From IMG/VR virus record IMGVR_UViG_3300007539_009079: a stretch of DNA of 64,000 nucleotides. One strand, written 5' to 3'. Both the position numbers and the translations under genes were made by a program. Position 1 is the first letter of the stretch. Every line of letters begins with the position of its first letter. Source of the stretch: an uncultured virus (IMG/VR IMGVR_UViG_3300007539_009079) (lineage: Duplodnaviria > Heunggongvirae > Uroviricota > Caudoviricetes). Below are positions 1 through 64,000 of the stretch, piece after piece. The notes under the pieces were generated by a model. The model saw only the letters and a list, made by a program, of their open reading frames with translations, did no database searches and was not told the origin of the DNA.

Positions 1-94
1 GTTTCTTCAACGACATTATCAGTTTCAGATTCAGATGTGGTTTCTTCAACGACATTATCAGTTTCAGATTCAGATGTGGTTTCTTCAACGACAT
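1..94. repeat. 39-bp in-frame tandem repeat (2 full copies and 1 partial; may continue beyond the window)
   Basis: GTTTCTTCAACGACATTATCAGTTTCAGATTCAGATGTG at 1-39 and 40-78, partial at 79-94; encodes the 13-aa unit VVEETTSESETDN. Confidence 0.95.
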
Positions 95-170
95 CATTTT
101 CGATTATCGAAGAATTTGTAAATATACCTTGTTCTTCTGAAGATTCTTCTGAATTTAATTCTTCATTCAT
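1..170 (-). CDS. Partial acidic repeat-containing hypothetical protein (5' end only; not in the ORF track)
   Basis: ATG at 170 preceded by AGGA-AATAAA; reads MNEELNSEESSEEQGIFTNSSIIENDVVEETTSESETDNVVEETTSESETDNVVEE with no stop before the window edge. Confidence 0.8.
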   Translation of the reverse strand, partial: MNEELNSEESSEEQGIFTNSSIIENDVVEETTSESETDNVVEETTSESETDNVVEE

Positions 171-179
171 TTTATTTCC

Positions 180-1328
180 TTAATTAGCTATTTTCAAATA
201 AAGCGCTTTAATACTGAAATTTGATCCAGTAGGTATATCCAATTGTTGATAAACATATGTAGTTCCTGCTGTCAGTCTGAAATCAAAAGTATTAGAATCT
301 GATAGATAAGAATCTTCAAAATATCCTCTAAAGATTTTAGATGATGGTTTACTGTCTTTTTGAATGGCATATGTCGGAGTAGAATCATTTGTTAATGCCG
401 GTAAAATAATATTCTCAATCATGTTATCTAATCCAGCGTATCTACTGAGCATTGTAGCATCATTATTTACTGCGGTATCAAATTCTAATAAATTTATTTC
501 AGTGCCATTTATTTTTGCAACATTATCAAATAGTCTATCCGCTGTATTTAAATTGAAATCAGCACCTAAACCTGTTTTTACAAACAATGAATATTTATTA
601 CCTAAGGTTTCCGTTCCAGTAGGTAACGCTCCTCCTGTGACCGCAGAACCAAAATTTTGACCAAATGATCCTAAATTTGTTACTGTTGGATTTGCAAATG
701 TGGAATATGTATCTTGAAAAAAATCTCCAATTTTTTCAAAAGTGCCTTTGAAAGTTCCTGGTGTTGTATCAGTGTCTAGACCTACGTAATAAGTTCCTAT
801 ACCATTTCCTGTTTTCATTTCTTTACAAACTTCTTTTGTAATTGCATTTATAACTGTATCTATGTCATTTCCCGCTGGCATTAATCCTGCAGGGCTCATA
901 TTTGTTGTGAAATGTGTATATCCATCTGCATTTGCTGTTTGCTGAGAAGGTGTATTTAGTTGTTTTGAAAGTTGGTGATAATTAAACTTGACTCTAGGTT
1001 CATATTGAGTTGTTGCGGTATCTCCTCCGAAGTTCATTAAATCTATACCTCCTGTACCAAAAGTATCGGGTGTAATATCATCTAATATGTAACCATAGGT
1101 TACAGCTTTTCGTCTACTGTCTTCCGCTGTTCCAAAGTTGGACCATCCTGCTCCCGGTGAAGTGCTGGACAACACGACTTGTCCATGATATGCTGTGGAT
1201 TTATTTTTAAGTTTTTCAGCATATTTTGCCTGCACTAAATATACCAATGCCTCTAATTGTCTGTCGGTTAACTCTTTAAGACCCTTGAGTGTTGAATTCC
1301 ATATTAATGGTCTGTTTTTATTTGCCAT
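180..1328 (-). CDS. Hypothetical protein, possibly virion structural
   Basis: 382-aa ORF, Thr/Gly-rich, no recognised motif; stop abuts the RBS of the next minus-strand gene. Confidence 0.7.
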   Translation of the reverse strand: MANKNRPLIWNSTLKGLKELTDRQLEALVYLVQAKYAEKLKNKSTAYHGQVVLSSTSPGAGWSNFGTAEDSRRKAVTYGYILDDITPDTFGTGGIDLMNFGGDTATTQYEPRVKFNYHQLSKQLNTPSQQTANADGYTHFTTNMSPAGLMPAGNDIDTVINAITKEVCKEMKTGNGIGTYYVGLDTDTTPGTFKGTFEKIGDFFQDTYSTFANPTVTNLGSFGQNFGSAVTGGALPTGTETLGNKYSLFVKTGLGADFNLNTADRLFDNVAKINGTEINLLEFDTAVNNDATMLSRYAGLDNMIENIILPALTNDSTPTYAIQKDSKPSSKIFRGYFEDSYLSDSNTFDFRLTAGTTYVYQQLDIPTGSNFSIKALYLKIAN

Positions 1329-1340
1329 TGCTTATCATTG

Positions 1341-1379
1341 TTGACATAAGTTGAAAAATGATATATAATTTATTATAAT
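1341..1379 (+). promoter_or_regulatory. Tandem sigma70-type (early) promoters for the glycosyltransferase operon
   Basis: TTGACA(1341-1346)-17 bp-TATAAT(1364-1369) is a perfect consensus; a second, TTGAAA(1351-1356)-17 bp-TATAAT(1374-1379), lies 10 bp downstream; AGGA RBS before ATG 1406. Confidence 0.85.
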
Positions 1380-1405
1380 ACTTTATTATATATAGGATGT
1401 AGAAC

Positions 1406-1834
1406 ATGAATAAAATTTTATACATTACCCCTCATTTATCCACTGGAGGAGCTCCACAATATCTTCTCAAAAAAATTGAATTGTTAAAAGATTTTTATAC
1501 TATTTATGTTATTGAATATAATGACTATGGAATCTATAGAGTACAAAAAAATAAAATAATAGATCTTTTAAATAATTCTGTTTATACTTTAGGAGAAGAA
1601 AAAGAAAATATTTTTAAATATATAGATGAAATAAAACCCAATATTATTCATTTTGAAGAGATGCCAGAATTTTTTATGCATGATGATATAGCAAAAAAAA
1701 TTTATAATTCCGATAGAAATTATTTAATTTATGAAACATCACATGATTCCTCATTCGACCCCTCCAATAAAAGATTTTTGCCTGATAAATTTTTATTTTG
1801 CAGTGATATCAAGCTTCATTATTCGGAAATTTAG
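1406..1834 (+). CDS. N-terminal part of a GT4 glycosyltransferase, split by a frameshift from 1909..4080
   Basis: KILYITPHLSTGGAPQYL...KPNIIHF is a GT-B N-terminal lobe; the -1 frame is open from 1807 into the downstream ORF. Confidence 0.75.
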   Translation: MNKILYITPHLSTGGAPQYLLKKIELLKDFYTIYVIEYNDYGIYRVQKNKIIDLLNNSVYTLGEEKENIFKYIDEIKPNIIHFEEMPEFFMHDDIAKKIYNSDRNYLIYETSHDSSFDPSNKRFLPDKFLFCSDIKLHYSEI

Positions 1835-1908
1835 GTGTTCCTTGTAGTGTTATTGAATATCCAAATGTCTTAAAAGATGAAAAAAATAGAAATGACGGAT
1901 TAAAATTT

Positions 1909-4080
1909 TTGAACTTAGATCCAAAAAAACATCATGTATTGAATGTTGGATTGTTTACGCCACGAAAAAATCAATCAGAAATTATTGAATATGCAAAATC
2001 TTTAATTGATTACCCTATAGAATTTCATTTTGTTGGCAACATGGCGCCAAATTTTCAATCTTATTGGGAACCCTTGATCAATGATTTACCTGAAAATTGT
2101 AAAATATGGGGTGAAAGATCGGATGTTGATAATTTTTATTCGTGTATGGATCTATTTTTATTCACATCTCAAGGAAATGCTCACGATAAAGAAACTAATC
2201 CATTATCGATTAAAGAAGCATTGAGTTGGAATATGCCAACCTTAATTTATAAATTAGATTCTTATCAAAATAAATTAGATGATAAGGTGACTTATTTGAC
2301 GAAAGAAAATTTCGAAATTAATAGATTAAAAATATTAAGAAAATTGAATATTGATGATGGTCCGATAAAGTGCAATTTGACGGAAGGATCTAAAATATCT
2401 GTTCATACTGGTGAGGTATTTTCTTTATTGGAAAATAAATTGTTATGTTTATTCGATACCAAAACAAATTTATTAGTCTATCGAACAAATGTGTTTGGAC
2501 CCGATCTTTGGACTCAACCCAATTGTTCTCCAGATTTATTAGGTGGTATAGATGTTAGAATATATGATGCTCCCAAAGATTATTTTTCTACACTATCTTC
2601 TGAAAGTTTAATGAATGATCATCATTTAATATATCAAAAAACGTTTAATTTTTCAAACCAAGTCAAGGATATAACAGTTAAAGGTATTGTTAAAAATATT
2701 GAAGGTATATGTGATGATCCAGCATCTTGGTTTACAGCGTATGAGGTTTTTTATCAAGAATGTTATAAAGATGTAAAAATTCAAGAAGGGGACACTGTTG
2801 TGGATGTCGGTGGACATTATGGATTATTTGATTTATATGCTTTAGATAAAGGTGCTAAAAACATTTTTACATTTGAACCTGCAAAAGAAACTTTTGACAT
2901 TTTGTGTAAAAATTTAAAAGGTTATGAACAAGTTAAAAAATTTAATTTTGCCTTATCTGATCAAAACGGAACGGCAGAATTTAAAGTTTTAGGATCATCA
3001 TCAGTAAATTCTTTTTATGATAGTTTTAATACTGATGAAAGTAATCCAACAACATTGGGTAAGAAAAAAATTGAAACTGTTAGAACTATGACTTTTGACA
3101 CATTCATGAATAATAATAATTTAGAGAGAGTGGATGTTTTAAAATTGGATTGTGAAGGCGCTGAATGGAATATTTTTCCTCAAATATCCGATGATTTGTT
3201 AAAGTATAAAATTAGAAAAATAACTATGGAAGTTCATGATTTTTTTAATAATGATAATTCAGTCGAGGCGAGAATTAAAAGATCAAATGAATTAATAACC
3301 AGATTAGAAAAATTAGGTTATGAAGTGAAAAAAGATGACGCAATAGTTGATGGAGGTTTGGGAAATTTGTGGGCTTGGAGAATTCCTAAATTGAAAGTTG
3401 TACATATGTTAGTTGATGTAAATGGTGGCAGAGAAAAAGAATCTATTAGACATTTGAAAGAACTGGTTGATTATGCTGGTTGGGAATATGTTCAAATGAT
3501 AAATGGTAAATACAATCAAATGCCTCCTATAGAGAGTTGTGCAAGACCTGATGATGTTCAAATGGAACCCGGACATTATAAATTAACACCTGCACATTAT
3601 GGAAATTACCTGGCGCATAGAATTGCAATGCAAGAACATCTAAAAGATGATGTAGATGGAGTTTTATTTTGTGAATGCGATGCTATTTTTATTAAACCTA
3701 TTGCTGAAGTGTATAGGGAAATTATTGATAGATTCGATGATTTGAAATATTATGATTTGAGATATATGAATTTCGGTAAAAGAATAGTTGAATGGCACTA
3801 TAATCATAAAAATATATACTTTGATACTACGGACAGAATGTCTGAAGCTCATTGTTACTTGGTTCCATCAACATCTAGAGATTATTTTTTGAATAAATTT
3901 GACGAAACTAAATGGGATACTTATGATTTGTGGTTAAATAATAATATTTTAAATGAGATGGTTGGGGGAATAACAAAAAATCCATATTCTATACAATGTT
4001 CAGGTGATTCATATCTTGATAAATCTTATAAGGATGGGACTACCTTGCTAAAAGAAGGTGATGTCACTTATGTCCTCTGA
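1909..4080 (+). CDS. Multidomain GT4 C-lobe + FkbM-family methyltransferase + GT25-like glycosyltransferase
   Basis: VLNVGLFTPRKNQ and DLFLFTS...ETNPLSIKEAL (GT4); VVDVGGHYG, FTFEP, LKLDCEGAE (FkbM); GNYLAH, VLFCECDA, AHCYLV (GT25-like). Confidence 0.8.
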   Translation: MNLDPKKHHVLNVGLFTPRKNQSEIIEYAKSLIDYPIEFHFVGNMAPNFQSYWEPLINDLPENCKIWGERSDVDNFYSCMDLFLFTSQGNAHDKETNPLSIKEALSWNMPTLIYKLDSYQNKLDDKVTYLTKENFEINRLKILRKLNIDDGPIKCNLTEGSKISVHTGEVFSLLENKLLCLFDTKTNLLVYRTNVFGPDLWTQPNCSPDLLGGIDVRIYDAPKDYFSTLSSESLMNDHHLIYQKTFNFSNQVKDITVKGIVKNIEGICDDPASWFTAYEVFYQECYKDVKIQEGDTVVDVGGHYGLFDLYALDKGAKNIFTFEPAKETFDILCKNLKGYEQVKKFNFALSDQNGTAEFKVLGSSSVNSFYDSFNTDESNPTTLGKKKIETVRTMTFDTFMNNNNLERVDVLKLDCEGAEWNIFPQISDDLLKYKIRKITMEVHDFFNNDNSVEARIKRSNELITRLEKLGYEVKKDDAIVDGGLGNLWAWRIPKLKVVHMLVDVNGGREKESIRHLKELVDYAGWEYVQMINGKYNQMPPIESCARPDDVQMEPGHYKLTPAHYGNYLAHRIAMQEHLKDDVDGVLFCECDAIFIKPIAEVYREIIDRFDDLKYYDLRYMNFGKRIVEWHYNHKNIYFDTTDRMSEAHCYLVPSTSRDYFLNKFDETKWDTYDLWLNNNILNEMVGGITKNPYSIQCSGDSYLDKSYKDGTTLLKEGDVTYVL

Positions 4081-5080
4081 CGCTATTGTTTTAATACACG
4101 CACATTTATCAACTCCTGATAGAATAAAATGTTGTCTAGAATTGATTAATAATGTCAAATTTTTCGGATATGAAATAATATTAACAACTCATACACCTGC
4201 CTCGAAGCAAATACAGGAAAAGGTCGATTATTATGTCTATGATAAAGATAATATAGTTTTAACTGATCCTAAATTTTTAGGTTACATAACATATTTCACT
4301 GATGGTTTTGACTTATCAACGCAACAATTTCATGGCCATAATACAACTTTTGCTGTTTTTAGATTATTGTTATTAGGAATTAATTATGCTAAAATTTTGA
4401 GAAAAAAGGTAATTCATATTATGGATTATGATGGATTGATACACAGTCCGCACGAATTAATACTCAATGAAAGCAAAATATTATCTAAAAAATTGGATGG
4501 TGTTTTTTATCATTGGTCTACTGAAAATGATATAGAAACACATGGAAAAATGCAAGTCACAACACGCTTAATGTCAGGTAATGTTGATTATATGTTTAAT
4601 TGTTTTTCCCAATATTTAGACTTGGAATTACAGAAAGAAATAACATTGAGACATGGGTTTGGACCAGGCGAAGAATTTTTTGCATACATTTTGAATTTAA
4701 CAAAATTTAATGAAAATAGAAATACAAATGTTGAATTAATAGATTTTGTTCCAAATCTTGATAAAATACAATTTGAACAAGATCGAATGCACATAGAGGA
4801 AACTAAACCTTGGATAGCGCTTTATATTGGAAATGAACAATACGATTATGTGTTTCATTTAAATCATTTTATTGATATGAATATGAAAATTGTAGTCGAT
4901 GATAATATTATCTCCGATTCTTTTTTTTACAAAGGTTGTTTTAATTTGACTAAATTTGAAAAAGGTAAAATTATTAAAGTTTTCATGAATGATGAATTAA
5001 TTAAAACATTTGACTTAAATGATGAAAAATTGTACCAATATATTAAACAAACAACAACAATTTATTTTAAAGGTGATTAA
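4058..5080 (+). CDS. Hypothetical protein, probable GT-A-fold glycosyltransferase-like
   Basis: 340 aa inside the GT operon; IILTTHTP..DYYVYDKDN and IHIMDYDG (DxD) motifs; true start may be 4061 or 4070. Confidence 0.55.
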   Translation: MMSLMSSDAIVLIHAHLSTPDRIKCCLELINNVKFFGYEIILTTHTPASKQIQEKVDYYVYDKDNIVLTDPKFLGYITYFTDGFDLSTQQFHGHNTTFAVFRLLLLGINYAKILRKKVIHIMDYDGLIHSPHELILNESKILSKKLDGVFYHWSTENDIETHGKMQVTTRLMSGNVDYMFNCFSQYLDLELQKEITLRHGFGPGEEFFAYILNLTKFNENRNTNVELIDFVPNLDKIQFEQDRMHIEETKPWIALYIGNEQYDYVFHLNHFIDMNMKIVVDDNIISDSFFYKGCFNLTKFEKGKIIKVFMNDELIKTFDLNDEKLYQYIKQTTTIYFKGD

Positions 5081-8000
5081 TGTACGATGAATTGAAATTA
5101 TCTTTGATTACTTCTTGCTATAATGCTGAAAAATATTTAGAAGAAACTGCTGAATCTATTTTCTCACAGGAGTACGAAAATTGGGAGTGGTTGATTTCTG
5201 ATGATTTTTCGACCGATGGTACTTTAAATATAATTAATAAAATTTCTAAAAATGATCAAAGAATTAAAATTATTAAACCGGAATATAAAAAACAAATTTG
5301 GTGGAATCCTCAAATCCATGCAACTGGTGATGTAGTTTGTCATATTGATTCTGATGATTTTTTATTACCAAATACTCTTAAAAAAATAAATTATTATTTT
5401 AATTTATTTCCAGAAAGTGTATTGATGCATTTTAATGCAAACAAATATAATGACTTTTTTCCTACAAGTTCTGAAAAAAAATATCTTGATAATTTTAGAG
5501 ATAATGTTTATATGACCACGGATAATGATTCTTTTTTGGAAGGATTTGAAAAACTTTGGCCTCATCGAACTAATATTTTCGGTTATCTTAGAATTTTCAG
5601 AAATTTGCCGGGACTAAAATTTCCAGTGCATAAAGATGGCGATGCCTGTTCCTCTAATGATGGACAGTGGTTATTGATGATGGAAGAAAGAGGAAAATGG
5701 ATCACAATACCTAGAACGACTTATTTAGCGAGAAATCATGAAGATTCTGAAAATCATAGGAATTGGAATACAAGAGGTGAAGCCCAATTAGCGATTGATG
5801 CTAAAAAAAGAAGAGAAAACTTTATTTTAGAATATCCTAGAAATATTAAATATTTCGATGAAATTTATGATGCGGCAGAATCAACATATACATCATTTTT
5901 AAATCATGAAAAAAATGCACAAAACATTTGTTTTTGTAATTTTAATTACGATATGGTAAAAAAAGATAAACTTCAAAAATTATTTTTTGATCACATTGTA
6001 AACTTTGATTTATTTGAAAATATAAATTATTTTTATGTAAAAGTTTCTTTAGACGATACAGAACATGATATACAAAACATCGTACAAAAAATCGAGAATC
6101 AAAATAAAATTTCTTGTGAGATTGTGATATTTTGTAATAATACTCATTTGATGAGAAATAATAGAACTAATTACAATGTTATTGACAATATTGTCGATGT
6201 TATGAGCAAAGAAGGTTATCAGTTTAGATGGTTCTGTCAAGATAATAGATTTTTTATGGTAACACGATCAAAAATACAAAATGATAAAAAAATTGAAATC
6301 ATACACGAACCTAAAATAGTTCAAAAAGTAAAAAGTGAAGTAAAACCGATAAATCAAATATCAAATTTTCAAAAATTAAATATTGTTCAAATACATCCAG
6401 GATGTGGCATTGAAATTCCTCCAAAAGGATATGGTGGTGTTGAAGAAGTAGTTGGACAATATATAAATGCCGCAAAAAGAAGAGGCCATGATGTGAAATT
6501 GATGTGGTTGGATCAAATAAATCAAACAGATCTTGAAAAAACTGATATTTTTCACAATCATATGGCCAATTTCAATGACACGTTAAAAAATAAATTTGTT
6601 CCTTTCATTCATACGGTTCATGATGCTTGGGTGGGTCTTCAAGCAAAATATAGTTTTTCTTATAATCAAATAAAATCGACCATTGATAATTCAGTTTTGA
6701 GTTTAACGCCTATTAATAATTTTATAAATTTTTTCGATGCTAAAGATAAGTTAAAACATTTACACCATGGTGTAGATACTAATTTTTACTATCCTGATAT
6801 TAATAAAACAAGAGGAAATAGATTAGTTTGTGTTGGAGGCGGAGATGATAGAAAAGGATTTCATTTAGCAATTTTAGCCGCTCATAAATTAGGATTTCCA
6901 ATAACGATAATTGGTGCAGATTCTATACACCAAGATTACAATAAAGTCTTTTACGATATTTATGACCAGTGTAAAAATGATATAGAAATTAATTTATTAG
7001 GCAATGTTCTTAAAAAAGATCTTAGAGATATTTTGGCAGGTCAGGATATTATAATTCATCCGGCTTCTATGGAAACGGGTCAACCATGTTTAGGTGTATT
7101 AGAAGGAATGGCTTGTGGACTACCTGTTGTAGGAACGTTACAAGATCAAATGGAAGTGCCTGGTTTTTATCAATGCACAAGGGATGTAGATGATATAGTA
7201 AATGGAATAAAAACCCATTTACAAGATTTAGATCTGAATTCAAAACTTGCCAGAAATTATGCAATCGAACGAGATTGGGATAATATTTTTCTAGAATTGG
7301 AAAAATACTACTACTTAGCAAAAGATTTGAAATCTAATGTTCCTTTAGAGATGAAAGATAGATTAATTTACACATATAGTAATGATTTGAAAAATTTAAA
7401 TTCTGAAAGTTTTGATCGCACTTTTTTCAATATTACGGTAAAACCTAATCCATATATCAATATAAAAGGAAATGTCAATAAAGAATTTAATGTTGTTTTT
7501 AGAGATAGTACAACAGATTTTGTGCATTATCAGGTTACCATAGCAAATAATTGTTGGGCCGCATCAACTTTATCATATTTTATTCCATGGAAAATTGAAG
7601 TTTATGATTCTAAAACAAATGAGTTGGTTCATGAATATAAGATGGATTTAAAAGATAAAAAAGTATTCATTTGGCTAGATTCATCGGCATTGGGCGATAA
7701 TTTGGCATGGATGCAACCAGTTGAAGAATTTAGAAAAAAACATGGGTGTAAAGTTATTTGTAGTACATTTTTCAATGAATTATTTGAAAACGAATATCCA
7801 GAAATTAAATTTGAAAACCCAAATTCGGGATTTGATGATTTTGATCATTCCTATAGAATTGGATTTTTTGAGAAATGTGATTTATCACCTGTTGATTGTA
7901 AAGAAGTGTCTTTACAAAAATTGTGTGCTAGTATATTAGGTTTATCCGAATGGGAAGAAAAACCTTCAAAAATAACAGTCTTCGAAAAAGAGACCGAACT

Positions 8001-8535
8001 GAAAAAACCTTATGTTGTAATAGGTACACAATCAACCGCACAGGCAAAATATTGGAATAATCCTGGAGCATGGGAAAAAGTAGTTGACTTTTTAAAGGAA
8101 AAAGGGTATGATGTTGTATGTGTAGATAAACACGGTTCTTTTGGACAGGGTAATCATTTCAATTTTAGTCCAAGCAATGCTATACCTAGACATGGAAGAA
8201 CTTTGAATGAGACTATCGCAACAATTAATGATGCGGAATTTTTTATAGGATTAGGATCTGGTTTATCTTGGGTGGCATGGTCTCTAAATAAACATGTCAT
8301 ATTAATTTCAGGATTTAGTAATCCTTCGTCAGAATTTTCCTCAAAATGCATTAGAATATTTAATGATAAAACTTGCAATAGTTGTTATAATAGACACAAA
8401 TTTGATCCAGGAGATTGGATTTGGTGTCCAGATCAGAAAGGAACTGATAGAATGTTTGAATGTACTAAATTAATAACACCTGAAACTGTTTTCCAGGCAA
8501 TTGAAAATATAATCGAAATGAGGAATAATGAATGA
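5080..8535 (+). CDS. Tri-functional GT2 + GT4 + autotransporter O-heptosyltransferase (TibC/Aah-like)
   Basis: SLITSCYNAEKYL..ISDDFSTDGT..HIDSDD (GT2); IPPKGYGGVE, HHGVD, LEGMACGLPVV (GT4); SSALGDNLAW, QSTAQAKYWNNPGAW, FFIGLGSGLSWVAW, ISGFS..EF and CNSC-x13-C-x11-C (TibC-type, with metal-binding cysteines). Confidence 0.85.
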   Translation: MYDELKLSLITSCYNAEKYLEETAESIFSQEYENWEWLISDDFSTDGTLNIINKISKNDQRIKIIKPEYKKQIWWNPQIHATGDVVCHIDSDDFLLPNTLKKINYYFNLFPESVLMHFNANKYNDFFPTSSEKKYLDNFRDNVYMTTDNDSFLEGFEKLWPHRTNIFGYLRIFRNLPGLKFPVHKDGDACSSNDGQWLLMMEERGKWITIPRTTYLARNHEDSENHRNWNTRGEAQLAIDAKKRRENFILEYPRNIKYFDEIYDAAESTYTSFLNHEKNAQNICFCNFNYDMVKKDKLQKLFFDHIVNFDLFENINYFYVKVSLDDTEHDIQNIVQKIENQNKISCEIVIFCNNTHLMRNNRTNYNVIDNIVDVMSKEGYQFRWFCQDNRFFMVTRSKIQNDKKIEIIHEPKIVQKVKSEVKPINQISNFQKLNIVQIHPGCGIEIPPKGYGGVEEVVGQYINAAKRRGHDVKLMWLDQINQTDLEKTDIFHNHMANFNDTLKNKFVPFIHTVHDAWVGLQAKYSFSYNQIKSTIDNSVLSLTPINNFINFFDAKDKLKHLHHGVDTNFYYPDINKTRGNRLVCVGGGDDRKGFHLAILAAHKLGFPITIIGADSIHQDYNKVFYDIYDQCKNDIEINLLGNVLKKDLRDILAGQDIIIHPASMETGQPCLGVLEGMACGLPVVGTLQDQMEVPGFYQCTRDVDDIVNGIKTHLQDLDLNSKLARNYAIERDWDNIFLELEKYYYLAKDLKSNVPLEMKDRLIYTYSNDLKNLNSESFDRTFFNITVKPNPYINIKGNVNKEFNVVFRDSTTDFVHYQVTIANNCWAASTLSYFIPWKIEVYDSKTNELVHEYKMDLKDKKVFIWLDSSALGDNLAWMQPVEEFRKKHGCKVICSTFFNELFENEYPEIKFENPNSGFDDFDHSYRIGFFEKCDLSPVDCKEVSLQKLCASILGLSEWEEKPSKITVFEKETELKKPYVVIGTQSTAQAKYWNNPGAWEKVVDFLKEKGYDVVCVDKHGSFGQGNHFNFSPSNAIPRHGRTLNETIATINDAEFFIGLGSGLSWVAWSLNKHVILISGFSNPSSEFSSKCIRIFNDKTCNSCYNRHKFDPGDWIWCPDQKGTDRMFECTKLITPETVFQAIENIIEMRNNE

Positions 8536-9166
8536 AGAAAAAATTGCTGAGGCATTGGTTACCCCTGAATTTGCAACTTTAGTTGCTGAAAAATTTATAG
8601 CCAATGCACCATCAGAAAATGTTGAAGATGATGGTGCATCTTTGGAGAATAAAGGTTATTATTTTTTATTTGATGATATTTATAGCGGTTCGGTCTTATC
8701 CGCAATTGAATGGATATTACAGAATAATATGAAAAAATCATCAAGACCAGAATTTTTAACATTATGCATAAATTCTCACGGAGGAGATATGACGGCTGGT
8801 TTTGCTTTGATTGATGTTATGAGAGGGTCTTCCATACCTATTCATACTGTCGGTCTTGGTATTATTGGGAGTGCCGCACTTTCTGTTTTTATGGCAGGGA
8901 AGAAAGGAAAACGTTTATTGACACCAAATACAAGTATTTTATCACATCAATATTCTTGGGGCTCATTTGGAAAAGAACACGAACTTTTTGCTGTGCAAAA
9001 AGAATATGATTTAACCACTGAAAGAATGTTAAATCATTATAGAAAGTGTACAGGCATTGAGGATGATGATATACGTAAATTTTTATTACCTCCGCATGAT
9101 GTCTGGTTGTCTTCAAACGAGGCATTAAAATATGGAATATGTGATGAAGTGAAGGAGATGTCTTGA
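8528..9166 (+). CDS. clpP: ClpP-like serine protease
   Basis: INSHGG, GLGIIGSAA (Ser), ILSHQ (His), DVWLSSNEALKYGICD (Asp) match ClpP motifs. Confidence 0.85.
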   Translation: MNEEKIAEALVTPEFATLVAEKFIANAPSENVEDDGASLENKGYYFLFDDIYSGSVLSAIEWILQNNMKKSSRPEFLTLCINSHGGDMTAGFALIDVMRGSSIPIHTVGLGIIGSAALSVFMAGKKGKRLLTPNTSILSHQYSWGSFGKEHELFAVQKEYDLTTERMLNHYRKCTGIEDDDIRKFLLPPHDVWLSSNEALKYGICDEVKEMS

Positions 9167-9387
9167 TAAAAACGCTAAAACCTCAAGAGTTTACAACTAT
9201 AATTGAAAATTTAGTTTCGACAACTAAAATGACATACATTGAAGCAATAACTTATTATTGTGAAGAAAATAAATTAGAACCTGAAACTGCTAGTAAATTA
9301 ATACAAGGTGTATTAAAACAAAAAGTTAGGGAAGAAGCAATTGATTTACATTTTTTACCAAAAACAGCTACAATACCTGGATTATGA
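9163..9387 (+). CDS. gp33: Late transcription co-activator gp33
   Basis: MTYIEAITYYCEENKLEPE..KLI...LKQKVREEA; sits before 59 and 32 as in T4; TTG start overlaps the upstream stop. Confidence 0.85.
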   Translation: MIKTLKPQEFTTIIENLVSTTKMTYIEAITYYCEENKLEPETASKLIQGVLKQKVREEAIDLHFLPKTATIPGL

Positions 9388-9989
9388 TAAAAATGGATCC
9401 TTTTGATTGTTATAAGGAATATGTAGCAATCAAGACACACTTTCATGCTGAAAAATTTGATTATTTTAAACATAGAAAAAGAAAAGTATCTTATGAAACT
9501 TTTAAAAAACGTAAAGATCATTTCTTTTTTGTTAAACTTGCTAAAAATTTTAAAGATGATGAGATTATAAAATTTTTTGTGGCAAATTTTGTTAACGATG
9601 AAAATATGTGGATTGGCGATGCTCTTGACACTCAAGCGGAAGTGTGTTATACTAATTGGAATAAACGAGTACAAAGCATGGGCTATGTTTTCGGAAATGA
9701 AATTGACAAAATTTTAGAAGAAGGTGATTTTGAACAATGGTTCAAAGTCGATAAAGGACAGCATCCTTTATTGATGAGATTAACGATTGCTAAATATATT
9801 AGTATGGAAACATTCTCTATACTAAATTTGATTCTTAATTTTATACCTGATTTGGATAAACAAATTACAGAAAAATTTGTTTGGCCTCAATTTAGAAATA
9901 AAATTTTGAAGTATACTCCATTTTTGGAGGTGGATAAGACGAAGTTTCGTAAAATTTTACGAGACAAATTAAAACATTATACAACGTAA
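9384..9989 (+). CDS. gp59: Helicase loader gp59
   Basis: YVAIKTHF..FDYFK..FKKRKDHFFF..FFVANF..WIG..HPLL motifs; 33-59-32 synteny. Confidence 0.9.
   Translation: MIKMDPFDCYKEYVAIKTHFHAEKFDYFKHRKRKVSYETFKKRKDHFFFVKLAKNFKDDEIIKFFVANFVNDENMWIGDALDTQAEVCYTNWNKRVQSMGYVFGNEIDKILEEGDFEQWFKVDKGQHPLLMRLTIAKYISMETFSILNLILNFIPDLDKQITEKFVWPQFRNKILKYTPFLEVDKTKFRKILRDKLKHYTT
9625..9653 (+). promoter_or_regulatory. Sigma70 promoter inside gene 59, probably driving gene 32
   Basis: TTGACA(9625-9630)-17 bp-TATACT(9648-9653) with extended -10 TG at 9645-9646. Confidence 0.7.
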
Positions 9990-10014
9990 TATTTCGAAAT
10001 ACGAAAGGAACAAG

Positions 10015-10926
10015 ATGACTTCACTATCCGAACTCAAGAAAAACCGCAATTCTTTTTTAAAGCAACTAAACAAAGAAATCGAAAAAATTGACACACCTTC
10101 TGAAGGAAAGAGTTACATTGATGATAGATTCTGGAAACCAGAAGTAGATAAATCTGGTAACGGTTATGCTGTTATTAGATTTTTACCTCCGGTGCAAGGC
10201 GAAGATATTCCTTGGGCCAGAGTTTTTAATCATGGTTTTCAAGGTCCAACAGGATTATGGTATATTGAAAATTCTTTGACCACTCTTGGAAAAAAAGATC
10301 CAGTATCAGAATATAACACACAATTGTGGAATTCTGGCATTGAGGCTAATAAAGAAGTGGCAAGAAAACAAAAGCGCCGTTTGACATATATCAGTAACAT
10401 TTATGTTATTTCTGATCCTAAAAATCCACAAAATGAAGGTAAAGTATTTCTTTACAAATTCGGAAAAAAGATTTTTGATAAGATCAATGATCTAATGAAC
10501 CCCGAATTTGAAGATGAAACACCTGTAAATCCTTTTGATTTATGGGAAGGCGCTAGTTTTAAATTGAAAATTCGAAAGGTCGAAGGATATCAAAATTATG
10601 ATAAGTCTGAATTTGATTCTCCGGGACAATTACTGGAAACTGATGAAGAACTTGAAGCCGTTTGGAATTCTCAATATCCTTTGTCAGAGTTTATTGCTGA
10701 TGATAATTTTAAAACCTATGACGAACTAAAGGAGAGATTGGATTTAGTCCTTGCTTTGGATAAACCAAGAATTGAAGAGCCGGTTGTGCAAGCAGTGAAT
10801 AAACGTCCTACTGCAGAAGAAGAGATGCAGCAGGAACGTAAACCTATGCCTGCATATGCAAATATTGGAACGGATGACGATGATGAGGACATGTCATATT
10901 TTGCAAAGTTGGCAGAAGATGATTAA
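10015..10926 (+). CDS. gp32: Single-stranded DNA-binding protein gp32
   Basis: DDRFWKPEVDKSGNGYAVIRFLP, WYIENSLTTLG, NYDKSEF, acidic tail SYFAKLAEDD. Confidence 0.97.
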   Translation: MTSLSELKKNRNSFLKQLNKEIEKIDTPSEGKSYIDDRFWKPEVDKSGNGYAVIRFLPPVQGEDIPWARVFNHGFQGPTGLWYIENSLTTLGKKDPVSEYNTQLWNSGIEANKEVARKQKRRLTYISNIYVISDPKNPQNEGKVFLYKFGKKIFDKINDLMNPEFEDETPVNPFDLWEGASFKLKIRKVEGYQNYDKSEFDSPGQLLETDEELEAVWNSQYPLSEFIADDNFKTYDELKERLDLVLALDKPRIEEPVVQAVNKRPTAEEEMQQERKPMPAYANIGTDDDDEDMSYFAKLAEDD

Positions 10927-13679
10927 TATGAGAGAATATCTTTAAAAGATACGGATGAATTCGGTTCAGGAGGTATCTCAGTGATGTTATACTCTTGAAC
11001 CGAAATTCTTTTATTGTCAATATAATTTGAATTATTTCCAGGGGCAATTATAGGTGCCCCAATAGTTAAATTACTTTTCATTTTTTCGTTTTCATTTTGC
11101 ATGGAAAAAATATGTCCTAAATTTTCCATTTGTTGTCTATTAAATAAAAATTCTGGATTATTTTTTGGTGATTCTCCCGCTATAAATAACTGAGGTTTTG
11201 TAAATACTGCACCCGTTTTAAATTCTGGAACTTTTAAAATTTGATTATTTATTACATCAGGAATTGAATTTTTTTCGGCAGTTCCTGGCAAAAATTTTGA
11301 TAATTGCATTCTATTTTTAGCTAAGTTAATATAATTTTGAACAATTGAGTTTTCATATCTCAATCCTACCATATTCCTAATTGGACTACCTTTTTTCAAC
11401 TGTCTATTTTCTGATACTTCTTTACCAAATTGATTTTTTTTGAATGTATAATCTATATCTTTTGATAAAACAAGAGTTTTCTTTTCATCATCATATTCGA
11501 ATATTTCTCCAAAATTTTTAATATTTAAATTATTGATTTGATTAAATTTTTGAATATTTTCTTTCAATTGTTGTGTATGCAAATTATACACAGCATTTAA
11601 TCGCTCTGCGGCTTGTTCATTCAATGATTTTGTGTCTTCACTGGTATAACTTGTAGATTGATCATTTGATGTTTGTGTGCGCTGATTGTTATTTTGGTTA
11701 TTATTTTCAGTGTTGTTTTCAGTTTTACTTGAAAATTGATTGTTGCTTTGATTATTGTCAAGCAGTGTAGTTTGATTTTTTTCAACCACTTGCTCTTTAA
11801 CGTTATTTGAATTATCAATTTGATCTGAATTGCTGAAGTTATTTTTTATATTTTTAACATCTCTTTGTATAATTTTTTTCTGGACTTCAATCATTTGTCT
11901 ATCTTCTTCATCAAAATCATCTAGTCCAATTACACTATCATCTTGCGCTGAAATTCTTCTGAGAGCAGTAAATAATTTTGTATCAAATTGATCATTTATT
12001 TTACTCAAAGGCACGCCAGCAGGTTGTATGTTGCCCATTGAATCTTTCATTGCGACTTTAGTGATTGCCGTTGAATTCTCAGGATCTACATCAAGAACAT
12101 CACTTAATTTTGAATATTTTTCATTTCCTGATTTTGATAATATTTGATTCGCTAAAGTATCATAATACGATTCATCCGCAGTTCTTGAACCAATTAATCT
12201 AGCATTTTCATCTTCAGTTTCTAATAAACTGATAGTTGATGAAATATTTTCTGGTGTAATACCTTCAGATTCAAACTGTCTTGTTGCAAAATTTAATTCA
12301 TTATCATATTGTTCCAGAAGTTTCAAATCTTCTGGACTCATTTTTGACACATCTCCATCATATTTTTTCAACAATTTGGATTTTTCTAATGCTGCTTTTG
12401 AAAACTTTTTAGTCGCTTCTTCTGATGCGCTTATTTGATCAGAAGATAAAACAGAACCTAATGCAAGTCCAATTGCTGCCCCTAACATAGCTCCTGCAAT
12501 CATGCCTACAGGTGTTCCTACAGAACCTATGAGCATACCAATTTTCATTCCCGCTAACGCTCCTCCCAAACCTCCTAATGCGGCCATAGTTATTGACGCT
12601 ACATTAAATTTAGTATCTTTAGCATTAATGACTCCTAACAGTGAGCCAAATGCTGCTCCTAGAATTATTCCTGGAATTCCAAATTTGCTGCCCACTAATG
12701 CCCCTAATCCTGCCATTAAAAAAGTTTCTTTTAACATATCAGGAGTGCCTGTTAATATTTTACTAGTGGCGTCTTTTCCAAATATAGCGTGCAATGTTGT
12801 CATAGCACTGCCTATCATTAATCCAGGAACTATTCCACGTATGCCTCCCATTGTCATAAAACCGAGTAAAGCACCTTTACCTAAATTATTCAACATATCA
12901 TCATTAAAGAATTCATCAATAAACGTGCCAACTCCTGCAGTAACATTTTCCTCTTCAAATGCTTTTTGCAGTGATTCTAATAATTTCGGACCTAACAATA
13001 AACCAGCAATACCTTTTGTTAATGCTAATCCAGCAGTTCCCAATGATTTAGGTATTAAACTTGTTAATAAACTCATACCTTTTGGACCTAGAAAAATACT
13101 GGATAATAATTTTGCTAAAACCGATCCTAAACCAGAACTTGGCCCACTCGGAATTGACATTCCAGGTGAAGATGTTTTTTGTCTCTGTCTTTCTCTTTTT
13201 CTCTCTAAATCTTCTTCCTCTTCTCTAAATCTTCTTTTTTCAAAAATTGATAATAAGTTGGATAGGTAACTATTATTTTGTTTTTGAAATGCTTGATTTT
13301 GATCATCTTCTTTTTTATTTGATAATTTTAATTGTTCAATAGATTGATTTATATCACTTAATTCTCTAACCATAGGAGTAAATGATTCTGAATTTGATAG
13401 TTCTTGACCATTAGTTTGTCTTAATGTTATTAAAGAATCATTTATATCTTTAAAAAGAATGCTATTACTTTTTTGTAAATCCAATATTTCTTTTGTCCAA
13501 TATGACATTTGAGTTATTGGTTTTAATATAGATTTTAGTAAATTAATTTGTTCTTTACCGGAAGGCTCTTCGGCAGATTCTTTCGAAAAATTATTTTTAT
13601 TTGAAGGATTAAATTTCTTTTTAGTATAATCAATTAATTCACTGAATTTTAAATTTTTTGATTTTTTGGATTTTCTCAT
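10923..13679 (-). CDS. Probable tail tape measure protein
   Basis: 918 aa; coiled-coil N-terminus, GxxxG Gly/Ala hydrophobic repeats, C-terminal GAVFTKPQLFIAGE..PE motif typical of tape measures; follows the gp26-like/gp51-like pair. Confidence 0.7.
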   Translation of the reverse strand: MRKSKKSKNLKFSELIDYTKKKFNPSNKNNFSKESAEEPSGKEQINLLKSILKPITQMSYWTKEILDLQKSNSILFKDINDSLITLRQTNGQELSNSESFTPMVRELSDINQSIEQLKLSNKKEDDQNQAFQKQNNSYLSNLLSIFEKRRFREEEEDLERKRERQRQKTSSPGMSIPSGPSSGLGSVLAKLLSSIFLGPKGMSLLTSLIPKSLGTAGLALTKGIAGLLLGPKLLESLQKAFEEENVTAGVGTFIDEFFNDDMLNNLGKGALLGFMTMGGIRGIVPGLMIGSAMTTLHAIFGKDATSKILTGTPDMLKETFLMAGLGALVGSKFGIPGIILGAAFGSLLGVINAKDTKFNVASITMAALGGLGGALAGMKIGMLIGSVGTPVGMIAGAMLGAAIGLALGSVLSSDQISASEEATKKFSKAALEKSKLLKKYDGDVSKMSPEDLKLLEQYDNELNFATRQFESEGITPENISSTISLLETEDENARLIGSRTADESYYDTLANQILSKSGNEKYSKLSDVLDVDPENSTAITKVAMKDSMGNIQPAGVPLSKINDQFDTKLFTALRRISAQDDSVIGLDDFDEEDRQMIEVQKKIIQRDVKNIKNNFSNSDQIDNSNNVKEQVVEKNQTTLLDNNQSNNQFSSKTENNTENNNQNNNQRTQTSNDQSTSYTSEDTKSLNEQAAERLNAVYNLHTQQLKENIQKFNQINNLNIKNFGEIFEYDDEKKTLVLSKDIDYTFKKNQFGKEVSENRQLKKGSPIRNMVGLRYENSIVQNYINLAKNRMQLSKFLPGTAEKNSIPDVINNQILKVPEFKTGAVFTKPQLFIAGESPKNNPEFLFNRQQMENLGHIFSMQNENEKMKSNLTIGAPIIAPGNNSNYIDNKRISVQEYNITEIPPEPNSSVSFKDILSY

Positions 13680-13870
13680 TTCCTTCTCGCTGCTGCTTGT
13701 TGTTTTAATCTTTCATTTTCTTCTTTGATATAATTTACCAATAATGTGACATATATATCTCTTTCAAAAGGAATCATATTATCCAAATCATTTAAATTAT
13801 ATTTGTGATGCTGCATTAAATTGAAATTTGTTACATAATAATTTTCAAGTGAGTTATGACACAGGCTCAC
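13676..13870 (-). CDS. Small tail/baseplate assembly protein (often annotated gp51-like); probably the frameshift extension of the upstream gene
   Basis: LENYYVTNFNLMQHHKYNL..MIPFERDIYVTLL motif; GTG start with no clear SD, in the -1 frame of the upstream ORF. Confidence 0.75.
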   Translation of the reverse strand: MSLCHNSLENYYVTNFNLMQHHKYNLNDLDNMIPFERDIYVTLLVNYIKEENERLKQQAAARRK

Positions 13871-14620
13871 GAAAAAAAATCTTCAAGAGTACTCAATACA
13901 ACTTCTTCTTCTACACCGCATTTTTTACATCTATATTTTTTAGACACAAAAATAGTTGGCATAGTAGAAAAGAATGATCTTATTTGATCAAATTGCTGAG
14001 AATTTAAATTATTTAAAAATTCAGTAATTTCTTCTTTTTTGTATTCATTGGCATGATAAATTTCATCATTATGATATATGTAATCTATTGATCCAATGAC
14101 AACTTCAAATAAATCATCAATCATACCATTCATTTCAGTAGAATTTGTCACTTGTCCCAACAATTCAACTGTTGGATATTTCATCATAATTCCCATTTCT
14201 TTTGATAATTTAATGTTGGGTTCATTTTCTTTATTTTTTACAGGTTTTATTTCATCTATATTAATTTTTACTTTTTGTGTGCCGTCACAAGATTCGCCAT
14301 TTTTGTTTAAGTTGTTTTTATGCTTTAAATTTACTTCAATTGTTTCTCCGATAGATCTGGATCTTATTTGTAAAAAGATATACTGCAAATCAAATAAAGG
14401 TAGATGTTCTACATTTAAATCCGTAAGTAAACAATTTGATAATATCTGTCTGATAGCTCTTAAAATATCTTTTTCATCACCTGATTCTAAGGCCATTAAT
14501 AGTATTTTTTCTTCTTTGACAAGAAAAGGTCTATATTTAATAGTTTTGTCATTAGATACCAACTTCAACTCATAAGTTGGTATGTTTAATTTGGGTAACA
14601 TAATTTTGCCTGTGTCATAA
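13854..14620. repeat. 13-bp perfect inverted repeat bracketing the gp26-like ORF
   Basis: TTATGACACAGGC at 13854-13866 and its exact reverse complement GCCTGTGTCATAA at 14608-14620. Confidence 0.9.
13867..14601 (-). CDS. gp26: gp26-like baseplate hub / tail assembly chaperone
   Basis: LPKLNIPTYEL..IKYRPFLVKEEKILLMA..FDLQYIFLQIRSRSIGE..CKKC..LEDFF. Confidence 0.85.
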   Translation of the reverse strand: MLPKLNIPTYELKLVSNDKTIKYRPFLVKEEKILLMALESGDEKDILRAIRQILSNCLLTDLNVEHLPLFDLQYIFLQIRSRSIGETIEVNLKHKNNLNKNGESCDGTQKVKINIDEIKPVKNKENEPNIKLSKEMGIMMKYPTVELLGQVTNSTEMNGMIDDLFEVVIGSIDYIYHNDEIYHANEYKKEEITEFLNNLNSQQFDQIRSFFSTMPTIFVSKKYRCKKCGVEEEVVLSTLEDFFS

Positions 14621-14640
14621 AATTATATAAAAAATTGTGA

Positions 14641-15237
14641 TTAATTAAAACCTGATAGGTTAAAACTAGTCATAGGAGTTTCGGTGCTAATAGGTTCTTC
14701 AATGTCTGTATTAACATCAGAGTTTCTCAACCAATATCTATATGCAAAAGTAACATTGATTTTTGCATAATCATTAGTTGCTGAAGTATTCAATGATAAA
14801 GCACTTACTATGGTAGGAAAACATTCTTTAAATGTACAAAAATAAATAGGTTGGTTTGTTTCGTCTAACATGCTTAGAGAAATGTCTTGTACGAATGAAT
14901 CATAATAGTTAACATCAAAACTTGTTGGATGTGTTATGTTATCCATCCAATAATCAAAAAACCTTTTTTCTTCTAGACCATTTGAAGTGCATAAAAATGT
15001 CATGTTTGTTTCAACGTATGAGCTGCCATATGGAATTTTTCTGATCGGACCATAAGTTTTTTCTTCAACTGTTAAAATATTTCTACCAGGCAATTCCGCC
15101 ATTTCACACAAATAGGTCAAGTCTTGTTTGTTTCCAAATGAGATATTTCCACTAAATCGCACTTCAAATCTATTGATAGGAGCAACATTTTTTTTAGAAT
15201 TTATTTTTTCTCTGAAATCTGATATGGATAATGGCAT
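14641..15237 (-). CDS. gp54: Tail tube initiator-like protein (gp54/gp19 family)
   Basis: NRFEV..LCEMAELPGR..W...I..ECFP..VTFAYRYW, tail-tube family pattern. Confidence 0.7.
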   Translation of the reverse strand: MPLSISDFREKINSKKNVAPINRFEVRFSGNISFGNKQDLTYLCEMAELPGRNILTVEEKTYGPIRKIPYGSSYVETNMTFLCTSNGLEEKRFFDYWMDNITHPTSFDVNYYDSFVQDISLSMLDETNQPIYFCTFKECFPTIVSALSLNTSATNDYAKINVTFAYRYWLRNSDVNTDIEEPISTETPMTSFNLSGFN

Positions 15238-15812
15238 TAAATCATTCCTTTACTATCTTTCCAAACTTTCTTTTTATCTTGCTTTTCAAATCTTTCTAAT
15301 GGTAAAAATAATGCTAATTCTTTTTCTTCATCATCTAATATAACAACCTTAGAATTTATATGTTTATATAAATACCTTTTGACTGTTGGCCTAATTTGTT
15401 TTATTTTTGATACATTATTCCAATTTATCTCATTCACTTTATCTATGGAGTCCATCAATTTTGCTCTCATAATAGGGTGTAAATAGTGAAAATTTAATCC
15501 TAAAAAACCATCTTTGTACATTTTTACACACAATATCAGAGGAAATCTGTCATAGTATGGTAATATTTTTTTCCATTTAGGATCATAAAAATATGTTGCC
15601 ATTATTCCTGGTTCAATTTTAGAGATGCTTTGTTTTTTATTTTTATTGTAAAAATCATCGGCATTTTTTATATCAGAAAATCTATTAGTTAATCCTGCTG
15701 ATATACTTCTAACTCTTCTTTGCAACCATTTGGTAGCATCTCTGGTTTTTGCAACTCCTTGAGAACTTTTTATTAATTTTTTAAATTTATTTAAAAATTT
15801 TTCTTTTTCCAT
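15237..15812 (-). CDS. gp2: DNA end protector gp2
   Basis: YFYDPKWKKILPYYDRFPL..GFLGLNFHYL..VKRYL..LFLPLERF. Confidence 0.9.
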   Translation of the reverse strand: MEKEKFLNKFKKLIKSSQGVAKTRDATKWLQRRVRSISAGLTNRFSDIKNADDFYNKNKKQSISKIEPGIMATYFYDPKWKKILPYYDRFPLILCVKMYKDGFLGLNFHYLHPIMRAKLMDSIDKVNEINWNNVSKIKQIRPTVKRYLYKHINSKVVILDDEEKELALFLPLERFEKQDKKKVWKDSKGMI

Positions 15813-15817
15813 AATAA

Positions 15818-15825
15818 TATTTAGT
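15818..15825 (-). promoter_or_regulatory. T4-type late promoter (ACTAAATA) for gene 2
   Basis: Last A of the motif at 15818, 6 nt before ATG 15812. Confidence 0.55.
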
Positions 15826-16255
15826 TAAATAAATGATCTTCTGTAATAATTTCAAATTTCCATCTCCTATCTGCACAAAATTCTTGCGCTGCATTCCATT
15901 TTGCTTCGTTTATACCATACACATAAACTTCTTTTAAATATTTTTTTGTGATGGATGCTGGTTTTTTTGGGGGCGAAGTTTGTATTTTAGGTTTTATTTC
16001 AATTAAAATACATTCAACAATATTTTTGTCTTTTTTTATCTTTATCCAAAAATCAGGATAATATCTGTGTATTTTTTTATCAAAAGGAGATTTGTATGGT
16101 ATGGCAATCTCTTCACTAGACCATTCAATTATGCTTGGATTTTGTTCACAGTAATTCATGAATTTTCTTTCCCATAGAGATCTATAGGTTACATTTGTCG
16201 GATCACCTTTATATTTTTCTAAATTTTTTATTCTATATTTTCCTTTATAAGCCAT
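15821..16255 (-). CDS. gp4: Head completion nuclease gp4
   Basis: MAYKGKY..KYKGDP..YRSLWERKFM..WSSEE..HRYYPDF..IEIKP..NEAKW; start corrected to ATG 16255. Confidence 0.92.
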   Translation of the reverse strand: MAYKGKYRIKNLEKYKGDPTNVTYRSLWERKFMNYCEQNPSIIEWSSEEIAIPYKSPFDKKIHRYYPDFWIKIKKDKNIVECILIEIKPKIQTSPPKKPASITKKYLKEVYVYGINEAKWNAAQEFCADRRWKFEIITEDHLFN

Positions 16256-16278
16256 AATAAATATATAGTAGATAAATA
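16256..16278 (+). promoter_or_regulatory. Late promoter motifs upstream of the baseplate operon
   Basis: AATAAATA 16256-16263 and GATAAATA 16271-16278, then AAGGA RBS. Confidence 0.6.
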
Positions 16279-16294
16279 TTAAAAAGGAATAATA

Positions 16295-17221
16295 ATGTCT
16301 AGTCATTTTTTAGATAATATAAAAAAAACAATTATAAATGATGTTCCTCTTACCGACACAGGAACAGCATCTTATAATGCTAGATTTCCATATAATGTTG
16401 GTGAAACAAATGAATATGCAAAATTTTGTATTTTTGTAATTAGTGGTAGATCAATTGGAAATAGGCGCATTTTAAAAGGATATGTACAATTACCATTACC
16501 TCAGGAGATTAATGAAGGTCTAAATGTAGGATATAATACAAGTAGTTTTGGTGTTGTTGGAGCGGCAGCTGTTGGATCATTAAGGGATAATATATCCGGT
16601 CAAAGTATAGGTGAATTAAAAGATAATGCGGAAAGAATACTGAAAAAAGGTGTAGGATCATTTAATATAGAAACTTTTTTTAAAGTTGCAACAAATTTAG
16701 CTTTAAAAGGTACACCTGGATTAAAAGCAGCTGTTAATAATTCTTCAACTACTATTGAAAATCCATATATGACAAGCACTTTTTCTGGTGTTGGATTTAG
16801 ACAATTTAATTTTAATTTCAATTTAATTCCAAAAAATCAAGAAGATTCTATACAATTATCTAATTTGATTAATATTTTTAAAACTTCAATGATGCCTAGA
16901 GATAAGGTTGAAATAAATGACAATTTATTACCAATTAATACTGGATTACAGTATTTACCAGATATATTTGATGTATTTTTTTATCCTACCACGTTAAGTT
17001 TTTCTCAAACAAGATCCGGTAATAATATGCTGAGAATTAGAGATGCCGTATTAACAAAATTTGATGTTAATTTTTCTCCTGACACTCCTTGGCCCGTTTT
17101 TCATGAATCTGATTATGCACCTTTCTCTGCTACAATAAATTTAAGTCTGAAAGAAACAGTTATTTATACCAAAGAAAGATGTGAGGATGACTATGATGAT
17201 CTTTTACGAGGAACACAGTAA
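16295..17221 (+). CDS. gp48: Baseplate tail-tube cap gp48-like, copy 1
   Basis: VQLPLP..ENPY..FRQFNFNFNLIPKNQEDS..LSLKE. Confidence 0.8.
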   Translation: MSSHFLDNIKKTIINDVPLTDTGTASYNARFPYNVGETNEYAKFCIFVISGRSIGNRRILKGYVQLPLPQEINEGLNVGYNTSSFGVVGAAAVGSLRDNISGQSIGELKDNAERILKKGVGSFNIETFFKVATNLALKGTPGLKAAVNNSSTTIENPYMTSTFSGVGFRQFNFNFNLIPKNQEDSIQLSNLINIFKTSMMPRDKVEINDNLLPINTGLQYLPDIFDVFFYPTTLSFSQTRSGNNMLRIRDAVLTKFDVNFSPDTPWPVFHESDYAPFSATINLSLKETVIYTKERCEDDYDDLLRGTQ

Positions 17222-17223
17222 TA

Positions 17224-18366
17224 ATGGCAACATCTGATCCCACAACTTTCATATCAAGACTAACTGCAGGAGATGTTCTTAGATATCCTGAAAATATTGG
17301 TAGTAAAACAGATGGTTTACATCATTTTATGATTATTAAAGAGTATAGGTTTTTAGAGCAAGAAAAAACTGATGATCCTTTTAACGGTTTGCAAAAATTT
17401 ATGACCGACAACTCTTTTAATTTAATTGATACATTTTCGACAGGAGCATATACTAATAATTACAGACAAATCAATTCTTTTGTTTTATATCTTCCGCAAG
17501 GTGTTTTTCAGACTGTATATAATACAAATTATGATGATGTTGAGTTGGGATTTTTTGGCGCTACGATTGAAAAATATTATGGTATTGGTGAACAAAAAGT
17601 TAGAGAGGCATATGAAAAATATAAAAATGATACAAAAGGTTTTTTTTCAGAATCATTAGACATGTATGGAGGCATTTTTGATGCCGTGAAACCTATGGCA
17701 ACCGATGCTTTGAATTCATATGCTAGAGATTCGGTTGATAGAATAAAATTTAATGCCATACAAGCGGGAGGAGCTTTTTTAGGATTAGTCACAGATGCAG
17801 GTAATAATAATATAGCTGCACAATCTATGAGAAGACAAGAAAATCCTTATACTTCTCTTGTTTTTACTGGTGTAAGATCTTTGAGACAGCATACTTTTGA
17901 TTTCGATTTCAAACCTAAAAATTATAGAGAATCTAAAAATGTGTTGAAAATAATCGCAATGTTAAAAAAAGGTATGCTACCATCATTAACTGTTCATCAA
18001 CCAAGTGAAGTTTCTACATCTCAAATTGATGAACCTTCAACAATAGATGTGAATAAAAATGATTTGGCAAGTACAACACAAATTAGAAATAAAAAAAATA
18101 CTGTAACATATACCGATTCTAATAGAATGCCGTCTCAATTTTTTAAATTTCCAAACGTTTACACAATTGACTTTTATGATTTAGATAGTTATGAAGATGG
18201 GAATCCTTTTTTATTTAAAATAGGACAATCAGTTCTAGAATCCTTGACAGTAAAATATGGTAATACATATTTTGAAAAAGATGGGTATCCGACAAACATT
18301 ACTTTAAATCTATCATTTAAAGAGAATTTTGCTCTAAATAGACAAATGACGGAGAGGGGTTATTAA
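17224..18366 (+). CDS. gp48: Baseplate tail-tube cap gp48-like, copy 2
   Basis: LRYP..VLYLP..ENPY..LRQHTFDFDFKPKNYRES..FKFP..LSFKE. Confidence 0.75.
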   Translation: MATSDPTTFISRLTAGDVLRYPENIGSKTDGLHHFMIIKEYRFLEQEKTDDPFNGLQKFMTDNSFNLIDTFSTGAYTNNYRQINSFVLYLPQGVFQTVYNTNYDDVELGFFGATIEKYYGIGEQKVREAYEKYKNDTKGFFSESLDMYGGIFDAVKPMATDALNSYARDSVDRIKFNAIQAGGAFLGLVTDAGNNNIAAQSMRRQENPYTSLVFTGVRSLRQHTFDFDFKPKNYRESKNVLKIIAMLKKGMLPSLTVHQPSEVSTSQIDEPSTIDVNKNDLASTTQIRNKKNTVTYTDSNRMPSQFFKFPNVYTIDFYDLDSYEDGNPFLFKIGQSVLESLTVKYGNTYFEKDGYPTNITLNLSFKENFALNRQMTERGY

Positions 18367-18947
18367 TGTCTCAATTTTTTACGAATTATCCCAAAATTAA
18401 TTATAATATCGATAAAGAAAAACCGGTTACTACGGTTAAATCTATCAATTTAATGACCAGAATCAAAATTAAAGAAATAGTAAATTCATATTTTAGTGCC
18501 TACTATCCATATGTTGTAAAAGATTATGAAAGACCAGATACAATATCATATGATTATTATGGAACAGTTAACTTAACTTGGTTAATTTTAATTTCTAATA
18601 ACATTATAGATCCTTTACATGATTGGCCTTTATTTGGAAATAGTTTTAATAATTATATAATAACAAAATATGGTTCGATTCAAGATGCAAGAACTACAAT
18701 TCATCATCATGAAATTGTATTAAGGCCAGAGACAGAATTTTATACTGAAGAAGGAGGATTTACAAAAATTTTGGAAAAAACTGCAATAGTAGATGAAAAA
18801 ACTTATTTGAATTATGGATCGACCACAAGAAAAATTGTTACGAATTATGATTTTGAATTTATACAAAATGAGAAAAAAAGAAATATAATTCTGATAGAAA
18901 GAAATTTTGCACCTCAAATACAAAGAGAAGTTAGGACATTGTTTTAA
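18366..18947 (+). CDS. gp53: Baseplate wedge protein gp53
   Basis: FFTNYPKINY..ERPDTISYDYYG..WLILISNNIIDPLHDWP..KYG..NEKKRNI. Confidence 0.92.
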   Translation: MSQFFTNYPKINYNIDKEKPVTTVKSINLMTRIKIKEIVNSYFSAYYPYVVKDYERPDTISYDYYGTVNLTWLILISNNIIDPLHDWPLFGNSFNNYIITKYGSIQDARTTIHHHEIVLRPETEFYTEEGGFTKILEKTAIVDEKTYLNYGSTTRKIVTNYDFEFIQNEKKRNIILIERNFAPQIQREVRTLF

Positions 18948-18949
18948 AA

Positions 18950-20758
18950 ATGGCAAATCAAATTACAAGTTATACAGATAATTCTCCGAATACAGAACAA
19001 ATTCTTCAAGGAGAATGTGAATTTAAAATATCAATTTTTAATTATAAAGGTGTTGAATTTGAAATTGGTAAATCATTTTTTACAAATTTGAATATTTTTG
19101 AATCTTTATTTGAAGACAATATTGTTAATGGAGACATTACAATTGTTGATTCAGCTGGTTTTGAAGAGAGATTGCCTATTATCGGTCAAGAAAAGATAAA
19201 GATTATTTTTTATAACAAAAGAATACCCGAAAATAGGTTTGAGGCTTCTTTTTTAGTTTACACCATGACAGAAAAAATGATTCGTGACAGAACTCAAATG
19301 TATACATTAAAATTTATATCCGAAGAATTTGTCATTAATTTAAAGCAAAGAGTTTCAAAATCATATAAAGGATTAACATCTTCTGAAATTGTATCCAAAA
19401 TATATGAAGAATATATTGTGAAAAATTTAATGAATTCCGAATATCAAAAACCTTTATTTTACGATAAATTAGGTGATACGGATAATTCATTTTATCTTCA
19501 TCATTTTGTGTTTCCGAGAATTAGACCTTTTCAGGCCATAAATATGGTTGCCAAAAAATCAACTGGCGCAGCAGTTTTTTCTGAAGATTTGGGTTTTAAA
19601 TCAAGTAATTTTGGAAGTTTTGTTTTCTATGAAAATCAACTTGGTTTTTGGTTTAAATCGATAGGAGATTTATTGAATCCTCTGAAGTTAAAATCTAATG
19701 CTGAATATAATAAAAGTGTTGAAGAGATTTTTGAAGAAAAGGGGCAAGATTCACAGGTTTCATCATTAGAGGCTAAGACAAATAAAAATAATATTAATGT
19801 TGAAAAAGAATCTATATCTAGTTCAATGCGTGTACCTATGGCATCTTATGTTATAGTTCCTCAAAATAATTTAGGATATACACTATCAGGAGGAGATGTA
19901 TCAGTACAATCATATAGATTTATTTCAACTTTTGATATTGTCTCAAATATTGTGGGTGGAATGTATGGTTCAAAATTATTAACTTATGATCCAATTACTC
20001 AAACAATAGGTGATACAGTTACTGAAGATTCTAGAATGACAGTTTTAAATTCATTTAGGGGGTTGTCTAATGATATAAAAAAACTTGTAATCAATGATCA
20101 CGGACAAAAAGAATACGAATACAACTATCTTGTAGATTTTTATAATTTTAGGCATATATCAGAGAATCCGAACAAATTAAATTATCCATTGTGCGGACCC
20201 TATCATTATGGTTTAGGCAGCACTGATTCAAATATAAAATATAAAACAACAAATTTTGGTCATTCACAAAGAAATAATATTAATACATTAAGAGGAGTAT
20301 TAACCGGAAACACAAGAAAATTCGCTACTTTTGATAATCAAGTAGAACGATCTATATTGACATCGAATGCGCAAAAAAGAATGATGAAGAATATTGTTGT
20401 TCAAATCAAAGTTTCTGGTGATCAAAATCGTAAAATAGGTGAAATTGTTAGATTAAAACTTCCATCTATGATTTATACAACAGGTCAGGTTAATGATGAG
20501 CATACTTTTTATCAAGGAAATTATTTGATTACAAAAATAAGACACAAAATAAGTTCTGATTCAACTTATGTCACTGAGATGGAATTAGTTAAGGATTCTC
20601 TGTTTACCGCACTAGCATCTCCTGAGGCATACGTAAATTCTATTTTGAAAAATAATACAGATGATGTGCCAGATACTCAGAATCCTTATGGTTCAGGAAA
20701 AAGTCCGAGTGGAGAATTAATAGTTGGTGATAATGGTATGCTTGGAGGAGGTGTGTAA
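18950..20758 (+). CDS. Probable baseplate hub protein (gp27-like)
   Basis: IFESLF..ERLPIIGQEKI..FVFYEN..GNYLITKIRHKI..ELVKDS; lies between gp53 and gp5. Confidence 0.65.
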   Translation: MANQITSYTDNSPNTEQILQGECEFKISIFNYKGVEFEIGKSFFTNLNIFESLFEDNIVNGDITIVDSAGFEERLPIIGQEKIKIIFYNKRIPENRFEASFLVYTMTEKMIRDRTQMYTLKFISEEFVINLKQRVSKSYKGLTSSEIVSKIYEEYIVKNLMNSEYQKPLFYDKLGDTDNSFYLHHFVFPRIRPFQAINMVAKKSTGAAVFSEDLGFKSSNFGSFVFYENQLGFWFKSIGDLLNPLKLKSNAEYNKSVEEIFEEKGQDSQVSSLEAKTNKNNINVEKESISSSMRVPMASYVIVPQNNLGYTLSGGDVSVQSYRFISTFDIVSNIVGGMYGSKLLTYDPITQTIGDTVTEDSRMTVLNSFRGLSNDIKKLVINDHGQKEYEYNYLVDFYNFRHISENPNKLNYPLCGPYHYGLGSTDSNIKYKTTNFGHSQRNNINTLRGVLTGNTRKFATFDNQVERSILTSNAQKRMMKNIVVQIKVSGDQNRKIGEIVRLKLPSMIYTTGQVNDEHTFYQGNYLITKIRHKISSDSTYVTEMELVKDSLFTALASPEAYVNSILKNNTDDVPDTQNPYGSGKSPSGELIVGDNGMLGGGV

Positions 20759-22785
20759 TGGATAGACTCTCAGAAGGATTGCATCATATCGATTCCCAAG
20801 ATTTTATGGGAGTTGGTGATTTTGTTTGGTGGTATGGTGTGGTTGAGGATAGAAAAGATCCCTTATATTTGGGAAGAGTAAAAGTTAGATGCATAGGTTT
20901 TCATACTGATAATAAAGATGATATACCAACTGATGAATTGCCTTGGGCTCAAGTTATTAGTCCTATTACATCGGCAGGTATTTCCGGTATTGGAACAACT
21001 CCTTTAGGCATTATGGAAGGATCTCATGTTTTTGGTTTTTTCAGAGATGGTAGAGAAGGTCAAGAACCAGTAGTGTTGGGTTCTTGTGTCGGTATACCTA
21101 ATAAAGTTGCCAACAGAAATAAAGGATTTTTTGATCCAAGATCATTTAAAGAAAGATCATTAGCACCTTATCCTCCATTTTTTATTGAACGAACATCAGA
21201 TGCTTTACCTGCAACAATTGTTGAATTTGATTCAGATATGGAATCTTATTCATTTAAAGGTTTAAATTCTTTCACAAAAAATGAATGTGTTTTATCGTAC
21301 AAAAAAGATGAAAATTCTGATAAAATTGTAGCATACGTATCAGATAAAGGAGAAGTGGTTAAATCGACTATGCAAATGTATCCATCAAATCCAAATGAAA
21401 ATTTTATGGAATTTGATGAAAGTGGAAATTTAATTTATAGTTTACCATCGACAAATTTTATGTCACATGGTAAAATGAGAATTCATACAAAAACTGATCG
21501 ATTACTGAAAGAAGAAAATTCTGAATCTTTGGAAAAGGAAATGGAAAACACTTTAAATCCTTTTTCACATTTATATAAACCATTGTATGGTGTTGATACA
21601 CATATTGATTCATATAATAATAAATTGCATTCAAATATTCTAACAGGTTTAGAAGATGTTTCATTTTCAGTTCCAAAAATAACAAAATCATCCGAATATC
21701 CATATGATCATATAACTTATACTGAGAGTGGACATATTTTTGAATTGGACGATACTCCTAATAGCGAAAGAGTTAGATTGATGCACAGAAGTTCTAGCTT
21801 TTTAGAATTTCAACCAAATGGTAATAGAATAGATAATGTTGTTGGAGAATATTATTTTATTGGCGATAGTAATCATAAATCACACATTTTAGGCAATGAA
21901 ATAAAAACTGTGGAAGGTAATCAAAATATTTTAATCAATGCACGTGGAGGCGAAACTAATAATATTTTAAAAATAAAAGGAAAAGGCAATTTTAAAATCA
22001 ATTCTGAATTAGGTAATGTTGAAATACAAGCGGGTGAAGAATTAAAATTTAACGCAAAAAGAATAGTGTTTAAACCTCCTGGAAATTATAAACCGGATGA
22101 AGGAGATAGATTAACACAATCATTTGAAAATTATAATTTATCGGTAAAAGACGGTGCGTTTATCAATTTTGATGTAAACGAAAGAATAAAGTTTAAAAGT
22201 AATGGTTCGACAGAAATTAATTCAGGTTCTTTAAAAACAACTATAAGCGGAATGCATAAAGTAACTACAGAAGGAGCATATGAAAAAAGTGTTTATGGAG
22301 AGGCCAACGAAGTTTATTCAGCACCATTAGATGCAAAAACCGAAACGGCTATTTTTGGAAGTTTTTTGACAAAATGTATAAATCCATTAGCAGATATTAA
22401 ATTTCAGCATGGTCCAGAATTTTTTCCTACATCATATTTAAATTTATCGGGAGCATCTGGTTTTGAATATAAAACTTTTTTTGGAAGTGCTGTTTTTAAT
22501 TTAACAGGTTTTCCTTCAAATTTTGAAGTTTTTGCGACAGGTAAAATAGATTTAAATGCTAGTTTGTCGGCAAGATTAAAGAATTTAGGAGCAACCATAG
22601 AATTGTCTGAAATTGGATTGATAAGTATAAAAAATAATGCAACTTCATTAAAAACAATATTAGATAAATTGTTAACTGCTCTAATGGCAATGACACATCC
22701 TACGGGTACAGGTCCTAGTGGACCTGCGATTAATATGGCAGATTTTACCGCCATACAATCTGAATTACAAACATTAATGTTTTAG
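20758..22785 (+). CDS. gp5: Baseplate central spike gp5 without a lysozyme domain
   Basis: WWYGVVEDRKDPLYLGRVKVRCIGFH..LPWA..VFGFFRDG (OB fold); YPY..TESGHIFELDDTP..ER; beta-helix-like C-terminus. Confidence 0.9.
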   Translation: MDRLSEGLHHIDSQDFMGVGDFVWWYGVVEDRKDPLYLGRVKVRCIGFHTDNKDDIPTDELPWAQVISPITSAGISGIGTTPLGIMEGSHVFGFFRDGREGQEPVVLGSCVGIPNKVANRNKGFFDPRSFKERSLAPYPPFFIERTSDALPATIVEFDSDMESYSFKGLNSFTKNECVLSYKKDENSDKIVAYVSDKGEVVKSTMQMYPSNPNENFMEFDESGNLIYSLPSTNFMSHGKMRIHTKTDRLLKEENSESLEKEMENTLNPFSHLYKPLYGVDTHIDSYNNKLHSNILTGLEDVSFSVPKITKSSEYPYDHITYTESGHIFELDDTPNSERVRLMHRSSSFLEFQPNGNRIDNVVGEYYFIGDSNHKSHILGNEIKTVEGNQNILINARGGETNNILKIKGKGNFKINSELGNVEIQAGEELKFNAKRIVFKPPGNYKPDEGDRLTQSFENYNLSVKDGAFINFDVNERIKFKSNGSTEINSGSLKTTISGMHKVTTEGAYEKSVYGEANEVYSAPLDAKTETAIFGSFLTKCINPLADIKFQHGPEFFPTSYLNLSGASGFEYKTFFGSAVFNLTGFPSNFEVFATGKIDLNASLSARLKNLGATIELSEIGLISIKNNATSLKTILDKLLTALMAMTHPTGTGPSGPAINMADFTAIQSELQTLMF

Positions 22786-22792
22786 ATTAAAA

Positions 22793-22966
22793 ATGGAAGA
22801 TAAAAAAGAAGAAACTAATTATTTTAAAAATGAAACGATTTATAATAATGCTTTAATAGAATTATTTGAAAAAACTTTAGAAATGAATAAACAAATAATA
22901 TCTGTTATTCATGAACAAAAAAAATTGTTAGAAGAGGCAAAGAAAAATGGCACTCCAACCAGATAG
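22793..22966 (+). CDS. Small coiled-coil hypothetical protein (57 aa; not in the ORF track)
   Basis: MEDKKEETNYFKNETIYNNALIELFEKTLEMNKQIISVIHEQKKLLEEAKKNGTPTR fills the gap between gp5 and the next gene. Confidence 0.65.
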   Translation: MEDKKEETNYFKNETIYNNALIELFEKTLEMNKQIISVIHEQKKLLEEAKKNGTPTR

Positions 22967-25900
22967 TACGGGTGGAAATTTTCAACAGGTAAATAATTTA
23001 TTTGCTGCAGAAGGTCCTGTAACGACATTTGTTCAAAATGTTTATGAATTTTCTGATAATTTATCTGATACCATAAATGATATTATATCTTTTTTAAATG
23101 TTGCTGCTGTTTTTTTAAAGGCACTAAAAAGTCCTATTGAAATATTATTGATACCTTTGTTGAACAGTTTTCAAAGTTATTTGGAAGATTTGAAAAACAT
23201 AGGTGCTGGAGTTTTAACAGTATGGCCATGGGAGTGTGGAACGAATCCTACTCCTATAAATTTTGATCAATTATTGAGCGGATTGAAAAAATTTGAATCA
23301 TATTATTTCAGTGATAACAATTCATTATCAACATCATTAGATGCATCATCATCAATACTTGCAAATTCTCTCAATTCAATAAAATCTAATTTGGTAGACT
23401 CTGAAACTGATATAAGTCAATCAACAATTAAAAATAAAGAAAATGTATTAGAGGCATATAATAGTGTTAAGAATTTTTTAGATCCTGATAGTTCTTATTG
23501 GGAAGATTCGACAATAGGAGATGCCTTAAAAGTTATTAGAACATTTTTAAATAAACGTGAATTGACTCCTGAACAGGTAATTGACATAATTAATTCATCT
23601 TTTGATGATATTAATGACTCGCAGAGACCTAAGGGCAAAGGTGATTATGTTGCTTTTGTGCTATTAGCAGCATTGCCTTCTTTTAGCGGAATAAATCAAG
23701 TTATCACGCAATTCGGTAATTTTTTTGGTGGTGTGTTTGATACGGTAACACCAGAAGGTAAATTAATTGCGGAAAAAGAAGCAAACATTGTCAGAATAAA
23801 TCTTGGCAATCCTGTCATACCGAGAAATACTAAAACAAAAACAGACAAATATTTTTTCAATGATACTATTTTAAGAGATGGTATTCCAGATGGTGTTTAT
23901 AAACCCGAGAATAATGTGATACCAATGTTTAAACCTGGAGATTTAATAGTACAAACACAGGAATCCATATTTAGCAGCAGTTTTTCTGCAATTGTGGACG
24001 AACATTTACCTATTAAAATTAAAAATGGAAAAGTGATACAAAATGTTGTTCGTGTCAGAGATGCAAGTGGAGAACTTTTAAAATCCCATTCTACGAAAAA
24101 AAATTCAAACCCCGGAACTGTTCGATTAAATACAAATGGTTTAGATCCTTTAAAATCACCAATGTTTTTACCGGCAACAAATTCATATACTGATTTTGAA
24201 GTTGGACCATATTCGACTATAATTGCAACAATGGAGGAAGGTAGTACTGAATTAAAAGATGTTTTTCCTAATGTCAAAGAGATAAAAAAATTAAAAATTC
24301 TGGCAAAAGCAGGACAAAACATTTATCAATTAGATCCTTCTGAATATAGTAATGAAGTTGTAAGCACAATGGTAAAATTTGTATCAACTTTATCTGCCGG
24401 TAAAATGATATCTCATCCATTTCTCAAGAGTTTAGATGGAGCATATTCTGATGATGGAGGAATATCCACCAGTGCAGCATTGAAGTTTTTGCCTAGTATT
24501 GGATTAAATCATAATATTAGTCAGATTTTTATAGAAAATACTGAGACCGGTCAAATTTCAGAATTAAAAGGTGCCAAAATTGATCGACAACTTTTTAGGT
24601 TTTCTGAGGAAGATGATGAAAAAAAGAATACAAATGAAAAAATAATAGGAATGAATCGCATTATTTTAAAAATAGGTAGACTTTTAAGTGATGGTTCGAT
24701 AGATGATTCCTCTTCATTTTTAGGAGCTGCAGTATCTCCACCAGGTAAGGTAAATTTTTTCGATTTTGCTGAAACTTTAAGTGATGGTAGAGCAAATCCT
24801 GCAATTCAACTATTGGGTGTTAATAGTACAACTCCTCCAAATTGGAAATTTTTTACAATCAATGAATTTCTACCAATTTACGGAGATATGATAGATTATA
24901 TTGTGGGTATAATTAAAACAGCAAAATCTTGGTTAAAAACCTCAGATGATTTGCTTGAAGAAGCGATAAGGTTTCTAACAGATTTTGCTGAATGGTTGGA
25001 TGAAATTAATCAAAAAATATTGACAGCATTACAATTTTTAACACAAGGATTAAATGCTGCAGGTATATACACATTATCCCTAAGTGGAAGTGGTGGACCA
25101 AGAAATTTTAAGAAAAAATTAAAAGACGCAAAATTTGTCCAAACTAGAGCAAATCCTTTTCCTAGTATGGAACTTCAAACAGTAAAAAAAACATCAACAA
25201 TAATAAATCCTATAACTGGTATACCTGATATAGTTACTACAAATACTTTAAAACCTGTTTTAGTTCCTCCTGATGCGCCGAGCAGTTCTCCAAAAATTTT
25301 AAGTGCTAGTGATTTAAATGGTTTGAAGTACAGTTTAGCGGTTGTTTTTTATGCTCAAGGAGACGATTCTAAGGGGTTGAGTAGATTTTTAGATAATTTC
25401 TCTATGACACAAACCTTTTTGAATAGTTTAGTTGGTAACCTTACAGGTTCTGAAACACTTGCCGAAAAAATAACACCTTATGTTTATGATATTCAATTAA
25501 TAGATGGAGAACAAGATCCCCAAGGAGCGGAAAATGCTACAGTTTCTTCAAATTTTAAGATGAGAGTTATTTTTACTAATGATGCGCATGAACTCACTGA
25601 TGAAGAACAAAATGCATTGACGGCAATACAAGGTAGAAATGTCGATTTGACACCAAGAGTAAATACTACGTCTTTACATTTATCCGAAGAAGATAATAGA
25701 ACAGGTAAAGCAGAATTTACCTTAAAAAAAGGCGATGACTTTGTTCTTTTAAAAAATCCTCCATCGGTCAGTTACTCAGAAGGTAGTGGAGGTAGACAAT
25801 TTTTCAATATTGATTTTGAACCTTTAGAACAAATACCTCCAACGGGTCCCGGTGAACCTAGCTATTCATTTTCTTCAGTAAATGCAGATTTATATAGTGC

Positions 25901-25994
25901 TGAAAGAATGAAGATAAAACCTAGTAGAGGTAAAAAATTAAATTCAGGTTTTAAAGTTTTACAAACTACTGTATTAGATGTGGAAATAAATTAA
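22947..25994 (+). CDS. Large hypothetical virion/baseplate-associated protein
   Basis: 1015 aa within the baseplate operon; amphipathic helical segments near both ends. Confidence 0.6.
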   Translation: MALQPDSTGGNFQQVNNLFAAEGPVTTFVQNVYEFSDNLSDTINDIISFLNVAAVFLKALKSPIEILLIPLLNSFQSYLEDLKNIGAGVLTVWPWECGTNPTPINFDQLLSGLKKFESYYFSDNNSLSTSLDASSSILANSLNSIKSNLVDSETDISQSTIKNKENVLEAYNSVKNFLDPDSSYWEDSTIGDALKVIRTFLNKRELTPEQVIDIINSSFDDINDSQRPKGKGDYVAFVLLAALPSFSGINQVITQFGNFFGGVFDTVTPEGKLIAEKEANIVRINLGNPVIPRNTKTKTDKYFFNDTILRDGIPDGVYKPENNVIPMFKPGDLIVQTQESIFSSSFSAIVDEHLPIKIKNGKVIQNVVRVRDASGELLKSHSTKKNSNPGTVRLNTNGLDPLKSPMFLPATNSYTDFEVGPYSTIIATMEEGSTELKDVFPNVKEIKKLKILAKAGQNIYQLDPSEYSNEVVSTMVKFVSTLSAGKMISHPFLKSLDGAYSDDGGISTSAALKFLPSIGLNHNISQIFIENTETGQISELKGAKIDRQLFRFSEEDDEKKNTNEKIIGMNRIILKIGRLLSDGSIDDSSSFLGAAVSPPGKVNFFDFAETLSDGRANPAIQLLGVNSTTPPNWKFFTINEFLPIYGDMIDYIVGIIKTAKSWLKTSDDLLEEAIRFLTDFAEWLDEINQKILTALQFLTQGLNAAGIYTLSLSGSGGPRNFKKKLKDAKFVQTRANPFPSMELQTVKKTSTIINPITGIPDIVTTNTLKPVLVPPDAPSSSPKILSASDLNGLKYSLAVVFYAQGDDSKGLSRFLDNFSMTQTFLNSLVGNLTGSETLAEKITPYVYDIQLIDGEQDPQGAENATVSSNFKMRVIFTNDAHELTDEEQNALTAIQGRNVDLTPRVNTTSLHLSEEDNRTGKAEFTLKKGDDFVLLKNPPSVSYSEGSGGRQFFNIDFEPLEQIPPTGPGEPSYSFSSVNADLYSAERMKIKPSRGKKLNSGFKVLQTTVLDVEIN

Positions 25995-28900
25995 TGCCAT
26001 ATAATAGAACAGAAAAAATAACAAAAAAAAATGATGATGGCACAGAATCAATCGTTGCGTTTGATTACAGTGCAGATACTACAAAATTTTCAGACATTGA
26101 CCTAAAAGATAAAGTTATTTTTGTTCCGATTGATTCTAATTTTGATGTTTCATTTACGAGAAATATAGTTGCTAATAGTGTTACATTTTCTACGGATGAT
26201 AATAAAATAAAAGGATCTATACAATTAACACATATTGTTTTTTCAGCAGCGTCTGGCGAAAATAATTCGTTGCTTTCATTGAAGAATTCTGCAAAACCAT
26301 CAATCATTAGTGAATCAACAGCATCGGATTTTTATTCTGATGATGTTGTTATGATGAGTACTTCTTCAACGTCTAGTTCAGAACAAGTAACTTTAATTCC
26401 AAAAACAAACTTATCATCTAATACTGTATACTATCTTAATTTATCGGCCGAGAGTATATTGGATTCATTTGATAAACAAATATCATTTGAAGTCGGTAAT
26501 GGTTTTATGACAGATAATTCAAGAAGTTTTTATCTTACCGATGATGGATTATACAACGGATTTTATGTCTCTACAACCGATAGTGAAAATTTTACATTGG
26601 ATCTTTTAGGGTTAAGAGAGACATATAACAAGAACAAAGTTGTTTTACAGGACAAAGAGATTAATGGTGTAATTACCAGGGTGCAAGTAACACTAACAGA
26701 AGAAGAATATTTAGACATAAATTTAGAATCTTATAGAGAAAATTTTGAAGTAGGAGACAATTTTTATATTCATCGTAGCACAGATAAATCTGAAAATTTT
26801 AATCTCAACAAATCTATTTTTGGAACAATTTCAAAAATTAATAACGATAAAATTTACATAAATTTAGATTATTCTTGTTATAGAATGAACTTATCTTATA
26901 CCGCAGATGGCACATTAACCGAAATCACAACGGTTAATAATCATAATTTGCAAGATGGTGATATGATTTTGATTTATGATATAGTGAGTGGAGATTTAGG
27001 TGAAGGCAAATATTTTATTACAAAAAAAACAGATAAAAAATTTACAATTAATAAAAATATATCTACGTTAAGAGATGGTAGATTAAATTATGTTCCAATT
27101 TTAGCAAAAAATCAACAAATAATTAATTTTAAAAATTTAGAAGAACCTGAAAAAATAAAAGTCTCCAAAAAGAAAATTATTGTTAATCAGGCTTATAATC
27201 GATTTAGTGCGAGTGAACTTTTATATAAAAATTTTAATGCGATTCAATATGCAAATCCTTCAGGTGGTCAATCTTTATCTCCTGTCTCCGATTATATGAA
27301 AGGTTTTTTAGTTAATGTTGATGATGATAATGATAGAATTTTGAATTATGTTGCGGTTGATAGTGAAAATAAAATAATATCAGATAATTTTTCTAATAAT
27401 TCTATCATAGAATTTATTTCAGATGATAATGAAAAAATTGTTGGACATATAAAGGCGAATACCTATCCGACACAAAATACTCATCCTTTTAACACATCAG
27501 CACCTAAAGTAACAGGATTTTATCCCGAAGAAGGTAAATCATCAACGAATAAAATCAAAATAGTTGAAGTCAATAGGACTGATAATTTACTCACGATAAC
27601 AACAAATATCAAACATACACTATTAGCAGGTGATAAAATTTATGTCGAAGGTAAATTAGACACAATTTTTACTGGATTTTTTACAGTTTCTAGTGTTGTG
27701 GATGAATTTAATTTTAAGTGCATTATAACAAAAACAATTACAGAAAATTCACCGGTTTTAAGTTCACAAAAATTCAAACTATTATTTTTCAATAGTTTAT
27801 TGGAAGATAGTAGTGAAAATTTAGAAAATGTTGATAACTATTTTGAAAAAAATGCCATATTTCAAGTCAACTTTTCTCAATCTTTAAACACATCAAGTGT
27901 TTCAGTTTCAAATTCAACACACTTACTATATGCCAATGGCAGCAATATTTTATTATCACAAAATTTAAATAAAACTAATAGCACTATACAATTATCAAAA
28001 TCAAATATTTTTGATGAAACAACATTAATAGATTTTGATAGTATTACTTCAAATACGGGTAATGCAGAATTTACATTATTTCCTACTGTATTAGATAGAT
28101 TTACCTCATATTATTTAAAAATAAAAAACCAAATAAAAGATTTGGGCGGAACTTATGTCTCTGATGATTATGTTACAACAAAACCTATTACAACTGGTTT
28201 TAGGCCTACGGATAATGAAAATTCATCGGATGAACCCATAGAAGTTCCAATTTATGATTTAGACACAACTCAACCAAATGTTAGAAAAATATATTTTACA
28301 AATAATGATGAAAATAGTCAATTGAATAATATAATATTAGATAGTACAACCTATTCACAAATTTCTGATCCATTAGATTATGAAAATGTTGAGGTTGATT
28401 TAAATCAAGAATCTTTTGTAGTTTTGTTTGATGAAACAATAGATCCTACAACGGTGTTTGTGAATACCGAATCGACAGAACCTTTTGGATCTATACAATT
28501 ATCTTGTGACGATTTTAATACTGTGGTACAAATGAATGCTCCTATTGTATCAACTACGATAAATGAAAGTGATACATATACATTTAGTCCAGTTGCAAAT
28601 TTATCATCAAATTCTACTTATAAATTAAAAATAACTAAAAGTGTAGGAGATAATGCTTTAAATAAAAATTATCTGGAATTTGAAAATATTTCTAATATTC
28701 GATCACTAGTTTTAGCGGCAATACCAAGTGATACTAGTAAGTATTTTACTGCCGGAGAAACGATTAGAGGAACTAGACGGCTGCAAGTTAGAACATCTTT
28801 AAATTTACCAAATCAAACATTTATTATTTCAGGATTAGAATCAGGAAAAGTTTTTTATGGATTTAACAGTGGAGCGAGAGGACAAGTTTACAATTATCAA

Positions 28901-30064
28901 TTAGACGATCAAAATAATTTATTATATATTGATTATACCCCATTAGAAACCGAAAAATATATTGTTGATTTTAAACCCGGAGAAATTTGTGGTTTCGAAG
29001 AAGATGATGAGACCTATAGATTTTCTATAGAGTATGTTGCTATCTCAACAGCTCCAGAAGGAACTGTAATTAAATTTATAGAAAATGAAAGCAGATTAAT
29101 CTATAGAGAAAAAAATTACTTATATCCTTTCAATAAATCTAACGATAGAATTTATGGATATAAAAATAAAGGAATTGCTAGAACTGATACTCCATCGGAA
29201 CCTGTTATTGCAGGCATTAAAACAACAACGTCAAATAATGTTGTTAGATTTCTCGCATTAGATGTTAATGAAAATGAAATATCAAATCAGACAGAAAATG
29301 TCATTGATATTTCTCCTACAAGTAAATTTATATTTGATTTTGATCAAACAATGAATTTGCAATCATTTATCTTTAGTACCGATAGTACCATAACCAAAAA
29401 TGATGACAATATAATAGTATCTTATGATTCAAATTTTTCAAATTGTATTCCATTAAAATTCAGTTATGAAAAATCTAATAATGATACTACATTTAAATTT
29501 ACTCCAGAATTATATCAAAGAGGATATCAATTGTCTCAAAATAGTGTAATACATTTTGGAGTGCGTGAAGGTGCAAAAACTAAGGGAAGCACTATACCAG
29601 TTACGATTTCAGGAACTTCAGGAATATCAGGCACAGTTTTAAAATATCCTTACAATTTTAAAATTGCCACGACAAATGATTTTAAGATTTTAAAAGTTTT
29701 AATACATCAATCGGGTTCAATGTTAGAATTATTGGAATATGATTCACAACAAGATAACAGTTTAACAAATATATTGAATAGTACAACCATTCAAATTATT
29801 TTCAACGAAGAGGTGTCTGCATCAAGTTTAACCATAGGACAAAATAATTCCATAGAATTATCAACAGATTCGACTTTTTCATCTAATTTCGTAACTGGAA
29901 GTGTGAAAATTTACGATGACCATAGAAATAGAATAATTTTTACACCAACAACAGTATTTTCTAATTTGACCGAGTATTATCTAAGAATAAATAATACTGT
30001 AGAAAATCCTTTTGGTGTACAATTAGATAAAAATTATACATATGCAAAATTTACAATAGAATAA
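25994..30064 (+). CDS. Large virion protein with multiple Ig-like repeats
   Basis: 1356 aa; about five repeats of F..S(I/T)QL...P..NL..N..Y.L.I, plus T..H.L..GD modules. Confidence 0.65.
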   Translation: MPYNRTEKITKKNDDGTESIVAFDYSADTTKFSDIDLKDKVIFVPIDSNFDVSFTRNIVANSVTFSTDDNKIKGSIQLTHIVFSAASGENNSLLSLKNSAKPSIISESTASDFYSDDVVMMSTSSTSSSEQVTLIPKTNLSSNTVYYLNLSAESILDSFDKQISFEVGNGFMTDNSRSFYLTDDGLYNGFYVSTTDSENFTLDLLGLRETYNKNKVVLQDKEINGVITRVQVTLTEEEYLDINLESYRENFEVGDNFYIHRSTDKSENFNLNKSIFGTISKINNDKIYINLDYSCYRMNLSYTADGTLTEITTVNNHNLQDGDMILIYDIVSGDLGEGKYFITKKTDKKFTINKNISTLRDGRLNYVPILAKNQQIINFKNLEEPEKIKVSKKKIIVNQAYNRFSASELLYKNFNAIQYANPSGGQSLSPVSDYMKGFLVNVDDDNDRILNYVAVDSENKIISDNFSNNSIIEFISDDNEKIVGHIKANTYPTQNTHPFNTSAPKVTGFYPEEGKSSTNKIKIVEVNRTDNLLTITTNIKHTLLAGDKIYVEGKLDTIFTGFFTVSSVVDEFNFKCIITKTITENSPVLSSQKFKLLFFNSLLEDSSENLENVDNYFEKNAIFQVNFSQSLNTSSVSVSNSTHLLYANGSNILLSQNLNKTNSTIQLSKSNIFDETTLIDFDSITSNTGNAEFTLFPTVLDRFTSYYLKIKNQIKDLGGTYVSDDYVTTKPITTGFRPTDNENSSDEPIEVPIYDLDTTQPNVRKIYFTNNDENSQLNNIILDSTTYSQISDPLDYENVEVDLNQESFVVLFDETIDPTTVFVNTESTEPFGSIQLSCDDFNTVVQMNAPIVSTTINESDTYTFSPVANLSSNSTYKLKITKSVGDNALNKNYLEFENISNIRSLVLAAIPSDTSKYFTAGETIRGTRRLQVRTSLNLPNQTFIISGLESGKVFYGFNSGARGQVYNYQLDDQNNLLYIDYTPLETEKYIVDFKPGEICGFEEDDETYRFSIEYVAISTAPEGTVIKFIENESRLIYREKNYLYPFNKSNDRIYGYKNKGIARTDTPSEPVIAGIKTTTSNNVVRFLALDVNENEISNQTENVIDISPTSKFIFDFDQTMNLQSFIFSTDSTITKNDDNIIVSYDSNFSNCIPLKFSYEKSNNDTTFKFTPELYQRGYQLSQNSVIHFGVREGAKTKGSTIPVTISGTSGISGTVLKYPYNFKIATTNDFKILKVLIHQSGSMLELLEYDSQQDNSLTNILNSTTIQIIFNEEVSASSLTIGQNNSIELSTDSTFSSNFVTGSVKIYDDHRNRIIFTPTTVFSNLTEYYLRINNTVENPFGVQLDKNYTYAKFTIE

Positions 30065-30076
30065 GAAAGAATAATC

Positions 30077-30325
30077 ATGAATAATGTATCTCTATTGCAG
30101 CAAGAAATAAAAGCCGCACTTGATAAAGCATTTCTAAGTACAGATCCTAGTGCAAGTCAAACTTTATCGACTGAATTAGCGGCTGCGATATCAAAATATT
30201 GTCTAGCATTAGAAGTTAAATTAACATATCCAGATACGGTTCAGGGTGTTTCAACGTGTTCGGTAGGGGGAGGACCACTTATCACATTTGCTGCAGCTAC
30301 AACACTTTTGCAATCTAATCCATAA
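30077..30325 (+). CDS. Small hypothetical baseplate/spike-associated protein
   Basis: 82-aa ORF just before gp25. Confidence 0.6.
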   Translation: MNNVSLLQQEIKAALDKAFLSTDPSASQTLSTELAAAISKYCLALEVKLTYPDTVQGVSTCSVGGGPLITFAAATTLLQSNP

Positions 30326-30342
30326 AATAACCTTAAAATATT

Positions 30343-30350
30343 AATAAATA
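30343..30350 (+). promoter_or_regulatory. Late promoter for gene 25
   Basis: AATAAATA ending 7 nt before ATG 30357. Confidence 0.55.
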
Positions 30351-30356
30351 AAAAAA

Positions 30357-30836
30357 ATGGCAACAAATACAGTACAAGTGGATTATATTAGTAATGATAA
30401 TATAAATGATTTTGACGATGTTGCGAAACAAATTATCAAAGAGAGAGTAAGAAGAAGTCAATCATTAGATTTAGATTTAAAATTAGGATTGAGTCCAACT
30501 TCCGCAGATCTTTCTATTAAAAAAGGTTCAAATTCAATAAAACAATCGATAAAATCTTTAATTCTTACTAATTTTTATGATAAGCTTTTTAGACCGGATG
30601 TTGGTAGTAACATTAGAAATATGCTATTTGAACCTGTTGATTTTGTAAGTGAAAGAATTTTAGAAGAATCGATTAGAACAGTCATCAATAACTTTGAGCC
30701 GAGGGTCAATTTGTTGTCGGTCACAGCAAATGCGGATATGACAGAATATGGTTATGATATAAAAATTGTATTTTCAATTAGAAATACTGGAGAAACGGTA
30801 ACTATAGACACATTCTTACAGGCAACAAGAGGCTAA
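30357..30836 (+). CDS. gp25: Baseplate wedge subunit gp25
   Basis: SIKQSIKSLILTN..FRPDVGS..LFEP..NFEPRV. Confidence 0.92.
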   Translation: MATNTVQVDYISNDNINDFDDVAKQIIKERVRRSQSLDLDLKLGLSPTSADLSIKKGSNSIKQSIKSLILTNFYDKLFRPDVGSNIRNMLFEPVDFVSERILEESIRTVINNFEPRVNLLSVTANADMTEYGYDIKIVFSIRNTGETVTIDTFLQATRG

Positions 30837-30839
30837 AAA

Positions 30840-32657
30840 ATGGATGAACCATTAAAATTAAGAGTATCGGAATTAGATTTTAGTGAAATAAAAAATAATT
30901 TTATAGAATACCTAAAAGCACAAGATTATTTTAGAGATTTTGATTATGAAGGATCTACAATAAATTCTATTTTGGATTTGTTAGCATACAACACACATTA
31001 TAATTCTTTTTACCTAAATATGGTTGCAAATGAAATGTTTGTTGATTCTGCTGTTTTAAGATCATCATTAATATCCATGACAAAATTAATGGGATATAAA
31101 CCCAAAACAAGAACTGGATCACAAGCAAAAATCAACATAACTTTTTCCACTGATGATAATCCCAGTTTAATTACAATTCCTAAAAATACTAAAGTATTTT
31201 CTACCATAAATGGTGTAAATTTTACATTTGTAACTGATAATTCATATAGTTACGAGAACACTAATCTTGATTCCATTGTAACAGTATCAGATATTAATAT
31301 TAAGGAAGGAGAACCTTTAACTTATCAATTTACGGTTGATAATACCGAAGATTCACAAAGATTTATTTTGCCAAATTTAGGAATTGATGAATCCACGGTT
31401 GAGGTATTTGTTCAAGAATCATCAGTTGATACTAGAAGATCTAAATATGTACTTGCATCAAATTTATTTAATATAGGATCAACTTCTAATGTATTTTTTA
31501 CAGAAGAAACTACTGATTTTTATCAAGAAATAATTTTTGGTGATAATGTTTTGGGAAGAAAGCCAAAAAGCGGTAACATTGTAATAGTAAATTATAATGT
31601 TTGCTCTGGATCTCTGGGAAATGGGGCAAATACTTTTTTTGCATTAGGAAATATTGCTGGATATGATTCTTATTCGATTAGTGTTAATGATAAATCATCT
31701 GGCGGATCGGACGAGGAAAGTTTAGAATCCATACGATTTAATGCTCCTAGAAATTATTCTGCACAAAACAGAGCGGTTACCCTTGAGGATTATAAATCAA
31801 TTATTATAAGAGATTATCCTAGCGCACAATCAGTAGTAGTTTATGGTGGTGAATCTGCAGTACCTCCTGTATTTGGCAAGGTTTTTATTGGTATTAGACC
31901 TAAATCAGGTATAACGTTATCAACTTCAGTTAAAAATAGAATTAAAAATGATATATTAAAAAAATATAACATAGCATCTATAACTCCTGAGTTTGTAGAT
32001 ATCGATTACATGGATATTGTTGTTGAATCAATGGTTAAATTCAATTCTTCGTTAACATCTAGATCCATTCAAACTTTAAAAAGTTTAATTTTATCTTCCA
32101 TATTAAATTACTCTTCAACACAATTAGAAACTTTTGAAACTTCTTTCACAATATCATCACTGCAAAGATATATTGATAATACTGATAAATCAATAATCGG
32201 TAATGATACTAAAATTAAATTGAAAAAATCTTTTTTACCTGATTTAGATATAAAAAAGGATTATTCGATAAATTTTAACAATTTATTGCATTATCCATAT
32301 TCTGATTATATTGGAACAATCTCATCCTCCAGTTTTTCTATTGAAGATGATTTAGGAGTAAATAGAGAAAATTGTAAAATAGAAAATAAAAAAAATGTAC
32401 TAACGGTTTACAATTATTCTGATGGTGAAAAAATTACAAGAAGAACTGACATAGGAAAAGTCGATATGGAAACCGGAAGAGTGCAAATTTATGATTTTAA
32501 TCCTTATGCCATAGTGGGGGATAATTTAGATATAATAGCACAAACTGAAAGTAATAATTTATCAGCAATTAATGAACAAATATTTTTAATTAGAAGTAAT
32601 AATGTCAAAATTGAGATGATCGATTTATCAACAACAATAACAACGAATGCTCAATAA
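30840..32657 (+). CDS. gp6: Baseplate wedge subunit gp6
   Basis: ELDFSEIK..DFDYEGS..LAYNTHYN..NEMFVDSA..AQNRAVTLEDY. Confidence 0.95.
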   Translation: MDEPLKLRVSELDFSEIKNNFIEYLKAQDYFRDFDYEGSTINSILDLLAYNTHYNSFYLNMVANEMFVDSAVLRSSLISMTKLMGYKPKTRTGSQAKINITFSTDDNPSLITIPKNTKVFSTINGVNFTFVTDNSYSYENTNLDSIVTVSDINIKEGEPLTYQFTVDNTEDSQRFILPNLGIDESTVEVFVQESSVDTRRSKYVLASNLFNIGSTSNVFFTEETTDFYQEIIFGDNVLGRKPKSGNIVIVNYNVCSGSLGNGANTFFALGNIAGYDSYSISVNDKSSGGSDEESLESIRFNAPRNYSAQNRAVTLEDYKSIIIRDYPSAQSVVVYGGESAVPPVFGKVFIGIRPKSGITLSTSVKNRIKNDILKKYNIASITPEFVDIDYMDIVVESMVKFNSSLTSRSIQTLKSLILSSILNYSSTQLETFETSFTISSLQRYIDNTDKSIIGNDTKIKLKKSFLPDLDIKKDYSINFNNLLHYPYSDYIGTISSSSFSIEDDLGVNRENCKIENKKNVLTVYNYSDGEKITRRTDIGKVDMETGRVQIYDFNPYAIVGDNLDIIAQTESNNLSAINEQIFLIRSNNVKIEMIDLSTTITTNAQ

Positions 32658-32660
32658 AAA

Positions 32661-35600
32661 ATGACTAATTTTCTAAATGACACCGAAAATGTTTTAATAC
32701 AAAAAAGAATTTCTGATTTAGTTCAAAATCAATTACCTGCTTTTTTAGTTGATGAGGCCGATCAATTTGTAGATTTCATGAAAACTTACTACAAGTGGAT
32801 GGAATTACATGAATTAACTTTATACGACATAACTCAATTTGAATATAAGTTTTTTATTGAAGACGGGAATGATTTTATTACAGAAAATGGAGAAAAATTC
32901 ATATTAGAAAGTGAAAGAACAGATCAAAGTGCTTTTATAAAAGATGAACAAATAATCGGCTTAGAATCAGGAGCAACTGCAAATGTAGACAGAAATACTT
33001 ATATTGCTAATAAAAAGTTATATCTTAAAAATTTAACAAAAACAGACTTCATTGAAAATGAATTAGTGGAAGGTCAAACATCTAGAGTTAGAGCAAACGT
33101 AAAAACTTTTTTTAAAAATCCAATGTTTGCCTCTAGATCTTTATTGAAAAATTTAGATATTAATACATCAACAACAACTTTTTTGGATTTGTTTTTTAAT
33201 CAATTTTTAGTCAATTTTGACTTGGGTGTCAAAACAGATAAAAGAAATCTTATTAAGCATATAATAGAGGTTTATCGATCTAAAGGTTCATCCATTTCTT
33301 TTGATTTCTTATTTAAAACTCTTTACGATGAACAAAATTTAGTTTTCTATTCACCTAAAGAAGACATATTTAATTTATCATCTGGAGATTGGGTTTCGAA
33401 TAAAATATTGCGAATTCAAACTACAGATCCGATTACTGTATTTGAAGGTAGACAAATAACAGGAATTAAAAGTTTAACTACTGCAATTGTTGATAGAATT
33501 GAAAGATTTGCTCTAGGTAATTTAACTATTACAGAATTATACTTGATAGACATACGAGGAAGATTTGTAATCGGTGAAATTATAAGAACTAATGTTGTTG
33601 ACGATACATTCGGAGAAGGTAAAGCACTAGGTGTTTTGACTAATATAAACATTACAAATCCAGGAACAAATTATAATGTAGGGGACCTTTTAACAATTAC
33701 CGGAGGTGGAGGATTAGAAGCGACTGCAAGAATCAAAGAAGTTGCAACTGGTGTGTTAACTGATTTTGGGATTATAGATGGCGGGGATGGATATTCATTA
33801 GATTCTGAATTAACTGTTAATAATTTTGGTACAAGAGGTTCTGGTTTTGCCGGTAGAATATCAGAAATTCAAAATGCTTATACTTATAATTTTAATAGTG
33901 ACATAATTTTTGATTTCGCAGGAGTATTATTATCAGCGGATAAGTATGGTATGTCAGGTGATCCTGAAGCAAATCATTATGATAGATTAGTAGATGCCTT
34001 AGGATTTAAAAAAGTAAATTCAGGTCCTATAACTTCTATAAAAACATTAGTTATTGGTACAAACTATCAATCATTACCGAAAATAACTGCCACTGATAAA
34101 GTTGTATTAAAATTAGCAGAAGATAGTGGAGTTAAAATTTTAAATTTAAATTCAGATCCTGATTCATCTGTATTTACGCCTGCAATAACTGGATTTTTTG
34201 ATCCGGGCGAAAGAATTTACTCTACGACTGAAAATGGTTCAAAAATTGGAACATTTCTAGGATTAGTTTATAATGATGATAGTTTACAAGATGCTTCTAG
34301 GATGAGAGTTAAAAATTCTCAATATTTAGGTGTTTATGGATTAGGTGCAAATGATTTAAATGTAGATAATTCAGAATATTATAATCAAGATTATCCCACT
34401 ATATATGATGTAAAAGTTTCATTAGGTGGAAAAGATGCAGCAAATCAAATCAAAATTCGTAGAGGTTTGAGAGCAAACAATCCGTTAATTAATTCTGCAA
34501 CAGATTATACGGAAATTGAATATATCGATCAACCAATAGAAATGACTGCAGATTGGCAAGTTTTATTTTTTCCAATAGAATCTATAACCAAATCAGGAAC
34601 AGAAGCTACAGTTACAACATCATATAAGCATGGCTTAAATACTGGATTGACTGTTAATATAACCGGTGCAAATGATGGTTCTTATTTGGGACTAAAAGAA
34701 ATAGAAGTTGTTTCTGTTTATCAATTTAAATTTGAAGTTCCCGTTTATGCAACAACGCCTGTAACAGGAGATTTATTTTATGACGAGGGTATCAAAGTAA
34801 AATTTACTATTCCATATAATCATGATTTAAACGATAGATACCTATTTTCTGCTGTAGATTTTAATTCCAATGAAGAAATATTTGGTTATTCGAGTGGAGC
34901 AACAGCAACAGTTAATACCGGTGCAGCATTTAGTCCGAATTTGAATAAAGGCGAAAATGCTATCATAAAAGGTGTCGCAAAACTTAGTGATGCGGGGTCA
35001 ATCGGAGAAATAGAAATAACTAATGTAGGTGCTGGTTATTCTACTGCCCCTACCATATCAATGACCACTTTGGGAGATGGTAATGCGAGATTAACTGCCA
35101 ATATTGGAACTATTGCTAATACTTCTGGGAAATATGATGATGAAAATGGATTTTTAAGTTATGGTAAAAAAATATTTGATGGGTATTATTATCAAAATTA
35201 TTCATATGTTCTAAAAAGCAAAATACAATTAAATGAATATGAACAAGTGGTTAAAAAATTAATGCATCCAATAGGCACTAAAATGTTTGGTGAATATATT
35301 GTGCCTACTGATGATTTGATTTTTAGTTTTGACAATTTCTTATCTTTTGAAGACGGTTCTCCTATATATCTTGAAAATCAATCCGTGAATAGAATTATAG
35401 CCGAAAAATATTTTGAGCCAAATCATGATATAGATTTTTACATTAGAAAAGATATTGTGAAAGATGGTTCGGGTACATTAGTAAAAATTCAAGGTGGAAA
35501 CAATATAGTTATTTCTACGAGTACTAATCCTAACTTAAACCAAGATTTTGTCGCAAATTCTAATGTGATAATTGATAATGAGCAAAAATTTACAGCATCT

Positions 35601-37163
35601 TACGGAGAATTAAAATTAGAACACAATTTTAAAGGAAAAATAATATCAGATAGTCAAAATACCTTAAGCAGATTAATATTAAACAATCCAGTTACATATA
35701 AAAAAGAAAATTTATTTATTTTAGAAAATTATGATCAATTAGTATTGGAAGATGGATATTCATTATTAGGTTTAGAAAATTATGAATATAGTGAAGGAAC
35801 ATTTAGACCATTTCAAATTGATGAACCTATATATCAGAGAAAATCTGATGGTCAATTGTCAAAATCAGTTGTTTTAAATCAGGGTCTCAATCAAGATAAT
35901 AATTTAGTTTTAGTTACTCACAGCTTTACTGAAGATCAATATGATTTAAAAACTAATGTTTTTACTGATTTAATAACAGGTGAAATAATTAGTGCAACAT
36001 CTAATTTAATGTTCACATATTCTTACGATTATCCTTTACCAAAAGTTATCGATTTATCTTACACTAGAACCTCAATTACTTTTGAAACAGAAGTTAATCA
36101 TAAAATGAAAGATTATGATACTTTGATAGTAAAAAACTCTCCCATATATACTACAACTTCAGGAGAAAGTTTTAGATACTATGATGGATTATATTCTGTA
36201 AAAGTTTTAACTGATAAAAAAATACAAATAAATACAAATTTTTTCATCACTACTGATATAGCACCAAATTTTTATTCGGCAAATTTGAGTAATAGACAAT
36301 CTGGAGATTTTCAAAATGATTTTAAAGTTGGTGATATTATTACTTTTCAAAATAACAATTATGAGACAGAAATATTATCAATTATAAATGCCACTTGTGT
36401 TTCAACATCAACTAGAATAGATTCTGATATAATAGATTCATTTAACATCTTAACAGAAAATTATTATGGTAATCAACCTTTAATTCTTGAGGATGATAAT
36501 AATACAGTCTATTACACTTTGGAAAGTAGATATCCTAATGAAACCATCTATGATAAAAAAGATTTAGATTATTATATGATTATGGAGCAAACGGTTCGTG
36601 GTCACACATCTGCAAATGGTTTAAGTGATGGTTATGCAACTCTAAAAGGTATTGATTCTAAATTTCATTTTGATTTATCCGTGAATGATATAATATCATT
36701 GTCATCTAAACCTAATTTAAAGTCAAAAATTTTACAAATAAATGATTTTGATGTAATAAAATTAGAAAACGGATTTAATTTGATGTTAGAAAATGATGAA
36801 GAATTTGATAGATTTTTGAGTGAAACAACAACAATCGAATATCAAGAGTTAGTACTAGACAGGCCATTGGGAGATGGTACTAGAAATCAGACGTTTAAAT
36901 TATTTTCTACCAGAAATTTAGATTTAGAGGATATGGAGAATACTCTATATTTAAATAATCCGTATGACGGTTCTAATAATTATGTTTATGTTAAATCATC
37001 TTTAACAGATATTTTAGATGAAGGATTGTTATTATTAGAAGATGGTATAGGTACTGGTAATATTTTATATAATGGAACATCATCTAATGAAGGTAAAATG
37101 TTGTACGAATCTAATACAGCATTTAATGACGTAAAATTAATTAAAGAAATTAAATATTATTAA
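32661..37163 (+). CDS. gp7: Baseplate wedge initiator gp7-like
   Basis: QLPAF..FMKTYYKWME..YRSKGS..YYYQNYSYVLKS..HPIGTKMFGE; between gp6 and gp8. Confidence 0.8.
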   Translation: MTNFLNDTENVLIQKRISDLVQNQLPAFLVDEADQFVDFMKTYYKWMELHELTLYDITQFEYKFFIEDGNDFITENGEKFILESERTDQSAFIKDEQIIGLESGATANVDRNTYIANKKLYLKNLTKTDFIENELVEGQTSRVRANVKTFFKNPMFASRSLLKNLDINTSTTTFLDLFFNQFLVNFDLGVKTDKRNLIKHIIEVYRSKGSSISFDFLFKTLYDEQNLVFYSPKEDIFNLSSGDWVSNKILRIQTTDPITVFEGRQITGIKSLTTAIVDRIERFALGNLTITELYLIDIRGRFVIGEIIRTNVVDDTFGEGKALGVLTNINITNPGTNYNVGDLLTITGGGGLEATARIKEVATGVLTDFGIIDGGDGYSLDSELTVNNFGTRGSGFAGRISEIQNAYTYNFNSDIIFDFAGVLLSADKYGMSGDPEANHYDRLVDALGFKKVNSGPITSIKTLVIGTNYQSLPKITATDKVVLKLAEDSGVKILNLNSDPDSSVFTPAITGFFDPGERIYSTTENGSKIGTFLGLVYNDDSLQDASRMRVKNSQYLGVYGLGANDLNVDNSEYYNQDYPTIYDVKVSLGGKDAANQIKIRRGLRANNPLINSATDYTEIEYIDQPIEMTADWQVLFFPIESITKSGTEATVTTSYKHGLNTGLTVNITGANDGSYLGLKEIEVVSVYQFKFEVPVYATTPVTGDLFYDEGIKVKFTIPYNHDLNDRYLFSAVDFNSNEEIFGYSSGATATVNTGAAFSPNLNKGENAIIKGVAKLSDAGSIGEIEITNVGAGYSTAPTISMTTLGDGNARLTANIGTIANTSGKYDDENGFLSYGKKIFDGYYYQNYSYVLKSKIQLNEYEQVVKKLMHPIGTKMFGEYIVPTDDLIFSFDNFLSFEDGSPIYLENQSVNRIIAEKYFEPNHDIDFYIRKDIVKDGSGTLVKIQGGNNIVISTSTNPNLNQDFVANSNVIIDNEQKFTASYGELKLEHNFKGKIISDSQNTLSRLILNNPVTYKKENLFILENYDQLVLEDGYSLLGLENYEYSEGTFRPFQIDEPIYQRKSDGQLSKSVVLNQGLNQDNNLVLVTHSFTEDQYDLKTNVFTDLITGEIISATSNLMFTYSYDYPLPKVIDLSYTRTSITFETEVNHKMKDYDTLIVKNSPIYTTTSGESFRYYDGLYSVKVLTDKKIQINTNFFITTDIAPNFYSANLSNRQSGDFQNDFKVGDIITFQNNNYETEILSIINATCVSTSTRIDSDIIDSFNILTENYYGNQPLILEDDNNTVYYTLESRYPNETIYDKKDLDYYMIMEQTVRGHTSANGLSDGYATLKGIDSKFHFDLSVNDIISLSSKPNLKSKILQINDFDVIKLENGFNLMLENDEEFDRFLSETTTIEYQELVLDRPLGDGTRNQTFKLFSTRNLDLEDMENTLYLNNPYDGSNNYVYVKSSLTDILDEGLLLLEDGIGTGNILYNGTSSNEGKMLYESNTAFNDVKLIKEIKYY

Positions 37164-37168
37164 AAATT

Positions 37169-37176
37169 CATAAATA
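37169..37176 (+). promoter_or_regulatory. Late promoter for gene 8
   Basis: CATAAATA ending 6 nt before ATG 37182. Confidence 0.65.
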
Positions 37177-37181
37177 CTAAT

Positions 37182-38960
37182 ATGCCTAGATTAATTACAG
37201 ATAAATTTAAAATACACGTAGCCGAACAAATTGTAGAATCAATTTCCGAAATAGATCCTACAAATTTATATTTGTTTATTGGCAAAACGGATGGATGGAG
37301 CGATGAAGATAATCCTCCTGCCCCAACTTCTTCAATAGCAAATACTAGTTATAATTACTGGAATGATATGTTATCAGCAAAAAAAGTAACACCTGCAGAT
37401 ATTAAACATATTATACCCAGAATTAGTTGGTCATTTGATTCAAATTATTTTGCGTATACTCATGATTCCAATGAATTATTTGAAAATGATTTTTATGTTG
37501 TAACAGATGATAATAATGTTTATAAATGTTTACAAAATAATTTATCTAATGGCGCATCAACTGTTAAGCCAACTGGTACTGGAGTTAGTATTATTGAAAC
37601 TACTGATGGTTATAAATGGAAATTTATGTATACCATAAAACCTCAAGATGTTTTAAAGTTTAGCGATTCTAATTTCATACCTGTTCAAAAAGTCAGTATT
37701 GGAACAATCGTAGGAAATCAAAAAGATGTGGAAGATACTGCAATAAATGGATCAATAGACATCATATCAAAACAATCTAATGGGTATTTTAAAGTAACAT
37801 TACAATCCGATCCAGTCAATTTAGATGGAGAAACACAAGATTTTATAATAGGAGAAACACTTTATTCTCCTGTGAGTAATACTTATGGAGAATTGATTGA
37901 ATTTAATAATGGAAATACTGATATTATAGTTAATCCTTTGGGTGAAAAATTTTCAAAGGATGAGGTTATAATAGGCAGTTTATCAGGTGCTAGAGGCACT
38001 ATTTTATTAGATCCCGTATCAACATATAAATTTAATGAAGGTCGGTTAACGTCTGTTTTAAATTCAACGGCTTTATTTTTATCAAGTACTGCGGATAGCC
38101 AATATGATAACATTTACGTGGATTCAACAATTTACATTACAAATAATGCCGGACAAGGAGAACAATCAAAAATTATTAGGTATGATTCACAATCTAGAAG
38201 AATAATAGTAGAAACTCCTTTTACGGTGACTCCAAATACTTCATCTGGTTATATTATATCTCCTAGTTTAAATATAAAAGGTGATGGAAAACAGGCAATA
38301 GGCAGAACTATTGGTAACAATACTCATGGGGTCACAGCAACTTTGATATCAAATAAAGGTTATGATTATACATACGCAACTGCAACAATATATGCCAACA
38401 CTCAACACGGTGTTGGAGCATCATCTAAAGTAATAATAGGACCAGTTGGCGGTCATGGTAAAAATGCGATTGAAGAATTAAATGGTAATAGACTAATGAT
38501 TGATATGACGTTGAATGGAAATGAATTTGGATTTTTTACTACATCAAATGATTATAGACAATTTGGTTTATTAAGAGATCCTATTGATTTTACAGATGGA
38601 AGTTTTTTTGACGAAATATATGCCAGTCAAATGATCACGTTGGAATTGATTGAAATGTCTGGAAGATTTACATTGGATGAAAAAATTTATGTAGGAGATA
38701 CATTGTCGAATAGTACAGCTAATGGTTTTTTAGTTGATTTTTCGACAAGAGATAAAATGAGGTTGAATTCCGTTTTTGGTAATTTTTCTGTAGATTCTAG
38801 AATTACCGGAGATCAATCTGGCGCAACTGCAAAAATTTCACAAGTAACAGAAAGAAGCATGAAACCTTATAGTGGTGATATTTTGTATATTGAAAATAAA
38901 AAAACAGTACAAAGATTAATGGATCAAGTTGAAAATTATAAGATAATTCTGGAGTTTTAA
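37182..38960 (+). CDS. gp8: Baseplate wedge subunit gp8
   Basis: YLFIGK..FYVVT..VYKCL..DGYKWKFMYTI..GGHG..SGDILYIEN..KIILEF. Confidence 0.92.
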   Translation: MPRLITDKFKIHVAEQIVESISEIDPTNLYLFIGKTDGWSDEDNPPAPTSSIANTSYNYWNDMLSAKKVTPADIKHIIPRISWSFDSNYFAYTHDSNELFENDFYVVTDDNNVYKCLQNNLSNGASTVKPTGTGVSIIETTDGYKWKFMYTIKPQDVLKFSDSNFIPVQKVSIGTIVGNQKDVEDTAINGSIDIISKQSNGYFKVTLQSDPVNLDGETQDFIIGETLYSPVSNTYGELIEFNNGNTDIIVNPLGEKFSKDEVIIGSLSGARGTILLDPVSTYKFNEGRLTSVLNSTALFLSSTADSQYDNIYVDSTIYITNNAGQGEQSKIIRYDSQSRRIIVETPFTVTPNTSSGYIISPSLNIKGDGKQAIGRTIGNNTHGVTATLISNKGYDYTYATATIYANTQHGVGASSKVIIGPVGGHGKNAIEELNGNRLMIDMTLNGNEFGFFTTSNDYRQFGLLRDPIDFTDGSFFDEIYASQMITLELIEMSGRFTLDEKIYVGDTLSNSTANGFLVDFSTRDKMRLNSVFGNFSVDSRITGDQSGATAKISQVTERSMKPYSGDILYIENKKTVQRLMDQVENYKIILEF

Positions 38961-38963
38961 CAA

Positions 38964-41900
38964 ATGCCGAAACTAACACAAAATTTTAACGTTTCTCCTT
39001 ATTTTGATGATTTTTCAGAAAATAATGAATTTTATAAAATTCTTTTTCGACCAGGATTTTCTGTTCAAGCGAGAGAAATAAATCAATTACAATCAATATT
39101 GCAAAATCAAATTGAAAAATTAGGAGATATAAACTATTCTAATGGATCTAGAGTTTTTGGTGGAGATTTGACAATAAACACAAAAATCAATTCTCTAACC
39201 ATAAAGGTCGAATATTTAGGTGATGAAATAAATGTAAATAATTTCATAGGTAGAACAATACAAGGTCAGACCTCCTTAGCAAAGGCACAAGTTGTAGCTG
39301 CTTCAATTTATACTAATCAAGATAATAATACATTAATGATTAATTATTTTGGAGAAACATTGTTTCTAGATGGAGAAGTGATCAATACAATTGATGAAGG
39401 GATATCTTATTTTGGAGTTGTAACAGATAGTAGTGACGGTATCTTATTTTCTGAAACATTAATAACGAGTTTATCTTCTGGCAAAGGTTCCGTATGTGGT
39501 ATAAGTGAAGGTATTTTTTATTTGGGCGGATACTTTTTGTATATTCCAGAACAAACAATAATTTTGGATAAGTTTTCCGATAAACCAACATATAGAATAG
39601 GTTTAGAAATAGATGAAAGTATCATTTCATCTATCGAAGACACAAAATTATTAGATAATGCGTTAGGTTTTCCTAATTATGCTGCTCCAGGTGCAAATAG
39701 GTATAAAATATCATTAAGTTTAGTTAAGAAAGAATTTTTTGAAGAAGGTAAACAAATTTTGCCTGCTGGTGTAACTTTTACAATTGATGAAAAAGATTAT
39801 AAAACAGGTCAAATTACAATTACCACGGCAACAGATCATAATGTTGTTGTTGGAGACACCGTGGTTGTGACTGGGGCATTAGATAATTCTGTAAATGGTA
39901 AATATGTAGTAAATAAAGTAGGATCTAGCATATCATTTGGTTATAAAATTTCAGGAAAACCTTCCAGCACTGTGATAGGGGATATAAAATATATTAAAGG
40001 TATCGTTGATCCGATTGAACAGACCAGCTCCTCAAATTTTATTGAAATGTTAAGACTAGAAAATGGAGAAAAAACAGAAGAAGTCACATATCCTATTCTA
40101 GGTGAAATAGAAAAAACATTAGCTAAAAGAACTTATGATACTAATGGAGATTTTACAGTAAGATTATTTCCAATAAGCATCAAACAACATAGAATTAATG
40201 GTGTAGCAACAAATAGAACTGTACAAAATACATTTGTCGGTTTTTCTGGTAGTGGTACAAATTTTGTTAGTGATTTAAATCAAGGCGATACAATATTTTT
40301 ATCAGGAAATACGACAAAAACTGCTATAGTAAATACCATCACTAATTCTACTTATTTGCTATTATCTACAGCATCGACTAGTTTAGGTAATGGAACTGAA
40401 AGTCAAAGAATTGGCATAGAATCAAAATTAACTCTTGAATTAGGTCCAGGAAAAGCATATGTTAAAGGTTATGAATTCGAAACTCTTACAAATAAAAATT
40501 TAAATTTGAGTAAAGCAAGAGACACTAGATCGGTCATAAATGAACAGCAAGGTCTAGATTTTGGACCATATTTAAAAGTCACTGATTATTTTGCAAATAA
40601 CATCGTAGATAGTGGAATTGATACCGCAAATGGCGGAGGATCCGGAATGGACATTTTTGATTTACACCTTGTCAAATGGCCATCTACATCTAGAACTGAT
40701 GGAACATTAAATTTAATACAACACGATACGGAAGGGGAAATATCATTTGTTGGTATTAATGATACTTCAACCGATTTGATTAACAATACAAAAATTGGCA
40801 CTGCAAGAATTAGACAAATTGATCATTTGGGCGGTAGATCTTCTTCTGTAAATTCTAAGTATGCGACTAATAGTACTGATAGAACATATCATCGACTATA
40901 TCCAGCATTATTTAATTTACATTTATTTGATTTTAGATTCTCTAAAAAAGAAGGAACTGTAACAGCATCAAATGCTAATATTAATCAAATCACATTAGAC
41001 GATCAATTTAAAACTGTGAATTGTCTATTTGGTGCAACTATTACGGTTAATACTAATTTCTTGGGAATAAAAACTTCGGACACAAGAAAAATCATTTCGT
41101 ATGAAGGAAATAGTCCTAATGCTTCTGTTGAATATATGGCAGTGTTGGATCAAGATTTATCGCAACCAACACAATCTGATACAACTTATACAATAAATTT
41201 TTCAATCAAAGATGTTAGATCAGGTATTAAAATTAAAGATACTGGAGCAGGATCGTCAGTAATAACCTCAGGATTTAATATTGATGTTTCGGGTAAAAGC
41301 ACATTGACTGATGAGGGTGATACGGTTTTATTTGATAACAATGATGATCAAAGAACATTATTGTTTCCTTTCAACAATAAAGCAATTGCATCAACATCTA
41401 ATAGAGATTATAAATTTAAAAGAACATTTACAACACAATTAAGTGGAAATGTTGCAACATTTAATACACCTTTCGGCTCAAATGAAAAATTCTTTCCTGG
41501 AACAATATCAGATTTAACATTGTCTGAAAGTCAAGCAGAAGAAAATTATGTAATCACAATCTTAGATCCGGATGGATCACAAACTGGAGTTGAAGGAGAT
41601 TACATCGAATTTTCTAATACATCTGGTACAGGTTTATCGACCGGTAGAAGTATTCGTACATCATTAGCTGCACAACAATTAATTATAGATGTTGAAACGG
41701 ATCATCCATCAAGATTGGATTATGATTACTCAGACAAATATATACATGTTTCTGCTACAATGATATCAGAAGATTCTAGTGTAGGTGCAGAAATTGGTAA
41801 AAAAATATTGGTAACAGGTAATGTATCTGGAGCATTGATTAATTCAACAACTTCAACAATTAGTCCGAATTTATTACAGGCGCAGCAAGGACAAATTGCT

Positions 41901-44900
41901 TTTGGCACAGAATTAGATTATTCTCCTGGAGCAGTCAATAGTCTAAGGTTAGCAGATGTCAAAAGAATTGTTGCAATTGTTGATTCCTTAAATCCTAATC
42001 AAAATGTATCAAATGTAATGGTTACCACTGCTGTTGCTTCTCAAGCGACAGGAATTCCTAGCATTTATAACGTAACAAATGATTTTATCTTTGATACTGG
42101 ACAAAAAGATAATTATTATGATTATGCATCTATTCGATTAAAAAATAATGTTGCAAAACCGAAAGGTCAAGTTTTAGTAGTTTTGGATTATTATCTACAT
42201 ACAGGTTTTGGTCCTTTCACAGTTGATTCGTATGTATTTTCTGGGGCAGGAAATACAAAATATGGAGAAATTCCTAAACATACAAGTCCAACTACTGGTG
42301 TAACATATAATTTAAGAGATGTTATTGATTTTAGACCACGAAGAATAGGTATAGAACAGGAAAATGATTTTGGTTTATCAGCGACTAATAGCATATTAAC
42401 ATCTAATGTTTTTGCTAAGAAATGTATACCAGATTACGATTTTTCATTTGATTGCAATTATGATCATTATCTGCCTCGAAAAGATAAAGTAGTTTTAACT
42501 AGAGATAGACAATTTAAGATAATTGAAGGTATATCGGATATTAATCCTTTACTTCCACCGGACGAAGAAGATTCTGTAACATTATATAATTTAGAATTGC
42601 AACCTTTTACGTCAACATTTAGTGATGTAAAAGTTGAATATGTCGATAACAGAAGATATACCATGAAAGATATCGGATCTTTAGAAAAAAGAATTGAAGA
42701 ATTAGAATACTATGTTTCTTTGAATATTTTGGAAAAAGAAGCTGATGGATTAGTGATAACTGATTCAAATAAAAACGATAGATTTAAAAATGGAATTTTA
42801 GTGGATCCATTTAAAGGACACAACATAGGAGATGTTTTAAATTTGGATTATAGGTGCGCAATTGATTTCAGTAATAATAAATTAAGACCTATTTTTTATA
42901 GTGATGCTCACAAATTTAAGATCGATACCAATTCAACAACTTTAGTTAATAATTCAGGTATCTTAACATTACCATTTGTTAAGACTAAAATGATAAGTCA
43001 ATTAACAACTGGTAGTTGGGATGGCGCAAATATTAAAAATATAATCAATCCACAACCGGTAGGCGCCATTCAAAATTATATAGGATCGATGCACTTATCC
43101 CCACAAAGTGATATTTGGTATAGTCTTGACACATCAGTCACTGTTAAGGTTAATATAGAAGGCCAATTTGATAATTGGGCAAAAATGGAGTATAGAAACG
43201 GACACGGTACTCATTGGAATGATTGGGATGATTTTTGGTCTGGCAAGCAGGCAAGTAATGACACAAAAGATGGTTTAGTGGATTTGGGTAAATCTACCAT
43301 AAGTGAGAGATCCACAACTTTAACAAGTCAACAAAAAACAATGAGTGGTATAACAACTGGAAATATTCCGGATCAAATTTTAAAAACTTTTGGAAATAAG
43401 ATTCTAAATCTTAGTATAGTTCCTGCAGTTAGACCGCAAAAAATAACTTTTGTGGCTAAAGGTTTGAAACCAACTAAAGATGTTTATGCATTTTTTGGAG
43501 ATACAAGAGTTACATCAAGTATAAAACAAGCAACAATTATTACACTGAAAAATGTAAATACTGAGACAGTTTTTAGAACAACACCGAATAATTTTGAAGA
43601 ATTAGAAATTATTGGTAGTTCTGAAGAATCTGGTAATACCGCTACAGTTGTTTATATGTCAGATAGAAATACTGAAAATACTTGTACTATAATGGTTACA
43701 AATATGTCTAACGAGAATTCGTTTAGAATAAATCAAACATTACAAGGTAAAGATAATTTATGCTCAGGAGTAGTTACTCAAATACAAAATTTTAATATTT
43801 CTGATAATAGATTAACCGTGAATCCAGATGGTGTGACTGCCGGAGAATTTTTTATTCCTGAATCTTTTACGTCAAGTGATCTTTTGTTTAGAGTATGTGA
43901 TGATTTAGAAAATATTCCAGCATTAACTACATCAGTTGCTGAAGCGGTATTTTATTCCAAAGGAATAATTGATAATAAAAATGAAGATGGCGTAATTTCT
44001 CCCAGACCTATAATTTTAAGAAGACATGATATTGCAAGTGATATTATAATAAAAGATGTATTGGATTCTACGGAATCAGCGACTACTAATTTTTATTATC
44101 CTCTAGCACAAACATTTTATGTAAATGCTGAATTATATCCTAAGGGGGTGTTCTTAGAAAGAGTTGTTTTATTTTTTGAAACAAAGGATGATACCGTTGG
44201 AGCAAATACCCCGATAATTTTACAATTGAGACCGATGGTGAACGGAAAACCTAGTCCGTCTATTATTATTCCAGGTTCAGAAGTAACACTTACACCAGGA
44301 AGAGTAACGGCAAATTCTTCAATACCAACTCCATTATCTACTGCATTGTCAACTGATCAAATATTTCCTTCTCAAGAGTTAGGAAATAGTTACACTGCAA
44401 ATAAAAATGGATTAGATATAGGATCAAAAACTGTATTTCCTTTTGATTTTCCTGTTTATCTAGCACCTGGTGAATATGCTATAACTATCACAACGAATAG
44501 TGGATCTTATGGTTTATATGGTTTTGATGTTAATGCTTTTTTGACCGGAACAAATCCAAATGATTCATTGAAGGTAAAGAAAAATGATTATGTTGGTAAT
44601 TTATTTTTACCTACAAATACTGGAAACTATGAAGCTAGAAATAATAAGGGGTTAATGTTTGAAATTTACAGATGTGAATTTTCTGAAACTAGCGGAATTG
44701 CAAATTTTCTTAATGATGTTAAATCTTTGAATGGAACCGTAACATCTAATACAGTATTTGATAATTTTGAACTGATGAGTGACGTTATGCAATTTTCAGA
44801 AACTTTCGTAGATTATAAACATTCTTTGACTGAAAAAGGTGCGATTGAGAGAAATCCAGAAATTAGATTTACTCCTAATAAAACTATAGATCTTTTACAG

Positions 44901-45824
44901 CAAAAACAAATATCTTACATAACAGATATAGAAGATGATCAATATTCTAATTCATTAATGATAAATTTATATTTTGAAACTACAAATACTAAATTGTCTC
45001 CTGTTTTTGATCATACTAGAATGGGTATAATTACTATTCAAAATTTATTGAATAACGGAGAAATATCAAATTCAAATATAATACTAACAAATTCGGGACA
45101 AGGTTATGATACAGATGTGAATGGAAACACAGATGTTTTTGTGATATCAGAACCAGATTATGGAACAGATAGGGCAACAATAGCAGCAACTGTTTGGCCC
45201 AATACAAGCATAAAAGAGGTTTATGTAGTAAATCCAGGTTCCGGATACGTCACAACACCTAGTGTCACAATTTATGATGGTGGAAATCCTGGTGTTGAAA
45301 CAGATAATGTTGCCTCAACAACATCAATGGTATTGAGTGTAAATGGTGAGGGGGCAAAGTCAACTGAAATGTTAACTGCAGGAAAAGAGCATTCCTTTGG
45401 AGGCAATTTATTGTCCAGATATATCAGTAAAAGGGTGACATTGGAGGAAGGTTTTGATGCTAAAGATTTGCGTGTTTATTTAAATTTATACAAACCTAGA
45501 GGAACTAATGTGCATGTTTATTATAAAGTTCTTTCAGATAATGATCAGGAGAATTTTGATGAAAAACCATACATTATAATGAAACAAGATACTGCCGAAT
45601 CAACTTATTCTTTGAATGAAGATGATATTAAGACATTTGTTTTTAAAACAGAAGATGAATATATAAATTATACCAACTCTGATGGAACAATTTTTGATAC
45701 ATTTAGAACATTTGCAATCAAAATTGCATTTACTATGAATAGAGCTGCGCAAACAAATTTCATTGGAATTCCAAAAGTAATTGATATGCGAGCAATTGCC
45801 TTAGATAGTGTAGGTGTACCTTGA
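38964..45824 (+). CDS. Very large virion structural protein (DUF4815/VrlC-like)
   Basis: NVSPYFDDF..LFRPGFSVQAREINQLQS..APGANR..GPGKAYVKGYE..NRRYTMKDIG..RFKNGILVDPF..PLAQTF..FAIKI..P...DMRAIAL. Confidence 0.85.
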   Translation: MPKLTQNFNVSPYFDDFSENNEFYKILFRPGFSVQAREINQLQSILQNQIEKLGDINYSNGSRVFGGDLTINTKINSLTIKVEYLGDEINVNNFIGRTIQGQTSLAKAQVVAASIYTNQDNNTLMINYFGETLFLDGEVINTIDEGISYFGVVTDSSDGILFSETLITSLSSGKGSVCGISEGIFYLGGYFLYIPEQTIILDKFSDKPTYRIGLEIDESIISSIEDTKLLDNALGFPNYAAPGANRYKISLSLVKKEFFEEGKQILPAGVTFTIDEKDYKTGQITITTATDHNVVVGDTVVVTGALDNSVNGKYVVNKVGSSISFGYKISGKPSSTVIGDIKYIKGIVDPIEQTSSSNFIEMLRLENGEKTEEVTYPILGEIEKTLAKRTYDTNGDFTVRLFPISIKQHRINGVATNRTVQNTFVGFSGSGTNFVSDLNQGDTIFLSGNTTKTAIVNTITNSTYLLLSTASTSLGNGTESQRIGIESKLTLELGPGKAYVKGYEFETLTNKNLNLSKARDTRSVINEQQGLDFGPYLKVTDYFANNIVDSGIDTANGGGSGMDIFDLHLVKWPSTSRTDGTLNLIQHDTEGEISFVGINDTSTDLINNTKIGTARIRQIDHLGGRSSSVNSKYATNSTDRTYHRLYPALFNLHLFDFRFSKKEGTVTASNANINQITLDDQFKTVNCLFGATITVNTNFLGIKTSDTRKIISYEGNSPNASVEYMAVLDQDLSQPTQSDTTYTINFSIKDVRSGIKIKDTGAGSSVITSGFNIDVSGKSTLTDEGDTVLFDNNDDQRTLLFPFNNKAIASTSNRDYKFKRTFTTQLSGNVATFNTPFGSNEKFFPGTISDLTLSESQAEENYVITILDPDGSQTGVEGDYIEFSNTSGTGLSTGRSIRTSLAAQQLIIDVETDHPSRLDYDYSDKYIHVSATMISEDSSVGAEIGKKILVTGNVSGALINSTTSTISPNLLQAQQGQIAFGTELDYSPGAVNSLRLADVKRIVAIVDSLNPNQNVSNVMVTTAVASQATGIPSIYNVTNDFIFDTGQKDNYYDYASIRLKNNVAKPKGQVLVVLDYYLHTGFGPFTVDSYVFSGAGNTKYGEIPKHTSPTTGVTYNLRDVIDFRPRRIGIEQENDFGLSATNSILTSNVFAKKCIPDYDFSFDCNYDHYLPRKDKVVLTRDRQFKIIEGISDINPLLPPDEEDSVTLYNLELQPFTSTFSDVKVEYVDNRRYTMKDIGSLEKRIEELEYYVSLNILEKEADGLVITDSNKNDRFKNGILVDPFKGHNIGDVLNLDYRCAIDFSNNKLRPIFYSDAHKFKIDTNSTTLVNNSGILTLPFVKTKMISQLTTGSWDGANIKNIINPQPVGAIQNYIGSMHLSPQSDIWYSLDTSVTVKVNIEGQFDNWAKMEYRNGHGTHWNDWDDFWSGKQASNDTKDGLVDLGKSTISERSTTLTSQQKTMSGITTGNIPDQILKTFGNKILNLSIVPAVRPQKITFVAKGLKPTKDVYAFFGDTRVTSSIKQATIITLKNVNTETVFRTTPNNFEELEIIGSSEESGNTATVVYMSDRNTENTCTIMVTNMSNENSFRINQTLQGKDNLCSGVVTQIQNFNISDNRLTVNPDGVTAGEFFIPESFTSSDLLFRVCDDLENIPALTTSVAEAVFYSKGIIDNKNEDGVISPRPIILRRHDIASDIIIKDVLDSTESATTNFYYPLAQTFYVNAELYPKGVFLERVVLFFETKDDTVGANTPIILQLRPMVNGKPSPSIIIPGSEVTLTPGRVTANSSIPTPLSTALSTDQIFPSQELGNSYTANKNGLDIGSKTVFPFDFPVYLAPGEYAITITTNSGSYGLYGFDVNAFLTGTNPNDSLKVKKNDYVGNLFLPTNTGNYEARNNKGLMFEIYRCEFSETSGIANFLNDVKSLNGTVTSNTVFDNFELMSDVMQFSETFVDYKHSLTEKGAIERNPEIRFTPNKTIDLLQQKQISYITDIEDDQYSNSLMINLYFETTNTKLSPVFDHTRMGIITIQNLLNNGEISNSNIILTNSGQGYDTDVNGNTDVFVISEPDYGTDRATIAATVWPNTSIKEVYVVNPGSGYVTTPSVTIYDGGNPGVETDNVASTTSMVLSVNGEGAKSTEMLTAGKEHSFGGNLLSRYISKRVTLEEGFDAKDLRVYLNLYKPRGTNVHVYYKVLSDNDQENFDEKPYIIMKQDTAESTYSLNEDDIKTFVFKTEDEYINYTNSDGTIFDTFRTFAIKIAFTMNRAAQTNFIGIPKVIDMRAIALDSVGVP

Positions 45825-46039
45825 AAAAAATAAAAACTGATGATCCAAAATATTTAAAAGATTCTTTTTCTAATGCTATCATTAGAAATGATAGAAAAAA
45901 TTTAGAAATGCATAGGATGAAAGTTAAACAATCCAATGAAATAATAAGTAATTCTAATGAAATAAATAATTTGAAAAAAGAAATAATGGAATTAAAAAGA
46001 GTGATGAATTATATACTAGAAAAAATTTCTCAGGAATAA
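45821..46039 (+). CDS. Small coiled-coil hypothetical protein
   Basis: 72 aa; LKD..SNAII..EINNLKKEI; TTG start overlaps the upstream stop. Confidence 0.7.
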   Translation: MKKIKTDDPKYLKDSFSNAIIRNDRKNLEMHRMKVKQSNEIISNSNEINNLKKEIMELKRVMNYILEKISQE

Positions 46040-46042
46040 AAA

Positions 46043-49000
46043 ATGTCCATATCTCAAGCACTTTTAGACGTAGAATTAACTAATACCTTTGAAGAATGGA
46101 GGGTTGAAACTAATAAAGCACTTGCTGTTTTAAGAGAATCTTCCGATGACGATCCTTTGAGTAGTTTAGTTTCTACAACTAATACAGGCAGGGTTTACAT
46201 AAATGTTGTTTCTGCCAACACAATATCATCCAATATTGCAACAGGTGTTAGTCTATATTATACTGGCCAGGGTTCTACTGTTGATTTTACAGGTGCGAAT
46301 GTTGTTTCACTAGGCATATCGAAAGAAATTAAGGTAGAAGGAGGTCCTACCGTAAGCGGTTCTAATCCGGATTCTTACATTCAAAGTGTGCAAATTAGAG
46401 ATAGTGAAATTTTATTAAATGGTCAAGATTTGATTGCTGGCGGACCTTCGGAAATTGATTTGAATCAAGCTATTGTCAGAAATTTAGGTGAAGTTAAAAA
46501 AATAACCATAGTGCCCGAAAAATCATCTGATGGAACTGGTACTGCAGGAACTTTATATGGCACAAGTTTAAAAATTAATAGTACTTTTTATGGAACTCTG
46601 ACAATTCAAGATGGTACACATAACTTTACTGGTGCCGTTTTTTTGGGAGGTGAATATGAATCATCCGAATATCATTCAGGTATTATTCACAGCAGTCAAA
46701 TAACAGTTAACACAGGATCATATTTAGTTACCAATACAAGCACCATTTTTGCATCAAATGATGATGCAAATGTTGCTATTGGAAAATTTATTGAATGGTC
46801 GGGTCCAGGATCTCTGAGATTTCCAGAATCATCTTCTGGAAGATTACACATCAGAAGAGATTTTGCTGCAGACAGTAATCAAAAAACTGTTGTTAATACT
46901 TTTGGTGATGAATTGGTTCTAGAGGGTAATACATCTGTTGGTATGACATTGATCTCCAATACCGCATCAAACAACAATATTTATTTTGGAGATGATAACA
47001 CTCCTGATAAAGGGTTTTTAAGATATGGCAATGATAATAATCGATTAACTTTTGGGGTTAATAGTTCTGAAAGTGTAAAAATATATCCTCAAAATGGAGG
47101 CGGATTAGAAATCGCAACGGAAGGACATTTTGAATCGATTTTAGGTAAATTACACATTCATCAATCCAACATTGATCCGACTAATGCTCTTTACATAAAT
47201 TCTGATAGAGGTGATAGTCCTGCCATGACGGTTGTGAGTAGTCAAACAACTGCAAATATAATCAATATTAATACTGACAGTTTGTCTTCCGGATCTTTTC
47301 TTAACATGAGATATGGTTCATCTACTCAAAATTGGATCGGTTCAATTATTGAGATGAACGATGATAATCAAACAAATGATACCAGATCTTTAGTAGTGTT
47401 GAATCAAAATCATGAAGATGCTACAGGCGTTAGATTGATAGATTTATATTCAAAAGCAGGTCGAGGCGTATATATCAACCAAGATGCTGATTTTTATACG
47501 TTGTCCATAGATGCAGAAAATTCAACAAAAAATACTATTGATATTTTAGTTGATAATTTGACAACAGGAACAGGTCTACACCTTTCAACTACTTCAGATC
47601 ATACATCAAATTTAGTCAGTTTAATTAGTAACGGTTCAGGAACATTGGGATCTAGCCTATATGTTAAAACAAGTGCTATTAATTTGAGCGATACTATATT
47701 GGTAGAAAATAATGATGGCAAGTTGTTCAATATCGAATCAACTGGTAGTGTAGGAGTTAATTTAGCATTGATAAATGGAATAGATGTAAAAATAAAAGAT
47801 CCTAATCCTACATTTTCTCCATCAAAAGCGCATGAAGTTTTGCTCAAGACTGGAGATGGAACAGCATTTCATACATTACATGTTGGAGGAACTTTTGGTG
47901 TAGAAGCAAATTCAATATTCAATGGCAATGAAATGAGAATCAATTCCAATGTTGTACAACAAAATGGAAATACAACTGTTATGATGATGGACACTCATGG
48001 TGAAGGTTATGCTATTTTTGGATTGGGTGAAAATGTTACTGAATTTGCAGGAACAAATTTGTGGATAACATATCCTGGTAATGATAGACAAGGATATGCA
48101 TATATGGGAATGGGTGATATTGAATTTAATGCAGGTCCTGGCAATGAATATTTGAATTATAGACCAGAAAGATGGGCTATTGAATTTAATCAATACAATA
48201 GCAATATGCTTTTTTCTGGAAAATTAACAGTAAATAATAATGCTCAATTTAACGATAATGTACACATAAAAGATAATATCACTTCAAACGGTAACATGAC
48301 AGTTGATGGTGTGGTTTCATTGGCTGATGGAAGTGTTTATTTTGAATCTACTGGACCGCAAACATCGGATGGAAATTTTATTCTTAAACATCCTACGACT
48401 TTTTTAGATACTGTGAGCATTGAAGGTCCTATTGCTACCGCAGAAATGAGTATTGGAGGAGATTTAGAAGTTTCAGGTAATGTTGTCATTCAACCTCCCG
48501 GTCCTTTACATGTAAATGTTTATAGTTTTTTTATAAATGATGCTGTTTTTAGGGATAATGTAACTATTGATGATAATCTGTTGACTAGAAAAGATGCAAC
48601 TTTTACTCGAAATGTTAATTTTAGTAATGCATTATCTACAGTTACTTATAAAGGTGATTTGGACTATGATGGATTAAATGTTCACATTACTAATGTATTA
48701 TCAAATACTTTTGTGAAAGGTACAAGTAATTTTATTGGCAATACACGTTTTTTTGCTGAAAATGTTTATATTAATAGTACAACATCAAACACATTTACCA
48801 GAGGAAATTTTAATGTTGAAGGAAATGTTGCATTAAATGGATCAAACACTGAAATAACATCTAATACAAATATCACACAAGGATATTTTTATGTACAAAA
48901 TACTGTAAGCCTTGTAAGCACTGATAATAGTGGTGAAATAGCCATAACCATTTCTAAAGAACTTGATGAAGATTCTGGAGATACCTATGGTAACACATGG

Positions 49001-50653
49001 ATTACAGGAGTTTTAACAAATTATGGAAATACACATGTTACAAATAACCTTAGTGTTGCGGGAACTACAACACTAACCGGTAATTTGAATATGGCAAATA
49101 ATGATATTAATGCAAATAATATAGTTATTGAACATCATGCTACTGTAAAAGGTAATTTAAATGTGTCTGAAGGAGACATATTAGGCAGTGATGATATGAC
49201 TTTGAAAAATCATTTAACAATTGAAAATGGTAGATTGACGGTGAGTAATTCCTCCTCTAATAATTATTTTGCTGGAGATGTATTTGTTGGAGGTGATTCT
49301 ACTATAATAGGAACATTGTATGTTAACGATGGTGATATAGTTGGTGATGTTAATCTAGATTTACAAGGAAACCTAGATTTGGAAGGTTTTATTGATTCTC
49401 ATGAACAAATTCAAACTGATTCCTATTTTCATAGTAAAGGCGTTGGACCTGCAAATAAAAATAGAATAGGTTTGGATACTTTGATTGTAACAGGTAATGC
49501 ATTGAGTAAGCATTTATATTCAAATACATGGATTACAGGTAATACCCGAATATCGAAAGATTTAACGGTCAATCAAAAATTATTTGTTGGGCAGAAGGTG
49601 ACTTTTAATGATGATTTAAAAGTTCAAGATGTAGAGTGTGCGAACTTAAATGCTACTGGTACATTTACATTAAAAGGTAATGTTATTGCAAATGGTGTGC
49701 AAGTTACCACTCATAATATTGATATTGACAGAGGAAAATTAATTGTTTCAGATACAGCAGCAATTTCTAATTTTAAGGGTCACTTATTAGTAAATGGAAA
49801 TACTGATATTGGTGGCCATATTAATCAAACAAGCAATCTTCATAAATTAAATTTAAAGGGTGATACGGTCAGTGAAGGTAGTGCAAAATTTAAAAAATTC
49901 ATCAATACCGAATCAACCATAATGAGTAGCGGTATTTTAACAGTCAAAGGTACAGGTGTAACTAAAATTGGAGGCACTGGAGGCACTTTTCAGGTGCATC
50001 CAGACAACACTTCAAACACTGATGGATTAATAACTTCCGATGCTGACCATTGGGTTCAACATGACCTCTATGTGGCAGGTAATGTTAAAATTAAAGGTAC
50101 TATAGATGCTGCCTCCGTGAATTATAGTTCAGTGACATCATCTGGTAATCAAACAACAACTGGATACAATTCAGCAAAATATTTTACAGCTACTGGAACA
50201 GCATATGGTGAAAATCTTTCTCGTTTTTATGAACTTGCAGCTCATAAATTAATTGTTAATACATCTGTTACTACTGCGACTGCCAGTGTAACAGGTAATA
50301 TGAATGTAGATGGTGATTTTTCAGCTAATACAAGTAAATCTGCAATTTTAGGATCGACATCGGTAAGATCATTGAATTTAAATTCAGGTAATATAACTTC
50401 AGTTAACCAAATTTCTGTATCTACGGTTTCGGTTTCATCTGGCGGATCAAGTACATTGAGAGATGCTACAATAGAAGAATTAGATGTTTCAGAAAGATCA
50501 AGAATAAAAGATTTATATGTCAATGGTGATTGTCATGTCACGGGTGAGATAGGAGCAGGAACTGGTACAACTGGTTTAATAAATTGTGCATTGCCGGTTT
50601 ATGACTCTGGTGGACAGCTGTTAAATACGATATCAATATCAATTCCTAGTTAA
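46043..50653 (+). CDS. Tail fibre / baseplate-attached beta-helical protein
   Basis: N-terminal NTFEEWRVETN attachment motif; long N/T/S/G/V-rich repeats (G.L.V.GN). Confidence 0.7.
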   Translation: MSISQALLDVELTNTFEEWRVETNKALAVLRESSDDDPLSSLVSTTNTGRVYINVVSANTISSNIATGVSLYYTGQGSTVDFTGANVVSLGISKEIKVEGGPTVSGSNPDSYIQSVQIRDSEILLNGQDLIAGGPSEIDLNQAIVRNLGEVKKITIVPEKSSDGTGTAGTLYGTSLKINSTFYGTLTIQDGTHNFTGAVFLGGEYESSEYHSGIIHSSQITVNTGSYLVTNTSTIFASNDDANVAIGKFIEWSGPGSLRFPESSSGRLHIRRDFAADSNQKTVVNTFGDELVLEGNTSVGMTLISNTASNNNIYFGDDNTPDKGFLRYGNDNNRLTFGVNSSESVKIYPQNGGGLEIATEGHFESILGKLHIHQSNIDPTNALYINSDRGDSPAMTVVSSQTTANIININTDSLSSGSFLNMRYGSSTQNWIGSIIEMNDDNQTNDTRSLVVLNQNHEDATGVRLIDLYSKAGRGVYINQDADFYTLSIDAENSTKNTIDILVDNLTTGTGLHLSTTSDHTSNLVSLISNGSGTLGSSLYVKTSAINLSDTILVENNDGKLFNIESTGSVGVNLALINGIDVKIKDPNPTFSPSKAHEVLLKTGDGTAFHTLHVGGTFGVEANSIFNGNEMRINSNVVQQNGNTTVMMMDTHGEGYAIFGLGENVTEFAGTNLWITYPGNDRQGYAYMGMGDIEFNAGPGNEYLNYRPERWAIEFNQYNSNMLFSGKLTVNNNAQFNDNVHIKDNITSNGNMTVDGVVSLADGSVYFESTGPQTSDGNFILKHPTTFLDTVSIEGPIATAEMSIGGDLEVSGNVVIQPPGPLHVNVYSFFINDAVFRDNVTIDDNLLTRKDATFTRNVNFSNALSTVTYKGDLDYDGLNVHITNVLSNTFVKGTSNFIGNTRFFAENVYINSTTSNTFTRGNFNVEGNVALNGSNTEITSNTNITQGYFYVQNTVSLVSTDNSGEIAITISKELDEDSGDTYGNTWITGVLTNYGNTHVTNNLSVAGTTTLTGNLNMANNDINANNIVIEHHATVKGNLNVSEGDILGSDDMTLKNHLTIENGRLTVSNSSSNNYFAGDVFVGGDSTIIGTLYVNDGDIVGDVNLDLQGNLDLEGFIDSHEQIQTDSYFHSKGVGPANKNRIGLDTLIVTGNALSKHLYSNTWITGNTRISKDLTVNQKLFVGQKVTFNDDLKVQDVECANLNATGTFTLKGNVIANGVQVTTHNIDIDRGKLIVSDTAAISNFKGHLLVNGNTDIGGHINQTSNLHKLNLKGDTVSEGSAKFKKFINTESTIMSSGILTVKGTGVTKIGGTGGTFQVHPDNTSNTDGLITSDADHWVQHDLYVAGNVKIKGTIDAASVNYSSVTSSGNQTTTGYNSAKYFTATGTAYGENLSRFYELAAHKLIVNTSVTTATASVTGNMNVDGDFSANTSKSAILGSTSVRSLNLNSGNITSVNQISVSTVSVSSGGSSTLRDATIEELDVSERSRIKDLYVNGDCHVTGEIGAGTGTTGLINCALPVYDSGGQLLNTISISIPS

Positions 50654-50667
50654 TAATTTAGGTTTAA

Positions 50668-51672
50668 ATGTCTCGACCAACATCAAGAGAAGAACTTAAA
50701 CAATATTGTTTAAGAACTTTAGGAAAACCAGTAATCGAAATAAATGTTGATGATGATCAACTTGAGGATAGAATAGATGAAGGATTGCAATTTTTTCAAG
50801 AATATCATTTTGATGGAGTTGAAAAAATTTACCATAGACATAGAATTACGGGTTCAACTTTAACTTTAGATACCATTTCTGGTAATTTTGAAAATGGCGA
50901 AATAATCGAAGGTTCTACTTCAAAGGCAAAGGCAAAAGTAGTCTCCTCAAATAATTCCATTATAACATTTAAAGATCATAAAGATTCGACAGGTATATCA
51001 AATAATAATACCTCATCATCTTTTACAAATGGTGAAACAATATCTGGTTTAAAATCAGGCGCCACAGCGATTACACCTAGTGATGGTGATGTTGTTGTTT
51101 TTGGTGATATTGACAATAGGTTTATACCTTTAAGTGATGCTATAATAGGTGTTATTTCTATTTTTGATATACAAAATGTAAGTGGACAAACATCAAGTGA
51201 CATGTTTTCATTTAGATATCAATTTCACCTGAATGAATTGCCATATTTAACTGCTGGTTCTATAATTAATTATTCAATGTCAATGCAACACATTCAACTA
51301 TTGAATGATATTTTTGTCGGAAAGAAACCTATTAGGTTTAATAGATTACAAAATAGATTATATGTTGACATGGATTGGGCTAATGATATTGATGTTGATG
51401 AATATATTATTGTTGAAGCATTTAGAATATTAGATGCTTCAAAGTATGCTGATGTTTATAATGATATGTTTGTAAAAAGATATATTACAGCATTATTTAA
51501 AAAGCAATGGGGGTCCAATTTAATAAAATATCAAGGAGTGTCATTACCAGGAGGAATAACATTAGATGGTAGACAATTATACGATGATGCTATAAATGAG
51601 ATCAGAGAAATAGAAGAACAAGTACAAAGTAAATTTCAGTTACCAATTGACTTTATGGTAGGACCAGGTTAA
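50668..51672 (+). CDS. gp13: Neck protein gp13
   Basis: SREELKQYCLRTLGKPVIEINVDDDQLEDRID..EYHFDG..KQWGSNLIKY..LPGG. Confidence 0.95.
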   Translation: MSRPTSREELKQYCLRTLGKPVIEINVDDDQLEDRIDEGLQFFQEYHFDGVEKIYHRHRITGSTLTLDTISGNFENGEIIEGSTSKAKAKVVSSNNSIITFKDHKDSTGISNNNTSSSFTNGETISGLKSGATAITPSDGDVVVFGDIDNRFIPLSDAIIGVISIFDIQNVSGQTSSDMFSFRYQFHLNELPYLTAGSIINYSMSMQHIQLLNDIFVGKKPIRFNRLQNRLYVDMDWANDIDVDEYIIVEAFRILDASKYADVYNDMFVKRYITALFKKQWGSNLIKYQGVSLPGGITLDGRQLYDDAINEIREIEEQVQSKFQLPIDFMVGPG

Positions 51673-54188
51673 TGCCTACAAATCCTTATTTCAATCATTT
51701 TCAAAATACAGCAGAACAAAATTTACATCAAGATTTAATTATCGAATCGATAAAAAATTTTGGAATTGATGTATACTACTTACCTAGAACTTTAGTTAAT
51801 TTAGATAATTTATATTTAGAAGATACGATATCTTCATTCAGCAATGCACATCTTATTGAAATGTATGTTAAATCGGTTGAAGGTTTTGAAGGTGATGGTG
51901 ATTTTATTTCTAGATTCGGTTTAGAAATTCGTGATCAAGTTACTTTTTCGGTTGCAAGAAGAAGATGGGATAATTTAGAAATTTTAGATTATGTTCGTCC
52001 TAAAGAAGGAGATTTAATATTTTTTCCATTGAATAAAAAATTATATGAAATTAAATTTGTAGAACATGAATCAGTTTTTTATCAATTTGGAAAATTACCC
52101 ATATATGATTTGACTTGTGAATTATTTCAATATGATGATCAAGCAATTGACACTGGAATTGATGATATTGATAGTATTGAGGAACGATATTCCTATACAT
52201 TAGAATATAAATATGCCATCGGAAATACTGCAATAATCAGTCCTGTATTAACGGATTATAGTATAACAAGAGTTAATTTTATAGATAAAGGATCCGGCTA
52301 CTTCAGCATTCCTAATATTTCCATATCAGATCCAGATTTATCTCCAACTGCCGCACAATTAACGCCTGTTATAAACAATAAGAGTTTACAGGAATTAACT
52401 GTAACGAATTACGGTGTATACTATACTGAAAATCCTATTATTACCATAAGCAGTCCGGGAGATTCTGTTAATGCTACGGCAACATCGAACATAACTTCTA
52501 ATGCAGTTTCTGAGGTTGAAATTGTTAATTCGGGAAGTTTTTATAATGTTGCGCCAATAATTACTGTCGATCAACCAACCGCTCCGTACGTTACTGCAAC
52601 GGCAGTTGCATCTTTATCTACCAATACAATTTCAGGAATATCATATATTTCATCTATTACTATGAATGAAGTTGGAACATATTATACAGATGTTCCTAAT
52701 GTGACAATAGAGGATACAATATCGTTACCTGATAATTGGACGACTGATAGTAAATTCGGAAATTATTCATATCAATTAGGTAAATCGGATAATTCAGATT
52801 TTAATTTAAAACTTTTTAGAAGTGATTATGATTCATCATTAAATTATGGTGGAAGTTTTTCTTTTTGGTTTAAATATGATCAAAATTTACATGTCGATTC
52901 TGGTATATCTGATGTTAATATATTTGAGTTTAAAAATAATAGTTTCACACAGAGTGTAATATCTATATTTGATAATACAGGAGTAATTAAATTCACAACT
53001 TATGATACATCTTTAACATCATATCATTTTCCTACATGTCCTAGTACAAGTATTTTAGATGGAAACTGGCATTTTTTACAATTCATAAAAAGTCGAAATG
53101 GTTTCAGCAGTTCTAATTTAAAAATAATAGTGGATGGTTCTGAAATTGTTAACTATTTAGCACCTTTTAATGGTGTATGGACCGAAGAATGGTTTACAAA
53201 TTACAATACATCATCAGGTGATGGTGGGATAGTAATAAAAAATGCAACTTCTAAAGGATTTTTAATAGATGATATCTATTATGATGGTGTTAATTTTAGC
53301 ACATTATCAATTCCAAATACTACTAGAAGTTATCACATAGATGATGTTGATAATTATAGAATAAATTATGAGGGGTTTGACAAAAAAGAAGTTAGCTTAA
53401 CACCAGTTGTGAGTAATGGAAGAATTACCTCAATGATTATCAATGATTCTGGAGAATATTATGCAACTGTTCCTGCAATTACTATTGAAACATCAACTGG
53501 AACAAAAGTCGATTTCACATCACAGGTTGTTGCTACAATAAACGATGGATATGTTGATACTATGACTATTGTTGATTCTGGAGATTTTTATCAAAGTATT
53601 CCAAATATATCAATTGAATCTCCTACCGGAACTTACGATGATTTTTCAAATATTAATGCAACAGCGACAGCAACATATAATTCAGATAAAGGAATTATTG
53701 ATAATATTACCATAACAAATCCCGGTAAATTTTATTATACAACTCCTACAGTAACAGTTTCGGATCCAACAGGCATTGCTCAAGATTATAGAGCATCAAT
53801 GACAGCGAGTTTAAATGCGGACGGATCAATAAAATCAATAGATATTGATGATAGAGGATACGGATATTCAATTACACCTACAATTACAATTGATGCTCCC
53901 CTATCAGGAATATCAAAAGGAGATGTTGTTATTGGAAATGATTCGAATGTAAAAGGAGAAGTTTCTTTAAGAGATTCTACAAAAATTCAAATAATTAATT
54001 CGGGCGGTTCTTTCAATGATAACGAATTTATTAAGACAAGTACCGGACATGGATTGAGGGTTTATGATCAATCAGATGATCAAAATTTTATAACAGATAA
54101 TATGGCACAAAATCAAGAAATAGAAAAAGAAGCAGATTCTATCATAGATTTTTCAGAAACAAATCCTTTTAGTGAATCAAATTATTAA
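51672..54188 (+). CDS. gp14: Neck protein gp14 with a large repeat/LamG-like insertion
   Basis: NPYF..EQNL..ESIK..DVYYLPR..IEMY..RPKEGDLIFFP..ELF; C-terminal DFSETNPF. Confidence 0.9.
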   Translation: MPTNPYFNHFQNTAEQNLHQDLIIESIKNFGIDVYYLPRTLVNLDNLYLEDTISSFSNAHLIEMYVKSVEGFEGDGDFISRFGLEIRDQVTFSVARRRWDNLEILDYVRPKEGDLIFFPLNKKLYEIKFVEHESVFYQFGKLPIYDLTCELFQYDDQAIDTGIDDIDSIEERYSYTLEYKYAIGNTAIISPVLTDYSITRVNFIDKGSGYFSIPNISISDPDLSPTAAQLTPVINNKSLQELTVTNYGVYYTENPIITISSPGDSVNATATSNITSNAVSEVEIVNSGSFYNVAPIITVDQPTAPYVTATAVASLSTNTISGISYISSITMNEVGTYYTDVPNVTIEDTISLPDNWTTDSKFGNYSYQLGKSDNSDFNLKLFRSDYDSSLNYGGSFSFWFKYDQNLHVDSGISDVNIFEFKNNSFTQSVISIFDNTGVIKFTTYDTSLTSYHFPTCPSTSILDGNWHFLQFIKSRNGFSSSNLKIIVDGSEIVNYLAPFNGVWTEEWFTNYNTSSGDGGIVIKNATSKGFLIDDIYYDGVNFSTLSIPNTTRSYHIDDVDNYRINYEGFDKKEVSLTPVVSNGRITSMIINDSGEYYATVPAITIETSTGTKVDFTSQVVATINDGYVDTMTIVDSGDFYQSIPNISIESPTGTYDDFSNINATATATYNSDKGIIDNITITNPGKFYYTTPTVTVSDPTGIAQDYRASMTASLNADGSIKSIDIDDRGYGYSITPTITIDAPLSGISKGDVVIGNDSNVKGEVSLRDSTKIQIINSGGSFNDNEFIKTSTGHGLRVYDQSDDQNFITDNMAQNQEIEKEADSIIDFSETNPFSESNY

Positions 54189-54538
54189 GATTTAGTTGAC
54201 TCTCCAATTACAGTGATCATTCCATTTACAATTTTTTCAACAGTAATATTATCCGATTGCGTATATTCTACATCATAAATATATAATCCTGGTTCCATAA
54301 TTGAAGTGTTGCTTGCGGCTGCGGATATTTTAACATTGCTACCACTTATTTCGGTAGTAAATGTTAAAATATGAGAAGAATTTGTAGTGGTGTGATTTTT
54401 TCTCATTTGTGAGGCGCATGTACCTGAAGATAATGTTACAGAAAAATCATTCTTATCTTTTGCGGTAAACGTTTTTTCAAACGTTGCCCCTTGATACATT
54501 GTTAAATTTTGTCCTTGAGTTTTAATTGATATTGTCAT
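54185..54538 (-). CDS. Small virion protein with a beta-sandwich-like pattern
   Basis: NLTMYQGATF..SQMRK..GLYIYDVE..GMITV; start corrected to ATG 54538, just after a late promoter. Confidence 0.7.
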   Translation of the reverse strand: MTISIKTQGQNLTMYQGATFEKTFTAKDKNDFSVTLSSGTCASQMRKNHTTTNSSHILTFTTEISGSNVKISAAASNTSIMEPGLYIYDVEYTQSDNITVEKIVNGMITVIGESTKS

Positions 54539-54543
54539 GTAAC

Positions 54544-54561
54544 TATTTATAAAACTAAATA
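54544..54561. promoter_or_regulatory. Back-to-back late promoters
   Basis: TATAAATA on - (54551-54544) and ACTAAATA on + (54554-54561). Confidence 0.7.
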
Positions 54562-54589
54562 ATACAAACATGCAAAAATATGGAGAAAA

Positions 54590-55510
54590 ATGTTAGGTCA
54601 AACTTTTTATCATCAAACAATTAGAAAGTATGTTGCATTATTTGGAACTTTGTTTAATGATATCAGTATACAAAAAAGAAATTCTAGTGGCGAATTATTG
54701 TCAAAAATAAAAGTCCCTATTGCATATGGACCGAAACAAAAATTTTTGAACAGAATACAAAATGATCCTAATTTAGATCAACAAATATCGATAAAATTAC
54801 CTAGAATTGGTTTTGAAATGTCTGGAATAAATTATGATCCAGAAAGAAAATTAAATCCTATTGGTAAAATAATAAAAAAAGATTATGATAATGGAAATAA
54901 AATTTTAAGAACATTATATAATCCAAATCCTTATACTATTGATTTTAGTTTGTTTTCATTTGTAGATAATGCTGAAGATGGTACACAAATTTTAGAACAA
55001 ATTTTACCTTATTTTACTCCTGAATTTACTGTTAGTGTTAACATTATAACTGAAATGGGTTTAAAATTAGATGTTCCCATAGTCTTAAATTCGGCATCCG
55101 TTGAGGATGATTATTCTGGTGATTTTTTACAAAGAAGAGCAATTATATGGACTCTAGAATTTACTATGAAAGGATTTCTATATCCAGAAGTCAAATCTTC
55201 AGATAAAATTATTAAATCCATATCAGTTAATTTTAGAAATATGGATCAAGAAACTACTGAAAAATCTATTTTGAATTATTTTAATTTAGAAGAATCAAAT
55301 AATTATAATAATGTTAAATTTAAGCTAGAAAATGATGATTTATTTTTATTCGAAGATAGTGATGAAAAACTATCTGGAAAAAATATTATAAGTAATATTG
55401 ATATTGTTCCTTATGGTGAAACAAATGATAAGACGAACAATATTAAAAAATTAACTATTTTTAATCCATCAGCATCATATGATGCTGATACAAATGAATT
55501 TGAACAATGA
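54590..55510 (+). CDS. gp15: Tail sheath stabiliser/terminator gp15
   Basis: FYHQTIRKYVALFGTLFNDI..VPIAYGPKQKF..LPRIGFE..QILEQILPYF.P..WTLEF. Confidence 0.95.
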   Translation: MLGQTFYHQTIRKYVALFGTLFNDISIQKRNSSGELLSKIKVPIAYGPKQKFLNRIQNDPNLDQQISIKLPRIGFEMSGINYDPERKLNPIGKIIKKDYDNGNKILRTLYNPNPYTIDFSLFSFVDNAEDGTQILEQILPYFTPEFTVSVNIITEMGLKLDVPIVLNSASVEDDYSGDFLQRRAIIWTLEFTMKGFLYPEVKSSDKIIKSISVNFRNMDQETTEKSILNYFNLEESNNYNNVKFKLENDDLFLFEDSDEKLSGKNIISNIDIVPYGETNDKTNNIKKLTIFNPSASYDADTNEFEQ

Positions 55511-55851
55511 AAATATTTTTATTATTATTTTTAATTTTGTTTTTGTCTGGATGTACAAAAACACCAAAGAAAAAAAATTATCCATGGGATTCATCAATAA
55601 TACAATATGCAATGATTAGTTGCAATAAAAGCATAAGAGAAGTATATGATAAAAAATTGAAAAATGAAGGTAAAATATGGAGCAATAGTAAATCAATGAA
55701 ATATTGTAATTGCTCGGTTAATGAATTAAGAACGATGATAAACCATGATGAATTTTTAATTAAAATGCGAGAAAAAAAACTAGGATCTGAATTAAAAAAA
55801 TCTGGAGATGTTTGTAAATCATTACATGGTAATTGGTATGAGGAAAAATGA
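55507..55851 (+). CDS. Predicted lipoprotein
   Basis: MKIFLLLFLILFLSG-C lipobox; four further Cys (C..CNC..C). Confidence 0.7.
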   Translation: MKIFLLLFLILFLSGCTKTPKKKNYPWDSSIIQYAMISCNKSIREVYDKKLKNEGKIWSNSKSMKYCNCSVNELRTMINHDEFLIKMREKKLGSELKKSGDVCKSLHGNWYEEK

Positions 55852-56252
55852 AAGATCTTCCAAATAAATTAGACGAACTATTAGATATTTCTAATAATGT
55901 GCAGTTGATAAAAGACCCTATAGAGAGAATTGAGGTTAAGACGGATGAACATGATGTGGATAATGATTACAAATATGCCAGAGATAATTATTATAATATA
56001 ATAGAGCGAGGTCATGATGCCATTGATGAATTGATGCAGGAGGCAAAGGATAGTGGAAATGCTAGAATGTATGAAGTTCTTGGTCAATTAATAAAAACGG
56101 TTGGAGAACAAAACCAAAGTTTGTTGAACATGCACAGGCAAATGAAAGACATAAAGCAAGAAGTTAAAAAAGGACCAAACAATGTAACAAATGCTTTGTT
56201 CATAGGAAGTACAGCGGAGTTACAGAAAATGTTAAAGGAAAAGGAAAAGTAA
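55848..56252 (+). CDS. gp16: Terminase small subunit gp16
   Basis: DYKYARDN..IERG..RMYEVLGQLIK..NALFIGSTAELQKML. Confidence 0.92.
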   Translation: MKDLPNKLDELLDISNNVQLIKDPIERIEVKTDEHDVDNDYKYARDNYYNIIERGHDAIDELMQEAKDSGNARMYEVLGQLIKTVGEQNQSLLNMHRQMKDIKQEVKKGPNNVTNALFIGSTAELQKMLKEKEK

Positions 56253-59817
<3,565 letters not shown>

Positions 59818-59824
59818 AATAAAA

Positions 59825-59878
59825 TATTTATATTAAGATAAATAAATGACCATTTTAAAAATGATATTTTCATAAATA
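59825..59878. promoter_or_regulatory. Divergent late promoters for the HNH gene and gene 18
   Basis: TATAAATA on - (59832-59825); GATAAATA (59837-59844) and CATAAATA (59871-59878) on +. Confidence 0.7.
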
Positions 59879-59917
59879 TATTCAGTTAGCATTTAACAAT
59901 ATATACTAGGAGAAAGT

Positions 59918-62254
59918 ATGGCTTTTATGGTTAGTCCAGGTGTGTCAGTTGCAGAAATAGATTTGACTACCAGAGTTCCAATTCCTTCTACGTCAGTAGG
60001 AGCACATGCTGGTCTTTTTAAATGGGGTCCAGTAGAAGAAATTGTTTCCGTTGTCGATTCCGATGATTTGAAAATGAAATTCGGTAAATCCGATTTGAAT
60101 ACCTATGATTCTTTTTTAACATGTAGTTCTTTTTTATCTTATTCAAATAATTTAAAAGTTGTCAGAGCAAGTAACACAACAGTATCATTAAATTCATCAA
60201 CAAATGGTAATGGATTTTTAATCAAAAATGTTAAAGATTATGAATTAAATTATCCGAATGGTTTAGTCGGTAGTAATAGAAATTTTATTGCGAAATATCC
60301 AGGACAATTGGGAGATTCTTTAAGAACAAGTATGTGTTTGCCTGATAGAGCAAATACCACAGCGACTGCTGAAGGTACTGTGACTCTTTCTGCAAATGTA
60401 CAAATTGAATTGACAGGAACCTTTTCGGCACAACAAAATTCAAACACTTTTACCGGTTCACAATCTAGTGTTAGTTCACAACTTTGTGTAGGTGATGTTG
60501 TAGAAATTTTTAACGGTACAAAAGGTATTGTTACATCTGTAGCAAATACAACATCTTTTGATGCTGTAAGATATGATACTACTGTTTCTGGTAATCAAAC
60601 AATAAATTTATTTGGAGCATCTTCTGTCGATGCAGGAAATACAGTTATAAGACACTCTAGATCTGCTTTTGAGGAAAGTTCTGATAACATGTTTGGAACA
60701 CTGGATATTCCGGCAGGATCTAAAGTTGTTACCGGATCATATACATTTTTCAGATATCAATTAAATGTCGGAGATATTTTGACATTTACTGATAGTACAA
60801 ATCAAAGTGTTAGAAGAAGAGTAGATTCTATTGAAAGCGATTTGGCACTAACATTATCAGAACCTGTTGATCGTCTAGTTAGTTCTTCAACATATTCTAG
60901 AGAGTGGGAATATAGATCAAATTTTGACAATCCACCTTTAACTTCTGCCTTTGCTTTAAAGACAACTGGTAATAAAGATACATTAGATGAAATACATGTA
61001 ATTGTTGTTGACGAAGATGGAGATATAACAGGAATTCCAGATAGAAGAGGTAGAGGGACAACAAAAACCAGTGTGTCGGTTTTAGAAAGATACCCTAATT
61101 TATCAGTAGCGAAAAATGCACTATCTACAACAGATGGAACTTCAATTTATTATCCTGATGTGATAAGTAATAAATCTGCTTGGGTATGGTTTGGAGGTCA
61201 CGATAATATCGGAGATGAAAGATCCATTGATGGTGTTACATTATCTTTGGATTGGGGCACGACTTTACAAAACTCTACAACTCTACCGTTTAATGGTTTT
61301 CATAATTCTTCAGTTACAAATTTTGCACAAGGAACCGTCTCAGAAAGTTTAGGTGGAGGAGTAGACGGCAATGATGTAATTGGATCTGGAGAAATCATGA
61401 ATGCTTACAATATGTTTAGAAATCCAGAAGATGTTGATATATCATTAATTGTAACAGGTCAAATTCAGGACGAGATATCAGTGTATATAATTAACGAAAT
61501 TTGTGAGTTTAGAAAAGATTGTGTGGCTTTTGTTTCGCCAAGATATGAAGATTTTGCTACCACTGGTCAGGAAACAGCTAATATTGTAGCAAGAAGAAAA
61601 AATTTACCAAGTTCTAGTTATGCGGTCATGGACGGCAACTACAAATATATGTTCGATAGATTTTCTGGAGTTTTCAGATATGTACCTTTAAATGGTGATA
61701 TTGCTGGAATATGTGCCCAGGCTGATACAATTAATCCATATGTATCTCCTGCAGGTTTTAATAGAGGTAATGTAAAAAATGTGACAAAATTGGCATTTAA
61801 TCCCAACAATGCTGATAGAGATTTGTTGTATGCTAATGGAATAAATCCTGTTATTTCATTGCCAGGAGGCGGTACTATACTATTTGGCGATAAAACATTG
61901 TTGGCAAGGCCTTCCGCATTTGATAGGATTAATGTGAGAAGATTATTCATCATTTTAGAAAAAGCAATCGCTAATGCTGCACAATTTTCATTATTTGAAT
62001 TTAATGATGCTTTTACAAGAGCAAGTTTTGTTAGTTTAGTTGAGCCGTTTCTACGTGAAGTAAAATCTAGAAGGGGTATTACAGATTATAAAGTTGTTTG
62101 TGATGCAACAAATAATCCTCCTAATGTTGTAGACAGAAATGAATTTAGGGGAGATATTTTTATAAAACCCAGTAGATCAATTAACTTTATTAATTTGAAT
62201 TTTGTTGCTGTTGCAACAGGAGTAGAATTTAACGAAGTAATAAACGCAATTTAA
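59918..62254 (+). CDS. gp18: Tail sheath protein gp18
   Basis: SPGVSVAEIDLT..FKWGP..SPAGFNRG..LFGDKTL..FDRINVRRLF..FEFND. Confidence 0.98.
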   Translation: MAFMVSPGVSVAEIDLTTRVPIPSTSVGAHAGLFKWGPVEEIVSVVDSDDLKMKFGKSDLNTYDSFLTCSSFLSYSNNLKVVRASNTTVSLNSSTNGNGFLIKNVKDYELNYPNGLVGSNRNFIAKYPGQLGDSLRTSMCLPDRANTTATAEGTVTLSANVQIELTGTFSAQQNSNTFTGSQSSVSSQLCVGDVVEIFNGTKGIVTSVANTTSFDAVRYDTTVSGNQTINLFGASSVDAGNTVIRHSRSAFEESSDNMFGTLDIPAGSKVVTGSYTFFRYQLNVGDILTFTDSTNQSVRRRVDSIESDLALTLSEPVDRLVSSSTYSREWEYRSNFDNPPLTSAFALKTTGNKDTLDEIHVIVVDEDGDITGIPDRRGRGTTKTSVSVLERYPNLSVAKNALSTTDGTSIYYPDVISNKSAWVWFGGHDNIGDERSIDGVTLSLDWGTTLQNSTTLPFNGFHNSSVTNFAQGTVSESLGGGVDGNDVIGSGEIMNAYNMFRNPEDVDISLIVTGQIQDEISVYIINEICEFRKDCVAFVSPRYEDFATTGQETANIVARRKNLPSSSYAVMDGNYKYMFDRFSGVFRYVPLNGDIAGICAQADTINPYVSPAGFNRGNVKNVTKLAFNPNNADRDLLYANGINPVISLPGGGTILFGDKTLLARPSAFDRINVRRLFIILEKAIANAAQFSLFEFNDAFTRASFVSLVEPFLREVKSRRGITDYKVVCDATNNPPNVVDRNEFRGDIFIKPSRSINFINLNFVAVATGVEFNEVINAI

Positions 62255-62269
62255 TAGGAGAATTAAAAA

Positions 62270-62875
62270 ATGGCTTTCAATGTTTCTACTTTTAGAGAAA
62301 AATTGGCATGGGATGGAGCGAGACCTAATTTATTTGAAGTTATAATTCCTAAAAAAAATCAATGGTTCAATGAATCCGACGGTGATCTTAAATTTTTATG
62401 CAAAGCTGCATCTATTCCTGGTTCTACCATAGGAACTGTTGTAGTTCCATACATGGGTAGAGAAATAAAATTAGCAGGAAATAGAACTTTTGCTGATTGG
62501 ACTATTACTGTGATAAATGATGAGAATTTTTCTTACAGATCGGAATTTGAGTTTTGGATGGAGGGTATAAATACACATACAGGAAATTATAGAACTGGAA
62601 ATGGTGGGGTTAATGATTATGTGATTGATAGTGTAACTGTTAATCAAATATCAAAGGCTGCTGATGGTGATGATGCTAATATATTGAGATCTTATCTATT
62701 TCATGGAATGTTTCCTATTGATATAAGCGAAATAACTCTTGATTGGGGAGATAATGATTCGATTGAGGAATTTACAGTTACTTTCGCATACGATTATTGG
62801 ACCGCTGAAGGAGGCAATGGTCCTACAGCAACAACTAAAACCGGTCCTGCGCAACAAGATGTAGGTGGTCTTTAA
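62270..62875 (+). CDS. gp19: Tail tube protein gp19
   Basis: GARPNLFEV..FLCKAASIPGS..GREIKLAGNRTFADWTITVINDE..IEEFTVTFAYDYW. Confidence 0.97.
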   Translation: MAFNVSTFREKLAWDGARPNLFEVIIPKKNQWFNESDGDLKFLCKAASIPGSTIGTVVVPYMGREIKLAGNRTFADWTITVINDENFSYRSEFEFWMEGINTHTGNYRTGNGGVNDYVIDSVTVNQISKAADGDDANILRSYLFHGMFPIDISEITLDWGDNDSIEEFTVTFAYDYWTAEGGNGPTATTKTGPAQQDVGGL

Positions 62876-62896
62876 TAATATTAATATTATTTTTTT

Positions 62897-62952
62897 CTGA
62901 TTTTGCAAGTGAATAAATAAAACAGTAATATTTTATTCACTTGCATTCAGGA
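62897..62952 (+). promoter_or_regulatory. Stem-loop containing a late promoter, adjacent to the gene 20 RBS
   Basis: 14-bp arms TGCAAGTGAATAAA (62904-62917) and TTTATTCACTTGCA (62932-62945); AATAAATA at 62912-62919; AGGA at 62949-62952. Confidence 0.8.
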
Positions 62953-62958
62953 ATAAAC

Positions 62959-64000
62959 ATGGCTATTGATATATTTGGTTTTACTATTGGAAAAAAACAA
63001 AAAGATGAAGTAAAAGTTAAATCATTTGCTGAAGTTGAAAATGATGATGGTTCCGTGACGGTTGCATCTGGTGGTGTCTATGGTACATACATTGATACCG
63101 AAGGCGCTATAAAAAGTGAAACGGAATTAATCAATCGTTATAGAGATATGTCATTACAGGCAGAAGTTGAAAATGCTATAGATGATATCATTAATGAAGC
63201 AATTATTTCAGTAAAAGATAAACCAATAGTTGATATAAAATTAGATAATTTAAATTTATCTGATAATATTAAAGAAAAAATAAAAATTGAATTCAAAGAG
63301 TTGACAAAACTTCTTGATTTTCAAAATTTAGGATATGATCTTTTTAGAAGATGGTATATTGATGGGAGAATTTATTATCATGTTATTATAGATGATAAAA
63401 ATCCTAAAAAAGGTATTTTTGAATTAAGATTATTAGATCCTCGCAAAATTAAAAAAATTAGAGAAAATCAAACCATAAAACTTCCAAACGGTTCTTCTCA
63501 AAAACAAATACAAGAATACTATGTTTATAATGAAAAAGGAATTTATCAGGCACAAGGTCAAACCATAGGTACAGCATTCACAAATGCGGCTTCAGGTTTA
63601 AAAATTTCTATTGATTCAATAGTATATTGTCATTCCGGGTTATTAAACTCCACAAAATCATTAGTTTTATCATTTTTACATAAAGCTATCAAACCTTTAA
63701 ATATGTTAAGAATGATTGAAGATTCATTGGTCATTTATCGTATATCTAGAGCTCCCGAAAGAAGAATTTTTTATGTTGATGTCGGGAATCTTCCCAAAGT
63801 TAGAGCAGAACAGTATATGCGTGATCTAATGGCAAGATATAAGAATAAATTAGTATATGATGCAAATACAGGTGAAATTCGTGATGATAGAAAACATATG
63901 TCCATGCTTGAGGATTATTGGATGCCTAGAATGGAAGGAGGTAGGGGAACTGAAGTTACAACATTACCAGGAGGACAAAATTTAGGTGATATTGAAGATG
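62959..64000 (+). CDS. gp20: Portal vertex protein gp20 (partial; runs off the window; not in the ORF track)
   Basis: MAIDIFGFTIG..ELINRYRDM..FRRWYIDGR..LHKAIKPLNMLRMIEDSLVIYRISRAPERRIFYVDVGNLPK..TLPGGQNLG. Confidence 0.97.
   Translation, partial: MAIDIFGFTIGKKQKDEVKVKSFAEVENDDGSVTVASGGVYGTYIDTEGAIKSETELINRYRDMSLQAEVENAIDDIINEAIISVKDKPIVDIKLDNLNLSDNIKEKIKIEFKELTKLLDFQNLGYDLFRRWYIDGRIYYHVIIDDKNPKKGIFELRLLDPRKIKKIRENQTIKLPNGSSQKQIQEYYVYNEKGIYQAQGQTIGTAFTNAASGLKISIDSIVYCHSGLLNSTKSLVLSFLHKAIKPLNMLRMIEDSLVIYRISRAPERRIFYVDVGNLPKVRAEQYMRDLMARYKNKLVYDANTGEIRDDRKHMSMLEDYWMPRMEGGRGTEVTTLPGGQNLGDIED

Follow-up and report, generated by a model that had tools for sequence, protein, structure and literature searches.

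The 5′ leader of a tail assembly chaperone gene and a sequence 5–6 nt past the frameshift slip site at the end of the same gene are complementary in all 24 members of a clade of related phage loci, and comparison of these loci supports the reading that the two form a conserved, selected RNA helix. We put at roughly 60% the probability that the helix is a frameshift stimulator whose partner strand has shifted into the 5′ leader and would compete there with ribosomes at the start site. The −1 frameshift on a poly-T run into a gp51-like extension is known already. Throughout, the window refers to the whole 64,000-nt stretch of DNA that was analyzed, whose source is an uncultured T4-like myovirus.

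On the minus strand of the window, the genes at this locus run in the order tube-like protein (198 aa), gp26-like protein, −1 frame extension, and 918-aa protein. The 198-aa tail-tube-fold protein (14641..15237, minus strand) matches phrog_45 “tail tube” among the PHROG profiles (E 2.3e-33), with Pfam gp19/TTP matches that fall under the curated cut-offs. The gp26-type gene (13867..14601, minus strand; 244 aa) was identified as a tail assembly chaperone (TAC-N) by its matches to Pfam PF12322 T4_baseplate (E 1.2e-61) and to phrog_150 (E 2.6e-66); a comparison of the protein with solved structures gave no sequence match. The −1 frame extension of ~65 codons (13676..13872, minus strand) is the gp51-like “T” part, matching phrog_634 “baseplate hub assembly catalyst” (E 6.3e-29), and the predicted gp26/gp51-like fusion protein would be ~308 aa. 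The AUG of the 918-aa gene (10923..13679, minus strand) overlaps the stop of the extension (AUGA). This last gene has weak matches only (phrog_167 “tail length tape measure,” E 2.5e-4; phrog_16692, E 6e-9), which together with its size and position hint that it may be the tape measure gene. Taken together, the locus shows gp26 family homology, a gp51-like second part, a tube-fold gene before it, and the putative tape measure after it, as expected of a TAC pair. As in lambda gpG/gpGT and T4-like TAC-N genes, one gene would yield a short and a long chaperone through a −1 shift close to its 3′ end, and as in the lambda gpG/gpGT type, the gene for the chaperone directly precedes the putative tape measure gene.

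The gp26-type gene ends in a programmed −1 frameshift site giving a short and a long protein, both of them predicted products. The slippery heptamer U_UUU_UUU (13873..13879, minus strand) lies inside a T8 run (13872–13879) and fits the X_XXY_YYZ pattern in the 0 frame, and the 0-frame stop follows one codon past it. The equivalent site reads N_UUU_UU[U/C/A] in 191 of the 216 distinct family loci. The −1 frame opens only from the UGA directly 5′ of the T run, and the extension is reachable solely through a −1 shift on that run. No start codon in the −1 frame is conserved among the relatives; the GUG found in this frame in the window is replaced there by CGC AUA or UUC AUA.

The minus-strand mRNA reads uuuuAUGACACAGGCaaaauuAUG near the gene start and gaUUUUUUUUcgUGAGCCUGUGUCAUAAcuc near the gene end. 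The arm in the 5′ leader, arm A (UUAUGACACAGGC, 14608..14620, minus strand), contains the invariant core UGACACAGGC (14617–14608) and ends 6 nt 5′ of the AUG at 14601; the core is 23 nt from the stop codon of the 198-aa ORF. Its exact complement, arm B (GCCUGUGUCAUAA, 13854..13866, minus strand), stands directly 3′ of the stop codon of the gp26-type ORF and also codes S-L-C-H in the −1 frame extension. The initial annotation had described a 13-nt complementarity between these places, and the two arms are indeed 100% complementary and 741 nt apart. Its placement of arm B is likewise borne out, as this arm abuts the stop codon and lies 6 nt past U_UUU_UUU (13879–13873), separated from it by the spacer UCGUGA (13867..13872, minus strand), which contains the 0-frame stop UGA (13869–13867). 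The entire gp26-type ORF is thus the loop that the helix closes. The same annotation had taken the AGG in arm A for the only Shine-Dalgarno (SD)-like element of the leader, and within the last 25 nt of the leader no other SD-like element does occur.

Within the window, the repeat itself would not attract attention. The arms had been called unusually GC-rich, and with 6/13 G/C they do exceed the 29.8% G+C of the window, but the repeat is only mildly unusual: an inverted 13-mer with at least 6 G/C is present in 8% of shuffled windows. Inverted exact 13-mers up to 1.5 kb apart number 13, against 12.1 ± 4.8 expected from 200 dinucleotide shuffles. The length of the repeat is therefore at chance level, and a chance repeat is ruled out by conservation in relatives alone; the pairing is significant because it is conserved, not because of its length. 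The arm core has no further copy in the 64-kb window and occurs in the collected loci just as the two arms, which does not fit a dispersed regulatory motif. Other candidate roles were set aside as well: promoter-like sites are at chance level in a consensus scan, all 3 terminator-like hairpins lie on the plus strand, and a comparison of positions 13400–15000 with Rfam gave no match with E ≤1.

To compare relatives, we used 216 distinct complete gp26-like loci, including the clade of interest with its 24 distinct loci. Complementarity in related phages had been named as the check for the pairing, and all 24 distinct clade loci keep both arms. The duplex between leader and post-stop sequence has −19.6 to −26.9 kcal/mol in these 24 loci, and the next best of the 216 reaches −13.5. 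Among the first 172 loci, 11 clade members rank 0 against 130–204 control windows each. A search with arm B only returned 38 gp26 homologs, of which 33 have a complete leader, and arm A is present in 33/33; searching by arm A plus the ORF start found arm B in 34/34. The 24 loci form a single clade with no intruders in a neighbor-joining tree of 185 proteins, which, as a tree without support values, suggests a single origin of the pairing.

The core of 10 bp is invariant in 24/24 loci, and the helix overall spans 10–16 bp. Since 13 of the 24 distinct loci came from searches demanding one exact arm, the apparent invariance of the searched arm is inflated; in the 11 loci collected through protein similarity alone, the core is likewise invariant in all. 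The leader positions that flank the core of arm A vary, with an entropy of 1–1.9 bits. Outer position 2 is AU in 6 loci, GC in 14, GU in 2, and unpaired in 2 (at least 7 changes on the tree), and outer position 3 is UA in 6, UG in 11, CG in 5, and unpaired in 2 (at least 8 changes). The G·U pairs in the flanks are possible on the mRNA strand alone. In arm B, the codons AGC CUG UGU use no synonyms, whereas other conserved extension codons do vary synonymously. With regard to the covariation proposed as a check, the flanks vary yet stay paired, and the 10-bp core, being invariant, offers none. A formal covariation score on an alignment of 11 sequences is weak (shuffles reached the observed value in 48/500) because 10 of 16 pairs never vary. 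The spacer between heptamer and helix is 5 nt in 15/24 loci and 6 nt in 9/24, while the distance from helix to AUG drifts from 6 to 17 nt across the 24 loci. The stop codon of the upstream gene lies at most 17 nt from the arm A core in 18/24. In L008, a locus with an AAGGAG of its own, this distance is 10 nt.

A search for further conserved helices beyond the arms found none, own-locus duplexes having a mean of −9.5 vs −8.75 for cross-locus duplexes. When the arm was defined as 20 nt including the spacer, the loci L025, L039, L209, and L229 also pass −14. L025 and L039 alone among these four look related to the clade. In the L025 lineage, the real SD (UGAUUGAGGA) pairs with the post-stop sequence; this lineage is the exception, and a family-wide pairing of SD and post-stop sequence was rejected (mean z −0.27, 6.4% at p ≤0.05, 140 loci). 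A search for more relatives of L011 and L025 returned no additional contigs.

What distinguishes the clade besides the helix is the region just past the slip site. In the clade, folding of the 60 nt 3′ of the slip site does not exceed expectation (n = 11, mean z +0.61; z +1.14 in the window), vs a mean z of −1.17 in the other 140 loci, 37 of which have z < −2. A local duplex of −10 or stronger is found in 0/24 clade loci vs 45/140 other slip-site loci. Automatic mapping of the hairpin start in the relatives gave a broad and uninformative spread, and the comparison uses the z-scores and one aligned subclade, in which 8 sequences share an 11-bp consensus hairpin beginning 5 nt past the heptamer. 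Arm B occupies the site where relatives have the 5′ arm of the local hairpin, a position that fits a frameshift stimulator. In the window, a structure 5–9 nt 3′ of the heptamer arises only via the long-range helix. In the proposed folding check, the full ~870-nt stretch was used, and its minimum-energy structure contains the core helix in 24/24 loci, with a mean pair probability of 0.99 (1.0 for the window), in models that leave ribosomes out of an ORF that is translated between the arms. Ribosome traffic through this ORF could hold the arms apart.

At the start site, the picture is more varied. The helix had been said to occlude the ribosome-binding site, and it does mask the only SD-like element in the window and in L004, L006, and L007 (4/24). 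This does not extend to the other 20 clade loci, in which an independent AAGGAG/AAGGA stands 3′ of arm A, before the AUG, so that the SD is 1–8 nt outside the helix. In all 24 loci, the helix end 6–17 nt from the AUG is within the reach of an initiating ribosome.

Based on these comparisons, we propose the following mechanism. In most relatives, a local hairpin at or just past the stop would be the likely obstacle that promotes slippage. In the clade of the window, GCCUGUGUCA plus its flanks would pair instead with UGACACAGGC in the leader ~740 nt upstream, replacing the hairpin. With the heptamer in the P and A sites, this helix would stand at the mRNA entrance, 5–6 nt ahead, like a hairpin or an annealed antisense oligonucleotide, and some ribosomes would slip at U_UUU_UUU and add the gp51-like extension. 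Ribosomes initiating on the gp26-like gene, or terminating on the upstream gene, should compete with the helix, because arm A is 6–17 nt before the AUG and, in 18/24 loci, at most 17 nt from the upstream stop. The helix in turn should hinder initiation, and in the subclade of the window it would bury the sole SD-like AGG.

We infer both stimulation of frameshifting and a link between recoding and the passage of ribosomes at the gene start. The initial annotation had seen in the helix a stimulator and an occluder at once; conservation of the pairing and a geometry that fits stimulation favor the former part, and the latter applies, as SD masking, in 4/24 loci only. Its further idea, that ribosomes finishing the gene would license new initiation and that the device would set the short:long protein ratio, is a hypothesis. 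In the fullest form that we consider, the helix would be a two-way coupler: ribosomes terminating on the upstream gene or initiating on the chaperone gene would strip the stimulator, ribosomes at the slip site would strip the start block, and the short:long ratio and ribosome loading would regulate each other. This form is possible, and we offer it tentatively, as a less probable proposal than stimulation itself. At the thresholds used, about half of the rest of the family (95/164 with a slip site) is without a strong duplex, whether local or with the leader; the slip site may therefore need no strong stimulator, and the helix may serve otherwise.

One such service, which we consider unlikely, is control of initiation only: the ribosome-binding site would be masked or crowded until ribosomes finishing the upstream gene or gp26 melt the helix. 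This would amount to long-range translational coupling, with the neighborhood of the slip site having no effect on frameshifting. The position of arm A in all 24 loci agrees with it, as do the 4/24 loci in which arm A holds the sole SD-like element and the 18/24 in which a ribosome terminating at the nearby upstream stop (≤17 nt from the core) would open the helix. The SD pairing of the L025 lineage and the many relatives that seemingly do without a strong 3′ structure point the same way. However, initiation control leaves unexplained why the spacing to the heptamer is fixed at 5–6 nt when that to the AUG is free to change, and why the clade is missing the local hairpin; masking would also be simpler by a local anti-SD partner. 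A closed loop for recycling, in which the helix juxtaposes stop and start so that released ribosomes or subunits re-initiate on the same message, is improbable in our judgment. Its appeal is geometric only, with the stop abutting the helix and the AUG 6–17 nt from the same helix end. The mRNA channel reaches far enough that about half of the helix should be open by the time a ribosome stands at the stop codon, so the juxtaposition would be lost at termination, and we know of no bacterial precedent for closed-loop recycling.

Comparably improbable is a role of the duplex in processing or stability of the chaperone message, as a site for a double-strand-specific nuclease or as a protective clamp. 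A weak hint comes from RNA contigs identical to the window that end at 14613 and 14616, within arm A, in two metatranscriptome runs from two studies. These contigs are 151 and 179 nt long, and amount to about one or two reads (depth 2.7–7.8). RNA contigs cover neither the slip site nor arm B, and they list no variants in the length of the T run. A helix of 10–16 bp is also short for typical RNase III substrates, and processing too leaves the 5–6 nt heptamer spacing unexplained. Still further down, we regard it as very improbable that the arms are protein recognition sites on DNA or RNA, or the ends of an invertible segment, with complementarity a by-product. The strictly invariant 10-nt core of both arms is what a protein-binding site might look like; against this, neither the 64-kb window nor the collected loci contain the motif outside these arms, and the flanks vary yet pair, including through G·U pairs of the mRNA strand only. 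Inversion would moreover break the frameshift junction. The initial annotation had ranked inversion as the less likely alternative, in agreement with these mRNA-only pairs and with the DNA contigs of 2 runs, which, although such contigs may miss rare inverted forms, contain no joints or inverted form.

The reading of the helix as a stimulator can be placed among known systems. Vladimirov, Gautam and Davidson reportedly published gp26 as a tail assembly chaperone, together with its frameshift, in Virology in 2022. In RNA phage MS2, the Min Jou interaction masks a ribosome-binding site by pairing the start region with a remote part of the RNA, and it opens when ribosomes pass through the partner. 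That partner is located in the coat gene upstream, and no recoding site is involved, whereas the ORF described here has its partner at its own 3′ end, next to a slip site. The poly-T slip site of T4-like TAC-N genes is treated as established in the literature (PMC12846349), and T4-like phages with separate short and long chaperone genes are described (PMC10885494). In the open-access literature searched, there was no mention of a stimulatory structure, local or distant, for T4-like TAC-N genes, and no description of an ORF-spanning frameshift architecture.

Distant pairing that is needed for, or tunes, −1 frameshifting is described for plant RNA viruses (barley yellow dwarf virus, red clover necrotic mosaic virus, and pea enation mosaic virus RNA2) by Atkins et al. 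2016 (PMC5009743). In these viruses, a local bulged stem-loop beside the slip site makes a kissing contact with a loop that is kilobases further downstream and close to the 3′ end. In contrast, the clade of the window is without a local stem; the distant strand itself makes the helix; the partner belongs to the 5′ leader, ~740 nt upstream, and encloses a translated ORF; and the setting is a bacterial-host system with a DNA genome. A plain duplex can have this effect: −1 frameshifting is reported to increase when RNA oligonucleotides anneal just 3′ of a slip site, with an optimum of 12–18 nt, and it is stability at the tunnel entrance that counts, not a particular 3D shape (PMC3001050); PMC1616946 is a further study of antisense-oligonucleotide-induced frameshifting. 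The helix described here resembles these systems in being a plain duplex, of 10–16 bp, with a non-contiguous strand 3′ of the slip site. The oligonucleotide systems are synthetic, act in trans, and were studied in eukaryotic in vitro translation, whereas here both strands belong to the same mRNA and one overlaps the start region.

Frameshift stimulators of bacteria and phages are usually sought and annotated within a few dozen bases past the slip site; here, the comparison of relatives suggests that the partner strand is 740 bases upstream, in the gene's own start region. If the stimulator reading is true, it would mean that a bacterial-type mRNA under translation can use a plain long-range duplex in place of a hairpin stimulator, that the efficiency of recoding can depend on ribosomes passing the gene start, and that searches in local windows overlook such signals. 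If the two-way coupler is also true, frameshifting induced by antisense strands would have a natural cis-acting counterpart, and a recoding signal that spans an ORF would be described in a DNA phage for the first time. The element is compact and has clear limits, consisting of two arms of 10–16 nt for which natural compensatory variants exist.

On the minus strand of the window, a 244-aa gp26-like ORF (PF12322, E 1.2e-61; phrog_150, E 2.6e-66) runs from an AUG at 14601 to a UGA at 13869-13867. Its leader reads UUAUGACACAGGC-AAAAUU-AUG, and its 3' end reads GAU UUU UUU UCG UGA, followed immediately by GCCUGUGUCAUAA. The heptamer U_UUU_UUU (13879-13873) lies one codon before this stop. The -1 frame opens at a UGA just 5' of the T run and is ~65 codons long; this extension matches phrog_634 (E 6.3e-29), a family annotated as "baseplate hub assembly catalyst," i.e., gp51-like. 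The repeat finder places two arms at 14608-14620 (arm A, in the leader) and 13854-13866 (arm B, directly after the stop), which are 13 nt long, 100% complementary, and 741 nt apart. Together with the minus-strand reading, this bears out the layout described in the initial annotation; the predicted duplex would close the whole ORF as a loop on the mRNA.

The -1 frameshift in gp26-type genes is a family trait and has already been published: poly-T slip sites in TAC-N genes of T4-like phages are credited by PMC12846349 to Vladimirov, Gautam and Davidson (Virology 2022), and PMC10885494 credits the same paper with T4-like phages in which the short and long forms have genes of their own. After removal of duplicates, IMG/VR and metagenome contigs gave 216 distinct complete gp26-like loci, and an N_UUU_UU[U/C/A] heptamer stands one codon before the stop in 191. 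The remaining 25 lack a T-run heptamer there (e.g., L062, L065, L435, and L452), and their different ORF end is possibly a fused form or a shift site placed differently. Among the relatives, the -1 frame 3' of the heptamer has no conserved start codon. GenBank cyanophage records, e.g., Synechococcus phage Bellamy (L081), list a small, separate gene for the extension, "baseplate hub assembly," which starts 3' of the gp26 stop, and leave the frameshift product unannotated.

By itself, the repeat hardly exceeds chance, and the case for it depends on relatives: the window holds 13 exact 13-mer inverted repeats whose arms lie within 1.5 kb, versus 12.1 +/- 4.8 in dinucleotide shuffles, and an inverted 13-mer of equal G+C richness occurs in 8% of shuffled windows. 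Duplex energies between the leader (-55 to +5) and the 24 nt post-stop were ranked against 130-204 control windows per locus. All 11 loci with at least 45% protein identity to the window rank first (-20 to -28 kcal/mol), and all remaining loci have scattered ranks. When the arm is set at 14 nt, scores of -19.6 to -26.9 are reached in 24 of the 185 distinct loci (next best -13.5), and scoring 31 more distinct loci yielded no additional helix-bearing locus. These 24 loci, 13 of which came from searches fixing one arm, form one clade with zero intruders in a neighbor-joining tree of the 185 proteins (no support values). An IMG/VR search on the T run and arm B core only returned 59 stretches with 38 gp26 homologs, and arm A was present in 33/33 of those with a complete leader. 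The reciprocal search, keyed to nothing but arm A and the opening codons, returned 72 stretches with 36 homologs, and arm B was present in each of the 34 with a complete 3' end. The arm motif was found nowhere else in the window or the fetched loci.

The helix core, UGACACAGGC/GCCUGUGUCA, is invariant across the clade, with contiguous pairing of 10-16 bp. Outer position 2 is AU in 6 loci, GC in 14, GU in 2, and unpaired in 2 (at least 7 changes on the tree), and outer position 3 is UA in 6, UG in 11, CG in 5, and unpaired in 2 (at least 8 changes); the final A of the stop codon contributes an inner U-A pair in 15 loci. The complementarity between leader and post-slip sequence that the initial annotation proposed to look for in relatives is present in the 24 clade loci, with compensatory variation of the outer pairs. 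A shuffle control for covariation in an 11-sequence alignment did not reach significance, since 10 of the 16 pairs are constant. Arm A is invariant, with the remaining leader positions at 1-1.9 bits of entropy; the arm B codons AGC CUG UGU use zero synonyms, while other conserved extension residues do vary synonymously. Folding the full ~870 nt places the core helix in the minimum-energy structure of all 24 loci (mean pair probability 0.99); no further conserved helices were found flanking it. Altogether, these comparisons strongly support the long-range helix as a predicted structure.

Arm B sits at the spot where many relatives carry a local hairpin. In the clade, folding of the 60 nt 3' of the slip site is no more stable than in shuffles (mean z +0.61 over 11 loci; z +1.14 for the window). 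In the other 140 loci, mean z is -1.17 and 37 loci fall below -2, many of them with stems that begin at the stop codon or just 3' of it; in one 8-sequence subclade, an 11-bp consensus hairpin with one compensatory pair begins 5 nt 3' of the heptamer. A local duplex of -10 or stronger occurs in 0/24 clade loci versus 45/140 other slip-site loci. Neither a local nor a leader duplex appears at the thresholds used in 95 of 164 slip-site loci, so a strong stimulator may not be obligatory for this slip site.

The best-supported reading, with moderate support from these analyses, is that the helix may stimulate the -1 shift from the 3' side of the slip site, the leader providing its descending strand. 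The heptamer-to-helix gap is 5 nt in 15 loci and 6 nt in 9. As a precedent, RNA oligonucleotides annealed 3' of a slip site are reported to promote shifting; lengths of 12-18 nt work best, and what matters most is stability at the tunnel entrance (PMC3001050). Long-distance pairing is also described as controlling frameshifting in plant RNA viruses, through contact between a local bulged stem-loop and a distant downstream loop (PMC5009743). In the window, by contrast, there is no local stem; the helix draws its partner strand from the start region upstream and encloses a translated ORF. Our literature search, which covered an open-access collection, turned up no account of this arrangement for phages or bacteria.

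The helix lies 6-17 nt from the AUG, and the initial annotation held that it masks the only SD-like AGG. This applies to the subclade of the window's own locus and relatives L004, L006, and L007, where the AGG within arm A is the sole SD-like element, and not to the other 20 clade loci, which have a separate AAGGAG or AAGGA between arm A and the AUG. Since arm A lies in the ribosome landing zone, helix formation would be expected to compete with ribosome loading, so initiation and recoding could plausibly be linked; this link, like the feedback on the short:long protein ratio envisaged in the initial annotation, is an inference. The upstream gene's stop codon precedes the arm A core by at most 17 nt in 18/24 loci and at most 13 nt in 16/24. 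Given the reach of a ribosome on mRNA, one terminating on the upstream gene should cover or open arm A.

Less favored readings of the helix are control of initiation only, closed-loop recycling, and a processing site. In two metatranscriptome studies, RNA contigs that match parts of the gene stop within arm A, at 14613 and 14616, where DNA contigs continue past; they are only 151 and 179 nt long, with zero RNA cover of arm B, and their ends could mark a transcript end or cut, or low-depth noise. The arms might also be a protein-binding site or DNA inversion ends. The helix G.U pairs are possible on the mRNA strand only, and the invertible segment, which the initial annotation had considered less likely, is disfavored by the DNA contigs of two runs, which contain no joints. 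T-run length is also constant in these contigs, and one of them covers the whole stretch with a single mismatch.

A related pairing occurs in the L025 lineage (contigs L021, L025, and L039), which is sister to the clade in the tree without support values. Here the true SD region, UGAUUGAGGA, pairs with UCCUUGGUCA at the homologous post-stop position (10/10), and the duplex, spacer included, reaches almost to the heptamer. Relative to the clade, three changes are two-sided and one is one-sided, and the pairing survives all four. For this one lineage among 140 tested, the sequences are suggestive of a common origin with the clade pairing. Separately, in locus L209, a gp26 relative outside the clade at 42% identity, the leader and post-stop sequence are exact complements over 10 bp, AACCAUUCCU/AGGAAUGGUU, with the leader arm ~36-46 nt before the AUG (duplex -17.6 versus a control minimum of -14.8); this may be an independent case or chance.

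The gp26-like ORF lies between an upstream tube-fold gene and a downstream 918-aa tape-measure-like gene. The AUG of the latter overlaps the stop of the -1 extension as AUGA (13676-13679, minus strand), so its translation might be coupled to frameshifted ribosomes. About 20 nt inside the gp26-like ORF, the mRNA contains a 10-bp hairpin, AUACCAACUU...AAGUUGGUAU (14556-14583), which is flagged as terminator-like on the plus strand and also appears in the full-length fold; it has no apparent conservation in the 11-sequence alignment. Also on the minus strand, a 161-aa head-completion-type protein (15821-16306; phrog_218, E 1.1e-58) additionally matches PF08722, the TnsA-like endonuclease N-terminal domain (E 2.3e-22).
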